NCBI GenBank assembly: GCA_951406725.2
Contig: OX597816.1
Location: 95,294,001 to 95,358,000, forward strand
Length of the DNA: 64,000 nt
Source: Octopus vulgaris
Lineage: Eukaryota
Reading direction: 5' to 3'
The position numbers and the translations under genes are program-made. A model generated the notes under the pieces. That model had not been told where the DNA came from and did not search any database. It worked only from the letters and a program-made list of their open reading frames with translations. Shown in pieces: positions 1 through 64,000 of this stretch. How positions within the stretch are numbered: position 1 is the first letter of the stretch; every line of letters begins with the position of its first letter.

Positions 1-39
<39 letters not shown>

Positions 40-50
40 GCACACACACA
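1..50. repeat. (CA)n microsatellite
   Basis: Direct dinucleotide repeat. Confidence 0.95.
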
Positions 51-1724
51 TCCATTAGGAGGTTTAAAAGTAAAACACCGGCGAAATTCAGAAAATCTGA
101 TGTAATGATTAGAACCAACCAACAATGTAGTGGCTGAGCTTAGTTAAGTTTCAGATTCTTAGATCACGTGTCTCGCATTTGGCACTCATAGATAATCAAT
201 CAAAGAAAACGATATGGATATTTCAGCTAATAAGACGAGACAACATCAAAGAAAGCCGAAACGACGAAAAGAACGTTTTTCTGCAATTAATGAGGACTCA
301 ATTTAAAGGCGTCTTTTGATGTCGTTCTCTCAACTTAGCTTCCTGCTCTCGTCTCTGTAGAGATTAACTTTCTATAGGATTTCACATTTGAAGCTCTTTT
401 ATCGCATTTATCGTTATATCTAAAATGATAGGACACTTGAGAGTTTCATTGATGTGAATATGTTACTATCTGTCCATCCAAGTCGATCAAATCAGCCAGC
501 TGTCTAAATACTTATATATAAGTCTATCTATAATTGATATCTCGGTAGCATGAACGCACACAGACACATTCTAGCAAACGTGCCTCCGCCTACACGTACA
601 TACATTCACGTAGGTACTCTCACCACGCCACATATATGCATGTATTCACACATATACAAGTTAAAGGGAAAAAGTATGCATGTATTTACACATATGCAAG
701 TTAAAGTGAAAATAGACGCATAACTGGATGCTTAATAACATTCGAAACAGAATCTCGACAACTATTGATATTGATTTTAATTTGTATTAACAAGTAAGAA
801 AATATTGCAGAACAAAGAGGGAAAAAATGTGGAATGAATACATCTTCAAGCCGTGCAACTTAGGTAAAACTCACAAAATTCGATAGCAAAGATATTGTAA
901 TGTCAAAAACATTTAACACATCATAGTAATTTAAAATAATAAATAGAATCATTAAAGGCAATCCTGCGATCAAATGAATCTCGAAGAATGCGTACGGAAT
1001 TAATAATGGTCAGTTTGAACATTTTCAGCTATTTATCACTAAACTATAAATAATTGCTGAAACATAAATATTGGAAATCGATCTGCAGTTGAAGAGGTTT
1101 GTTTTGAAGCGAATGGAACTGTTAGAAAGAGAAAGAATGCTAATTAGGGCAATAAAGTACTTTGGTTTTCATTTAAGACTAGAACAAGCTGCAGCTGAGT
1201 TAGTTGATTGAATAACAATTAGCTTGTTGGTCGGTGCCGAAAAAATATTCAAGATTTCCACAGTTCCAGTACTTATATTAGTATCATGATGTATCATGTT
1301 ATGTGTTCTTGGCTGCTGTTAACTTGCTAATTAACAAAACTATATCTGTCAAGCTGTTACAAAGTGCAATAGTTTACTGATTAATGGAAGAGTTCTGAAT
1401 TGTAAGCAGCGGCACCATGAAATTGCTGAGGTTTTCGTTCGGCTGAATTGAAAATAAGTTTTGCTCTCTATGTGAATATAATAGAAGAGATAGTGGATGG
1501 ACATTTCTCTTGTCATTGTAATTTATCGTGTATTGATAAAATCTCTAACCCTGCAGAAATATTAGGTCACCTCAATTAACTTTGAGCTGATTCAATCGTC
1601 TTTGAGCTGTAGGATGGCCCAAGGAGCTGGAATCTAGATATCAAGATACCTATACCACTATTCATATTTCAAGGGATACAATCAACACGTATTTATAGTG
1701 GCAGACGTCTGATGTAGTAGAGAA

Positions 1725-1869
1725 TATACATACATACATACATACATACATACATACATACATACATACATACATACATACATACATACATACATACATA
1801 CATACATACACATACATACATACACATACACACACATACATACATACAAAAATACATACATACATACAT
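1725..1869. repeat. (TACA)n microsatellite
   Basis: Direct tetranucleotide repeat; source of the MYVC/YVCM spurious ORFs. Confidence 0.95.
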
Positions 1870-1870
1870 T

Positions 1871-2927
1871 CATAGTTCCTTGATGCTTTTCAACATTGTT
1901 TTCTGCAATATGTCACAATAATCCATTGTTCTCTCAATAAATGTGAGTCCTCCCACACGAGTTGCACTCATGCATTTCCAAAGCTAACATACTTCCACCG
2001 CCGTGTTTCACGGTAGGTACGGTGCATCTGTCGCTATTATCTTCACCTGGTCGCTCCCATACACATTTAATACCATCGGACCCAAACATGTTGATTTTTG
2101 TCTCGTCAGAAAAAAGAATTTTCTTCCAAAACTCCTTTCCTTTACTCACATAGGTTTCGGCAAAGGAAAGACGATTTGATTTATGCCTGTTAGTGAGGAA
2201 AGGCTTCCGACGAGGAGTGCGTCCATGAAGATCACGCTGGTTCAAACTTCGGCGAACTGTTTCAGCGGATATACTCTTTCTACTAACGGAAGACATTTCT
2301 TGAGCCAAAGTTGAAGTGGTACGACGCCTGTCGTCCATCTTGCAACGTTGGATGTAGCGAATATCACGCGCAGTTAAAATAGGACCTGGATGATGTTTAT
2401 TGCTTAGGCGCCGAGGAGCTTTGTATTTCTGAATCCCTTTGGCAACTGTGTTTACGTTAATATGTATTCGTTTGCTAATTAACTTGTATCCTAAAACATT
2501 CTTGTGCAAATTAAAAATAATTTCATTCCAATCTTCAGACAATTATTTTCCTGTAATACCTTTTTATCACAATGACGAAGATTTTCATCACGGTGCACAA
2601 ATCAGAATTCCTGAAATGCAATAACAATGACCGGTGCAAAAATGCCAGGAGGAATAATTTATTAGAATTGAAATTACCTGGAATATCTGAATTTAGTAAA
2701 AAAAAAATATTGAATATAGCAAATTTCCTTTACGAAGTACAAAATTTTGTACATTTGTATATTTTTTTCATATCTTTGAAAATGTTTATTATTTGTGTTT
2801 CTATAATGTTTGCATGTATAATATATTTTATTCAGTATAAATTTAGTTTGATTTCCTTCTATATTGTCAGAGTAATTGCGATTTTACTGAAAATGTATAG
2901 GGGTGTGCATACTTCCGTGAGATACTG
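1871..2927 (-). mobile_element. Truncated Tc1-like DNA transposon (one terminus plus 5' two-thirds of transposase)
   Basis: Minus strand starts TA|CAGTATCTCACGGAAGTATGCACACCCCT (TA at 2928-2929), a Tc1-type terminus. Transposase ORF follows. The other end is lost at the (TACA)n tract. Confidence 0.85.
1875..2542 (-). pseudogene. Tc1 transposase pseudogene (HTH domains and start of DDE domain)
   Basis: ORF 1934-2542 has RRKPFLTNRHKSNRLSFA, W..ILFSDETKINMFGSDG and VPTVKHGGGSM. A frameshifted continuation (GLTFIERTMDYCDILQKTML) runs to about 1875. Confidence 0.9.
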
Positions 2928-2980
2928 TATATAATCTTTTATTCGTTTCAACTACGTTTCAAACACATTATATATACATT

Positions 2981-3035
<55 letters not shown>

Positions 3036-3067
3036 GTATGTATGAGCATATACATGTGCTCTAGCGC

Positions 3068-3160
<93 letters not shown>

Positions 3161-3163
<3 letters not shown>

Positions 3164-3325
3164 CAGAGGTATAGCTGTGTGGTAAGAAGCTTGCTTCACA
3201 ACCACATGGTTGCATATGGTTTCAGCCTCACTACATGGCATCTTTGGCAAGTATCTTCTACTACAGCCACCGGCCGACCAAAACCTTGTAAATGAATTTG
3301 GTAGACGGAAACTGAAAGAAGAAGT
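3161..3325 (+). mobile_element. tRNA-derived SINE family A, 5' half
   Basis: GCTGTGTGGTAAGAAGCTTGC head, ..TTGGCAAGTATCTTCTACTA.. CORE-like block and GGTAGACGGAAACTGAAAGAAG; homologous to copies at 14551, 16858, 21640, 36095 and 52553. Confidence 0.85.
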
Positions 3326-3634
3326 ATATATATATATAACCCAACCACACACAAAATCACGCACACACATACACACACATAGACACGAATGCAGTTATAT
3401 ACATACACATACATAGGCACTCAATCACAAAAGCAAACAACACATCACCATTCATATGACTTGCACCCTATCACCTTCCTATCCTTTGAACCCTTGAACT
3501 TTCTAGAATCTTCTACATTCAACCATTTTTGACGTCACTGCTTATAACTGAATATTTTAAAGAAACACTCATTATCGCTATGGGCTCCGTGTGGGCAGTC
3601 ATCTAAGAGTTTTTGTTCATCTTGATGCTGACAT

Positions 3635-3739
3635 AAGTTCCTTGTTTTTCCTGATGAGAAGGCGGCATAATGCACCCCTTATTCCTTCGAAATTAGGAAT
3701 ATGCAGCCTTCGAAACATATGTCGAGAATAAAGGAATTT
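3635..3739 (+). ncRNA. Type I hammerhead ribozyme motif, intact core (probable PLE pseudo-LTR)
   Basis: CTGATGA 3651-3657; stem II GAAGGC 3658-63 / GCCTTC 3706-11; GAAA 3712-15; palindromic stem III ACATATGT; GUC ending 3723; stem I 3635-3650 / 3724-3739 pairs 14 of 16 (with GU). Confidence 0.8.
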
Positions 3740-4122
3740 TGTTAAATCGTCGTTCAACTCCATTCTTTCATTTATATATATATATATATATATACCATTT
3801 TTCCTTTCCTCACGTGATCATGTTCCTTTTCCTTCAGTCTGCTGTGCAGTCCAGACGCATTCGTATCTGTCTCTCATCTTTCCACTTATCAAAGAATCTT
3901 CTTCCTGCGTTCGCTACCTTACCTCGTCTGAGCCCAACGGCCCTGCTTGTTTCTATTCGTTTCGTTTGGCTTGTTGTATGTCCTGTTCTTCTTACTACCT
4001 TTGATCCTCCGCAAATAACAAATTTTATTTTGGTTTGCAGTAGCAACTGCCTTCAACTGCCTTTGCTCGCAACTCAATAGCTGTCCGAACGGATAGAACC
4101 CACATCTTTTGTAAAGATCTTC

Positions 4123-4164
<42 letters not shown>

Positions 4165-4294
4165 ATATATATATATATATATACATATAATTTGGGAAAA
4201 CAGTATATATATATATATATATATATTAGACAAGGACAGTAACAAAGCTAAGGCTACGAGGAGTGTTCAGAACATTTATACGGAAAGAGATATA

Positions 4295-4345
4295 GTCATG
4301 CAGCTATTTCTAGGATATAATAGCTATCCCTTCATCAGAGATGAC
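4295..4345 (-). ncRNA. Degenerate hammerhead motif in inverted pseudo-LTR-like segment
   Basis: Minus strand: gtcatct CTGATGA A GGGATA..TATCCT A GAAA TAGCTG catgac; stem III and cleavage triplet are damaged. Confidence 0.5.
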
Positions 4346-4599
4346 GTGAAAGAGGGAAATGTTTGAGTTCGAAATAAAGAACTTATTATGGAAAAGGAAA
4401 AGATCGGGAAAATAGAGGGAAATAAAAGAATGAAAGTACAAATAACATATTGTCGTTGCAGCGCCATTATTCGAGTAAAATGGTATTTAGAAATGGTAAA
4501 AAAGTTTCTTGTACATGGTATGTAAGTTCCGATAGTAGATCGTGTTTAGTCATTTCAAATTATGGAGCCGTTGGTTCTATGTTGCGCATTCAGCTCCAA

Positions 4600-5400
4600 C
4601 ATGCACACGGCTCCAACATTGAACCCCATACGTTAAGACCACAACCATAACCTAACCTGTCGTACTAACACTATCCAGATTACTACCACAACTTCCACCA
4701 CCTTTACAGACAGAATAATTAAAATCAACGATAGCAATAATAGTGATAATAGTATTAATAATAATAACTTGGACATTTCTACCCCATCTCTAACCTCTCC
4801 TTGGAAGTATTACCTCTTCTATTCTTGAAAATAACCCCCAATATACACCCACTTCTAGCTGCCGTCCTGGGTCCATCTGCCCCCCACAAACCCATTGTAG
4901 GAGATCTAATGTAATTTATAATTGCAGCGTCCTCAACACATTACACAATTCTACAGCTATATATAAAGGGTCAGCCATAAATTTAAACAACGATATACCA
5001 CTCATCTCAATTCTTTTAGATACTAGAAACACAGTAAATTCACAACACTAGCCAGTCACATACATCATCTCAAAAATAGAAATAGTCCCTACATTTTGTC
5101 AGGGTCCATAATAGACTCAGGTCTTCCAATCCAAGGTCAACGCTTAGTCTGTAAGCTACGCCTAAAAGATGTATTCCACATATTAAAGCACAACTCCTCG
5201 ACACTACTAAATAAATATAATGAAGCCCTAGGTACCTTCAAGTTTTACCACAAATCGAGATGTAACCTAAATAATCACCCAGCATATATCCACAACATCC
5301 CTTAGGTATTCCCCAACAATCCTTCTTAACTTTCCCTTATCTCCATTTTAATGTTTAATCCTTAATTCTTTAACTCCCCTTTCTTACTTTAAGGATGTTA
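4600..5400 (+). mobile_element. Penelope-like element 3' fragment, GIY-YIG endonuclease pseudogene
   Basis: From about 4854: SSCRPGSICPPQTHCRRSNVIYNCSV..IYKGSAIN /frameshift/ KQRYTTHLNSFRY*KHSKFTTLASHIHHLK..IIDS..VCKLRLKD..LLNKYNE. Confidence 0.75.
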
Positions 5401-5594
5401 ATAATTTAATATTACATATTTGGATATACAAGCGGATACATGTGTGTGCATCTATTTTAAGAATGTATAAGAATGTATGTGGGTATATGTATGTATGTTA
5501 GTATATATATACGTGTCTGTGTATGTATATATACGTGCATATGTATATACAAATATATATGAGTGAGTCTATCTGAATATAAGTATACGTGAGT

Positions 5595-7395
5595 ACCTGT
5601 ATTTCTATTCAATGCTAATGAACAGTTGGAAAGAACATGTTTCAGTGTTCCGACCTTTCCGCATTTGCACATATCATTCTCTGAGACGTTCCATCTTACT
5701 ACATTTGTAGGCGATGGCAAAGCATCATAGGATGAACAAATCAGAAAACTTAGCTGAGATGTAATCCACCATGCTATCTCATTCCAAATTATTTTTTTTG
5801 CAACAAGATGTTCCTCCCATCTCATCATCTGTCCTTGTTGAGAGCATTGGGTCAAATGGAGCTTTCTTCTCTCTATTCCCTTTGTTTTGATGCTGTGCTA
5901 GCAACAGATCTGCGTTTGCTTCGCATTATACTTGCAAACAGTCTGAACCGATCGGCGCCAAAACCAAGTCCCTTTCGATGAATTTGCATCGCACCCACCT
6001 TGTGTGTAAGCGAAGACAGAATGTCATCAGTGTCTACTTCTGCTTTCCACTTCATGGCCATTTTTACATTTGGTGGATTACGACTGGTTTCTATATCCTT
6101 CGACTATCTCAGCATTATCACCGTTCATATCTTTCCTAGTTTATAAATTTCGACTATTGACGCCAGTGATAACTGCAACGAGCCTCTTTTACGATAGAGA
6201 GCTGAAATGTTCAATATCCGATGTAGGCATAGCTACTTTCTAATGAACACATTACATTTTGGTTTAATGATTTGAACTCGTGACAGTGCTACGTCGTATG
6301 TTAAAAATGTCCACGAAAGTCGCGGATACAAGCCGAACTGTAAACACCAAATTTTATATTTACCTGGTAGCTTTGAGTTGTCAATTGCTGTTAATTCAGT
6401 CTCGGCTTGTTTCATAATTTGCATCCCGCGACTCCTATCTGACAATGTTCCAGCGTATACGCGCCCCAAGCCCTTGACGGGTTCTTCCTTGACTGTTGGA
6501 ATACTTTCTTCAGCTATTTGAAACTTTACTTCTTTCTGCACTCCCTTAATTAATGTCAGACTACGCGAATTTTTCGCTCCGGATCGCATCCTTGGCTACT
6601 TCGCAGGTTCGTCTAGTCTCAACGGGGCTCTCTGCATGATTTGCTTGTCCCGTCATTCATGAAGGCTTTCATAGGTGATTTTACATGGGCGATTTGTTAC
6701 GAAAAGTCCACTGCTTTAAAAATCATCTCCATGACTAAGATAGACCACGTGATAGATATTGTGCAGCCATCAGCAATGCCAATCTCCAATCGGTGCCAAT
6801 CTTGTAAAATCTCCAACCGTAAACCTTATCTCGAAACTGTCATAATATATCCTTATTAATCTTGCTACTTTGTCTGTAATGTGGAAGTGGTCTATGGTTC
6901 TTATCAGTAATTCGTGTGGCACTGAGCCATATACATTAGCTATTTCAAGCCATACTACATTCAGATTTGTCTTATTCTGTTTGGTATCCTGGATCACTTT
7001 CGAAATCGCAAAAATAATGCTCAATGCATCTAGGGATCCCAGGGATTCCGACCTTTTGAACAGATTCATCAATATATCCATTACTCTGTAAATATGTCAC
7101 TTCTCCCTGAGAGAATTCCTATAAAGATATTGCCTTCCGCATTCAATAAGGGTATCGGCCTAAACTGATTTATAGTCTCTGCATTGACCTCCTTCGGCAG
7201 GTATATACCTTCTGCCTTACACCAATCCTTTACTAGAGTCTCTACGCGCCACAACTGTTGGAGTAGATCAAAAAGCTTCTTTTGCAGAATACTGCAATAT
7301 TTGTAAATTATATACGACAAGCCATCACCTCCTGGGGTACTCTTTGCTCTAGCTTTTCTCACGAAATCATTCAGCTCTTTCTCCTTGATCTCCTA
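5595..7395 (-). mobile_element. HERO-like (RLE-clade) non-LTR retrotransposon RT fragment, frameshifted and truncated at both ends
   Basis: Consecutive minus ORFs: KARAKSTPGGDG..W..AEGIYLPKE..QFRPIPLLNAEG; VVWLEIANVYGSVPH; LPGKYKIWCLQFGLYPRLSW; YDALPSPTN..W..CKCGKVGTLKHVLSNC (CCHC knuckle). Confidence 0.85.
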
Positions 7396-8404
7396 CATAT
7401 TTGTATGTATTTCCTTAGTACAGATAATAATATACACCACTTTCTGTAGGAATGAGTGAACAGCTTAATGTTTAAATGGTTGAGAGTTTGCCTTTTTAAG
7501 TTGAATTTAAGAGATTGCATATACACATGTGTATAAATATGTACGTGTGTGATTATAGGGATTTGATGTCTATCTATAGTTCCTTCATACTGAAAATATA
7601 CTTCATGTTCTGTACAAGTAACCGTACATTGAGGAAAATCGTATTGACCTAATACATTTAAATTGTTTACACAAGATAATTCTTTAATGAAAACTGCAAT
7701 GTTGTCTTGGTTGCATAGGGACTACAATATTATTTTGAAGAAAAATAATGTTTGTGGTAGCATCGTTTACAGTAAGTGGTACAGTGCTGGCAATGAAATG
7801 ATGTCAATTACGCTCTATTTTAATAAGAACTTTTATTTACCGAGGCAAAAGTACACAGATAAGTAGATCAGAATATATAACTTATCTTCGCGACTCCAGT
7901 ACGATATGAAAAACAAAGTCAATTTCCATTAATGTAAAAAAAGCAATTAATCATAGGAAAGTAAAAGTTGGTTCCACTTTGTTTACTTAGTATTTTTCTG
8001 TGTGCTTGCCATTTTCGTTTTCAGTTATTTGAAATATTTCAAACATAATTTCCTCTCCACTGTTTTCGCATTCTCGTTCCATTTATTTGCTCATCACTAG
8101 TTTTTAAAGCAATGTTCATTAATATTAATATTTGTTGGAACTGAATTTGTTTGCAGCTTATGAATTTTGTAGCCTGATTTTTGAACTGAGTATTGAAGAT
8201 GATGAGTCACTGAGTTACTTTTGTGAGGTTTTCTAGACAAAGGTTAGTAAGTTTGTCCTGATCCCTGATATCTGAAGTTACATTTATGAATATCTAATAA
8301 TGTTAACAAGCCTTCAAATTCCAGATAAATAAAAATTTGTTATACTGGTTCTGTTAAGACAAATATTCGTTTTTGAGGTATATATAAAAGATATCCCAAT
8401 AATT

Positions 8405-8491
<87 letters not shown>

Positions 8492-9004
8492 GTACGTGTG
8501 TGCGTGTGCGTGCGTTCGAGTGAGTGTGCGTGTACAAGTGATATCAGGGAAAATGATAGACAAAGTAAATTATGGAAGTGTTTGGATTAAGAACTTATTC
8601 GCCCTGTTATGAAGGCATTTCTTTAACTTGCCCTTTTGAAATCAGATATATGACCGAAAGAACATTCTATATTTTATAGGATAGAAAATGAACACTTGTG
8701 AACTTTGGTAACTTGAAATACATTGGCAATTAAATGTGGTGACACTCTAAATCAAAGTGTAAATCGCAAAATATACATGCCGAAAGATTGTCAAATTTAC
8801 AGTGCTCACTTGGAAAGTTAGAAATTGTTTCATGATTATGTTATTCAACGCTAAGTAATTCACCATTTTATTATGAAATAGTTGCGCGACTCATCTAAAT
8901 ATTTTTCATGGTGTTATAAGTTAACGGATGATTTCTTTGATGTTCATGGTACATAATTGTATGGCTATCGTATAAATATCAGCATATAATTATCTGTCGT
9001 AGTA

Positions 9005-9320
<316 letters not shown>

Positions 9321-9801
9321 TATTAAGTTTTTTTTTTCTTTTCAAAATGCACTGTATTTCATAAATGGTAGAATATTGCATTAATGTGGCAATACACCAG
9401 TCTCTACTACGTTTAATCATATATTATGATTACTTAATTAAACATATGAATGAAAATTATTTGTAAAGGTTTGCAAATGTTCGAGTGATAACTACTAGTG
9501 GTTTATTTGATGTCATTGGGAGGAGAAGCACCAACACTGTGATCATTTCACCAAGATACAAACTGGCACCATGTGATATACTCTTCAATAGATTATTTCA
9601 ATAATCTCTTTCAATAGATTATTTGACTGATCAGAAACCATAATACTGCTATGAATTTTTGCTAACGAGATAACAGAAACAGTATTGGTATTCCAGATAT
9701 ATAAGGCTAAGGAAGTTGCAAGTGAGTAAAATCTGTTTCTGTTTCAGTTTGGAATAATTCAATTTACGAGTATTATAAATTTCATGTAGCATTGCCGCAT
9801 T

Positions 9802-9865
<64 letters not shown>

Positions 9866-9901
9866 TGTGCGTGTGTATATGTATGTATATATACATATTT
9901 T

Positions 9902-10268
9902 AGTTACCGGTATGCAAGTCTATGTAGTGTATAGTATGAATATATAGTGTTAAATTCAAGCATCGTCACTCTCTTTCCAAATGCTGATGCATTTCACATG
10001 GAATTTTTAATCCTCCAAAGTCGTCCTCGTTTGTAAGTCAACCTACCTTATTTGGCTACAAATTTTGGTCCGAAAAATTTAAATTAACTTCTTAATTATA
10101 TTTTTGTAAGTCAAAACAAGGCAACTTGTAAAATAGAACAGATTTATGGTATTACCTATTATTCCAATATTTTGGAAATCGTTAAGGAAAAGTTATTAGC
10201 TAGCTTCTCTGTCCCGTAGTGTATGCATTTGAATGTGTCATTGTAGTAACTACTCGGCTGCGTGCAAC

Positions 10269-10322
<54 letters not shown>

Positions 10323-10677
10323 TACAATGTTACTACAATGACACATTCAAATGCATACACTACGGGACAGAGAAGCTAGCTAATAACTTTTCCTTAACGA
10401 TTTCCAAAATATTGGAATAATAGGTAATACCATAAATCTGTTCTATTTTACAAGTTGCCTTGTTTTGACTTACAAAAATATAATTAAGAAGTTAATTTAA
10501 ATTTTTCGGACCAAAATTTGTAGCCAAATAAGGTAGGTTGACTTACAAACGAGGACGACTTTGGAGGATTAAAAATTCCATGTGAAATGCATCAGCATTT
10601 GGAAAGAGAGTGACGATGCTTGAATTTAACACTATATATTCATACTATACACTACATCGACTTGCATACCGGTAACT
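9902..10677. repeat. 349-bp near-perfect inverted repeat around a (TA)n spacer
   Basis: 9902-10250 is the reverse complement of 10329-10677 with no indel; one mismatch seen (9921/10658). Confidence 0.95.
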
Positions 10678-11447
10678 GAAATCAGAGCTGCACAAGAAGT
10701 CATTTATTTATATTCTCCCGTATTGCAAGTCGACGTAGTTCAATTCAAGCATCGTCTCTATCCTCCTAAATATTGATGCGTTTCACAGGGAATATTTGAT
10801 CCTCAAAATTCGTCCTAGTTTCACTTTACTCTCGTTGTCCATTTTCTGTTTCCTTAGAAAAATACACAAACTTCACACTTTTTCTGTCTACTAGCATCTA
10901 AGGGAAAAATCAGTTACAACATGATTCGAAACAGCAACATTACAGATACTAATGCTACAAACTATCTCAGTATCCCATCCTGTATCTCATAAGATTTGGT
11001 AGGTCGACATCTGGATCAATAATTATTAAGTGGAGCTGAAATTACGAATAGATCCGCTTAAATAAAATAGAATTCAATAGGAATAAAATGCAAATAAAAT
11101 TACTCTACAAAGTCCATTCTAGGAAGTGCTTTTATTTCACTAAATCGTTAATTAATTTAACACCACAGTAAAGAAGGCTTACAGATTAGTTTTGTATGCA
11201 TATTCTTTGATTAATTGAATCTGAGACTTCCAACTATTTTTCATGTTTTTCTTAACCTTCTTTTTCGGATCGTCCAGGTTATTTGTGTAATCCCAGTTTT
11301 TTCTGATTCATGCTCTTCTTTACCGCCCACCAACATCACCGGTTCCCACTCCTACCACCAATTTTCTGTAAAAGTGACTTTGAGAAAAAAATAGATTTGT
11401 CTTTCAGAGTTCAACAATAGTTTCATTTTCTCCGGTTTTAAGAAATC

Positions 11448-11731
<284 letters not shown>

Positions 11732-11734
<3 letters not shown>

Positions 11735-12299
11735 TGAGAGAGTAGTACATGCCATGAAAGTGACGCTGAGGTAAAAATATACGAAGCCCAGTATAACCAT
11801 CAATAACTACCCGTCTGTTAAGGGTACACCAGGCACATGCATCACAAACATAAGGGCGCGATATGGTTTTCTCATATCAAGATAAATAGCACATAAACCT
11901 GCAGATGTGACCCAGTTAGAATTTTCTTCAAGTCGAGTAGTCCATCCCACTCTCCCACTCAAGAGGTCGCTGAATAATGGTTGTTTAAGGATGATGAACG
12001 AAACACCCATGTTTCCAGGGGTGAATTATCTAAACCCCTAAGAATTCCTTGCAACACATGGCTGTGATTCCCCTTTACTACTACTGCTCGAGATCAGAGA
12101 TGCACATATCGTCAGCCACTAAGGAACATGCTCAACTGGTTAAGGTCAAACAACTGACAAACAAATCTGTGGTACTGAGCAGAATATTTGCTGTAGCCCA
12201 TCTTTTATACAAAGAAAAAACAATCTACACGATAACAATTCCAATCAGTTAGGATGAGAAGCCATGAGAGCTACTACCTGGTACTGCATCAGTGCATTT
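11732..12299 (-). mobile_element. Putative non-coding interspersed element embedded in (ATT)n
   Basis: About 570 bp of higher-complexity sequence with sharp (ATT)n boundaries on both sides and no meaningful ORF. Strand is a guess from the (TAA)n tail. Confidence 0.45.
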
Positions 12300-12320
12300 G
12301 TTATTATTATTATTATTATT

Positions 12321-12473
12321 CAGTAGTTTTATTTTTATAGCGTGCTTTCACTTCACTACCGAGCGCAGCTCTGTGTGCCTTGGGTATGTGCTGTGATTTG
12401 TTGTGATGCTCTGATGGTTATTGTATGGAAAGTGTTCTGCGTAGGATGTGTGCAGTGCCTAGTAGTGCAATTT
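12321..12473 (-). mobile_element. R4/Dong-like LINE extreme 3' end
   Basis: Minus strand reads IALLGTAHILRRTLSIQ*, then a 3' UTR and a (TAA)n tail; 137 of 138 nt identical to 31151-31288. Confidence 0.8.
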
Positions 12474-13249
12474 ATATTATTATTATTATTATTATTATTA
12501 TTATGCGAAGCAACAGTAACAATGTCACCTTACTAATACAATACCCCTAGCACAATCATCACTACAGCCATCACCTTCATATCCACCACCAGCTCCTCCT
12601 TCCCCACCTCATCTTCATCATCATTATCATCATCATCAGAATTATCATCAGTTGAAAAAAGCCGTCCAATTAAGTAATCGACTCTTATTTGTTAATTCAA
12701 GTATTTATTTCTGTATGAACCGAAACTGGTTCAATGGAAACTAATGCTTGAGAGTGAAAGATCAACCTAATGTTAGAAAGGGATTACTAAAATCCACATC
12801 TCTTGATGGAATCATTAATTTAATTGTTTCCCACTAACAGACTTTCTGGCGGTGGTGTTGTAATGGAGACCAGGTCAGTCCTAATCACGTAGACCTTTAG
12901 CATTGTTATAAGTGTGCTGATGTCCTAGTGGCTGACGGTTGTTATGATGACAGCAATGGTACTGCTGGTGTTGGTGCTGAGGATTATGTAGTTTTTGAGG
13001 ATTAATGATACTAATCATGATGATGATCATGGCGCTGCTAGTGGTGGTGGTTGTACTTGTAAAGATAGTAAGTGTGTTATTAGAATGCTGATAGCGATGT
13101 GGACGATAATGGTGATATGGAAAAAGGAAGCGACCGTGCTGGTGATGATGATTTTAGTCATTATATCGTAAGTCTCGAACAAACCTAACTGTAACAAATA
13201 ACTTTCGAATCGCGACTATTCTGACATTTCAGGCAGTATATCTATTATC

Positions 13250-13410
13250 TTATATTTGTTTCAGCTATTGAAAAGCGGCCATGTTGGGGCACCGTCTTAG
13301 AGGGTTTTAGGTGAATAATTCGATCCCACACTTATTGTTAAGAATGATACCGGATGTATCAGTCGCCTCTGCAGAGCCGTAAACAAACCAACACCAACTG
13401 TCAAGAGGTT
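13250..13410 (-). mobile_element. SINE family A 3' half, diverged
   Basis: Reverse-complement similarity to 17060-17232 (TTGACA..., CATGGCCGC...TGAAACAA). Confidence 0.55.
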
Positions 13411-14486
13411 GGGTGGAAGTGCTGTATGGGGTACCCTCACAAACTATACAAAAGAAGATTTAGGGAATGTCCTGGGGCATGAGATAATGTATACCTGTAA
13501 CTAAGGAAGTAGTGAGTTTAGTTGCTCCATTTGAAAACTAGGCCAGAAATCAACAGTGTTCCAAGTGTCGATGCTAGACTAGTAGGAATGTAGTGTTATA
13601 ACTCGACTCAAAAATAACGTTACAGCGTAAACAAAATTCGTCTAACGAACATAGTTGGGAAACCCGATAATTTTAGGTTTGTCGACTACCAGTGGAATTA
13701 TGTTTGATCTCCACCCAATGTTGATTTATACGATCAGCTATCCTTGAGGCACCACAGGAGGCATTATCATGTCCAGTATTGTACCTGGAGGAGGCTTTAC
13801 TATAGTGACAAGTGTTACGGTTACACGAAACAAGAGCTATGATGCTAATGCCCCTACTGTTAAAGTCGCATCCCCGAAGCAAATTAGTTTAATATTTCCC
13901 TGGCTCCATCCTATAACCCTTAAAATGTCTTCCAACTATGTAAATAAGGAAACTCCACGTTCATCAAACTAAATATTCGCCAGAATTATATCCGTCTTTG
14001 CTAGTCCCTCAATTGTTTAAATTTTTGTTTTTCCACTACGCTGCAACGAGCCAAAAATAACTTTACCTGCTCAAGGCCCACCCAACTTTCTCAGTCTTCT
14101 AACTGCGGAAAATTTGAGACAGTTATGACCAGTGTTTCCTCTTTGAATAAAGGTGTATTGCATAGAAAGAATTTGTTGTGAATGTTTGTTGAATTCTCCA
14201 ATTATATTTCAGTAAATCAAATAAAATTATCGTTAATCAAATTTGTCACAGATAATTGAATTATCTACAGGCTGAGATGTTATTATATTGATATTATGAA
14301 CTTAATTAGATGATTGTATTTAAAAAATTCTGATATCAATTTTAGATGATTACTACGTATTATTGATAGCATACTGTCTGTGGAGTCTATCATATGAAAA
14401 TAATCAAGCGATGTTGATAGCAAAATTTAGTAATTTAAAAAAAATGCGTTATACGATATATACATACAAGTATATGTATATGTGTT

Positions 14487-14517
<31 letters not shown>

Positions 14518-14550
14518 GCATACACACACATATACATATATATATTTACA

Positions 14551-14696
14551 GGCGTGTTTGTGTGGTAAGAAGATTGCTTTCCAAGCACATGACTCGGGGG
14601 CTCAGTCCTTGGACTAGTCTTCTACTATAACCCCAGGCCAACCAAAGGCTTGAGAATGGATTTGGCAGGTGGAAACTGAAAGTAGTTGTGTGTGTA

Positions 14697-14774
<78 letters not shown>

Positions 14775-14776
14775 CA

Positions 14777-14824
<48 letters not shown>

Positions 14825-15012
14825 CAACTATGTGTGTGTGTGTGTGTGAATCTTTGCATTTCTGTTCACCACCACCACCACTACCACTCCCGCTTGTTTT
14901 GTTTACGTCACCTTAACTTAATACGTCTGTAAAAAGAGACCTTTAGAATAAGTACAAAGCTTCAAAATCTTCAATGCGGTGCCCCGAGCAAGGCCGCAAT
15001 CCAAATAATGCG
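14551..15012 (+). mobile_element. SINE family A with expanded internal (TATC)n/(TA)n
   Basis: Head 14551-14685 and tail 14860-15012 match the copy at 16858. Confidence 0.75.
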
Positions 15013-16558
15013 ATAAGAGAAAAATCTAAAATATATTCACGCGCATACATAAATAATACATACACACGTACACTGGAACACATGAACATATGCTGTACGT
15101 GTCATTGGAAAAAATATTTTCAACTAACAAATTCTTACTTTGAACCCCTCAATGCAATCTAAATAACCTACTCTATGTGTTTTATTTACAACTTATGTCG
15201 CATACTTTTTGTATTGTATTTTCAATTGTAGATTAATAGAACTAACACGAAATAGCTTCTCCAGAACTTCTCGTCTTTTCGAAGTTACTTCTTAAACTTA
15301 AATGAATAGCACTTCTGAAATGCATCAATAACTATGCAGCTACAATCAAAGAAAAGAATCTGTGGCCTTAGAATGAATTATCTATAAATATTCACTTTAC
15401 TACTATTAGCTAAGCTGTTTTATGTGTTGAGTAGTTGATTTCTGACGCAGTTCTTTGATATTTCTGTAGTTCATGAATAGGGTGGAGATATCAACATGAG
15501 TTTATATATATATTTGCTGTCAAAATATTTCAAATTCACTTTGAGTTGTCGTAGATTAGCAATTGAAAAGGAAAACTTAAAAATGAAATGACGTTATAAG
15601 TTTCGTTCGCATGACCACATATCCCTTCAGCGCATGGCCACATATCCCTTCAGACTATAGGAGATGTATAAATAAAACGAATAAGAAAGATGAAGATGGG
15701 TACACCATGTATATTTTGTTGTGCCCTATCATCAATTTTAGAGAGAAATTTTGAAAACTACGGGTACTGGTGTACTTATTGAATCTTGAGGATACAGAAA
15801 CATTATTTAACGAAAGAGACTTTTATGAAATTTGAATTTTCCTTCATTTTATAACCTCTCTTCCCGACGTCTACGTTCACAATCAATAAATAGAATATGT
15901 TCTCTAAAAATAATAGAATAATCATAGCTTAAAAGTAAACACATTTATAGATTTAAGTAATATCTCTCGTTTTTATTTCAATAACTTAGCATGTTTCTGG
16001 TCGTAAAACAATTCATTTAGCCTGCAGTTCCGATATAATTTTTATGCGTTGTCATATGGAAGATGATAACGCACCAAGTCTAATTTTCTGTCAAAGTAAT
16101 CCTATAAAATGAAAAAAAAACAAAAACAGTTTACAGTATGTTAACAGCCTTAAATCAACTGATATGGAAAAAAAATCTAGAATATTCTAATAGAAGCACT
16201 TTAATTATGGCGTTGCTGCATACGTGAGGATAGTATTCGGATAAAAATGGATTCCCCCACGTTCCGACGTCTACATAGATCTGTAAATGTTACTTCAAAT
16301 TCCAAAATAATCAAAATTCAATATTCCCCGTTCCTTGATGGCTGTTTTATTTATTAGGTTTCTAAGTTCTTCTTTCATACAAAAAGAAATGTAAAAATAA
16401 AATGCAAATCAAATAATGGAATCGATCAAACCATTCTATCGTTAAAGTAAGGCTTCCCTATCGATTTCCAATATCAAATCACTTTGGAAATGTGAGTGTA
16501 AAACTATAAATGAAATCAAACATATAGTCAACACAAATATGTTTACACACACACACAA

Positions 16559-16653
<95 letters not shown>

Positions 16654-16782
16654 ATATAGATATGCATACATGGAAATCTGTGCGCAGGACATTACTCAAA
16701 ACGTAATCTACGCATACATATCCACAGCAACATTTAAACAAATGTAAATAATTCTTCCTGAATGCGCACTATAAAACCTACT

Positions 16783-16828
<46 letters not shown>

Positions 16829-16857
16829 CACATACATGCCTTATACATACATACGTA

Positions 16858-17232
16858 TGAGTGGAGTGACTGTGTGGTAAGTAGGTTGCTTAACAACCAC
16901 ATGGTTCCGGGTTCAATCAATCCCATTGCGTGGCACCTTGGGCAAGTGTCTTCTACTATAGCTTCGGACCGGCCAAACCCTTGTGAGTGGATTTGGTATG
17001 TATATATATGTATATATGTATGTATGTGTATATGTTTGTGTGTCTGTGTTTGTCCCCCCAACATCGCTTGACAACCGATGTAACTTAGCGGTTCTCCTAA
17101 CTTAGCGGTTCGGCAAAAGAGACCGATACAATAAGTACTAGGCTTACAAAGAATAAGTCCTAGAGTCGATTTGCTCGACTAAAGGGGGTACTCCAGCATG
17201 GCCACAGTCAAATGACTGAAACAAGTAAAAGA
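16858..17232 (+). mobile_element. SINE family A, best-preserved copy
   Basis: tRNA-like head (TGTGTGGTAAG...GGTTCAATC), GGCACCTTGGGCAAGTGTCTTCT CORE-like block, internal (TA/TG)n, tail ending GACTGAAACAAGTAAAAGA. Confidence 0.9.
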
Positions 17233-18567
17233 AATACATACATACATACATACATACATACATACACATACACTCACACACAAGCACATATATTATGTAT
17301 ATATATATATATTCACCATGCTCACACATAACTGCTTAACGTTTGAAACATACACATATCCCACAAACATGTCTAAAAGTGTTTATGCTCAAAGACGCAT
17401 ATACATGTTCTTGCTCTCTGACACATATTTAAATTGTTATCCTCGCACAAATATGGTTCTGCTCCAAATGCTTTATATTAACATTATTTCGTAAACACTA
17501 CATATATTCCTACTTATATATTTATACAATGACTGATATTACATAGACATATAACCACACGCACAAAATGAAACAAGTCGAGTACGGTTACTGTTCAAAG
17601 AAAACACATACATGCCGAATATAGTTAGCATTCTCTTAAAAAAGAAACAGAATTGATTAACTTTAGTGATTCTCTTACCGTTCCTCAGTAAGAGGTATTT
17701 AGTAACATATATACTATATTGATGAAAGAGGATGCAGGAAAAAAGAAAGAGAGAAAGAGAGAGGGAGAGAGTATTTGTGTGAGAGAGAAGGTGAGAGACT
17801 GTGTGTATATGTGCGAGCAGTAAAAGGAGAGAGAAATAGAAACATCAGGCAGGCAGAATGGGTAAACTTTGATGTACCTCAGTGAAGCGTTAAACAATTG
17901 TTAGTTTGTCTCTCTGGAAAGAACTTTGTGATGCACAATGTATCGCAGTAGTTACTGAACAACAGGTCATGTCAAGGATGCAGAACAGAAAGAACAATAG
18001 TGAAAAAGAGAGTAAAAGAGAGTGAGAGTGAGTGCATCTGTGTAAATCAGAGATCAATGAAGGATGAAGAAAAAGTAACTAAGTGAGAGAAGAAAAACAG
18101 AGCAATTGAATTCAGGTAGAACAGAGTGTTATAAATAAATATGTAAAGAAAGATATGGAGATGTTAAGTTTTGAAGTTAAACAAGATAAAGAATCTCCTA
18201 AAAAATGGACAAAATAACAGTGACTTCATAGCTAATCATAAACTTTTACAAGCATTTTCCAAAAATTAAAAAGAAAAAGTGGACCTTGTTTACAATATTA
18301 CAATATACAAAACCATGTCGTTACTATTATCCAAAAGTGTCGTGAGTCCAAAACATTGATTTTTCAGATAATGAAAAAATAGTTTCACCATTCCATAGCA
18401 AAACCGTTGTACTTCACTTGGAAATTTTTTGATATCTTGGCCTCTGAAGCAGCTGGCGATACGATAATTTGACCAAAAGAACCGGCTATTGCAAGCAAAA
18501 ATAAATATTGAAAAAAAATGCATTCAACTAAATCTGGACATACGACAGTTTAACATTATATATATAC

Positions 18568-18602
<35 letters not shown>

Positions 18603-18603
<1 letters not shown>

Positions 18604-20013
18604 TAGCATTATGACCCGGCGTTGCCGGGTCATAGTGCTAGTTTGGTATAAATTTGTTAAATTAAAAATTTGTGGTAATAAAACACACAATGACATATTA
18701 AAAAGACGAATTAAAATTCCAGAGAAAAATACATAGTAGATAAATATACAAATTTACAAAAATACATAAAAGTTCATCTACGGGCCGTTTCGGAGATGCA
18801 TCAATTAATATGAAACATTATATATTTAAAATTGACATTCCCCTCGTCAGGATGTTTTTTACACACAACACATAGTGCACGGAAACAAATGCACAATTAC
18901 AAACCTGCTACATGCGAAAAACCAGACATTACGTACTCCCAAAAATTCTCCTAGATACTGAATGCTACTTTATAAGCATATAATTCAATCTAGCAGCTAT
19001 AGTAAATGGTATGAGTACATCTCCATCTGGACTAATTCACTTCTGCACTCAATTAAATTTTTCATCTTTTAATTTCTCCCATTCATACAAAGCCACATGT
19101 TCGAGTTCAAGTCCTTGATACATTTTATACTAATTACTATTTTTTTCTTTTAATTGTTATATAACGATTTAATTACCATTTTAATAAAATAAAATATATT
19201 TAATTACTAGGAAATGAATCTTTGATTCTAATCCAGAAACGTATGCGTTCATAATTGACCTGGACTGTTTGATTTCGTTATTTTTCTTCGGTTTTTTGCC
19301 ATATAATGAGTTACAAATACTGTTGCCGATGGGGACATATTTTTGTAGTAAAAGAAATAACAGTCCTCTGGCTGCTATTTCTAATACTTTCGGTATGTGG
19401 TCTAGCAACTTGTTGCAAAGACCCTCATTGTTATAATTACATATAATTTTACCGAATATGGTCCTTTTCCATACCGAAATATTACTTGGTGAAATTTGTT
19501 AATTTTATTAAATTAATCATATTTCACCCTTTATCTGTATTGATTACTTTACTCCCCTACGACAGAACTACGAATTTATCTTCGGCAGTATTATGTTGTG
19601 ACTCACGTGGTAGAAATTCTGGAGGGAGATACGAATTCACTTGTCTATATAAATGTGGATATGTTGATTAGCTTCTGTATGCCCCGATGTCGCCTGGTCG
19701 GAAATATGGAGGGTAAGATTTCCTAGCATTTCTAGATTTATTTATCGAAATATTATGTTGATAAAGGAAATGAATCTTTGATTCTAATCCAGAAACGTAT
19801 GCGTCCATAATTGACCTGGACTGTTTGATTTAGTTATCTTTCTTCATTTTTTTGCCATATAATTAGTTACAAATACTGTTGTCGATGGGGACATATTTTT
19901 GTAGTAAAAGAAACAGTCCTCTGGCTGCTATTTCTAATACTTTCGGTATGTGGTCTAGCAACTTGTTGCAAAGACCCTCATTGTTTTATATATATATATA
20001 TATATATATATGA
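18603..20013 (-). mobile_element. Non-autonomous Helitron
   Basis: Minus-strand 3' end has hairpin CCCGGC-AAC-GCCGGG, 8 nt, then CTAG|T at 18603. The 5' end runs into (TA)n-TAAAA at about 19985-20013 (exact end uncertain). Internal direct repeat of about 220 bp. Confidence 0.75.
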
Positions 20014-20019
20014 CCATGA

Positions 20020-20505
20020 CAGAAAGTTGTCATGGCGATACCTGTTCAGAGGCCTACGCAGAGTTGCAGGAAGTGTATGGAGAGGATTGAATGAGCCGCA
20101 CACAAATGTACGAGTGGTTCAGGCATTTTCAAGACGGACAAAAAACAAATGCCGATATATTGACGAACGTTGTGAGAGACCCGCAACCGCAGAACTGAGC
20201 AAAAAGTCGCAGATGTGCGTGCAGCTGTGAGAAGAAATTGTCGAATCACCATAAGTGAGTTATGAGAGGATGTGCAGAGTAGTTACAGTTCAGTTCAGTC
20301 CATTATCACTGGAGATTTGGGCATGAGACGCGTGATTGCCAAGTTTGTGCCAAAACTGCTTTCAGCTGACCAACACCTCCTTAATTGTGTTGAGGAGGAT
20401 GGAAACATTTTGAAAATTTTGCGTAGCCCTGGGCAGGTATCGCCAAGCTTTTGGCAAAATTTGATGGAGATTTCACGGTGCTCTAGTCCACTCAGCTGGC
20501 AAAAA
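20020..20505 (+). pseudogene. mariner transposase N-terminal relic
   Basis: AYAELQEVYGED*MSRTQMYEWFRHFQDG...ERPAT...RITISEL*...IITGDLGMRRVIAKFVPKLLSADQ (HTH and WVPxxL-type motif). Confidence 0.8.
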
Positions 20506-20615
20506 TGAGTAACGCTGCGATGGACTGGCGCCCCGTCCAGCTGGAGAACACATACGCCATAGAAACCGGGAAACTGGGCCCATGAGCCTGTCTAGGCTTT
20601 AAAAGGGCACATTTA
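20506..20615 (+). mobile_element. SINE family B 3' segment
   Basis: GCGATGGACTGGCGCCCCGTCCAG...GAAACCGGGAAAC..ATGAGCCT; similar to 42035-42135. Confidence 0.55.
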
Positions 20616-20626
20616 TTATTTTACAT

Positions 20627-20740
<114 letters not shown>

Positions 20741-20859
20741 GTGTGAGTGTGTGTATGCGAGTATGTATATATATATATATATATTCATATATAAAATTAA
20801 GGTCATCATTGCTTATCATCAATACACACATATATATGTATGTGTGTATATGTATGCGT

Positions 20860-21310
20860 TCTGCACATTCGTCAATGTGTTGACTGAGGTATATTTGGCG
20901 GCGATATTGTGGGGAGGAAATTTGTACTCTGTGCTCCGTATATCTCTTTCGGATCGAATTTCCTGTTCAGCAAATATAATTTCGATGGCAGCCCGAGCAT
21001 CTGATTACGTAAATGAGGTTTTGAGAGGCGCAAGTGAAGTTAGATTTGATCTTGAATATTTGTCCTCGTCTGAAATGGAATTCCAATCCTTCCAACAGAT
21101 TAGGACATGTTCCGCAATTAAGGCGACCACGCTTTACGACTCTTGCGTCCGTTGTTCTAAAGAATAGTTTGGTATTGGTGAGAATTTTCTTCAATGTTTT
21201 AGGCTGTTTGCTGCTCTTAATGATTTTATGATTACGTAGAATCTTCTTAGGTTTGGGTTCCTATGGAGCATTGGAAGATTTTGGACATTGATATTTAATG
21301 CTTGGACTTT
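20860..21310 (-). mobile_element. Penelope-like (Neptune-type) GIY-YIG endonuclease fragment
   Basis: [72 protein letters not shown]. Confidence 0.85.
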
Positions 21311-21321
21311 CCTCTATCTCC

Positions 21322-21357
21322 TGTTTCTGAAGAAGAATTTTGCTCGAAACGTAACAC
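21322..21357 (+). ncRNA. Minimal hammerhead motif, inverted relative to adjacent PLE ORF
   Basis: CTGAAGA 21327-33, weak stem II (aGAattttgcTC), GAAAC, ACGT palindrome, GUA ending 21353; stem I weak. Confidence 0.55.
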
Positions 21358-21434
21358 GCTCTTTTTTCTCCTTCTTTGAGCGTCTGAATAATTCTCTGCA
21401 GGTACCACGTCCTTACGTTATTATTTTCCCCTTC

Positions 21435-21570
21435 TGTTTTTTCTTCGTTATTAGAGCGTAGGTTCGAAACGTAAAAGACTTTCTCACCTTCCCGAGCGTC
21501 AAACTAATACACCTGCTTGTTGTTTATATACCTTTCTTTGTTTTCTGTTTTGCTGTAAATTTCAACTACA
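21435..21570 (+). repeat. Pseudo-LTR-like repeat family C, copy 1
   Basis: AGAGCGTAGGTTCGAAACGTAAAAGAC..CTTCCCGAGCGT..CTAAT; homologous in reverse to 24428-24618 and 47340-47500. Confidence 0.7.
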
Positions 21571-21581
21571 CACACACACAC

Positions 21582-21613
<32 letters not shown>

Positions 21614-21639
21614 GTAAATAGATAGATAGATAGATAAAC

Positions 21640-22265
21640 AGGCGAAGAGAATCTGTGTGGTAAGAGGTTTGCTTCCCGTTCACATGGTTTGGGGTCAGTC
21701 TCACTGGGTGGCACCTTAGACAAATGTCCTCCACTATAGGCCCAGAACTACCAGAGTCTGGAGCCTTGGTAGACAGAAATTGAAAGAAACCTTTCGTGCA
21801 TATTGTATATATATATATGTATATATATACATGGATGCACAGAAACACATACACCCACACTCACTCCCCCCCACACATATATATAGTCTATATGCCAACG
21901 TAAAGAAGCAGTCCTGATTAGGAAGGTGTTACTACCTTTTTTAGCCCCAGGAAACATCTTTTCCAGTTAGCACAACTGCGTCCTTATACCTCGGACAAGG
22001 GAGCTAATGTCTCCACCCAGCCTTAAACGGCACCTGCAGATCAATCTTTTCTGGGTGGTACGTGTCTTTTGTGTTTGTAGTTGTCTCTCACCACCACTTG
22101 ACAACTAGTGTTGGGGTGTTCATGCACCAGTCAATTAGCGGTTCTGCGATAAGAGAAGTATTGGATAAGTACTAGATTTAAAATAAATGTACTGGTGTCG
22201 ATTTATTCTACTATACTCTTCAATGCAATGCGCGACATGGCTTTAGTCCAACGATTGAAACAAGT
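21640..22265 (+). mobile_element. SINE family A interrupted by microsatellite and an unrelated insert of about 160 bp
   Basis: Head 21640-21800 and tail 22060-22265 match family A. Confidence 0.7.
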
Positions 22266-22300
22266 ATGTATGTATATATATATATATATATACACACATT

Positions 22301-22360
<60 letters not shown>

Positions 22361-22949
22361 TGTGTGTGTGTGTATACATACATGCATACGTTTCTGAGGA
22401 CTCTACACACTTGGCGTCAGTTTTAAATTATTCCTATTTCGTTCTAAACAGAATTTAATATGTCATCAATTTTTATTTTACTTGCAATCTTTTCTTGCGT
22501 CTAAGAATTTCTGCATTTGTAAACAATACTCGCGGACATTATTATATTTAGCTCGAGTGGAAATAAATTCCTTACTATCGATTAACGATCGAAACATTTG
22601 TATTTGCGCCGTCAATCTGCGCCGTGATTTTACATAACAATGTTCATAACATTTCACTTTCAATAGACCAACTCAACTCATTATAAATTAAACCCACAGA
22701 GAGGTTAGTGTATCTACAATAGTGATCCGAGTTATATCCAGTTGATTGGATTACTATTAGCAAAGTTTCATCATTTGGAGGGTTTTGAAGAAGCAGTGGA
22801 AGAAAAATAATAAGTATATGTAAAACAAGTAGTTTTACATATAACGATTTTATAGGGTACATAATAATGCATTAAATCAGTACACATATGACATTTGATG
22901 GGAAAAAAGTTTGAGTTGTCATTCAGTTTCGATGAGTTTTAAGCTCATA

Positions 22950-23200
22950 TTGTCAGTAAAATATTTTTAATAGTTGGATGGTTCTTCATTTAGACCTATG
23001 TGCCAATACCAAGGTTCCTTAACTTATTAGTGATTACTTTGTAACATCAAAAATGTCCTACATATTTCCCAAGTAAACGGAGTTGCTGGCTTCACACAAG
23101 ATATGAAATCTTGCTGTGTAAAATTGACTATACTGACCTTCCATTTTGTATCTCTTCTTTACAAAATCATAATAACATCATTGCACTCAATTTAGTTAAT
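22950..23200 (-). pseudogene. Possible highly degraded piggyBac-like transposase relic
   Basis: Minus frames give RFHILCEASNSVYLGNM and GT*V*MKNHPT, resembling the KF..LC....Y..N and G..VYMDNYYT motifs of piggyBac transposases. Confidence 0.3.
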
Positions 23201-24394
23201 ACGATATAAGTAAAATGTGTTTGAATACTTCTTTCAGCAACTCAGAAAGTTAGATATATGGCATATTATCACCAAAGGGGATATGCATTTAATATATTCG
23301 AATGGAGTCCGCATTTACAGTAATCACTCAGCCAGATTTCTTACAAACGAATTATTCGGATTTATAAGAGCAGAAAAATGAGACGTCATGACAATCTATT
23401 ATATTTTGTTAAATTAGCGTGAGAAGAATTGACTTCGATCGGGAATCAAAATCAATTCGCTGTATTCAGTACACAAACACCTTATATATTGTCCTACAGC
23501 GCTGACCATTGAGATTTTCTATACAATTCTCGCTTTCATACCAATACCATCCGGTGTTAATGTGTGTAAAACTTTTGTATTATAATAATTTTACATTTGG
23601 CCGCTGTTCAAACCAACCATAGACAAATGAAAGTGAATAGAACACAGATTTCTTGCTTGGGCATAAGCCACAGATTTATTACAGAAGAAGGAGAAAAGAA
23701 TGAGATTTTATGATATACATACCACCACCCCAACAAACGGCATGAATATAATAAAATCTGATAAACATATACGGAATGTCATATTGATATCATTTGTGGA
23801 AATTAATAGAAAACCTAATTTCTTTCGTTTTACAGAAAAGAAAGAAAAGAAATAGAAATCTAAATTTAAAAATATTAAACTACAAAATCATTTTCATACA
23901 CTGAACGTAGTATATACTGTGAATTATATATATTATAAATCATTTTTTTATTAGGGATAAAAAGGAATGAATAGCCTGTACCGATTCCTTTTATAAGTCC
24001 TTTGACATTAGTAAGGTTGGTGAGTAGTAAAAATGTGCGAAGGTAGGGAATACAATGGTAAACCTCAAAATGAAGGAGAAGAGAGGAAAGGAGAGACAAG
24101 TCTGTGTGGTACACTGATGTAATATACGACTTTATCGTTGCAAAGACTTACTAAGTAGTTGTACAAAAAGCTGGAAGTTGAAGTGTGTTGGTGATTGAGG
24201 TTTAATTAATCAGCCTAAGAACTTTCTTTTGTGTAATGCCTATTGTACTTATGTATATAAATACAACGCCGGCACAGATGTAACAGCTATGTCCAACTGT
24301 GGGTCTCATTTGGTCTTATTAGAGTCAGCGGTGGTTTGCAGCTGAAATATTTATGACTGTGAGGATGAAGGGGTGAGAATTATTAGAGGTGACA

Positions 24395-24427
<33 letters not shown>

Positions 24428-24430
<3 letters not shown>

Positions 24431-24616
24431 AGAATTCACAAAAAGAATAAAACGGAAGACGAAGGCAGGTGGTGTAGACAACAAACATATATATTAGTGT
24501 AACGCTCGGGAAGTGAAAAGGTCTTTAACGTTCGAGTCTACGCTCTAACACAGAAAGGAACACAGAAAGAAACAAGCAGAGAAAATAAAGAATAGTGGTT
24601 AGCGATCTATCATGGC

Positions 24617-24618
<2 letters not shown>
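24428..24618 (-). repeat. Pseudo-LTR-like repeat family C, copy 2
   Basis: GACGAAG..AGGTG..ATTAG..AACGCTCGGGAAG..GTCTTT.ACGTT.CGA shared with 47340-47500; flanked by (TA)n on both sides. Confidence 0.7.
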
Positions 24619-24657
<39 letters not shown>

Positions 24658-24660
<3 letters not shown>

Positions 24661-27160
24661 GAGTATAGAAATTCGGGGTGAGTACTTGATAATTATAAGC
24701 ACCTGTGTATACCGTTTGGTGGTGTAGGTGGTGGAGTAAATTGATCAAAATAAAATAAAAACATGATGCGAAGGATTCAGCGGTACATATGTTTCGGGCC
24801 TTTATTAGACAGATTTATAACAATGCATAATGTATGTCTGTGGCCTTCTTCAGCCGCGCACAACAGCTTCCGCAAGGACATGTGTTACATCAAAAATTCT
24901 TGGTTGGGGATGCAAATCCTCTCATCCACGTACGACATAATGCGGCAGCAGCATAGAATTGAAGCGTCCATCTCTTTCTTCTCTCAATGTAGAATGAGGA
25001 AAATTGGATGTTGAGGTAATGTAAATAAATAAATACATATATATAGGTGAAGATGGAGGGGCGAGAGTTCGGGACGAGGGATAAAAAATGTATAAAAAGT
25101 GTAAGTATAGAATAATATAAAAATGTAGAGGATAAAGAGTTGTAAGGAGATGTAAAGGGGGTATAAAGAAATATAAAGAAATATAAATAAATGTAAAGGC
25201 ATAAGGTTATAAAGTAAAAATAGAAATAGAAATAAAAATAAATAGAAATAAAAGTAAAAAAATCTGATAAAACCATGATAAAAGCGTAAAAGAATGTAAA
25301 GATAAGGGATGTATAGAGGTTACGGACCAAGCATGGTGGTCAGGAGATTGATAAAATTTAGTTGTAGAATTGTCAGTAAATCAACAGTAAATCAACAGTT
25401 TCGTCTGGGGACTTAATGCGTTGTAAATCAGAGCTGATGAGCATTTAATCTGGTTCCTTGAATTAAATGGACTTCTGGTACATACATATCATCATGGATA
25501 CATACACCCACATACACGCGTACATATACGCCTCCAAGCATATAAGCATACACACGCACTCGCGTTTAAACACGTCCATAAACACACACGCACCCACACG
25601 CACGCGCGTACACACACATACATACAACAGAATATCCGCATATATACACGGACATTACGCGCGTACACGCTCACATGTATATACGCGCGCCCATCACTAC
25701 ATACACACACGTATATGCCCACGCCTCTAGGTCCGGGTATAAGATATTAAAGGATGTGTATAAGAACGTAAGTAAAGAATCCCGTACTCATGTCAATACG
25801 CGCACGCACACACGGCTGTGTGTCCGTATGTGCGTGCACATATACACCCATACACACACACACAGAGACACACGCGCACATGGGTATAGCTATAAGATAT
25901 CGAAGTATGCATGTACATATATGCGCGTGCATATGTATGTATGCGTATACACACGTACGCGGACGCTCGTATATTCAAAAGATGGATTCATAGGTAAGTA
26001 AATAAACATATATAGAGGTGTAAAGCGATAAGTTAGGGGTAAGAATGAGGGTAAGGGTAAAGATTAGAAATAAAAAATACAGTATAAAATAAGAAATACA
26101 ATGTAATAGTTAGAAATGAAGTATAAGAATTATAAAAATTATAAGAGTTAAGGTAAGGGATGAAAATGAAAATGAGAATAAATGGAAGTAGAATAAAAGT
26201 AAAAATAAAATTAAAAATAAAAATAAATGGAAGTAGGATAAAAGTAAAAATAAAAATAAAAATAAAAATAAAATAAAATAAGATAAAAATATAATTTTGT
26301 AAAGTTTAACATGAGATGGAGGTGGTTGAAAGTTAGAGGTGTGTGTTAAACGTAGGGGCGGGCGGGGGGAACTGAAGATTGGAAGGGTGGGAAGTGGAGT
26401 TTGGCGGTGTGCGTTCAACATCTGAGTTAGAAATGTGAAAGGGTATAGATATAGGGAATTAAAGAGACTACATAGGGAGGATATGGGTGTAGGAGAAGAA
26501 ATATTTGGGGAAAAGAAGTCATATATGGGAGACAAAATTTGTATATATAGGGGGAAAATACAGGGAACCGTATATGCACATACACACACCCACACACACA
26601 CACACACACGCACATGTGTATATATATGTATATGTACACATACGTACACGTATGTGCACATACATACGCACACACACACACACACACATACACACGCACA
26701 TATAGGAAAGCGGGGTGTGCTGGAGCCGACAGGTTGCACCGGGTGGGAGGAAATTGCATGGGGGAGTTGGTATAAGACCTAAGCATTGTAGTATTTGAAA
26801 GTATTAATAAGTTTATGTATACAGGATGGTTTGAACTCTGACCTTTTGTTAATAAGATTGTGTTTGTCTTTGAATTTCAGGATGTTCAGGAGTTCTACAC
26901 AGCATAGTTGGCATCCTGCTCTATTATTTAAATAAGGTGCAGCTGATCCGATGATGGACCATCTGAGTTTGAAGCCTATGCATTTGTCTTTTAATTCCCA
27001 AATTCTTTTAGAGAGGGAGGTGCTGTTAGCCTTATGTCTGTGTCTCAGCGAGGACCGGTGGTTGTAGTATCTGGATTTCCAGGAGGTTGAGCAACCAATA
27101 ATATATATATATGATGTACAAGAAGGATATATATATATATATGATGTACAAGAAGGATAG
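24658..27160 (-). mobile_element. Penelope-like element 3' portion: GIY-YIG C-terminus, long low-complexity 3' region, hammerhead-bearing end
   Basis: YIIGCSTSWKSRYYNHRSSL..STSLSKRIWELK..WSII..CQLC..E..LINKRSEFKPSCIHK (26779-27100), followed on the same strand by the hammerhead at 24780-24857. Continuity of the intervening 2 kb is inferred. Confidence 0.7.
24780..24857 (-). ncRNA. Type I hammerhead ribozyme motif, intact core
   Basis: Minus strand: gcgg CTGAAGA aGGCC..(ACAGA/TCTGT)..GGCCc GAAA CATATG TA ccgc; stem I 4 bp, stem III palindrome ACATATGT, GUA triplet. Confidence 0.75.
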
Positions 27161-27299
27161 TTTAGGGAGAACAACGGAACCTTGGGGAATGCTAAAGTTA
27201 ATTGTGTGTGAATCAGAAAGGTTCTAATTAGCACACACTACAATAAAGCAAACTAACAAGAATTTGAATGAAACGGATGAGGTTCATAGGTTTGTAGCT

Positions 27300-27625
27300 T
27301 AACCCGAATATCCTTGCGCCAGATATTTTCTTCACCGAATTTATATTTCTCAAGAGTGAGAGATCACTGGTAAGTGACAGCACAGGATCCCAAATAGATT
27401 TGGTTTTACGGAATCCGTGCTTATTGGCCATTTAGAAGTTGGAATTATTCAAGATGTTCAAGAAGATGATACTGGAGGTATTTTCCATCACATGGATACT
27501 GGAACGAGGAGTGATGGATCGATTTTCCGCAGAGTTTGAGAGGTTTCTTTTCTCAGAAATAGGATAAACAGTGGGCACGTTTCCAAAGATCGGGATAAAT
27601 TTCAAGAGAAACAGATAAACAGATT
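27300..27625 (-). pseudogene. CR1/L2/Jockey-like RT N-terminal relic
   Basis: PISEKRNLSNSAENRSITPRSSIHVME...NILNNSNF*MANKHGFRKTKS resembles PI.KKG..NYRPISL..KVME..QHGFR..KS. Confidence 0.55.
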
Positions 27626-29871
27626 GATTGATGGTTACAGATAGAAAAAGTAGGAGGGCGAATTTGAAGAAGCGCACTTGACATTATAGTGGATAGCCAC
27701 ACTGTTTAAGGGTAGTGAAAGAAACACTACCATATTTTGAGTTCCTGCTTTGTTTGACTTTTTTTTGTGGCAGCTTTTCAAAAACTGCTAGAGAAATTTA
27801 TTTGGAGTGTGGATATATTATGTAAACATGTTATTGTCATGTGAGATGTTCTGTGGCCATTTTTAGAAGTGATGGTATTGCTATTTTGTATAGTGTTTTA
27901 TTTGTTCCGTGGTTATGAGTTGATGCAAATGTCTGCCAGTTTTCTGTCTTTTCTTATAGTTTATTTCCTTCGCTATTTTCTTAATCAGTTTGATGTTAAG
28001 TTTTATTTCTGAGGTAAGTGCTAAATAAATCTGCTCATAAAACCTAGTTAAACGTCAAAGATGAGGTAATGCGTATTAATTCTGTAGCTGTTCCAATATT
28101 ATAATTATAATACTGTCAATTGAAAACTAGGAGATTTAGTAAGAGCAGACAGAAGATTGAGGAAAATAATTACTATAATTAGTATACATCAGCAACAAAC
28201 TGACGAAATATATATTTACTACGAACATAAAGAGATAATGGCAGTATACAACTAGAAATCTATTAAACCATATCTCCTATTGGATTGCAAATATATTTAT
28301 TAAAGCAAAGATAAACTAATACAAATACAAACAAAACAACTATTTTCTACTTTCAAGGAATCCTGTAAATATTAAATTGCAGAGCTAAGGTAAACAATTG
28401 TCAGAAAAATGGTAAAAAAACATAAGCAGCATAGATTATTTGAAGAAAAACTAAAAATTACCCACCACAAAAAAAAGGAAACAAAACAAAAACAAAAACA
28501 AAACAGAACAAAACTAAGTCGGCAGAGGACGCTGATACGACTTTTATTCTAGTTAATAGCACTACATGGCACCTAATTGCTTTTAGCAAGATTTTGGTTC
28601 AAGTAATTTATGTAAGGATAAGTTGGCCTACTCTAGCAGTGGTTCCTACTGCAACATCACTGATTCGTAGGTGCCTTCTATTTCATTTATTAACCACCAC
28701 CAACTTGTTTGGTACAGCTTCTACTCGATCTATTTATGAGTGAGATAGGCCATTTTTCTCGAGCTTTTTTTCCAGTAGTTTACTTCATGGAAGTCTGGAC
28801 TAAGCCAAAATTTAAATACTTACTTGTTCCGAGTTATAATTCTACAAGCTTTTCTTCATTAAAGTGCACTACAAGAAAACTTGATATACTTCTACTATGA
28901 AATGACTACTTCAAAATCCAGTGCATCTAATATTATCCCTTTCATGTCGTCAGTTCAAGTTTGGTAGCCCTTAAAATCTCTAGCTTCAACTTCTGTAACA
29001 GTGGCTTCTACTGCAAAACAAATAGAACAAATACAGAAGACTATTCATCATGTAACAAGTGTGCGATATGAAAAAGTTCTGATTTAGTGGTTGTACATTG
29101 TAGCGATCCAGCCTCTGAAAGCGAATCCGAGACCGATTGCGCTGAGGTTATAGCTGCAATCTTAGGTTATAGAGCAAAAGTTGTCAAATTTCTCCTCCTT
29201 CTTCGGTTCGTCCCTTAACACTGTTAACCTCAATGGTTTACACGTCTGGAGTTGTCTTCACTTTGCGTCCAGTTGTAGGGGACATCTGCTAAAGCTGCTT
29301 CGAACAAGTCTGTCATGGAGAAATAACGTTATGGCAGGCCATCCTGTTTCTGAAATTTGTTATTGTTCATTTTCACACACAAACGTGTGTACGTATATAA
29401 ATATATATACACATATAAATTCATGCATATACATACACAATAACAGTAAATGGCATGAGTGTGGCGTCTTATTACAACATGCCACTGACAAATGCATGGA
29501 TCCGTTAGAGGTATACGTTGATACACGGTCTATTTATGGACATGGGTTAATTGTCTTCTGATGTTTGATCAACGAACGGTGAAACTTTTCATGAAAATCT
29601 TTTTTTATCATTGTTGTATCACGGGAGGGTCATATTTGTCGATAATAAACACAAGCACTGCGTCAGTTTCATGTATTTATTATTCGTTAACTTTTTAACC
29701 ATTCTACCAGCTAACTAATTGGTTGTTTGATTGAGCATTCAGTTAATTAATGAGTTGTGTTCGTGAAAATTCTCATGTTGCCATTCGCGATCACTTCAGT
29801 GCCATGCTCTCTCTACCCCAGGTCAGTTTCAGAGATAGACCTGAGATTTCTCTTGGCTAGTATATACAACT

Positions 29872-30010
29872 GGTACTCCGTCGGTTACGACAACGAGGGT
29901 TCCAGTTGAAATTAACGTGCAAGTGGCTGAGCACTCCACAGACACATGTACTTTTAACGTAGTTCTCAGAGTGATTCAGCGTAACACAGAATATGACAAA
30001 GCTGGCCCTT
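29872..30010 (-). mobile_element. SINE family D 3' segment
   Basis: Homologous to 57715-57865 (TTACGAC.ACGAGGGTTCC.GTTGA...AGCACTC..CAGAC...TTCAGCGT.ACACAGA). Confidence 0.7.
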
Positions 30011-30021
30011 ATTATTATTAT

Positions 30022-30072
<51 letters not shown>

Positions 30073-30074
<2 letters not shown>

Positions 30075-30195
30075 AGGCGGCGTGTACGCCGGATGAAATG
30101 CTTGGCGGTATTTCGCTCGTCACTACATTCTGAGTTCATATTACGCCGAGGTCGACTTTGTCTTTCATTCTTCGGGGTCGATAATGAGGTACTAC
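30073..30195 (+). mobile_element. SINE fragment with Nin/Deu-like block
   Basis: GAGGTCGACTTTGTCTTTCATTCTTCGGGGTCGATAA..GTAC resembles the Nin/Deu SINE domain (recalled consensus). Confidence 0.55.
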
Positions 30196-31101
30196 TGATT
30201 TTGCCAGCTGAGTGGATACATAAAAAGATACATAAAACAGTAGAATGTGATTTCAGGGAAATTTGGTTGCTATTCTTTCAGAGCAAGCTACCAGTAGCTT
30301 TTCTATTCTTTCTTCGTATAGACATACATACATAAGATATTACGGTCGGCAATAAGAAAAAAAAATCACGTCTATTTCTAGCAGGAATAGGTCTCTCTTG
30401 TCGCATATACACATATTCGAGAATATATGACTTGAGGGAGATATGGCTGCCATTTTTAGCAGTTCGAAATATTCTGAATCTATCGTGATTTTGATACCCT
30501 TCCATTTTAATCACAACATATATAACGCGTTGTGAACAGATGAAAGACTGATGCGTTATATATGTTGACTTTGCAACGATTTAATCTCCGTATTTCCTAG
30601 TTTAAATATATTCTCTTAGAAAGAATCAACATTACTGTCATCAGAATTCATGTTAATTCTATCACCTAAAATATAGTCTGCAGTTTCTTTTCCAATGGAC
30701 AGAGTCCAGAAATATAATAAGTCTGCATTGTGAAATGATATTAAAATTACACTGCATTGGCCAACTCGTATGATTATCGGAAAAACAGGACACGGAATAT
30801 TTATATTAGATTTCTGGCAATATATTGTCATTTGTCCATTTCTTTCCTGTCTTTTCAATAATGTAGGCAACGTAATGGCAAAGTTTCGTTCAATAAATGA
30901 AGAAGAAAATTTGATGGTCCACTTGAATTACCGAGTTTTGTAAAAGAAGGATCGACTTAGAGTCTAGGTTTCGAGATCTTCTCTAGAAAGTTATAAATGT
31001 TACCAAATAACATTCTTCTTCGCCTGCGAATTTAGTTCTCTGTAAGAAAATACTGTTATGAGCAACACATATTAACCGTTAACGAATAGTATAAAAAGGT
31101 C

Positions 31102-31144
<43 letters not shown>

Positions 31145-31150
31145 GTTATT

Positions 31151-31434
31151 CAGTAGTTTTATTTTTATAGCGTGCTTTCACTTCACTACCGAGCACAGCT
31201 CTGTGTGCCTTGGGTATGTGCTGTGATTTGTTGTGATGCTCTGATGGTTATTGTATGGAAAGTGTTCTGCGTAGGATGTGTGCAGTGCTATTAGGGTTCA
31301 TTGCTGTATCCAAGTCTATATCTCTATTATTTTCCTTCCATATTTTATATGTATGTGTTGTTGTATTTTCATTTTTTGGGTAGAGTACTGCTGTGAAGTA
31401 TGCGTGTAAGATAGAAATGTATTCCTCACGTGTC

Positions 31435-31436
<2 letters not shown>
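31151..31436 (-). mobile_element. R4/Dong-like LINE 3' end joined to a possible internal fragment
   Basis: 31151-31288 is nearly identical to 12321-12458; (ATT)n on both flanks. Confidence 0.75.
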
Positions 31437-31492
<56 letters not shown>

Positions 31493-31493
<1 letters not shown>

Positions 31494-32512
31494 GTTTTTT
31501 TTCTTTCTTTCTTCAAATTTTCTTCCATTTCTCGCCAAGTGTTTTCCATGCACATAGGGCAGAGAAGTTCATTGTATGCATTCCCAGATTACACACGCAA
31601 ATTCACACGCAAATATGTATTTAAAAAAATAAAAATAAATAAATTCATGAATGGATGTTGTTTTCATAGCGATAATACTCTTCTCAGTACATGAGCCGTT
31701 CCAGTTAAAACGATTTTTTGCACTTCCTGTAGGGATGGTAAGCCTGGTATTATTTTCAAATAGATTTCAGTATCTTTTTTTATCATTTCTAGAGATCCTA
31801 CAATCACTGGTACTGTAGTCGCCTTGAGATGCCACATTTTTTCAATTACTATATTTACTGATCTTGACGAATTCTTTCGCTGCTATATTGTGATCGCAAG
31901 GAATACTCATGTCAGTTAATAAACACATCCTTTTTGTCTGATCTTTGATAATAATATCCGTTTATTAGCTTTTATAGTGTTGCCGGTATGTACGGGGAAG
32001 TCCCAGAGAATCGACACATTTTCTCCCTCAGTCACAGCTTCAGGATGGTGTTTATACCATTTGTCAGCGGTTTTGATTTTATAATGCCGACATAATGTCC
32101 AGTGTAAATACTGGCCGATTCTGTCATGTCTTGCTTTATATTCTACAGGTGCTAAGACTCTACACCCTGAGATTAGGTGGTCTATAGTTTTAATCTCATC
32201 GTTACAGAATCGGCATTTTGCGTCAGCTCCATTTTTTTTTTATCACATTGGTTTGGTAGTTCCGGGTTAATAAGCTTTGGCCTTGAGCAGCTAATATGAA
32301 AACTTCACTCTCTACTTTTAGCCCTGAGCTTCGTAACCATCGATGCGTGAGTTTCTGGTCAACATCAGCTTGTGTGCTACAGGCCACATATTTGACATGC
32401 GGAGATTTCTGTTCCCATCTGCAAGCTAATTTTTCATGTGTTTTTGTCTTTGCAATTAATTTTATTTTCTCTGCAGCAGCAGTTGGCGCATTTCCTTCAA
32501 CCTGATCAATCT
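31493..32512 (-). mobile_element. R4/Dong-like LINE, 5'-truncated, with zinc knuckle and RLE endonuclease (frameshifted)
   Basis: CRFC..ETIDHLISGC..YKARHDRIGQYLHW..ILWDFPVHT..IKANK(P)DIII..CLLTDMSIP..QEVQKIVLTGTAHVLRRVLSL*; flanked by (ATT)n arrays at 31437-31492 and 32513-32735. Confidence 0.85.
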
Positions 32513-32513
32513 G

Positions 32514-32578
<65 letters not shown>

Positions 32579-32590
32579 TGTTATTATTAC

Positions 32591-32628
<38 letters not shown>

Positions 32629-32661
32629 TATTATTATTATTATTAACGTTGTTATTATTAC

Positions 32662-32734
<73 letters not shown>

Positions 32735-35700
32735 GAAGTTTAATTAATTTTGGGTTATTTTGTTTTATCCTTTATAGTTTATGGAATGGCTAGTTATACA
32801 CTTGCTATTTGTATTTACTGCAGTTCTAAGGATAGTTACAGCTCTTCCGGCTTTCTCGGTTATGTGCTATATTGTTTGTTAACATCCAGTTTTCATGTAT
32901 ATGAAGATAACTACTTTCTTGGGTAGTTATAATTTGATGTGTCTCGTTTCTTATTTCAACTGTGTATTGACTTTCAGTGTCGTTGTGTTAACGTATCGCC
33001 TCGTGTGTTTCAGTCTTCGTACTTAATCTTGATCATACAACTGGCATATTTAACCGTGACCAAGCTTCTCCCTATCTGGTATGTTTAATCTAAGATTGAG
33101 TTATCCACTATAGTCAAACATTTCGAAGACATTAAGGGGAAGTTTAGAGGAGATTAGCATCTATAAATAGCAGATCGAGCAACCAGTAGAAATATATTTG
33201 TTGGCTGAAAAATGAAATATATCTATTCAAAGTAGAGACGACCTCCTAACACGTTCACGTGCTTATCTTCAATGGGAACAAATTTACATTTATTTATTTG
33301 AGAAAAGTTTTAGCGTTAACTGAATATCTGATATCTAACTTAGGCACACCAGGGTTACCGTCTTAAAAAGGAAGGAGAAATTTAAAATGCAGTTCTAGTT
33401 ACAGAAAAAAGAAAGCAGATATTGATATAATTCGACCGCCTTCGGCCAAAGATCCGCTCGGTTAGGGTCGACCTAGCGTTAAATAAGACCAGCAACAGCC
33501 TCCCTGATAGTACCCCCATATAATGATGTCTACCCGATGCCCATATTTATACTATCCGCGACTTTCTAATTTCAGTGTTTCCGCCAACTTATTTCGTGTT
33601 TTCTCCCTTCAATTTCTATTGTTTCAAGTTTTCGTAATTGTTCATCGTACAGTATATGACATAAAATTGTGTTAAGCCAAGCACATGAATATCCTTCTTG
33701 TTATTCAAAGGTATCTTACTGAATTATTCTTCAAGAGATGTCCAGGTTCCGTGACTTAACTTCTCCTTATTTGTTAACCGAAAAAAAGTTACATTAATTT
33801 GAATAAATTATTTTTACGGCCCCAAAAGACCATTGGAATTGCTCTTCTTTCTTAAATTAAATTAAACCAAATTTTTTATTACTCGCTAATACTATTTGTA
33901 TTCTTAAAAAACAAAATCGGCTAAGGAAATTTTCCTTGAGTATATAAATGAAATTTTCGAAAATCATTCTTAATATCTTGAAATTATTCTTGTTTTTCTT
34001 TGAAAGTCGTTAAAACTTAAACTTAGGATTATGTTTAAGAGGGTGAGTTCATTTAATTGAAAGTCTTATTGCATACATTTATGCTATTCTTGAGTTATTT
34101 AGATAGCTTCTTTTAATTATTATTATTAATATATGAACAACCCATCGAAAATGAAAGAATAGAAGTAGGCTTTGACTGAGATCTATAATGAACTCAACGA
34201 TTCATAAGGTCAGAAATTAATCCGGTCTCCATAGGGCATAAATATTTGAGAGTTCAACACTCCTACTTTAACTGAACGCTGACCTGTCGTGGGTTAACTT
34301 TCCATTTGTTGCTGATGAGTGAAACTGGAGCAACGTGAAATTAAATGTTTTGCTCAATAGCACAATGTCACCGTTGGTTAGTTGAAATTATAACTTGATG
34401 AGTGCAACACCGTAAAGACAAGGTTATGTGTATTTATAAAAAGAAAGGAAAGAAAGAAAATGTAAAGGATAAAATGACACTCCATATTCTCAATCTTTCC
34501 AAGTGGGATATAATATGAGCTGCAATAATATCCATTCTATTCTGAGGCATTATACAAAATTCATACCCTGACAACATTACATTAGGTCGCTTCCTTTCCT
34601 TCTCGGAATAAAGAATAGAGGTAAAGTGAAATACTATCTGTGTTGTATCGTAAATAAATAACATTTTAAGTACTGCTTCAATTGTGTAGCCCCGATGCGC
34701 GGCTGGATACATAATGCTTATATTTTATGTAGTATAGACTATACAGCCTCATAAACACAACAACGAAAGAGAATAAAGACACTGAAAAGACTAAACAACA
34801 ATTTATAGGTGCAGAAAAACGATCATATAGAAATCTCACGCTTTCAGTGTAAATCAAATGTCTAACGTTTGGTTTAAATCAATATTATATAATGGATATT
34901 TAAATGTGAAGATGTTCAAATATATTGTATCGTCAGAGATATATGATACTTGATAAAATAATACTTTAGTTCTCTCAATTGATGGGTTTTTTTTTAGGAA
35001 GAAGCATTTCCTTTCAACTTATCAACCAATTAAATGTGTTGTAACGGAAGAGAAATGAAATCAAAGAACATGAAATTAATTGCAAAAATACAATAGAGCA
35101 AAGAGTCGAGTGAAAATGACAATGGAAGCAAATGTCTGAAGAATAAAATCGAGAAAAAAGATATTACACAAATGAATAACGTGATAAATTCGTGTGGCAG
35201 GTTGAATTTATTAGTAACAAAAATCTAGAAATAATAGAACTTGAAATATTAAATTGAATTCACACACGCACACTCATACACACATACGCACACAAAGACA
35301 GTCATACATACATACATACATACATACATACATACATACATACATACATAGAAGCATATATACATGCATGAGACATACATACATATAGACATGATGAAAT
35401 GTTGATATGTACTGAAATCGGTTATAGATTAGTGTGGAAGTTATAACCAAACAAGTGGTACATCAGTAAAGAATTCCTTTTATAGTATTATCTGGTATGA
35501 AGTCTTCAGTTTCTTCTTCAGCAGTCATTATCTATTTTCTCTAATTCAGTACATATTAAACATATACTCGTGCGTCATTTTATCCATACACTGTGACTTA
35601 ATATCGGTTTCATTCCTCCTTAATTGGGTCTTGTTTTTCTTGAATTAAGTAGTCCTGACCTCTGACTGAGGGACAAGGCAAGAGATTTATTGGCGATAGA

Positions 35701-36094
35701 AATGAGATTAGATAATATTAGTGAATCGGCATCAAACATCAGAATAAAAGAAGTAACATAAAACATGCTTTCTATCGTTAAGTCTAATATACTTATTGTC
35801 ATTTAGGATGGATGCCATTCATTTAGTTTTGGAAGAAGCTGGATTTTGCGATGTTCGTGTATTTTCTCCAGGATTTTAGCAGATTTATTGAATTTATATG
35901 AAAAGCAACCGAGGATCAAAAAATTATCACCTATATAATAGCGACTTTATTTTGTTAGTAGTAGCAGTTTTTTGTAGAAAGGAATATAGTCAGCTGAGTT
36001 GATAGTAAAAGTCATCTACTAGACCTACATCGAAATATTTCATTTGTTCATCATTTTTCTTAAGGGAGCTTTGTTTTCAATGAATATATAAACA

Positions 36095-36205
36095 TTAGGT
36101 AAGCAACACCAGAAGATGTTAAAAGACATGCTTCCGGATTCAATCCCACTGCGTGGCACTCCAGATGAATTTCTTCAGCTATAGTCTCAGGTCGACTAAA
36201 GCCTT

Positions 36206-36248
<43 letters not shown>

Positions 36249-36445
36249 CGTACATGTGTGTGCCTGCGCTCGTGCTGTTACCTACCACCACTTGACAACC
36301 GGTGTTGACGCCCTCGTAACTAAGCGGTTCAAAAATTGAGACCGATAGAACAGATGTCAGGATTTATAAAAAAAATAAGTACTGGGGTTAATTCGTTTAA
36401 TTAAAATTCTTCACGGCTGTTCTCCAGTGAAACAAATAAAACAAA
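36095..36445 (+). mobile_element. SINE family A with internal (TG)n
   Basis: TTCAATCCCACTGCGTGGCAC..AAAGCCTTG..(TG)n..CTTGACAACCGGTGTTG..GAGACCGATAGAA. Confidence 0.75.
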
Positions 36446-38203
36446 ATATACAAAACAAATTAAATTTTAAAAAATACTGTTAAGATAAACTAAAAACTAA
36501 AGAACTAATGATGTTAGTAGACGATAATTACCCAAATGCCTTTTAATTTTTAACTGTTTAATCTATATTATATGAATTTATAAACACACACGAACGCACA
36601 CGAATAAACACAATAACGCACACAAATAAACACACACGAACGCATACGTTCGTGTGTGTTTATTTGTGTTGTGTGTGTGTGTGTGTTATGGGATGTTCAG
36701 GTAGAGGGAATGTTTTAGGTTCCGGCAGCAGCATTCTACATGTTTATTGAATACCTGACCATCACGTTTGGTCACGAGATTGTTTTCAGTCACACTCCGC
36801 TAAGTGTTACTCCCGATAGATTAAACTTAAAGAGAGTCTAGTGCAAATAACAAATAACATTACTCCGGTCTACTGGTATACCATAATGCCATTCAGTAAA
36901 AACATAAAATACCAGATAGGTCGAAACCTAGAAAATTAATGATTACTTTCTCCATTTCCAATCCCAGACATTTAGGTTCACATGTTCAGAGAAACAGAAA
37001 CATTATAATGGATTACGAATGAATCTTATTGAATTAGTGAAGAGACAAATGGGAACCTATTTATGTTTTCTTCACATGCATGAGAGCAGCTGAACAAGTC
37101 AACGGGGAAAAAATTATCAATTTTATACTGCAGCTGCTGATACTTCTAATCGAATCCACTTCACATTCAACTAAATTTTGTTCAGCTAAGACTACATAAC
37201 ATATTAGTTTGTAACTTTATCGTATATTGAAAGGTCAGAATAAGTGCATTGTTCTTGCATTAGATTACATCGCATCAGCTGCTACGGTCGTTGGAGGAGC
37301 TGTATCTTCATCCTTTGAGTGACATTTTGACTGCTAATTTCACTTCTCAGTCTATTAAAGTATTTCCACTTTATTATTGGGGAAAATAGAATAGTGGTTT
37401 CCCGTTGCTTTCTGCCAGTTTATTTAGAGTTTACGCTGCTAGTCTCCTGCTCTCTGATGAACAGTACCTATTTAACATTTAATCAGGGGCATGGTTCACC
37501 TGACATTCAGGCAAGTCCTCAAATATTTGTGGCACATTACAAGGGATAAGGACTATTCCGTGTCCTATATGCTTTGCCATTGGAACAACTATTTGACTCA
37601 TAATTGGGGATCTTTGACGAGCACTATCACAGCGGAATAGAACGAACATGACAGTAGTTGGGAATAAGGTGTATCTCAATTTTCTTCCAAACTCCAGAAG
37701 ATCTAAGGTCTCACAACTCCTTGTAATTTAATGTTTTGCCCAGGAAAATAAATACATACATCCAATCATACACGCATGCTAGCATACATACGCACATACA
37801 AATCTACAAACATATACTTGCATACATACGTACATACAGACACAATAATGGTGTTGAAGTTAGTCAAGTCAGCATTCTTCTTCTTATAATGAATGACATC
37901 CCCTAAAATTTGCTCTTAATATGGAAATGAAAACAATGTGTCTCTTTTTTTTTTAAATAAACGTGAAGAGGCACTTTAATATAGAAGATCGTAGCAGAAA
38001 TCAAGAGTAGAAAATTATCTGAAAGTCAACTTGCCGGATTACTACCACATATATCATAGACACACACACTCACACACAGACCCCCCCCACACACACCCAA
38101 ACATTATATGCATATATTTAGTGTGTCTGGCTATCTGATTATATGCATGTATCTAACGATCTCCATTCACATCAGTCTATGTATCCTTCATATTTCATCC
38201 AAC

Positions 38204-38237
<34 letters not shown>

Positions 38238-38322
38238 TGTATGTATGTATGTATGTATGTATGTATGTATATATATGTACGTATGTATATATATATATGT
38301 GTATATATATATATATATATAT

Positions 38323-38363
<41 letters not shown>

Positions 38364-38374
38364 CATATAGATAA

Positions 38375-38444
<70 letters not shown>

Positions 38445-41400
38445 GCAAGCACACATTTATAGATAACGAGATCGATACGTATGTTAATTGATTAATAGGT
38501 ATGCCTGTGGCTGGATAACAGTTAGGATGTAGGAAAAATCTAGAGGTAGACGTTTAAAAGATTTCTATCCTCTGGGGATATACTTATAAACGAGGAAAAT
38601 ATATTTATTGGAAAAGTGGCTGACTTGGGTGCACTGACTGTGGTGTTAGTAGTGAAAGCATTGCAGCAGCAGTGAGAGTGGCCACTTTAGTTTTGATGCT
38701 ATTGTTGTCATTAATGGTAATGGTGATGATTGTTCCTTGGAATTACTAAGTAGCTTAACTCCCAAGGTGAATTTTGAATTAAAAAACGACGATGAAAATG
38801 GAATTTTGGTAATATTTTTAGATTTCTTAACAAAAAAATTGTTTGCTAAAAATAGAGATGTACACTGTTTAACCTTTACAACAATCAATCGTGCAAACTT
38901 CTCTGAACTCATTTTATTTTATGTATTCCGACCACCCTCTATAAAAGATTCCATCCAAAGCATTTATTTCAATTTCAGTATTCAATCTCTTTTGTGATTT
39001 CTTTGCAATTTAATGTATCAACACATGTTGATCATGATGATAGAAACTCGATGGCTGAATTAGATTAAGAATTAAGACTGCTTTCCATAGATAATGAGTT
39101 CAAATACATTAAAAATATTCCATAACACTTCTAGACAGAACACTTTATTGCTATAAAGTAAAAGAGAACATATATATTGATATTTTTGTAACCAATAATG
39201 TGTTACGTCGATTGAAAACAATGCCTCTACAGCATGCTCGTGGACAGAAAATGAGGGAACTCTTCGACCCCTGTGCTCGTTTATTGATACAAAGTGTCTC
39301 TAGTTTGAAGAATGTGTAATATTATCAAACGCTTTTTGGTAATCAATTCATACCATATTAAAATTTGTTTCTGTAAAACTTTTGTATTCTATAACAGTCA
39401 GATTCATCAATAGCCACCCCTTGTAACTCTCTCCGACACCTTTCTGTTTTTACAGTAGGTATCATTGTTCTCTTGCAGAAGAGTCAGACTGTTGTGCATG
39501 AATAGCTTTGTAAATTGTTGGCACTTCCCCCCCCCAGAAAATATTGTCTTATAGTTTTGTGAATGTCTGCAGTTACTTTTGCTTTTACGAAATTATGATT
39601 GTTTCTCGTTAATTAACCATCTAGACATTTATTCAGGTGGAATTATCAGTTAATTGAATGCTTCTATTACAAACTTGTGAGTACTGGTCAAGAACTTCAT
39701 TTAGTTAATCGCGAGAGTTCTCACGTCGTTTGCAGCCTTTAAAGTATCGGTACACGCCCTTGCCGGCTCCAGAGGGCGTTGCTTGTGACACTTTAATATT
39801 TTTATATGGTTTCTCACTCATTGTGATTGTTTAATTGTTTATTCATTCTGCTGAACATTTTTGTTTCGGATTTCGTTCCACTTGGCTTGAATTGCGTTCA
39901 TGCAGTTTATTCTATGATTTATGACTTCTTTTGATGTTCCGTTTAAAATTCAATTCAGTTAACTTCTCATTGAAGCTTATATATTTCTAAGTCTTATTCT
40001 GCATACTTCTGCGAACAATGTCTGCTTAAGTCTTCCCTTTGATTTTAAAGTGTATCCTCTGTATATTGATGCTATATATATAATTATTTCGATCCTTTTT
40101 ATCTTTTTCATATTGGACTCTTTCTTTTTCCTGCCCTCCAGTTATATGTAGTTTATTTTAAGACCAATTTGTTAATTTTTTGCCGAATACAGTTATATAC
40201 TGTAATAAGACAAAACTTGCTTTCCCTTAATATTAACCTGCTGTTGAGTAGAATAGATCATTTATGCCATTCTTATTGTTCATTTTGCTTAGCTCAACCC
40301 TGATTAATTAGATATACGATCAAATCTGTTCCAGTTGATCATCTTTTTGAAGATATAGTTTTGGTGTAGCTGGTGGAATGTTTGACTTAGAATGACTTTA
40401 GACATTGACTCCAGCTTTCGCTGAATGAATTCAAATCCGATGGCAATGTTTCTTTCATGTTTTTCGACAGTTCATTGGAATCTGCATTGGTTTAACTTAC
40501 TTAGATATAATAATCATATAATAGTATAAAGATGGAGTTTGTTTCTTCTGTAGTATTTAAAGATTAGACTGCCATAGTTGATATCTTACATATTAATCTT
40601 TGAATATCACGAAAAGAAGTTTATAACTACATCAGTAATCAGCGACGGTGTAGCAACTATTTACGTCTTAACAGCTTATCAGATATTCTGATCCCTGGTA
40701 GTTGTTGGTTTTATTAAAATGTAATACGTGCTTGCCAGTATTATAAATAATAATCAATATTACATTGATCGATATTACTTTTTCAATTTGCAAGTTTCAC
40801 CAAATTCTTTTCATTTCGTATCTCATTAAATTCACTTGATTTTTATGTTGAGGCCAAATTCGTTCCAAAGAACTCAAAGATGTACACGTCTATAGATCTA
40901 AAGGAATAATAGTTATTCCCTGGCAGAATTTCCACCACTTTGCATAGATTGCTGATTGAATCCTTTCCAAATATGCATTTGAAGAGCCCTGTATTAACTC
41001 TAGTCATATCGATCAATAGATCTTGTATAATTTTGTTTGTTTGGCCTGATGTTGTTTTGATTGTATTAAATGTATTGATTAAATACTTTATTTCGTTCTA
41101 CTCCTACATAGAATATTTTCTTATTTCTTGAGAAAGATAGACTAACTGTATTGGAAATAACAACGTAAAATTTCAGAAACCTTTATAAAAAGATTAAGAA
41201 CTAAAGACTAAGAGGATAACAGGAAATGGAAAAGAAGGAAAGTAAATATGCGCTCGAATAATGTGCAAATTAAAATAGTATAAAGTTGTCTTCACAAACT
41301 CATAAGACTGGATGCTGAATAAGTTGCAGTTATTTATAAATAAATAGTAAAAAATATAAAAAGCAAAGCGTATATCTGATAGTAGTCAGTTATAAAGTAT

Positions 41401-41922
41401 ATTAGATATATATATAGAGAAGACGAGTGGTGGAAAAATTGAGAATTACAGAGAAGAAAAGAAATCAAGGAATGAATGAATAGAGTGGCAACTATTCAAA
41501 GATTACTAGAAATACATAAGTATTTTCTGACGCTGTGAGCCATTCGTGCCAATTGGCTAAGTGATCCAGACGAACAGGTCTGCAGTCAAGATTGCTTCCG
41601 AGAGGATGTAAGTTTGGCAAGATATCTCAATAACAACTCCATTTTCTGGTATTTCTTCAACAGTTTTTTTTTCCAGTAAAGGTATTCCCAGTACGAAGGC
41701 AAATGCATTCCAATTGAAAGCGTTTTATAAAAGCTCTTTTGTGAATAATGCAATAAATGCTTTCAAACTATCAACTATATTCGATATGCTATGATATTTG
41801 TATAGATATGCTCAAGGTATTGGTAACTATGTTGCTAAATTGACAATATATATATATAAATATATACGCGCGCGCGTGTGCGCGTGTGCGTCCGTCTGTG
41901 TGTGAGCGTACGCGCGTGTGTA

Positions 41923-42138
41923 GACGCATGGCGTAGTGGATAGGGTCTTTTACTCATGACCTTAAAATTGTGGTTTTGATTCCTGTATTTGATTCCGTTG
42001 AGTTGTATTCTTCACGTTGCTCCAAGAATTAGTAACCCTGTTACAAAGCGGTGTACTGTCCAGAGATGCTGGAATATATACGCTACAGAACCCAGGGAAT
42101 CAGCCTTATGAGCCTACGGCTCGGAAAGGACCTTTGAT
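41923..42138 (+). mobile_element. tRNA-derived SINE family B
   Basis: A-box-like TGGCGTAGTGG, B-box-like GGTTTTGATTCC, tail similar to 20506-20615. Confidence 0.65.
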
Positions 42139-43045
42139 CCACCTAAAATGTTTTTGAAATATCGAGTTAAAAAAGCTTTCGACTTATTTTATATAAAGTA
42201 ATATTTTCAAGTCAATTTGCATATTATTATTTATAGGTTTATCAAGTTCGAATTTCTGTGTTCTAAAAAAGATTTATTTCGTGTTCTCGAAGTTTTTCAA
42301 TGCGTACTTAAAAGTAATTTTAACGACTTTAGGAATAACTAACATCCAATATAATAATTCATATTTCAGAATTGGTTGTTTTCATCATAAGCAGACATTG
42401 AGAAAAAAATGATTTGATAGCTACTAAGTGGTTCTAACTGAATTCTATATGTACATGGCAAATGGCTTATTTTCTGGTAAAGTGCATTTGTATACGCATG
42501 CGTGCTTTTCTGTATGTGCGAGAATGTATGCATTTCAATGTGTGTGAACGCGTGTGTGTACGCATGTGCGTGAGTATCTGTGTGTGTTTGCGTATGTGCG
42601 TGTCCGTATTTGTGTGTGTTTGTGTGCGTGTATGTGCGCGTGGGCATGCGCGTGTGCGTCTCACGCTAGGATTTATGCCTGTGTCTGTATTGTTTCAGAG
42701 GATGTATTATTGGAGAGGATGTATTAGTGAGAAAAATATTAATTATATTTATTTATATGTGTCAAGTTATTCTATTTCTCTCACTGCCACCCTCTCTTTC
42801 TATCATTCTATCTATCTTTATTTTTCTGTCTATCTATGTGTGTGGGTGAGCATATGTGTGTGTTTGTGTATGTCTGGTACATGAATAAACTTGTATCAAA
42901 CATAACTATTCCATGCATGAATTTTGTATATGTTTATGGATATGTATATATGGACACAGACACATACACAAACACATGCATATATATATATATATATACA
43001 TATATGCACACTTCCATATACATACATACATATATGTGTATATTC

Positions 43046-43086
<41 letters not shown>

Positions 43087-43138
43087 TGCATATATGTATA
43101 TGTAAGTATGTATGAAACATACATACATATATGTGTAT

Positions 43139-43192
<54 letters not shown>

Positions 43193-43668
43193 ATGTGTTT
43201 GTGTGTATATGAGTCCATATGTGTTGTATACATGCATATGTATAAGAAAAAAGTGGCAAAAAGAAATATTCTCTTGAAAATATCCGGATGGACACAGAAC
43301 GTCTGAAAGCGCACCACATCTGACTTCGTTGACATTTCACAAACACTCACTTACTTGCTTTTTGCAATTGATTTAATGCCAACGATTCATTTAATGAGGC
43401 TTCAGTAATGATGGAAAATTGATCTCAGAACGCAAGTAGCCTAAATACATATCGAAAGGCATCTCCGTCTTATGGTTTAACAGTTAAAGATGCACGCATC
43501 ATTCTGGTTTCTTATTAATTCACTCCCGAAAAGATGCAGCAGGCTTGATAATTGTTGAGAGATTTCTCTCGATATGAAACGAACTGTAGCCTTGTTAACC
43601 CACAAAAAAAAAACATGATCCACGAATGCGGTGTTGAGCACTCATTCACTCTATTCGATATCAACGTT

Positions 43669-43754
<86 letters not shown>

Positions 43755-43764
43755 ACTCTCCCGT

Positions 43765-43965
43765 TCGTCAATTTCTTCCCGAACAACCGCACAGAAGATT
43801 GGTTTGTGTAGACATAAGCTCACTCCCTCCATCAGATCGACAGATGTAGCGGGTGCCACATGTCAGATGCCGAAATGATCGCAGAACAACGTGAATATGA
43901 AGTGCTTTGCTCAAGAACACTAAGTCATGCGCCTTCACACGCACCCATTTCCCCCCACACACATT
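43765..43965 (-). mobile_element. tRNA-derived SINE, internally deleted
   Basis: Minus strand GAAGGCGCATGACTTAGTG|TTCTTGAGCAAAGCACTTCATATTCACGTTG; head and CORE-like block similar to 34310-34370 and 50675-50770. Confidence 0.5.
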
Positions 43966-44424
43966 GTAATGTTGATAATATTCTCTATAAGTACCCGAAG
44001 TTTTTTTCTGATCAGCGATTGTTGGCAAATGACAGATATGAACCTCACCACTACATCAAATATTTATACACATGTTCCGTACTGGGTATTTCTACTTTTG
44101 GTTCTAAATTTAAACGTGAATACATATACCGATACTTACAACCTATGTGTATTACATACATGTGTGTGGGGTGGGTGGGGGGTGTATGTGTCTGAGTATG
44201 TACATATGAATGTGTATAGGGTGGTACGTAACATTATCGATCCGGTCAACAATTTTTAGGAAAAACTGGCTGAGACAAATGAGTTCCTTGCTGGAAAGTA
44301 ACCTGAATTAGAGTGCTGAAGGGAAAATAAAATTTGAAAGTGAAAGAGTATGCAAGTGTAGAAAAATGCATGTATGTCAGCACGCATACTCACAAACACA
44401 CAAATACTCAAGTACGTAAATGCA

Positions 44425-44500
<76 letters not shown>

Positions 44501-45084
44501 CAATTATACATACAGGCACATATATGCGCAAACAAAAATAATATATAAGACGCACAAACTCGCGTTTGCGCAAGGACACGTTAAAACTACTAAGTGCTTA
44601 TTTTTACCGGTATATTTTCGCTTATAAATAAAACGTACAGTGAAAGGAAAAAATATTCAGGACACCGATAAAGTAGGTTATTTATCATATCGTCGAATAT
44701 AGACATACATTCACATATAAACCCACGCAATCATCAATGTTCGCACACAGGCATACAAACATAAAAATATAACATTCACATGCACATATAGCTATTGCCA
44801 TACATATACATAGTAGATAGATAATTATGAACACAGACACTACAATTTTAACTTCTATAAAAGAGATGTTTAATCTACGAGAGAGCATAATGCGTATGCA
44901 TTTATATAGATATATTTATATGAATATTGCTTGTGTGAATATACATTGATATTGTATGTGTATATATGTAGATATTGTATGTGTGTGTATACAGATACTC
45001 ACTCAAACATACATATAGATATACATAATGCAAACTATACATATATATGTGTATGTGTGTGTATAAATGGAGTTCTTTTATTCC

Positions 45085-45775
45085 AAACACTCATGTTCTT
45101 GCATCTGTAGGCATCACCTCAATCAAAGCTATGATTTTGAGACACCAAATGAGATGGGGTGGCCATATTGTTCGAATGGCGGATGAGCGCATACCCAAAC
45201 AACTGTTTTATGGTGAGCTTCCAGAGGGGAAACACTATCGGCGTAAATCTAAAAAACAGTTTAAGGGCGGCATAAAGACTACTATGAGGTCACTTGGAAT
45301 GGAACCAGAGGACATAGAAGCCCTTGCTTTGGATCGAGCTGGATGGCGAACAAAAGTGTGGAGTGGAGTGAAACCGTTTGAAGAGACCAGGATAACGCAT
45401 GCAATATTCAAAAGAGATTTCAGGAAGAATGTTAGATCGAGGTGAATCACAATGAGTTTTTTGTGCGAACAGTTTGTAACAAACCATGCCTTTCTTTTGC
45501 TGTGTTCAAATCTCATTTGCAAACCCATGGAAAACGAACCTCCAACATCTATTTTGCCTATATGTCTGTGCACACATTTGAAGGCAATGTATGCCAGAAG
45601 GTTTACACATCTAACGGAGGCCTCAAAAGATATTTTAAGATCTACAAAGATCAGAACTTATCTGCAGCTCTTGATGTTTCAAATCGGATATGCAATCTAT
45701 GTGGGTGTCTTTTCAGAACATTGTCTGGTTTAAAAAGCCACATCAGATGTCATGATAGTTCTAATTGTAGATAAA
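45085..45775 (+). mobile_element. RTE-clade LINE 3' end with C-terminal C2H2-like fingers
   Basis: QMRWGGHIVRMADERIPKQLFYGEL..ALDRAGWR; then CNKPCLS..KSHLQTH, CQKVYTSNGGLKRY and CNLCGCLFRTLSGLKSHIRCH. Confidence 0.85.
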
Positions 45776-46272
45776 ATTTACGATGTTACCTTATACTACA
45801 AAATAGGAGGACAGAAAATCGAAGGCGAAAGCAATAGAACTGGAAGTAGAGAAGACATCAGTGTTACATTGAAAGTAAATGAGACGTTACTCAGCATATT
45901 TACATTGTTGTTCAGCATTTTCAAGAAAAGTTATTTTTATCCAGTTTGTATTTCACATTGATGCAAACAAGGGATGTATTCCTAAGAAGTATTATAGAAG
46001 TATTATCGTGTCCTGAGATTATGGAAACTGTTTTGTTCGGCTTCTTCCAAAATATTGGGTAATATATATCATATCATCACGCTAATTTTGGTTGATGGTG
46101 GAAATAGTTGTAGTAGAAAAAGAAGTCTACTAGGAAGAGGAAGGGGTAGAACAGGAGGAAGAGAAGGTTGGAAGGAAGCGAAACTGTCAGTATATATTCC
46201 TAAAAAGTATCATCGTGTTCTGTGAATAAGAGAAATGTTTTGTTAGAATTCTTCCAAAAATATTGGGTGGTA

Positions 46273-46487
46273 TTGGATTGTCCGGAAAGTTCGTGCCGAT
46301 TTTATAGTAGCTTACCTTTCCCAGGCACCTCAATTCTGGGAAGAGGGTATTTTCAAATTAAAGGAAAGATGGAGACGCATTGTGCAACAAAATGGTTCAT
46401 ATTTGGTTCATTAAAAACGTAATGGCAAGTATTTATTGACCTTTTTCTTTCCTTTAAAAATCGGCACGAACTTTCTGGACGACCCAA
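46273..46487 (+). mobile_element. mariner-derived MITE (internal deletion derivative) with TA target-site duplication
   Basis: TIRs TTGGATTGTCCGGAAAGTTCGTGCCGATTTT / AAAATCGGCACGAACTTTCTGGACGACCCAA; TA at 46271-72 and 46488-89; interior encodes PQFWEEGIFKLKERWRRIVQQNGSY (mariner C-terminus). Confidence 0.9.
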
Positions 46488-46894
46488 TATATACCATATT
46501 ATCACGCTAATATTGGTTGATGGTAGTAGTAGTAGTAGTAGTCATAGAAAAGAAGAAGAAGTAGAAGGAGAGGAAGAAGAAGGAAAAGAAGTGGGGAAAA
46601 AGAGGAGAAGGGAGAAGAGGAGGATAAGCAGGAGTGGGAAAAGAGAGGGCTTGAAAGGAAGCAACGGCTACAAAACTGCCGGTTCGTTTATGGAGTTTTA
46701 TGTAGAGAAATGTGAACTTATTGTCATGTACGTAGGCATTACACTGCAGCGTTAAAATATGGTAAGAAATTTATAGGTTGTACATCTATGTAATGTAATG
46801 CATCAAAATAAATGTGTGTGTGTGTGTGTGCATGCGTGTGTGCATGTGTGTGTGTGTGTGTGTGCGTGCGTGTGAATATCTACGTGTGAGTGTG

Positions 46895-47027
46895 AATGTG
46901 CATCCTATTGCCATCACTCTGAAGCAGGAATCGGTTGACAGCATATACTACGTATTCGTTGTTTTAGGTGCTTGTAGTTGGCAGACATTGGCAATCACTG
47001 GACCCTGAGATAGAGATAGATAGATAG

Positions 47028-47071
<44 letters not shown>

Positions 47072-47228
47072 TGAGAGAGAGGGGCAGTAACACTCGGTAG
47101 GTACTCATTTTAGTTGAATAGACTGGGACAACTTTGTTTTGAAGAATTAAGCCCACATTCCGCTCCAGATATCGAAACCACAATCTTACGAATGCAAGCC
47201 CAAGATTCTCTGGACTAGGTCACGCAGT
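46895..47228 (-). mobile_element. tRNA-derived SINE with internal (GA)n/(GATA)n
   Basis: Minus head GCGTGACCTAGT..GTGGTTTCGATATC (A/B-box-like) and CCCAGTCTATTCAACTAAAATGAGTACC block. Confidence 0.55.
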
Positions 47229-47339
47229 TACACACACACAAAAACACACATCAATATATACGTATACACATATGTTTGTACACACTCGTACAGACAGACA
47301 CAGACACACGTACACATACACATACACACACATATAATT

Positions 47340-47500
47340 CAAGTTTACTGAAAACAAAAGACGAAGACAGGTGAAGGAACAACCAGAAAGTGCATTAGTT
47401 TAACGCTCGGGAAGAATAGAAAAGTCTTTGACGTTTCGAACCTAGGCTCTTCAACGGATAGGATTAAGAGGAGAAAGAAAACAGAGAGAGAAAAAAATTT
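47340..47500 (-). repeat. Pseudo-LTR-like repeat family C, copy 3
   Basis: Homologous to 24428-24618; minus strand reads CCGTTGA AGAGCCTAGGTTC GAAAC GTC AAAG. Confidence 0.7.
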
Positions 47501-47536
47501 GCATGGATTAAGGGTTCAGCAAGATGAAAAACAGAT

Positions 47537-47578
<42 letters not shown>

Positions 47579-48944
47579 ACACATATACATACACACATAT
47601 ATACATACACACATACACAATTGCATATATTTATATGCACATGCTCAATTACACTCATATATAAGCATGCATATATATACACGTATAGACTCATATACTC
47701 ACACAAACATCCTCAAATATGTATACATATACTCGATCTTCCAACTATGTGTACAACCGGGAATTACGCTTTAACGAATGATCGCTATATCTGTTGGTCA
47801 GTTTATCCTTCAGTATGTCAAGCTAACAGTCAATCTATTTGTATCATTTTTGTAGTATATTCATGACTGTCAAAACCACCAATCAATAAGTATATTGATA
47901 TATCCGTATATCGGTCTAATGGACCATATAATTAACTTTCTGTCTTACAGTAATGGTACCGCTTTCTATACCCGTGTACGATAGGTCTGTAGGTATGTGA
48001 GTGTGCGCCTGGATGTGTGAATGTGTCCGTTATAGACTTATGTGTTATTGTGCATGTATAGCAGTAGCGTGTATTGTTTGTGAAATGAATTTGAGTGTAA
48101 TGTGTAAGTGGTGTGTTATGACTGGGTGGAAGTATGTGTAAGGGGAGATAAGGTGAAATTATGTGTGTGTATGTTTATAGGTTTAAGGTGATATTCTATG
48201 CGTATCAGTGTATATGTGTATTTGTACTGTATGCGTTTCCGTGTCTGGAAATCATGCTGCCAAGAATTCACAACGACGTCGAACCCACAAAAGTAAACAA
48301 GAGAGGCAGAGACAGGCAGAAAGAAGGAAAATGCCCCTTGTATTTGTATACTATGCACATATTCTTTTAAAAAGCTTTTCACTTAATTTTTCCAAAATTT
48401 AATTGTTTTCCGTACATACAGTTGAAACATGTCTCAATGACCGAAACCGGTACTGAAATGGTTTTTATAAAATTATTTTATCATTTTCTACTTTTACTTT
48501 TTTCCATAGTTAAAATTACCCTACTACTAAAATGTAAACTTATTTGAGCTTATAATTTTGTGTGTATATATATACAGATACAATACCAATATTCAACTGA
48601 ACTTTAATAATTCTTTCTGGAAACTGTCTTTAACATTTTCTTAAGAATGTAATCTTTTGTGCCCAATATTTTAATGAACTTGTTAAACTTTTTTATAATT
48701 TCCCAAGATTTTCCCTTGTAAACTGTTCTTAACATGTTCTTATTATCAAAGAATGTATACGTATATTGTAATATTTTGTGACAACCAGTATCTAACACAA
48801 TCAAGCTTTTACATGTTACTTTTTCTAAGAAAAGTGAAACCAGTCAAGTAAATAAACATCTTTTAAAATTGCATTTTCAAACCTTTCTTCCATATATAAT
48901 TCCACTCGTGCGGTACCTTACAACTCCACTTTGTTACATATATA

Positions 48945-48998
<54 letters not shown>

Positions 48999-49001
48999 TA
49001 T

Positions 49002-49425
49002 TGTATTGGCATCCTTTCTGTCTCGGGAGACAATGGAGTTGCGCATTTTTTTTTTTTTTTTCTAGGTCCAGTCCGGCTGTTATATTCTATTTCCTGTTAC
49101 ATTTCTTGCTGTGGCTGTGTAGTCCTATCCTGGACAAACACTCCCTCTGGCAGGTACTGCAAATGTAGCGAAGACTGTTCCTGGCTGATTGTAGTGCCAT
49201 GGTCTCTTGTTTATGTCTCTTCCTTTCTTTCCATTTCTCCCTCTCTTTCTGTCACTCCTCTGTATACCCTCTTTTACTGTACGTCGCCATTCTCCACGGT
49301 TGCCGGCGACTGCCTCCCAACCGCTAATGTTGATGTTGCAGGCCTTCATATCCCTTTTGCAAACATCCTTGTAACGCAAGATCGGTCTACCCACAGACCT
49401 AGTACCCCTAGCAAGCTCTCCGTAG
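49002..49425 (-). mobile_element. RTE-clade LINE 3' end (second family)
   Basis: YGELARGTRSVGRPILRYKDVCKRDMK..WE..A.NRGEWR; CSTCQRECLSRIGLHSHSKKC; tail CCATTGTCTCCCGAGACAGAAAGGATGCC. Confidence 0.85.
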
Positions 49426-49673
49426 TGTATATATATGTGTGTGTCTGTGTGTGTGTGGTGTGTGTCCATCATGTTGGTGTGTTTTTGTCACTGTAACTTA
49501 GCAGTTCGGCAAAAGAGGCCTATAGAATAAGTAGTAGGCTTACAAAGAGTAAGTCTTGGGGTCGATTTGGTGCTCCAGCAATACCGCAGTCAAATGACCG
49601 AAACAAATAAAAGAATGAAACAATATACATACGCACAAATATATACATGCGTGTATATGAGAGAAAACACAGA

Positions 49674-50059
49674 AAAAACGTGTGTACCTATGTGTATGTA
49701 TGTGCATGAGTGTGTTTTATGTGTATACATACATACAAACATATGTGTGTGTGTGTGTACATATGTAATCATATATTTACGTATATATATTTGCATACAT
49801 ATAATGGCAATACTGAATATTATAATTTTTTTTTGAAAGAGAATCACTTACACTGAGTTACCCCATTGAAAACCTTAATAGAGAAATTTCCTCTAAGTGA
49901 TTCTCTTTCAAAAAAAATATTATAATATTCAGTATTACCACTATATATATGCAAATAAATGTACGTAAATATATATGGTTACATATATACAGACACAGAC
50001 ACATTTGTATGTATGTATACACACAAAACACACGCACACATATAGTCACACGCGTTTTT
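49674..50059. repeat. Diverged inverted repeat (arms about 170 bp, 43-bp spacer)
   Basis: TACTGAATATTATAATTTTTTTTTGAAAGAGAATCACTTA (to 49850) pairs with TAAGTGATTCTCTTTCAAAAAAAATATTATAATATTCAGTA (from 49894); similarity continues outward. Confidence 0.85.
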
Positions 50060-50671
50060 GTATGTATGTATATATAATTCATGCTGCAGAATATATTTTT
50101 AATTTCCTTCTCTCTCTTTGTCTCTTTCATTCTCTCCCACCCACTCTTACAAAGTAAATGTACAACCAATATGATACTGGCTTACAATACAACCTCACTA
50201 AATATTTGTGAAACTCTTTACGTAGCATAAGTCATTTGATATGAATATATGCTACCTTAAGTTCGCAAGATTTTAGGCCCTGAACGCAAACTTTGAACAC
50301 GTATCTTTTGTATGCGCGCACACGTAATCACACACATGCACACACATGTAGAGAAAGAGATAGAGAAAGTGGTAGAGACTGAGAATTGTTAAATATATTT
50401 CTAATTTTAATTCAACTCTTTCTAAATCATAAAAAAATAAATTAAAAAGATTAATTTTTACAAATTATTTTAATCAAATTTTTATCAGATATTCCTATTT
50501 AACTTCAGTTACCATAGTTTCTTTTTAAATTTTGACCATCGTGCATATATCTCTGAGTATTTTGTAAAGTCTGGAGACATACCTAAACTGCTTCATCTAA
50601 AAATTCTAATAAAGCAAATATTACTAACAAGATAAATTCAGATTGCCAATTTTAAAAAGATATATTGTGCG

Positions 50672-50950
50672 AAAGCGCATAACCTTGTGGTTAGAGCGTA
50701 ACACTCACAAACTTGCGATTTTCAAACTGGCAATACATTGTGCCGTTGAGCAAAATATTTCATTTCAGCCCGCCAAACTGTAAACGGGCATTCCTGCCCT
50801 GGATTAAGTTCCGTTTAGGGGAAGAATATTGGCCTGCCCGCGCTAGCCAACGTGGTAGTAATCATTCGAAAGCTACAACAATGCCAAGGTGCTCATCGTG
50901 GCCAGCGATGTTTAACATCTGATAGTTTGATCGATACAGTGATACTGTAA
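50672..50950 (+). mobile_element. Diverged tRNA-derived SINE
   Basis: GCGCATAACCTTGTGGTTAGAGCG head and TTGTGCCGTTGAGCAAAATATTTCATTTC CORE-like block. Confidence 0.55.
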
Positions 50951-51500
50951 TGTATGTACTTAATAAGAATGAATAATTTCAGCAACATCTACCTCCTTTC
51001 TGCAGAGACTTAACAAATGAGTTTATTGAACAATAGATAGCCCAATCAGAGAACTATGAAACTTTATACTTAAAGCACAGCGAGAAGCTCTAACGCAGAA
51101 GTACTCACTGGGGTGCTATACCTTATTTTGTACAAAATACATAATGATTAGACTGAAAATAATAACTACGAAATTCAACGCTTATAAAATATTCTTTGCT
51201 ATCTAATATGAGTGTTTAAAAGTTTACACTAGAATTATTTTTGAAACAGTCTAAAAGTCTGTATGTCGAATCAAATTTAGATTTGTCTAATTAATTGTCA
51301 CTTTAATTATGTCTGTACCGATGAAAAAATAATGTCATAACATTTTTCTCTAAAAATTTTAAGAGAATAAATGTAGAAATTAAATCAGATATTAAAATAT
51401 GGCGTATTATATTTAACTAACAATGAAGGAAAAACTATTAGCATAACTTCTCTACATTCTAAATAATCTGAACGATATAAAGTGAGTCACGCTGTTTGTT

Positions 51501-51737
<237 letters not shown>

Positions 51738-51940
51738 GTTTGTATGTATATAATGTATGTATATATCTGTCTGTATGTCTACCTAGCTACCAGAAGCACC
51801 CTACCCCACACTCACTTGCGTTCATACAAGCGAACACTGCTTTGATATATATATATTTCTCTAATTTATATTTTATATATTTATATTGTGAAATTCGATT
51901 TAATGCTAAATTGAATTTTTCCCTGTAAGAGTTATACTCC

Positions 51941-51971
<31 letters not shown>

Positions 51972-51976
<5 letters not shown>

Positions 51977-52498
51977 CAACAATTGAGGGTAAAATTAATT
52001 AATTAATCAATTTCACCAAGTATTCAGTATACAAAGGGACCATTTCAGGCGAATTTAAATTATTACATTATATAAAAGGGCTTAGTAAAATAAATTACTT
52101 TGCCGCATACTGAACTCATTAGAAATAGCAGCTAAAAAAACTTTTTTAAAACTATCTCCAATACTTAAAGAAAACCTCTCTCATATAGTGTTTGCTCAAT
52201 TCAACTCACGATAGTATGGGGGTAGAGACATTAAAAAATCAAATGCAAAGGTTATTTGAGAACGTACGTTTCAAGATTAGTCAAAATCGACACTTCTATC
52301 ATCAGCTCAGAACTCCCTGGTTTGGATTTGAAAACACTGAAAGTGGGAGCATACCCTTTCGGCCTGTTATCGCCTCTGAAGATCTGCTCAAAACTAACAG
52401 TGCTAGCAAATGCTAGCAAAACTAACAGTGCTATTTCTAATGAGTTCAGTATGCGGCAAAGTAATTTATTTTACTAAGCCCTTTTATATAATGTAATA

Positions 52499-52502
<4 letters not shown>
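51972..52502 (-). mobile_element. Probable PLE pseudo-LTR remnant with inverted partial copy
   Basis: 52058-52130 is the exact reverse complement of 52429-52501; hammerhead motif between the arms; (TA)n on both flanks. Confidence 0.65.
52257..52309 (-). ncRNA. Type I hammerhead ribozyme motif, intact core
   Basis: Minus strand: tgag CTGATGA tAGAagtGTCgattttGACtaaTCTt GAAA CGTACG TT ctca; stem III palindrome AACGTACGTT, GUU triplet, stem I tgag/ctca. Confidence 0.7.
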
Positions 52503-52552
<50 letters not shown>

Positions 52553-52555
<3 letters not shown>

Positions 52556-52836
52556 TACTTACTCTATCGGTTATTTTTCTCGAACCGCTAGGTTACGGGG
52601 ACGTAAGCATACCACTATCGGTTGTCAAGCGAAGGTAGGCAGACAAACACTGACAATATGTATATATATATATATATACGACGGGCTTCTTTCAGTTTCC
52701 GTCTACCAAATCCACTCACAAGGCTTTAGTCGGACCGGGGCTATAGTAAAAGATACTTGCCCAAGTTGTCACATACTGGAACTGAACCCGGAACCATATG
52801 GTTGGGAGGCAAGCTTCTTACCAAATAGTCACTCCT
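52553..52836 (-). mobile_element. SINE family A
   Basis: Clear reverse complement of 16858-17140. Confidence 0.85.
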
Positions 52837-54267
52837 TGTGTGTGTATGTGTGTGTGCGTACATTGGAATGTATATATACAGTGTTTCTTTCTATGCATTA
52901 TGTAAGTAATATTTGTACCCTTTCCTCTATGTGTAAATAAAAGCTTATGTGTGAATGCATGCGTATATATTGGTGAGTCTGGCTGCCTGCCTTCCTGTGT
53001 TTGTGCGTGAATATCTGTGGCTATGCTGACATTCTGGTTGCATAACATTCACTTATGTTTTATATATATATTATATTTGTCTGCATATCTATATGTATAT
53101 AATTATCTGCATATGAACCGGCCTCTAGTAAATTTGCATGCTTGCATGTTGGTAAAAATATACTATTAAGGGTTTCAGTAAATCGGATAAATCAATTTGC
53201 ATAAATAATGCATTCTGTCATTCTATACCATGTTTCGAAGGCATTTACGGAATATAACCAGTTCCAAATAAGCTCTCTGTATGTATTTAAACTAATGTGG
53301 CTTATTCCTATGTTTCCGTCTCCGAATAGATTGCACAAAAGGCAAGTTGTTTACATCTGACCTTTGAATGATTTACACACGAGATGCTTAACAAAAATGT
53401 ATAAATATATTCTGTAGAACATTAGAATACCAAACTAAAACACTATTAATGCGTCAGTTAATTAATAATCGAATTAACTGCCAAGAATTTATATAATCGG
53501 TTTATTTACATCATTAGATACATAAAAATACACATACATACACAAATACGTACATACATATATATACATATATACATACATACCTGCATACATGCGAACG
53601 TACATACATATACACATACATATACACATACATATACACATACATACATACATACATACATACATACATACATACATACATACATACATACAGTGTGTAT
53701 ATATGTATACACCGAACACACATTTATTTGGCTGCATATGTATTGTAGGGATGAGTCAATAGAATCTCATTTGTAAATAATGACTACAAAAACGATATGT
53801 AACAATGGACACATGTGTAAAATAATATTCTAATCATTTTCAAGGGGTTTATGGTTAATTATGGAGCTTGAAGGTTAGAAAACAATGAAAATATTAGTAA
53901 ATAGAGAAAGACAAATACTGCGAATCAATCAATAATAATTAAATGGTAACTATAATTTGAAGAAAGTATTACGTGCAGTTCTTCCATAGAAATTTATCTA
54001 ATTCTATTCATTCGAGTGTATAATTAAAATCTGCCAGAAATTGTTATTATACGTGAATTATATTTGTATGTATCTGTGTACATATATTTAAATATGTGCA
54101 TATTTGTATATGTGTATATCTATCTACCAATATATATATATATATATACCGGAATAAACAAATAAATGCGAAACAAGGTGGAAAAAAGAATACTCAAATA
54201 CAAGAGGTAGAGTAATATGCTTTCTTTAAAAGCAGCAGAAATATAACAAAAGCTATTACTGTATCTT

Positions 54268-54585
54268 TTCCTAAGAATTGCAATTGCAAAGATGAGACCT
54301 CCTGTCTGTTGGAAGGAAAATGTCTGGAGAAAGGAATTGTGTATAGAGCCAAAGTGCAAATAGGAAGCTCACTTGAATATAGAACTTACACAGCGGCTTC
54401 TGAAAATTCTTTCAAGACCCGATTTTATTCTCATAGAAAGTCCTCCCAATATTCCGAAAACAGGACAAAGACCAGCCTGGCAAAATATGTCTGGAAATTA
54501 AAAGAAAATGAAACCCGGTTTTTCAACGTGATATGGAGAATTTTAGATAAAACATCACCTTACAGGCACGGTGCACATAAAAGAA
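54268..54585 (+). mobile_element. Penelope-like GIY-YIG endonuclease fragment
   Basis: KNCNCKDETSCLLEGKCLEKGIVYRAKV..YTAASENSFKTRFYSHRKS..TSLAKYVWKLKE..IWRILDK..PY. Confidence 0.85.
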
Positions 54586-57378
54586 GATAGAGTATGCAGA
54601 TTCGAGGTGAGTACTGTTGGAGATAATATCCTCTACATATGAAACATGAATTATATATACATACTTGGTGGAAGTCAACTCATGACCGAGTAAGACGACT
54701 TCCTAGACTCAGTAAGTCCGTATCAACGCTCCCTGAGTCCAAGAAATTTGTGTGCGAAAATTTGTTTTCGGTGGATAAAGATTTACACAGCACTGGAACC
54801 ACTTTTCTGTGCAATCAACTATAAAATCAATGGCACAAGAGGTTCTGACGGTCAGTTACAAACTATATTTCAAATTTATTTCATATAAGTTTATCTTCTA
54901 GAAAGATGTTCTGATGAGAACTGGAGGCCCTTTACTCAATTTGGTTCATATGCTATCTAACCGATAGCTGGGACCATAACAGATGGTACCTCCCGGGTCA
55001 GACATAGGAACAACAGTGTTTAGAGATGGTTTCCCACTCCTCAAAACCCTAGAACTCGTGTAGCGGCGCTCCAATACCAGATGCCGTTTAAAGTCATACC
55101 TAGGTCACACACACACACACACACACTTAATTATGCGCATTTTTATGCATGCATGTACTTATGTTTGTATGTAAGCACACACACACATACGCACGCACAC
55201 ACAAATTAGAAACAAATCAAAGAAAATGGCTAAAAAAATCAACAGATGAAAGATATATATAAATATGAATAGGCGTTAATGAAATAAATTAAAATATATC
55301 AGATATATTTCAGAAGATTCTGGATAAAAAAAATTACTATCTTGGTTTGAAATTGACCAACATTGCTTAGAAATTATTTTAGCTGGAGTAATTTAGAAAC
55401 TATTAATGAAAAAAGATTTATTTTGATGAGATAAAATCAAACTTGCGAAATTTCTCAGCTACTTCTACATGAAGCATAAATATGTTTAAATTTGAATAAA
55501 TTTATGCTGGTAATATGTGTTATAGAGCCAGTTTCCATACCTGGTTGAAGATGTTTTAATATTTAAATAATATTTTCGGAGTTTTTCTTGTTTTGTAAGT
55601 GACTAGATGTAGCGTTGGCATCGTTGTCTTTTTAGAAATATTACAGTCATAGCTGTGTAGTTTACGAGTTTGGTTTTCAAAAACGTAACTGTGAGCTCGG
55701 TTACTTTGTATGTTATATTGACAAAGTACATTGTATTATAGACTAGGGATATCTTCCCTGTGGAACATAGAAGGCAGAAGCTGTACAGAAGCCCGTCTTT
55801 ATGTGTGTCAGTGTGTATGTGTATATGTATATGTCAAATTTTAAGTATATTATGGGCATATATATTATACGCATGCATATATATATATTTAGCGAAAGTA
55901 TATAGGGCATAGCCTTATAATCAGAGGGATGACTGAAAAGGAAAAATAATTACTGTATTCCGTCTGAATTATGCAGACGATGTTTTCTTTAGTATCACCT
56001 TCAAAATATAGGACTCAAGTGATCGGTCTGTTAGTAACACACTATCAAGCGACGGCTTCTTTTCAGCAAATGCAATATACAATATGTCAAGTAAATTACC
56101 TCAATTTAAGACCGATATCTCTATATTCATATTTTTAGATGTTGAGTGAAACCTTTCAGCGTTTATATAACACTGTAATAGAGGATTTGATGGTCATTTT
56201 TGACCATGTAGCTACACAAATACATGGAAGAGTTTTTGTTTAATTAACACTACAAGCCATTGCCCTGAGGGACAGTAAACCAATGTCATTCACTGTAGTT
56301 GAGGTCAACTGCCAAGCGCGTGTGAATATACGTTCAAAAGTTCAAGAAAAAGAGAACATTTATGGCGAATTAATGTGGAACTTGTATCTCTTGTATCCTG
56401 TGGATTACCAACAAATTTTCCAAATTTTCACAAAAACCTAGAAATACTCGGTTTCACGAATAATGTGCAAAAGAAGCTGGTGCGGATTCTCAAAATCCAA
56501 TCTATCTATTAGTGATAAACTGAAGATTTGTAAGACATTCCAAAAAGTCTCCATGTGAGATTCTTATGTGAATAGATGCACACATATGGGTGTTTGCATC
56601 GACAGTTGAACTGACATCAACTCAACCACATATTTGCAAACACCAGGATTTCTCTTAACTCAAGTTAGTGACCAGCTTGAACTCTCTCAAGAAGAACTTA
56701 TATTAAACTCAAGGAATAAAACATACGTATATATATACATACATACATGCATACATACATAAACACAGACAGACAGATACCCAAACTATGTTTATGTGTT
56801 ATGAAAACTGAAGCCCATCTCATTCATATTACTGTCACCATTTTACTGTAAACCTAACGAAAGAAGTGCATTGTTTGTTTGTATATAACATGAAATCAAA
56901 TGTTGTTGCCTACAAAATGAAAGTGAGGCGATGAATCCGATATGTTGATATTAAATAGCAATGTAATCATAGAATTACTTATTTTGAAAAAAATATTAAA
57001 ATTACATATTCTGTTGTTAAAGCAATGAAATATTAATTGTTAGTAGAAGGCCGGCAAACCATGCAACAGTTGAAAATGTGAAATTTAAAGCAGACAGCAA
57101 TAAGATGAAACGTTGTTAACTGAACGTTCATTTAATATGTAAAAGAAAAGCAAAACAAAGCAAAAACAATGATGAATTAATAAAGGATATTAACATACAA
57201 AGACACCATGAAACATAAGCAGTAGTAATAAGAGCGAATCATACATCCGAAAAGATTTTCAGCGAAAAACTTCGTCAGCAAATGAAAAAAGCAGGAAGAA
57301 AACACACGCTATTAATGATAATAAATGTGTATAAAAAGCAAAAACAAAAGACAATGAACATTTTTGAATGGCTTATAT

Positions 57379-57417
<39 letters not shown>

Positions 57418-57637
57418 GGACATGCAGCATTTGCCAAGTTGAAATTCAAATGCGACGTTACTTGCGCTCGCACATGCACATAAACTGTACTACGGTCATA
57501 GACACTTCACTCCGGTCGGGGACTATATATAAGAGGTTAATGTCAATCGTTGTGTATACGTTACCGGAAGTTTCATAATAAACATGTATTGCAAATAATA
57601 TCGAAGATAGACAAATATAGATATGTGTGTGTGTCTA

Positions 57638-57700
<63 letters not shown>

Positions 57701-57709
57701 ATGGAATGG

Positions 57710-58153
<444 letters not shown>

Positions 58154-58209
58154 ATATATATAAATGTGTGTGTGTGTATTTGTGTACGTACGTATAAATA
58201 TATCCATGT

Positions 58210-58385
58210 GTGTTTTGTTGTGCTTGTCTCCCACCACTGCTTGACAACAGGTGTTCGTTTGCTTACGTCTTCGTAACTTAATATAAGTAACAGGTTTCAA
58301 ACCTGTAAGTACTGGGTTCCATTTCTTTGATTAAACTCTCTAAGGCAGCGCCCGAGCATGAGCGCAGTCTAATGACTGAAAATAC
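58210..58385 (+). mobile_element. SINE family A 3' half
   Basis: GCTTGACAACAGGTG..GTAACTTA..AAGTACTGGG..CAGTCTAATGACTGAA; another tail copy lies at 49455-49620. Confidence 0.65.
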
Positions 58386-58456
58386 CTAAGAAAGCAGATT
58401 TATACCTTATGCGCGCGTGTGTGTGTATGTGTAGTGCATGTCTGTGTGTGTGTGTA

Positions 58457-58489
<33 letters not shown>

Positions 58490-59633
58490 ATGTCTGCGTG
58501 TATATATTATGCATAAATCGCGAGCAATTATAGAAAGTTTGTGAATGTATTGCTAATAGTTATTTCGATAGTGTTTCAAGTACAGATATTAAACAGATCA
58601 ACATGATGACATGCTGAACTTTTACCATTAAATATCTGCCCCCAAATCAATAAGCTAAAGAATATTTAAAATGTAAAGGAAAATGATGTGGGAAAAATTA
58701 TGTTTAATATCTATTGAACTACAAAAATATTTTTATCGAGTAGCAACAACAAAAAAAAAGTTGCTTAAAATGTTTACCGTTTCCTTTTCATCTCTAACTT
58801 CAGGCATCATTTAACAAACTGACCTTTTTCTTATAATGTTAATAAGAGCTAACAAAACTGTTTTTACGGTTTAGTGCTTTATTTCAAACACTTTACCATC
58901 GATATTCGAGGCTTAACTCTAACAGAATAACGATTTTTAAAATTCCATTTTCTCAACTAGCCATTCATTAACCACGAGTTAAATATTTCTTGAACCAATT
59001 AATGACTTCCATTCACATATGCCATTTTATCATACACGCACGCGCACGCGTGCAGTCATATGTATATACATGTCTATATGTATATATATATGTGTTTGAA
59101 TGTGGTTATATTAATATATATGTGAATCTTATTGTCAATACTTATTTCCATGTAGCGTTAGCTTAGCCAACATTATACTATTTTATCAATATTAGATGAT
59201 GTTTATATCAAGCATCCTTTCATAAGTAAGCATGTAACACAATTTCATTATCAATTTGATAGGTGTTCACCATCAGTAGATAAATAACTACCAAATCCAA
59301 GCAATAAATTTCGTAAATAAAATTATTTTGAATAATCATAAAAATAATAAATCGTAATAAATAGTTTACAATAAACAAAATATCTATAAACAAGGAATAT
59401 TAACTAAAATTGAAACGAAACACAAATTTCTGTATCACGATCGGCAGTTTAAAAGATGAATTTAAACGTCAATCTTTTTTCTAAGAGATAAAACATCAGA
59501 GATGAGATAAGATACAGAATCTTGCAACAGTGGTTATCTGCAACGTCAGAAGTTAATTCTTAAGCATTTTTAGAAAAATATTCTTCTGAGACAACTTGAA
59601 CTGAAGAGTGAATTGAAAAATACTAAGTTTTAT

Positions 59634-60495
59634 TATCGAGGCGAGTCAAAACTTTTGCAATATTTGCGGTGTTATATCACGTTATCGAAGCAGTTCGAGA
59701 CGTAGACGGTACCTGCTGAAATTGGGTAATATCGTGGTAGTTGGTGCGTAGACATGTCGTGCTTTACTCTGTCATTTTAAAGCTGCACAGTTGTATGTGC
59801 AACGTAGTCTAATTTGGGAATTTTGCTTTACAAGTTCGAATTAGACCACATTGCGGCGGAAGCATCCAAGAACATTTTTTGTGCGAAGGGTGAAGGCTTG
59901 GTAGATCACAGTACAATAAATCAAATGGTTCAAGAAATTTCAGTTGGGTTGTAAGAAAATCGATGATCAGGCGGAGGCAGATTGGCCTAAAATGTGGTCC
60001 AAAGCAAACAGGTGTGCTCTGTGCTCCAAAGCAAAGACACAAATCTGGTGCGTAGCCCTCTGAGAGTATCAGGTGACCTCGGCATCTCACAGATATTTGC
60101 CATCGTGTAGAAAAGATGCCTGGCATTGGTTCATAGAAAGCGAGCCCTTCTGCAGAAAGACAACTCATGACCTCATACTACTTGTTTTAAGTTTACACTT
60201 CAGGAACTTAAGGAACTCGAAGTGATCCAACACCCAACATATAGTCTGGACCTAGCTCCCTTGGATTATTATTTGTTCAGATCCATGGCTCATTCTATAC
60301 GCTCGTGACATTTCATCAACCAAGAGGAGATCGAAGCTTCAGTGGAGTTCTTCGCCTCGAATGACATGAACGGGCATCAGCGTGAGATCAAAGAACTAGC
60401 AGAAAGGTGGTTTAAGACGATGCAACACGATGGCTTCTACTTTGAATGGTAGGCTGCTTTTGAAATAACTTGACGATTAAAGCTAATAAGTTACC
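59634..60495 (+). mobile_element. mariner transposase relic(s)
   Basis: KGEGLVDHSTIN/WFKKFQLG..DDQ (HTH); LLQKDNS*PH; HPTYSLDLAPLDYYLFRSM (YSPDLAPSD motif); IKELAERW..DGFYFE. The two halves may come from different elements. Confidence 0.8.
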
Positions 60496-60497
60496 AA

Positions 60498-61866
60498 GAT
60501 AGGTATCTGGTTTGGCCCAGATCTCCAAGTAGAAAAGAACTGGACTGAGGTATTGAACAAGGTCATCATCGTAGTCAAGACCTGGTCTTGACGGTGGCTA
60601 TCCTTGAAAGGAAGGGCAGAGGTCGCCAATGTGTTCATGGCATCGGTCATCATTTACGGCCTAACCTTCGTTCCTTGTCCAGATTCGTGTTTGAGCAAGT
60701 TGGAGAGACAGATCTTCCGCTTCTTGTGGAAGGGATCGACTCCACTTGTAAGGCGTTCCATGCGCAAAAATGCGTTGAGGTTGAGGCATCTCTGGCTTTA
60801 CCTGCATGGTGAACGGATGTGGCCTCCGCTTGCAAAACGGATGTTTCCCAGGTTCACTAGTTTTGGTGGACGAGAAAGCTGGTTTCGTCGATGATCGAGG
60901 TTGGGTACATACTATACGGAGTGCCGTAAGGCTCTCCTACAGTTGCGTCGCTCTGGTAATGCCAGCGATATTGGTACCACCGCGTCGTTCTAGAGCAGGT
61001 TGGTAGAGGCTGGAAACGATGATACCCTAGGGGAGACCATGGGTCTCGATAATAACTAGTTAGATATTTTGTTCCACAGGACATTCGGGCCGAGGACTTT
61101 GGATAACTTCCAAGATCTCTGGCTTGGCAATGTTACCGAGGGGGCTTACCCGTTCGGAATAAGCTCACCAGACAGACACGGCCAACCCGGTCCATTGGCT
61201 TGTCCAAGATGCGAGCAGGATAGGAAAACCGTTCTGCACGCTATTGTGAAGCGTCCGGAAGTGTCAGAAGTGTGGACTTATGCGGAACACCTGTTGTCGG
61301 ATTTGAGAAGAGTACAGCTGTCATCTGAGTCAGTTTTAAAAATTGACCCACCGGATATCCTCACGAAAGTAGGTAAGAATTGCTTTCTCGTCGTCGTCGT
61401 CGTCGTCGTAGTAGTAGTAGTAGTAGTAGTAGTAATTGCGAAAGAGGCGATATGGAAGACGAGAATGAAAGGAATGGCGACAGGCAACTTCATCTCCGGT
61501 CTCGGGCAGGTGAGATTCTTCCCCTTTTTACCTGAAAAGGAAAGTGAGGCTGGAGATAAAATGCCTGTCGGAAAGGATGTTTAAAGACAGATGGATACAT
61601 GTAGCTAGGATGCTGGGTGTGAAAGACTCCTCGTGAACGTGCGCTAAGGCTGAACAAAATGCTACCGGTAGTAGAACAGGGCTCGTGGGGTCGGAGCGTA
61701 ACCTGTTTTTCTATCTCATTGTGCATGTGTAATCATGTCTTTTGTATTGTATTTCATCCGATTTTATTGTAAACGTTTATAAATTTTTTTTATCGTTTGC
61801 GTGTCTAACCCCGATCAGGCTGTGCTATCCTCTCCATGTTGTCCACCTGTGGGCAATAAAGAAACA
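60498..61866 (+). mobile_element. Tx1/L1-clade LINE, 5'-truncated 3' portion
   Basis: GIWFGPDLQVEKNW..WS*RWLSLKGRAEVAN..LERQIFRFLWKG; CPRCEQDRKTVLHA..VW (zf-RVT-like); AKEAIWKTR; AATAAA at 61855-61860. Confidence 0.8.
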
Positions 61867-63389
61867 AGTTATGTCCAACATCTTACGCTGAAATATTATC
61901 AAAACATTAGTTATAGAATCGAGTATTCTTGGTAAAATATGGCTGTAGACTGAAATAACCCAAGACCTTATTGTAGTTTATGAATTATTGTACAACGACA
62001 AATTAGTTAATTGAAAAGTTCAGAAAATAGATAATGAAGCGAAGACGAAAAGAAAAGAAATAATGATCTAAGATATTAGCTTCTGTATTTGCATTCTGAT
62101 ATCATTGGTATGTAGGTAAATTGCTTAATGTTACATAATATCGACAGGAATGAAACTCGTAATTCATGTTATTTCTTAATCATTTATCTGAGTAATCTCA
62201 AATTATGTCACAATTTCAATTGTGTTCCACTTTTACAATACGTTATGTTATTTCATACAACTATCTTTCCTTTATATGTCCATTATAATTCGTCTTTTTC
62301 ACGCATATCTTTACACAATTTCAGTACAATCACAAGATATCTATCATTCTGCAAATCTTCAATGACTAAAACTTTGCGCTTAAACTATTTTTATATAAAA
62401 TAGATGGCATTTAAACATTCTCACCAGAACACATGCCTTCATATAATAAATATTTACCAACAAATATTTTACCACAAATTTACAGAACTCAACCAAAGAT
62501 ATTTCTCGATATCCATTGATTACATTGTCTGATTTGTTCACTCTTCTGGTCACTTTAGTCTTTGTTTCCATTTATGAGCACCGAAGATTTTACATCCTTT
62601 CTTTATCCTCCAAATTATAGTTGGGCTTATGCCAAGTAATGGAAATGTCGATAAAATAACATTGATGCAATTTGTGTTTCCTCAAACAAAAACTAGTGAG
62701 CTCACTAGTTTTTGTAGTTCAGAAGTATAGTTCAACGTTAAATTTCATCCATGATCAATTTCAAGTTTTAGAAATGCATAAATCTCGTCAAATTCTTCCA
62801 AATATTTCACGAATAACTAATCATGTCTTGATAGAAGTAATCTTAAGAGATCAGACGTAAAACAACATCCATAAAATCATGTTCCAAAAGCTTTGCAGCA
62901 AGAGTTTACAAAGGAATGAATTTTGTCAATTATTTTAACGTTTATTATTATGTGCTGTTCTGATTTCTATGATCTGTTGAAAAACTACAAATTCATTCAA
63001 ATCCAATTTCTGAAGTGCACAGCACACACTTTCGTTAATAATTCACGTTGTATCCTCTATCATGGTAATTTGTAGTAATATTGATCACAATGTTGTCATC
63101 AGTAGTGTATCAGGCCAAAAATATAAATTATGTCACAACATATAACGGCTAGGTATTATAGGTTGTCCAATATTTCAGATAGCTTTAGATGATTACTTTG
63201 TATGATAGCAATAAATTAAGATTTTCATTTCAAATATCCATTTGATAATCGATGTAAGAGATTTCCTTTTCATCACGTACAATAACAACCGTGATATTAT
63301 TTTATAAATTACTCATTTATCTTGCATACATTTTCTATCAGGAAGGGATTGTCTTTTATTTATTGCTAATGTATTTCAGTTTACTTTAA

Positions 63390-64000
63390 TTCATACAAAT
63401 GTAATTCTGATGAATGGTAAAGAGCCTAGGGCAGAGGACGTAATGCTTGCCGATATGCAATTTATATCCCTGTTGTATCGCACGATCGACGTACGATATA
63501 ACGGGATAATAATAATCTCCTCGCAAATCGTTCTACTCAAGATACTGGTAACAAACCTCGACAATAGGCAACTTTCCATTTCTTTTATTTAGGCTCATAG
63601 CCTTTATAAAGAGGGGACACCACCAGGACAGACAAAACAAGACATTGGGATACATATAAAAGAACACATTGCATGGACTATGATTAAAAAAATGAGGATG
63701 AAATAGCTTACTCACCCACCAAATCAAGCAGTTTCATTTTACTGTTCTTTTAAATTACAGTTCAATTTACAGTCATGTATCTTAAAAAAAAACACACACA
63801 CGCAATTACAACAAGTAATGCATAAGATCGTCGAAAATTACAATAGGTGGCAACTCATCGTATCTAAACTGAAGTGGTGATACTACAACTCTTTTTTTTC
63901 CCCAAACAGTTCTGCTAATCTCTCGCCTCTTTCTCCAATAGCACGCTCTTCTTACATTCTGAGATTGCCAGTTTGACTCTGATAACATTTTTCATCTTTG
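63390..64000 (-). pseudogene. Possible degraded piggyBac-like transposase C-terminal relic
   Basis: WWCPLF, then ..DLRGDYYYP..VLCPRLFTIH, loosely match the WW.PLF motif and Cys-rich tail of PGBD proteins. Confidence 0.25.

What the first reader, a model, noticed from the sequence alone, without database searches (positions are those of the whole stretch)
3635..3739. Intact hammerhead with unusually long, branched stem II and 16-bp stem I, with no adjacent ORF
Seen: all core nucleotides are present (CUGAUGA, GAAA, GUC). Stem II is 54 nt: GAAGGC-G-GCAUA pairs with UAUGC-A-GCCUUC and encloses an AUUCCU/AGGAAU hairpin. Stem I pairs 14 of 16, and an AATAAA lies in its 3' strand just after the predicted cut (after 3723). 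Established: typical PLE hammerheads are minimal, with very short stems. Inference: an elaborated variant, possibly from a non-autonomous retrozyme-like element (about 3420-3770, bounded by microsatellites), in which ribozyme folding masks a poly(A) signal.
Basis: partly seen in the sequence, partly recalled or inferred. Interest (0 to 1): 0.75.

Follow-up and report, generated by a model that had tools for sequence, protein, structure and literature searches.

The report
Long-armed hammerhead in Penelope-like retroelements
This is a hammerhead RNA motif, predicted to cut itself only in pairs, at the end of a truncated copy of a common animal jumping gene; its second arm is about twice as long as in any related element checked, and the genomic copies suggest the gene is copied from RNA that has not been cut.

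Summary
The hammerhead is real: the core is intact, stem II is 54 nt and stem I pairs 14 of 16. Stem III is a perfect palindrome, and two copies are predicted to fold as a double hammerhead. It is not an orphan or a retrozyme. Window 3339-3773 is a 5'-truncated copy of a young Penelope-like retroelement (RT plus C-terminal GIY-YIG, Hydra-clade-like) inserted in (TA)n. A long-stem-II pattern matches 3,210 genomic sites (control 0). A second lineage (endonuclease 31% identical) has the same arm architecture in unrelated sequence, whereas 55 of 55 related metagenome loci with a hammerhead have stem II of 10-29 nt. Poly(A) masking is unsupported: AATAAA occurs in 10 of 30 copies and A-tails in 0 of 80. 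Copy 5' ends peak at an initiator-like site 153 nt before the cut (17 of 80), not at the cut (2 of 80), so templates were likely uncleaved. Cleavage is untested. The scan noted long-stem-II Penelope hammerheads before on other DNA. New variant of a known kind.

The parts
3339..3773 (+). 5'-truncated copy of a Penelope-like element: distal 3' UTR plus pseudo-LTR, with a private 24-nt deletion near 3485
   Evidence: 93% identity over 480 columns to long copy L016; shared boundaries; ORF upstream in longer copies
3530..3537 (+). TGACGTCA palindrome (CRE-like; name recalled), putative promoter element
   Evidence: Position; kept at -187 to -194 from the cut in subfamilies A, A', B and as TGATGTCA in one C copy; function inferred
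3542..3548 (+). TATA-like TTATAAC about 28 nt before the inferred start
   Evidence: present in A, altered in B (CTACTAAC); inferred
3569..3573 (+). Initiator-like TCATT; inferred transcription start near A3571
   Evidence: 17 of 80 copies have their 5' end at -155..-151 from the cut, 2.0 expected; Inr consensus recalled
3635..3650 (+). Stem I, 5' strand
   Evidence: compensatory pair U-A 14 / C-G 11 of 27 at the second position
3651..3657 (+). Core C3-A9, CUGAUGA
   Evidence: only N7 varies in alignment A1 (most rows were selected by a pattern that fixes the rest)
3658..3711 (+). Stem II, 54 nt: 6 bp, one mismatch, 4-5 bp, one-sided loop with CACC, terminal hairpin
   Evidence: outer helix 88% of cells paired in 27 representatives
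3712..3723 (+). GAAA, palindromic stem III (3715-3722) and C17; predicted cut after 3723
   Evidence: homodimer MFE -68.4 vs -61.0 kcal/mol for two monomers, with an 8-bp intermolecular stem III; cut site from the established consensus, untested
3724..3739 (+). Stem I, 3' strand, containing AATAAA at 3727-3732
   Evidence: hexamer not conserved
3740..3773 (+). Segment up to the short 3' end (about +50 from the cut), inferred reverse-transcription start
   Evidence: 58 of 80 copies end here, 22 of 80 carry a further tail of about 150 nt
3774..3794 (.). (TA)n target microsatellite, 3' side (5' side about 3326-3338)
   Evidence: 73 of 80 copies are followed by (TA)4 or more

Best explanation
This is the type I hammerhead motif in the pseudo-LTR of a high-copy Penelope-like retroelement, here in a 5'-truncated copy inserted in (TA)n; it likely sits in the 5' UTR of the element's RNA, is predicted to stay off as a monomer and to cut as a homodimer through its palindromic stem III, and was likely copied uncut by a reverse transcriptase that starts downstream of it. 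Shown: the motif, copy number, linkage to an RT plus GIY-YIG ORF, a native junction with the ATG 255 nt after the predicted cut, two discrete 3' ends (about +50 and +200), a 5'-end peak at about -153, and conserved pairing. Inferred: transcription from the pLTR at about 3571; internal RT initiation at the two 3' ends, as shown for the anole Poseidon element; ORF-less solo copies as cDNAs of the 5' leader (start, ribozyme, RT start) or of read-through RNA, as for this copy; cleavage only when two ribozymes meet (two pLTRs on one tandem transcript, or high RNA concentration), which would release unit-length or uncapped RNA. The long stem II is most likely a lineage-specific extension kept for its fold, pre-organising the monomer and offering a docking site for the element's protein; this last step is the weakest.
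For: Copy number: 1,584 candidates, 16 of 40 scored identical over 141 nt; 3,210 pattern matches, control 0. ORF linkage: 18 of 30 endonuclease-anchored loci carry the exact core 527-612 nt past the stop; near-full element of 3.54 kb with an 833-aa frame; one copy open for 800 aa from the ATG, and one pLTR-ORF-pLTR copy, among 15 examined. Dimer: palindromic stem III in different sequences in families A/B, D, H, near-palindromes in C and E; intramolecular stem III probability 0.01-0.02; cofold gives the double hammerhead. Uncut templates: 52 of 80 copies anchored 3' of the cut keep the whole core, 2 of 80 start within 3 nt of the cut (2.7 expected), 17 of 80 start at -155..-151 (p 6e-12 before correction for 34 windows). 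Selection on fold: 0 of 500 shuffles reach the paired fraction or covariation score; subfamilies B and C were first met by plain BLAST at 73% and 78% identity with cores intact. Precedent: PMC4209133 (dimer-type PLE hammerheads), PMC11167929 (internal RT starts, protein-assisted ribozyme, unprocessed RNA as substrate).
Against: No cleavage, 5'-end or splicing data: only contigs of runs guessed to be RNA were available. No fully open ORF among 15 long copies. P0001 has no Pfam RT hit and GIY-YIG scores below its cut-off, 19.1 vs 22.6 bits. Covariation is modest: pairs changed on both sides 9 vs 7.6 shuffled (125 of 500 shuffles as high), RNAalifold keeps only the outer stem II, the inner hairpin is conserved but hardly covaries, and the 27 rows are related and hand-picked. 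The -153 peak could be an RT stop or a preferred inversion joint; many of those ends are at inverted junctions, a second cluster at -113 to -117 is seen in ORF-bearing copies, and the peak could not be measured in subfamilies B and C. A religated circular template would also leave no ends at the cut. No pseudoknot or tertiary partner for the stem II loop was found.
Confidence: 0.78

Rival explanations
1. The long stem II makes a tertiary contact with the internal loop of stem I and lets the ribozyme cut efficiently as a monomer; genomic copies come from religated circles or from the fraction that escaped.
For: Stem I has a fixed unpaired U after 5 bp (23 of 27 unpaired) and stem II a fixed mismatch after 6 bp (24 of 27), at the heights where hammerhead tertiary contacts form (established). 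Stem III can form 2 bp, and 2-bp stems cleave somewhat as monomers in axolotl HHR_Amex2 (PMC7229834).
Against: Palindromy of stem III is kept across unrelated sequences. Copies stop at the initiator-like site, which needs linear uncut 5' leaders. No conserved long-range pairing was found.
Confidence: 0.15
2. The fold is kept as a protein-binding or replication signal of the element and rarely or never cuts in vivo.
For: No excess of copy ends at the cut. In the anole element, ribozyme mutants did not affect insertion in vitro and no RNA-seq reads ended at the cut (PMC11167929).
Against: The catalytic core and a cleavable NUH triplet are kept in families A-E and H, which is more than a binding site needs.
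Confidence: 0.15
3. Stem I was selected to hide a poly(A) signal until cleavage.
For: AATAAA lies inside stem I, and the other common form AGTAAA is a weak signal variant (recalled). A live signal 150 nt after the start would harm the element, so hiding it could help as a side effect.
Against: AATAAA in 10 of 30 copies, none at this place in D or H, 0 of 80 copies with an A-tail, and 3' ends about 41 and 190 nt past the hexamer. The signal would lie at the very 5' end of the downstream cleavage product.
Confidence: 0.07
4. A non-autonomous non-LTR retrozyme of about 350 bp.
For: Most copies are short and ORF-less (66 of 80 have 5' ends within 160 nt of the cut). Retrozymes are reported to derive from pLTRs (bioRxiv 10.64898/2026.07.22.740005, abstract and introduction).
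Against: No head-to-tail short tandems among the 100 places listed (18 inverted pairs, one same-strand pair 1.9 kb apart); Tandem Repeats Finder shows none here; 5' ends are ragged and continue into the ORF.
Confidence: 0.04

Closest known systems
Hydra clade of C-terminal EN+ Penelope-like elements (Craig et al. 2021, PMC8557442; sections 6 and 11, passages, File S1 Hydra sheet and File S2 read; supplement cut when stored)
   Same: Single ORF with RT and C-terminal GIY-YIG, DKT motif, RW motif, no CCHH, CxxC and CxH around E and N, (TA)n target, sense type I hammerhead near the 3' end, inverted truncated partner copies.
   Different: Stem II is 53-58 nt against roughly 11-25 nt in the listed Hydra hammerheads, including Hydra-1_oBim. 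The CxCX5C linker is missing (0 of 27 copies), replaced by an Asn-rich tract, yet (TA)n targeting persists. Unit 3.54 kb against 'generally <3 kb'. Tail about 150 nt against the 30-40 bp given for PLEs.
Minimal and palindromic-helix-III PLE hammerheads (Cervera and de la Pena 2014, PMC4209133; results and discussion read)
   Same: Type I, in the pLTR, palindromic helix III predicted to need a dimer, most genomic motifs solo, some in opposite-strand pairs 100-700 bp apart.
   Different: Their 'larger' helix II is 6-8 bp and helix I 2-5 bp; here stem II has an internal loop and second hairpin, stem I is 14-16 bp, and there is no extra base after A9.
Poseidon element of Anolis carolinensis (Frangieh et al. 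2024, PMC11167929; main text read)
   Same: Two discrete 3' ends downstream of the ribozyme that match internal RT starts; uncut RNA as template; AT-rich target.
   Different: There the ORF starts inside stem II and the tail is short; here the ATG is 255 nt past the cut and the tail is about 150 nt and ends inside a predicted intron.
PLE-X1_sMoe and PLE-X1_sTam hammerheads (File S2 of PMC8557442)
   Same: Precedent for a long stem II in a PLE: 9 bp plus a 35-nt loop, about 53 nt, flagged as non-canonical.
   Different: Plant, EN-minus, rDNA-targeted Chlamys-group elements; listed as a plain loop, with no described inner hairpin.
Non-LTR retrozymes (PMC7229834, passages; bioRxiv 10.64898/2026.07.22.740005, first fifth)
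   Same: Type I hammerhead, non-coding short copies in thousands.
   Different: No head-to-tail 150-450 bp tandems; sequence is continuous with a coding element.

Membership tests
Type I hammerhead ribozyme | Core C3-U4-G5-A6-N7-G8-A9, G12-A13-A14, A15.1-U16.1, H17 | tested here: met
Type I hammerhead ribozyme | Three helices, stem I open, G10.1-C11.1 pair | tested here: met
   stem III only 2 bp as monomer, 8 bp as predicted dimer
Type I hammerhead ribozyme | Self-cleavage after H17 | not testable with these tools
   Only contigs available
Type I hammerhead ribozyme | Match to an Rfam hammerhead model | tested here: not met
   the long stem II probably defeats the models (inference); not a defining feature of the class
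Penelope-like element, EN+ | Single ORF with RT and C-terminal GIY-YIG endonuclease | tested here: met
   (YRDD, IYQ..YIG, R, E, N); 443 homologues; Pfam GIY-YIG below cut-off, no Pfam RT hit
Penelope-like element, EN+ | pLTR/partial tandem, inverted truncated partner, optional tail, hammerhead in pLTR | tested here: met
   L124 native junction, L314 pLTR-ORF-pLTR, inverted pairs, tail in 22 of 80
Penelope-like element, EN+ | RT groups with PLE/telomerase RTs in a tree | not tested
   No reference PLE proteins among session sequences; motif comparison only
Hydra clade | DKT in place of DKG | tested here: met
   DKT at residue 75 of P0001 and in 120 of 120 homologues
Hydra clade | N-terminal RWK motif | tested here: inconclusive
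   RIRWL in native N-termini: RW kept, K replaced
Hydra clade | CCHH absent; CxxC and CxH on either side of E and N | tested here: met
   CGVC..E..N..CMH read; no two cysteines between GIY and YIG
Hydra clade | CxCX5C linker before the endonuclease | tested here: not met
   0 of 27 copies that reach the linker; present in 101 of 120 homologues and in family D. The window's lineage is therefore called Hydra-like, not filed as a full member
Hydra clade | Insertion into (TA)n | tested here: met
   73 of 80
Non-LTR retrozyme | Head-to-tail tandem units of 150-450 bp, each with a hammerhead | tested here: not met
Non-LTR retrozyme | No protein-coding part in the family | tested here: not met
Non-LTR retrozyme | Monomeric linear and circular RNAs | not testable with these tools
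   No raw RNA reads offered

The most novel reading that the evidence does not exclude
A distinct long-arm subclass of type I hammerheads (helix, mismatch, helix, one-sided loop, hairpin; 52-86 nt) is shared by at least two distant Penelope-like lineages in this genome and missed by Rfam. The arm is a regulatory domain, bound by the element's own protein, that holds a 5' UTR ribozyme off, so one RNA is switched between an uncut template for insertion and a cut, uncapped message for translation.
Probability: 0.2. Interest if true: 0.72.

Novelty: new variant of a known kind. Interest (0 to 1): 0.42.

Why it matters
What PLE hammerheads do is an open question. This young family gives three testable handles. 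First, copy ends map an inferred start, the ribozyme and two RT starts in one 350-nt leader, and argue that uncut RNA is the template and that solo ribozyme copies are by-products of internal priming. Second, a conserved long stem II that Rfam did not match in this window (3,210 pattern matches in the genome) suggests that short-loop descriptors undercount animal hammerheads, and it is a removable module for structure-function tests. Third, the lineage has lost the linker zinc-finger motif that PMC8557442 associates with (TA)n targeting but still inserts in (TA)n, a natural counter-example to that hypothesis.

Tried and rejected
Rfam: nothing relevant. Neptune or Naiad assignment: my first guess from memory, dropped after the motif comparison. 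Naiad 'half core' link for families D, E, H: six short motifs not found in the stored, cut supplement; left open. Expression, cleavage and splicing: no RNA holder listed; contigs of eight runs guessed to be RNA hold the pLTR but cannot show ends, and no joint across the predicted intron was seen; not used as evidence. The C20 array (period 3.2-3.7 kb) has no intact ribozyme and broken frames; uninformative. 5'-end mapping in subfamilies B and C failed for want of a suitable reference. Pseudoknot scan on A1 gave only short pyrimidine/purine matches that clash with other helices. Sigma-70 scan irrelevant to a eukaryote. PDB profile search: 0 hits. Lunse et al. 2017 on dimeric PLE hammerhead variants is not held; known only through PMC6765202 passages, and it may list long-stem-II variants. 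One search counted 8 copies twice; corrected. No tree of subfamilies was built, so the order of compensatory changes is not claimed.

Full report
Observation. All core bases are present at the stated place: CTGATGA 3651-3657, a 54-nt stem II, GAAA 3712-3715, C17 at 3723, and stem I with 14 of 16 pairs. The scanner expects 0.01-0.02 such hits per 64 kb and the fold has z -4.22. Stem III with its loop, ACATATGT, is a perfect palindrome; its intramolecular pairs have probability 0.01-0.02, while two molecules fold into a double hammerhead with both cores open (-68.4 against -61.0 kcal/mol). Rfam has no match. Stem II is not a multi-way branch but helix, mismatch, helix, one-sided loop and hairpin.

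What it belongs to. The window lies in a 2.8-Gb animal genome; the best named protein homologue is from Argonauta, so an octopod is likely (inference). The 141-nt region has 1,584 candidates, 16 of 40 scored being identical. Copies share their 3' end and are ragged at the 5' end; the window copy is 3339-3773. Longer copies run into the end of a GIY-YIG frame, and 18 of 30 endonuclease-anchored loci have the exact core 527-612 nt past the stop. A near-full element of 3.54 kb gives P0001. L124 shows the native junction, with the ATG 255 nt after the cut. Among 15 long copies one is open for 800 aa and one has pLTR-ORF-pLTR, but none is fully open. The motifs fit the Hydra clade as defined in PMC8557442 section 11: DKT, no CCHH, CxxC and CxH, (TA)n target. 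The CxCX5C linker is absent in 27 of 27 copies and RWK reads RWL, so I call the lineage Hydra-like. Pfam support is weak and no tree against reference PLEs was built.

The long arm. A pattern for core plus GAAG..CTTC stem II of 46-64 nt has 3,210 matches, control 0. In 27 hand-picked representatives (alignment A1) the outer stem II is 88% paired, stem I 75%, with a clear compensatory pair next to the core (U-A 14, C-G 11), and 0 of 500 shuffles reach the paired fraction or covariation score; the count of pairs changed on both sides is not above shuffles (125 of 500). The first four stem II pairs were fixed by the pattern and carry no information. RNAalifold keeps only the outer stem II. Family D has the same architecture in unrelated sequence and lies behind a second endonuclease, 31% identical to P0001, in 13 of 15 loci; family H has an 86-nt version, family E a 52-56 nt version. 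As a comparison, 55 of 78 related metagenome loci have a sense hammerhead, all with stem II of 10-29 nt; 23 gave none, many being cut short, and these loci are not the nearest relatives of P0001. File S2 of PMC8557442 lists short stems for Hydra elements and a stem II of about 53 nt for the plant PLE-X1_sMoe, so length alone has a precedent.

What the copy ends record. In 80 distinct copies taken in positional order by a 30-mer downstream of the cut (472 matches in all), 58 end about 50 nt and 22 about 200 nt past the cut; 73 are followed by (TA)n and none by an A-run. The extra 150 nt is the element's own 5' leader, the PLE tail, which PMC11167929 traces to two internal RT starts. On the 5' side, 52 keep the whole core, 25 end inside the ribozyme, 2 within 3 nt of the cut (2.7 expected), 1 just past it, and 17 end at -155 to -151 (2.0 expected). 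That peak falls on TCATT at 3569-3573, with TTATAAC at 3542 and TGACGTCA at 3530; I read it as the pLTR start (inference; motif names recalled; D. virilis Penelope has an internal TATA-less promoter, PMC2377424 abstract). ORF-bearing copies show ends at -143 to -145 and -113 to -117 and none at the cut. So templates were probably uncut, and most solo copies are cDNAs of the leader. An RT stop, a favoured inversion joint or circular templates are not excluded.

Mechanism and rivals. Most likely the ribozyme is off in a single RNA, which lets RT copy through it, and cuts when two ribozymes pair through stem III, as proposed for PLE hammerheads (PMC4209133; PMC6765202 passages). Cutting in a 5' UTR would uncap the message; PMC13725137 (passages) reports that self-cleavage can drive cap-independent translation in viral UTRs, a possible but untested role here. 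Poly(A) masking is not supported: AATAAA in 10 of 30 and AGTAAA in 12 of 30 ordered copies (two duplicate rows removed), none in D or H, no A-tails. A retrozyme is not supported: the 18 close pairs among 100 listed places are all inverted. Monomer activity through a tertiary contact and a non-cutting protein-binding role remain open. No usable RNA data were found.

Novelty. Six paper searches and one supplement search found no description of this arm architecture or of this family; Lunse et al. 2017 could not be read and the PMC8557442 supplement is cut. Other papers seen as passages only: PMC3088659, PMC6962438, PMC7229834; bioRxiv 10.64898/2026.07.22.740005, first of five parts. Earlier notes of this scan report long-stem-II Penelope hammerheads elsewhere in this and another genome; they are unchecked leads and were seen after my reading was formed. 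Verdict: real, a new variant of a known kind, interest 0.42.

Noticed in passing
window 18779-18850, minus strand (family E; L101-L115): A second long-stem-II hammerhead (52-56 nt, stem III ACGGCCCGT) in a repeat of about 1.3 kb with 374 candidates. No PLE protein match in 15 loci. It ends in a long palindromic hairpin plus CTAG before (TA)n, resembling Helitron/Helentron ends (recalled).
   Followed up: partly
L046:438 and L256-L290 (family D): Young family (1,091 candidates) with a 57-nt stem II of the same architecture in unrelated sequence, downstream of a second Hydra-type endonuclease in 13 of 15 loci; it keeps the CNCR linker and has one 3' end about 155 nt past the cut.
   Followed up: partly
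L080 and L291-L305 (family H): Hammerhead with an 86-nt stem II and palindromic ACAGCTGT, 742 candidates; no ORF reached within 1.5 kb in 15 loci.
   Followed up: partly
L015, L032, L051; L097:1961: A short canonical minimal hammerhead family (12-nt stem II) also occurs in this genome, and a 43-nt stem II candidate at L097.
   Followed up: no
P0001 residues about 580-712; L032-L060: Loss of the CxCX5C linker in subfamilies A, B and apparently C, with an Asn-rich tract in its place, while (TA)n targeting persists.
   Followed up: partly
L124:1439-1503: Predicted 65-nt spliceosomal intron (CAG/GTATCG ... ATACAG) in the 5' UTR; the long 3' end of copies falls inside it, which implies unspliced templates. 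No splice joint seen in contigs.
   Followed up: partly
window 26779-27237 (-) and 54216-54590 (+): Remnants of other Hydra-type endonucleases; the second keeps CNCKDETSC.
   Followed up: no
window 3161-3338: An older dispersed repeat (74-81% to other loci), probably a tRNA-derived SINE (recalled), in whose (TA)n tail the element inserted.
   Followed up: no
window 1934-2542 (-); 5457-7392 (-); 31916-32627 (-); 45029-45774 (+); 60592-61584 (+): Decayed ORF pieces of other mobile elements: Tc1-like transposase and several non-LTR retrotransposons (names from recall of the motifs).
   Followed up: no
G000:C20:23330722-23354614: Array of at least seven decayed copies of a related subfamily with a 3.2-3.7 kb period.
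   Followed up: partly

What the first reader, a model, noticed from the sequence alone, without database searches (positions are those of the whole stretch)
24780..24857. Intact hammerhead downstream of a PLE GIY-YIG ORF on the same strand
Seen: full core, GC-rich 4-bp stem I, extended stem II (GGCC/GGCC plus ACAGA/TCTGT), predicted cut between 24784 and 24783. The stem III palindrome ACATATGT is identical to that of the otherwise unrelated 3651 motif. Inference: the 3' pseudo-LTR ribozyme of the element whose ORF ends at 26779. Shared palindromes could allow cross-family dimer cleavage.
Basis: partly seen in the sequence, partly recalled or inferred. Interest (0 to 1): 0.7.

Follow-up and report, generated by a model that had tools for sequence, protein, structure and literature searches.

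The report
Hammerhead of a Hydra-clade Penelope retrotransposon
This is a hammerhead (self-cutting RNA) motif in the terminal repeat of a young Penelope-like jumping gene of a known type with about 1,500 genomic copies; it likely cuts weakly and only when paired with a copy of its own lineage, and the proposed cutting with the unrelated motif nearby is predicted to fail because one of the two helices that must form between partners does not match.

Summary
The motif is real: a type I hammerhead (24857-24780, minus), cut predicted at 24784/24783. It belongs to the upstream ORF's element: 37 of 38 copies chosen by the ORF end carry it about 2 kb downstream on the same strand, and full copies carry it also 197 nt before an 842-codon RT-endonuclease frame with Hydra-clade motifs. 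The window copy is 5'-truncated (106 endonuclease codons). Cross-family cleavage with the 3651 motif is not supported: in a double hammerhead stem I also forms between partners, and the two stems I give 0 contiguous pairs either way. The 3651 motif belongs to another Hydra-type family, and several lineages share the palindrome. All 37 copies run past the cut site, so insertion templates were mostly uncut; 2-3 of about 770 begin exactly at it (weak hint of activity). A likely Inr/DPE promoter lies 212 nt upstream. The scan noted such long-armed Hydra hammerheads before on other DNA. Known kind, new family; cleavage untested.

The parts
24780..24857 (-). Type I hammerhead ribozyme motif in the 3' pseudo-LTR; predicted cut 24784/24783 (GUA)
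   Evidence: 1,563 genomic matches to a two-motif pattern, control 0
24854..24857 (-). Stem I 5' strand (pairs with 24783-24780); lineage-specific, predicted to decide dimer partner
24796..24846 (-). 51-nt stem II arm; opens with an A.C mismatch (A24846/C24796), then GGCC/GGCC with a compensatory C-G/U-A change in sister subfamilies
24785..24792 (-). Palindromic stem III/loop 3: 2 bp plus tetraloop as monomer, 8-bp duplex (-7.0 kcal/mol) as dimer
24965..24997 (-). Likely internal promoter: Inr-like hexamer 24997-24992 (A at 24995) and DPE-like pentamer 24969-24965; hot spot of 5' ends of copies
   Evidence: Inr consensus recalled; inference, no RNA 5' ends seen
24655..24738 (-). AC-rich 'tail' between the two preferred 3' ends (cut +43..50 and cut +118..128), with a conserved predicted hairpin; the window copy ends at +128
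24620..24654 (.). (TA)n target at the 3' junction
   Evidence: 73 of 80 deduplicated ends followed by TA repeats
24998..26778 (-). Long microsatellite-rich 3' untranslated part of the element, shared with other copies (90-99% identity)
26779..27100 (-). Remnant of the ORF: last 106 codons of the endonuclease and stop codon; 5' truncation at 27100 against a (TA)n tract
3646..3728 (+). Comparison motif: type I hammerhead of a second Hydra-type PLE family (element piece about 3339-3794), same palindrome, different stem I, paired G10.1-C11.1

Best explanation
The motif is the hammerhead in the pseudo-LTR of a young, 5'-truncated copy of a Hydra-clade Penelope-like retrotransposon, and it likely cuts weakly, as a homodimer with a copy of its own lineage rather than with the 3651 family. 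Shown: a 4.68-kb unit (RT-endonuclease ORF, about 1.9 kb 3' region, hammerhead, tail) inserted in (TA)n, with the hammerhead both behind the ORF and, in tandem copies, 197 nt before its ATG. Inferred cycle: transcription starts at an Inr/DPE-like promoter 212 nt upstream of the cut site; the element's protein nicks (TA)n and starts reverse transcription inside the RNA at about +45 or +121 past the cut site, mostly on uncut RNA; starts in the first repeat or early stops give the many short copies. The ribozyme is likely slowed by a 2-bp stem III, the mismatch at 10.1/11.1 and a competing upstream hairpin, and would need a second copy (8-bp palindromic duplex plus exchanged stem I) and probably protein help. 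When it cuts in the 5' repeat it would remove the capped 212-nt leader: a processing or damping step, not a requirement for insertion.
For: Linkage 37 of 38 (the miss, L063, stops matching at 25234). 5' repeat with hammerhead before the ORF in L076 and 7 of 30 ORF-start loci; tandem spacing 4,684 nt. ORF fold closest to telomerase RT (Z 17.6, rmsd 4.2, 309 aligned); DKT, RW, CxCX5C, CxxC, CxH, no CCHH as in the Hydra clade (PMC8557442 section 11). Core and stems I and III are kept in subfamilies only 70-79% identical around them, with one compensatory pair. 3' ends 21 short and 16 long of 37, none at or before the cut; 11 of 14 inverted insertions have one short and one long end, matching the tail and two internal RT starts in PMC11167929 and PMC8557442. 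5' ends: 6 of 21 non-edge ends (4 insertions) fall in 24991-25002 in a genome-order sample; Inr- and DPE-like motifs keep their spacing in sister subfamilies. PLE hammerheads are weak and dimeric (PMC4209133), protein-assisted and dispensable for insertion in vitro (PMC11167929). L251 and L252 start exactly at the cut with a different base before it, L302 ambiguously.
Against: No cleavage was measured. In 340 nt of context stem I has pairing probability 0.001. A.C and A.A at 10.1/11.1 are not the mismatch reported as best tolerated (U.U; PMC3088659). Covariation is thin: 1 of 14 pairs changes on both sides, and stem I never does. Cut-site starts are few: 3 against about 0.5 expected per position, from a background of only 4 events, post hoc; the sister subfamily gave 1 ambiguous case and 4 point mutations in 5; 0 of 30 ORF-start loci begin at the cut (nearest -5). 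The promoter is inferred from DNA ends, and the DPE-like motif sits one base off the recalled spacing. The endonuclease fold was not confirmed by structure search.
Confidence: 0.7

Rival explanations
1. The motif no longer cuts: it is kept as a folded or protein-binding part of the pseudo-LTR (or by descent), and the element spreads without ribozyme activity.
For: Mismatch at 10.1/11.1 in 18 of 19 aligned copies; stem I sequestered in predicted context; all 37 linked copies span the cut; hammerhead mutants still insert in vitro in PAc (PMC11167929).
Against: All catalytic bases, H17 and both short stems are kept across subfamilies 70-79% identical in the flanks; 2-3 copies begin exactly at the cut; a natural hammerhead with U.U at the base of helix II still cleaves, better as a dimer (PMC7229834).
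Confidence: 0.18
2. The motif cuts efficiently at both repeats and releases unit-length RNA that is circularised and copied (model proposed in PMC4209133); copies span the cut because the circle re-forms it.
For: Tandem copies 4,684 nt apart; copies extend across the cut; model in PMC4209133.
Against: 5' ends pile up at a promoter-like site 212 nt upstream of the cut, as expected for linear uncut transcripts, not circles; weak predicted fold; no reads ending at the cut were found for PAc.
Confidence: 0.08
3. One reading: RNAs of this family and of the 3651 family pair through the shared palindrome and cut each other.
For: The palindromes are identical and form the same 8-bp duplex (-7.0 kcal/mol); both families are high-copy.
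Against: Stem I between families: 0 contiguous pairs either way, duplex energies +1.1 and +3.3 kcal/mol against -5.0 for the homodimer; all cross-lineage cells between these two lineages are 0 in a 14-motif matrix. A mixed pair would be inactive or inhibitory.
Confidence: 0.04

Closest known systems
Hydra clade of C-terminal EN+ Penelope-like elements and their hammerheads, incl. Hydra-1_Obim (Craig et al. 2021, PMC8557442; seen: passages, section 11, supplement part 2 of 59 and search hits)
   Same: RT then endonuclease; DKT, RW, CxCX5C, CxxC and CxH motifs, no CCHH; (TA)n target; type I hammerhead in the terminal repeat with near-palindromic stem III; mismatch at 10.1/11.1 (U.U or U.C in 15 of 25 families of File S2, my count)
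   Different: A different family from Hydra-1_Obim (other hammerhead and N-terminus); unit 4.7 kb against mostly under 3 kb; stem II arm 51 nt; mismatch is A.C or A.A; tail about 75 nt against 30-40 bp
Minimal and small-helix-III hammerheads of metazoan PLEs (Cervera and de la Pena 2014, PMC4209133; seen: parts 1-3 of 4)
   Same: Type I, 4-bp helix I, palindromic helix III, an A after A9, predicted dimer, location in both repeats
   Different: There the extra base is one-sided and G10.1-C11.1 stacks on the core; here an unpaired C or A also precedes G12
PAc Poseidon element of Anolis (Frangieh et al. 2024, PMC11167929; seen: parts 1-2 of 4)
   Same: Two preferred 3' ends past the hammerhead bounding an AC-rich tail; AT-rich target; copies made from uncut RNA
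   Different: Other clade; in PAc the ORF starts inside the hammerhead and the RT starts lie in the ORF, here all lie upstream of the ATG
Penelope of Drosophila virilis promoter (Schostak et al. 2008, PMC2377424; seen: 3 passages)
   Same: TATA-less internal promoter with Inr and an RGACG-type DPE in the terminal repeat
   Different: No intron was found here (no joints, contigs only); promoter inferred, not assayed

Membership tests
Type I hammerhead ribozyme | Core C3 U4 G5 A6 N7 G8 A9, G12 A13 A14, A15.1-U16.1, H17 | tested here: met
   columns invariant or nearly so in 19 aligned copies
Type I hammerhead ribozyme | Three helices, helix I open-ended | tested here: met
   96%, 81% (mismatch column included) and 100% of cells paired
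Type I hammerhead ribozyme | Base pair 10.1-11.1 next to the core | tested here: not met
   A.C in 76 of 76 family copies scored (5 more skipped for indels); in 30 sister copies A.A 24, A.C 5, A.U 1. Natural exceptions are published, so this marks a variant, not a non-member
Type I hammerhead ribozyme | Self-cleavage after H17 | not testable with these tools
   only a weak genomic hint
EN+ Penelope-like element | Single ORF with telomerase-like RT | tested here: met
   842-codon frame, pLDDT 85, top structural hits telomerases; Pfam gave no RT hit for P0001
EN+ Penelope-like element | C-terminal GIY-YIG endonuclease | tested here: inconclusive
   VIY...YIG, R, H, E, N present and matching by eye the Hydra EN alignment; no Pfam or fold hit for the domain
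EN+ Penelope-like element | Pseudo-LTRs from tandem copies, inverted 5'-truncated partners, tail at one end | tested here: met
Hydra clade | DKT, RWK-type, CxCX5C, CxxC and CxH motifs; CCHH absent | tested here: met
   DKT 132, RWA 45 (K not kept), CNCRCASEC 702, CQLC 799, CIH 829; one Cys only between VIY and YIG
Hydra clade | Insertion into (TA)n | tested here: met
   73 of 80 deduplicated 3' ends
Hydra clade | RT phylogeny places it in the clade | not tested
   reference sequences exist only in the paper's supplement and were compared by eye
Non-LTR retrozyme | Short non-coding tandem repeats each with a hammerhead | tested here: not met
   unit is 4.68 kb and coding

The most novel reading that the evidence does not exclude
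A natural hammerhead lineage with A.C or A.A at 10.1/11.1 (an extra base on both sides of the core) is active in vivo as a protein-assisted homodimer that clips the capped leader off the element's mRNA; many families share one stem III palindrome while stem I acts as a family password, so RNAs of different families would trap and inhibit each other instead of cutting.
Probability: 0.15. Interest if true: 0.55.

Novelty: new member of a known kind. Interest (0 to 1): 0.27.

Why it matters
Hammerheads in PLE repeats, dimer action and the Hydra clade (including an octopus member) are published, so the finding itself is ordinary. Its value is as a well-mapped test case for the open question of what PLE hammerheads do: a very young family with intact 842-codon copies, a mapped likely promoter, two likely RT start sites and a cut site between them, plus a natural core mismatch. 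The stem I analysis also gives a simple rule for judging any claimed cross-family dimer.

Tried and rejected
Chance match: rejected (control 0). Rfam: no hammerhead hit. Pfam and PDB sequence search of the full protein: nothing useful (1 weak RVT_1 hit among 8 homologues). Single-sequence model of the window's endonuclease remnant: pLDDT 47, not used. Fold searches report only the RT part, so the endonuclease fold is neither shown nor excluded; the Atlas could not read the sequence. Register with G10.1-C11.1 and a bulged C: possible for the window family but rejected as the general reading, since 24 of 30 sister copies have A before G12 and its pairing probability is 0.003 against 0.38. Upstream hairpin as a conserved switch: not evident in sister subfamilies by eye. 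Enrichment of ORF-bearing copies starting at the cut: 0 of 30 loci. Expression: no RNA holder listed; four runs guessed as RNA, contigs only, cover the repeat but cannot show starts, ends or strand, and show no joints. One search used a mis-registered structure and the substitution table an offset error; both were redone. One search's output was cut in the middle; end counts come. The L001-L030 set is biased by its query and was not used for the end distributions. Papers not held: Lunse et al. 2017 (known only through passages of the review PMC6765202) and a 1996 selection study on an extra base before GAA (recalled only). Searches for A.C/A.A at 10.1/11.1, heterodimers, or octopus hammerheads showed no such report in the listings, but the unseen papers and supplements may hold one.

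Full report
Observation. A descriptor finds 3 such motifs in the window (this one, 3646-3728 and 18854-18775) against 0.03 on average in 200 shuffles. Rfam does not detect it. Folded alone, the 78-mer takes the hammerhead shape, but no more stably than shuffles (z 0.28).

The element. A 291-nt query gave 1,550 candidates in the genome; the 40 scored were 99-100% identical. A two-motif pattern counts 1,563 matches, control 0. To test linkage without bias I selected copies by the ORF end, fetched 38 of the 40 as 10-kb stretches (two of them in one stretch) and found the hammerhead on the same strand about 2 kb downstream in 37 of 38 stretches. L076 holds a full 842-codon frame (836 from the first Met) with a second hammerhead whose cut lies 197 nt before the ATG; tandem copies are 4,684 nt apart. 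The window copy is cut off at 27100 and keeps 106 endonuclease codons. The predicted fold is closest to telomerase RT. The protein has DKT, RW, CxCX5C, CxxC and CxH and lacks CCHH, the marks of the Hydra clade in PMC8557442 section 11; its C-terminus matches the paper's Hydra endonuclease alignment by eye. It is a different family from Hydra-1_Obim. The host is likely an octopod (inference: 2.8 Gb genome, best named relative from Argonauta at 34%).

The ribozyme. Sister subfamilies (458 pattern matches, control 0) are 70-79% identical in the flanks yet keep the core, stem I and the palindrome. In 19 aligned copies 91% of cells pair, one stem II pair changes on both sides, and the 10.1/11.1 column is unpaired in 18. 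It is A.C in 76 of 76 family copies scored and A.A in 24 of 30 sister copies, so the mismatch is fixed and not decay. This is a variant with precedent: 15 of 25 Hydra families in File S2 show U.U or U.C there (my count); U.U is reported as the best-tolerated mismatch (PMC3088659 passages) and an axolotl U.U hammerhead cleaves, better as a dimer (PMC7229834 passages). Stem III has 2 bp as a monomer and 8 bp as a dimer; in 340 nt of context stem I is predicted to be sequestered by an upstream hairpin (probability 0.001). PLE hammerheads are described as weak and dimeric (PMC4209133; review PMC6765202) and, in PAc, protein-assisted and dispensable for insertion (PMC11167929).

Cross-family dimers. 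In a double hammerhead one molecule gives the two core strands and the partner gives U16.1, H17 and the strand 3' of the cut, so stem I forms between molecules (topology, my derivation). For this motif and the 3651 motif stem I has 0 contiguous pairs in both directions, with duplex energies of +1.1 and +3.3 kcal/mol against -5.0 for the homodimer. In a matrix of 14 motifs that carry the palindrome (12 of the 30 loci had a stem I of 4 bp or more, plus the two window motifs) pairing is 0 between these two lineages and mostly 4-6 within them. The palindrome occurs in at least three lineages (296 pattern matches with spacers too short for the two main families, control 5), and other palindromes occur in other families. 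The 3651 motif belongs to another Hydra-type family: 2,617 candidates, a same-strand endonuclease upstream in 5 of 30 loci, 37-43% identical to this one. Shared palindromes therefore reflect descent or a small sequence space; only sister subfamilies could cut each other.

Ends of copies. All 37 linked copies run past the cut: 21 end at +32 to +50 and 16 at +118 to +128; 11 of 14 inverted insertions have one short and one long end; 73 of 80 ends abut TA repeats. Sister copies end at the same two places, and a hairpin before the long end is conserved (lead from earlier notes). This matches the tail and the two internal RT starts of PAc. 5' ends cluster at 24991-25002: 6 of 21 non-edge ends, from 4 insertions, in a genome-order sample. 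The cluster centres on an Inr-like hexamer (consensus recalled) with an RGACG-type DPE 28 nt on, both kept in sister subfamilies and resembling the D. virilis Penelope promoter (PMC2377424 passages). Such copies span the cut, so their templates were uncut. Of 772 copies with the 16-mer after the cut, 768 have A17 before it; of the 4 others, 2 begin exactly at the cut and 2 are point mutants; a TA-junction search adds one ambiguous start among 6 loci. Expected is about 0.5 per position from only 4 background events (p about 0.02 for 3, 0.06 for 2; post hoc). The sister subfamily gave 1 ambiguous case in 5, and 0 of 30 ORF-start loci begin at the cut. This is a weak hint of cleavage in vivo.

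Verdict. The observation and the link to the ORF hold; the cross-family idea does not. The motif is a new member of a known kind with a modest core variant. Earlier notes of this scan describe long-armed Hydra hammerheads in this and other genomes, one perhaps the same family; a look-up by sequence found nothing. Cleavage, promoter and RT starts remain inferred. Lunse et al. 2017 and the supplements of PMC4209133 were not seen and may bear on the novelty of the mismatch.

Noticed in passing
window 18854-18775 (-): A third type I hammerhead (4-bp stem I, paired 10.1/11.1, near-palindromic 9-nt stem III), not cross-compatible with the other two.
   Followed up: partly
window 4860-5251 (+) and 54252-54563 (+): Two more Hydra-type endonuclease remnants, 31-33% identical to P0001 over about 105 aa.
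   Followed up: no
window 9897-10682: Inverted repeat with 354-nt arms, 99% complementary, 78-nt spacer; may be an inverted PLE-type insertion, no hammerhead found by my descriptor.
   Followed up: no
window 31916-32627 (-): Broken frames resembling a non-LTR retrotransposon C-terminus (weak zf-RVT hit, E 0.02; likeness otherwise recalled).
   Followed up: no
L188 (G000:C4:23558103-23561212): Tandem and inverted 245-nt units running from just before the cut site (-5) to +240, joined by a short microhomology: a retrozyme-like array derived from this family.
   Followed up: no
L171, L172, L173: Three ORF-bearing copies share the same 5' end at cut +161 with similar upstream sequence; probably one event copied by duplication.
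   Followed up: no
P0001 residues 494-550 and 643-697: Two low-confidence polar insertions make the protein about 130 aa longer than most relatives.
   Followed up: no
L088 6570 (+): One inverted copy ends 1 nt before the predicted cut, at a junction with microhomology to the target.
   Followed up: partly
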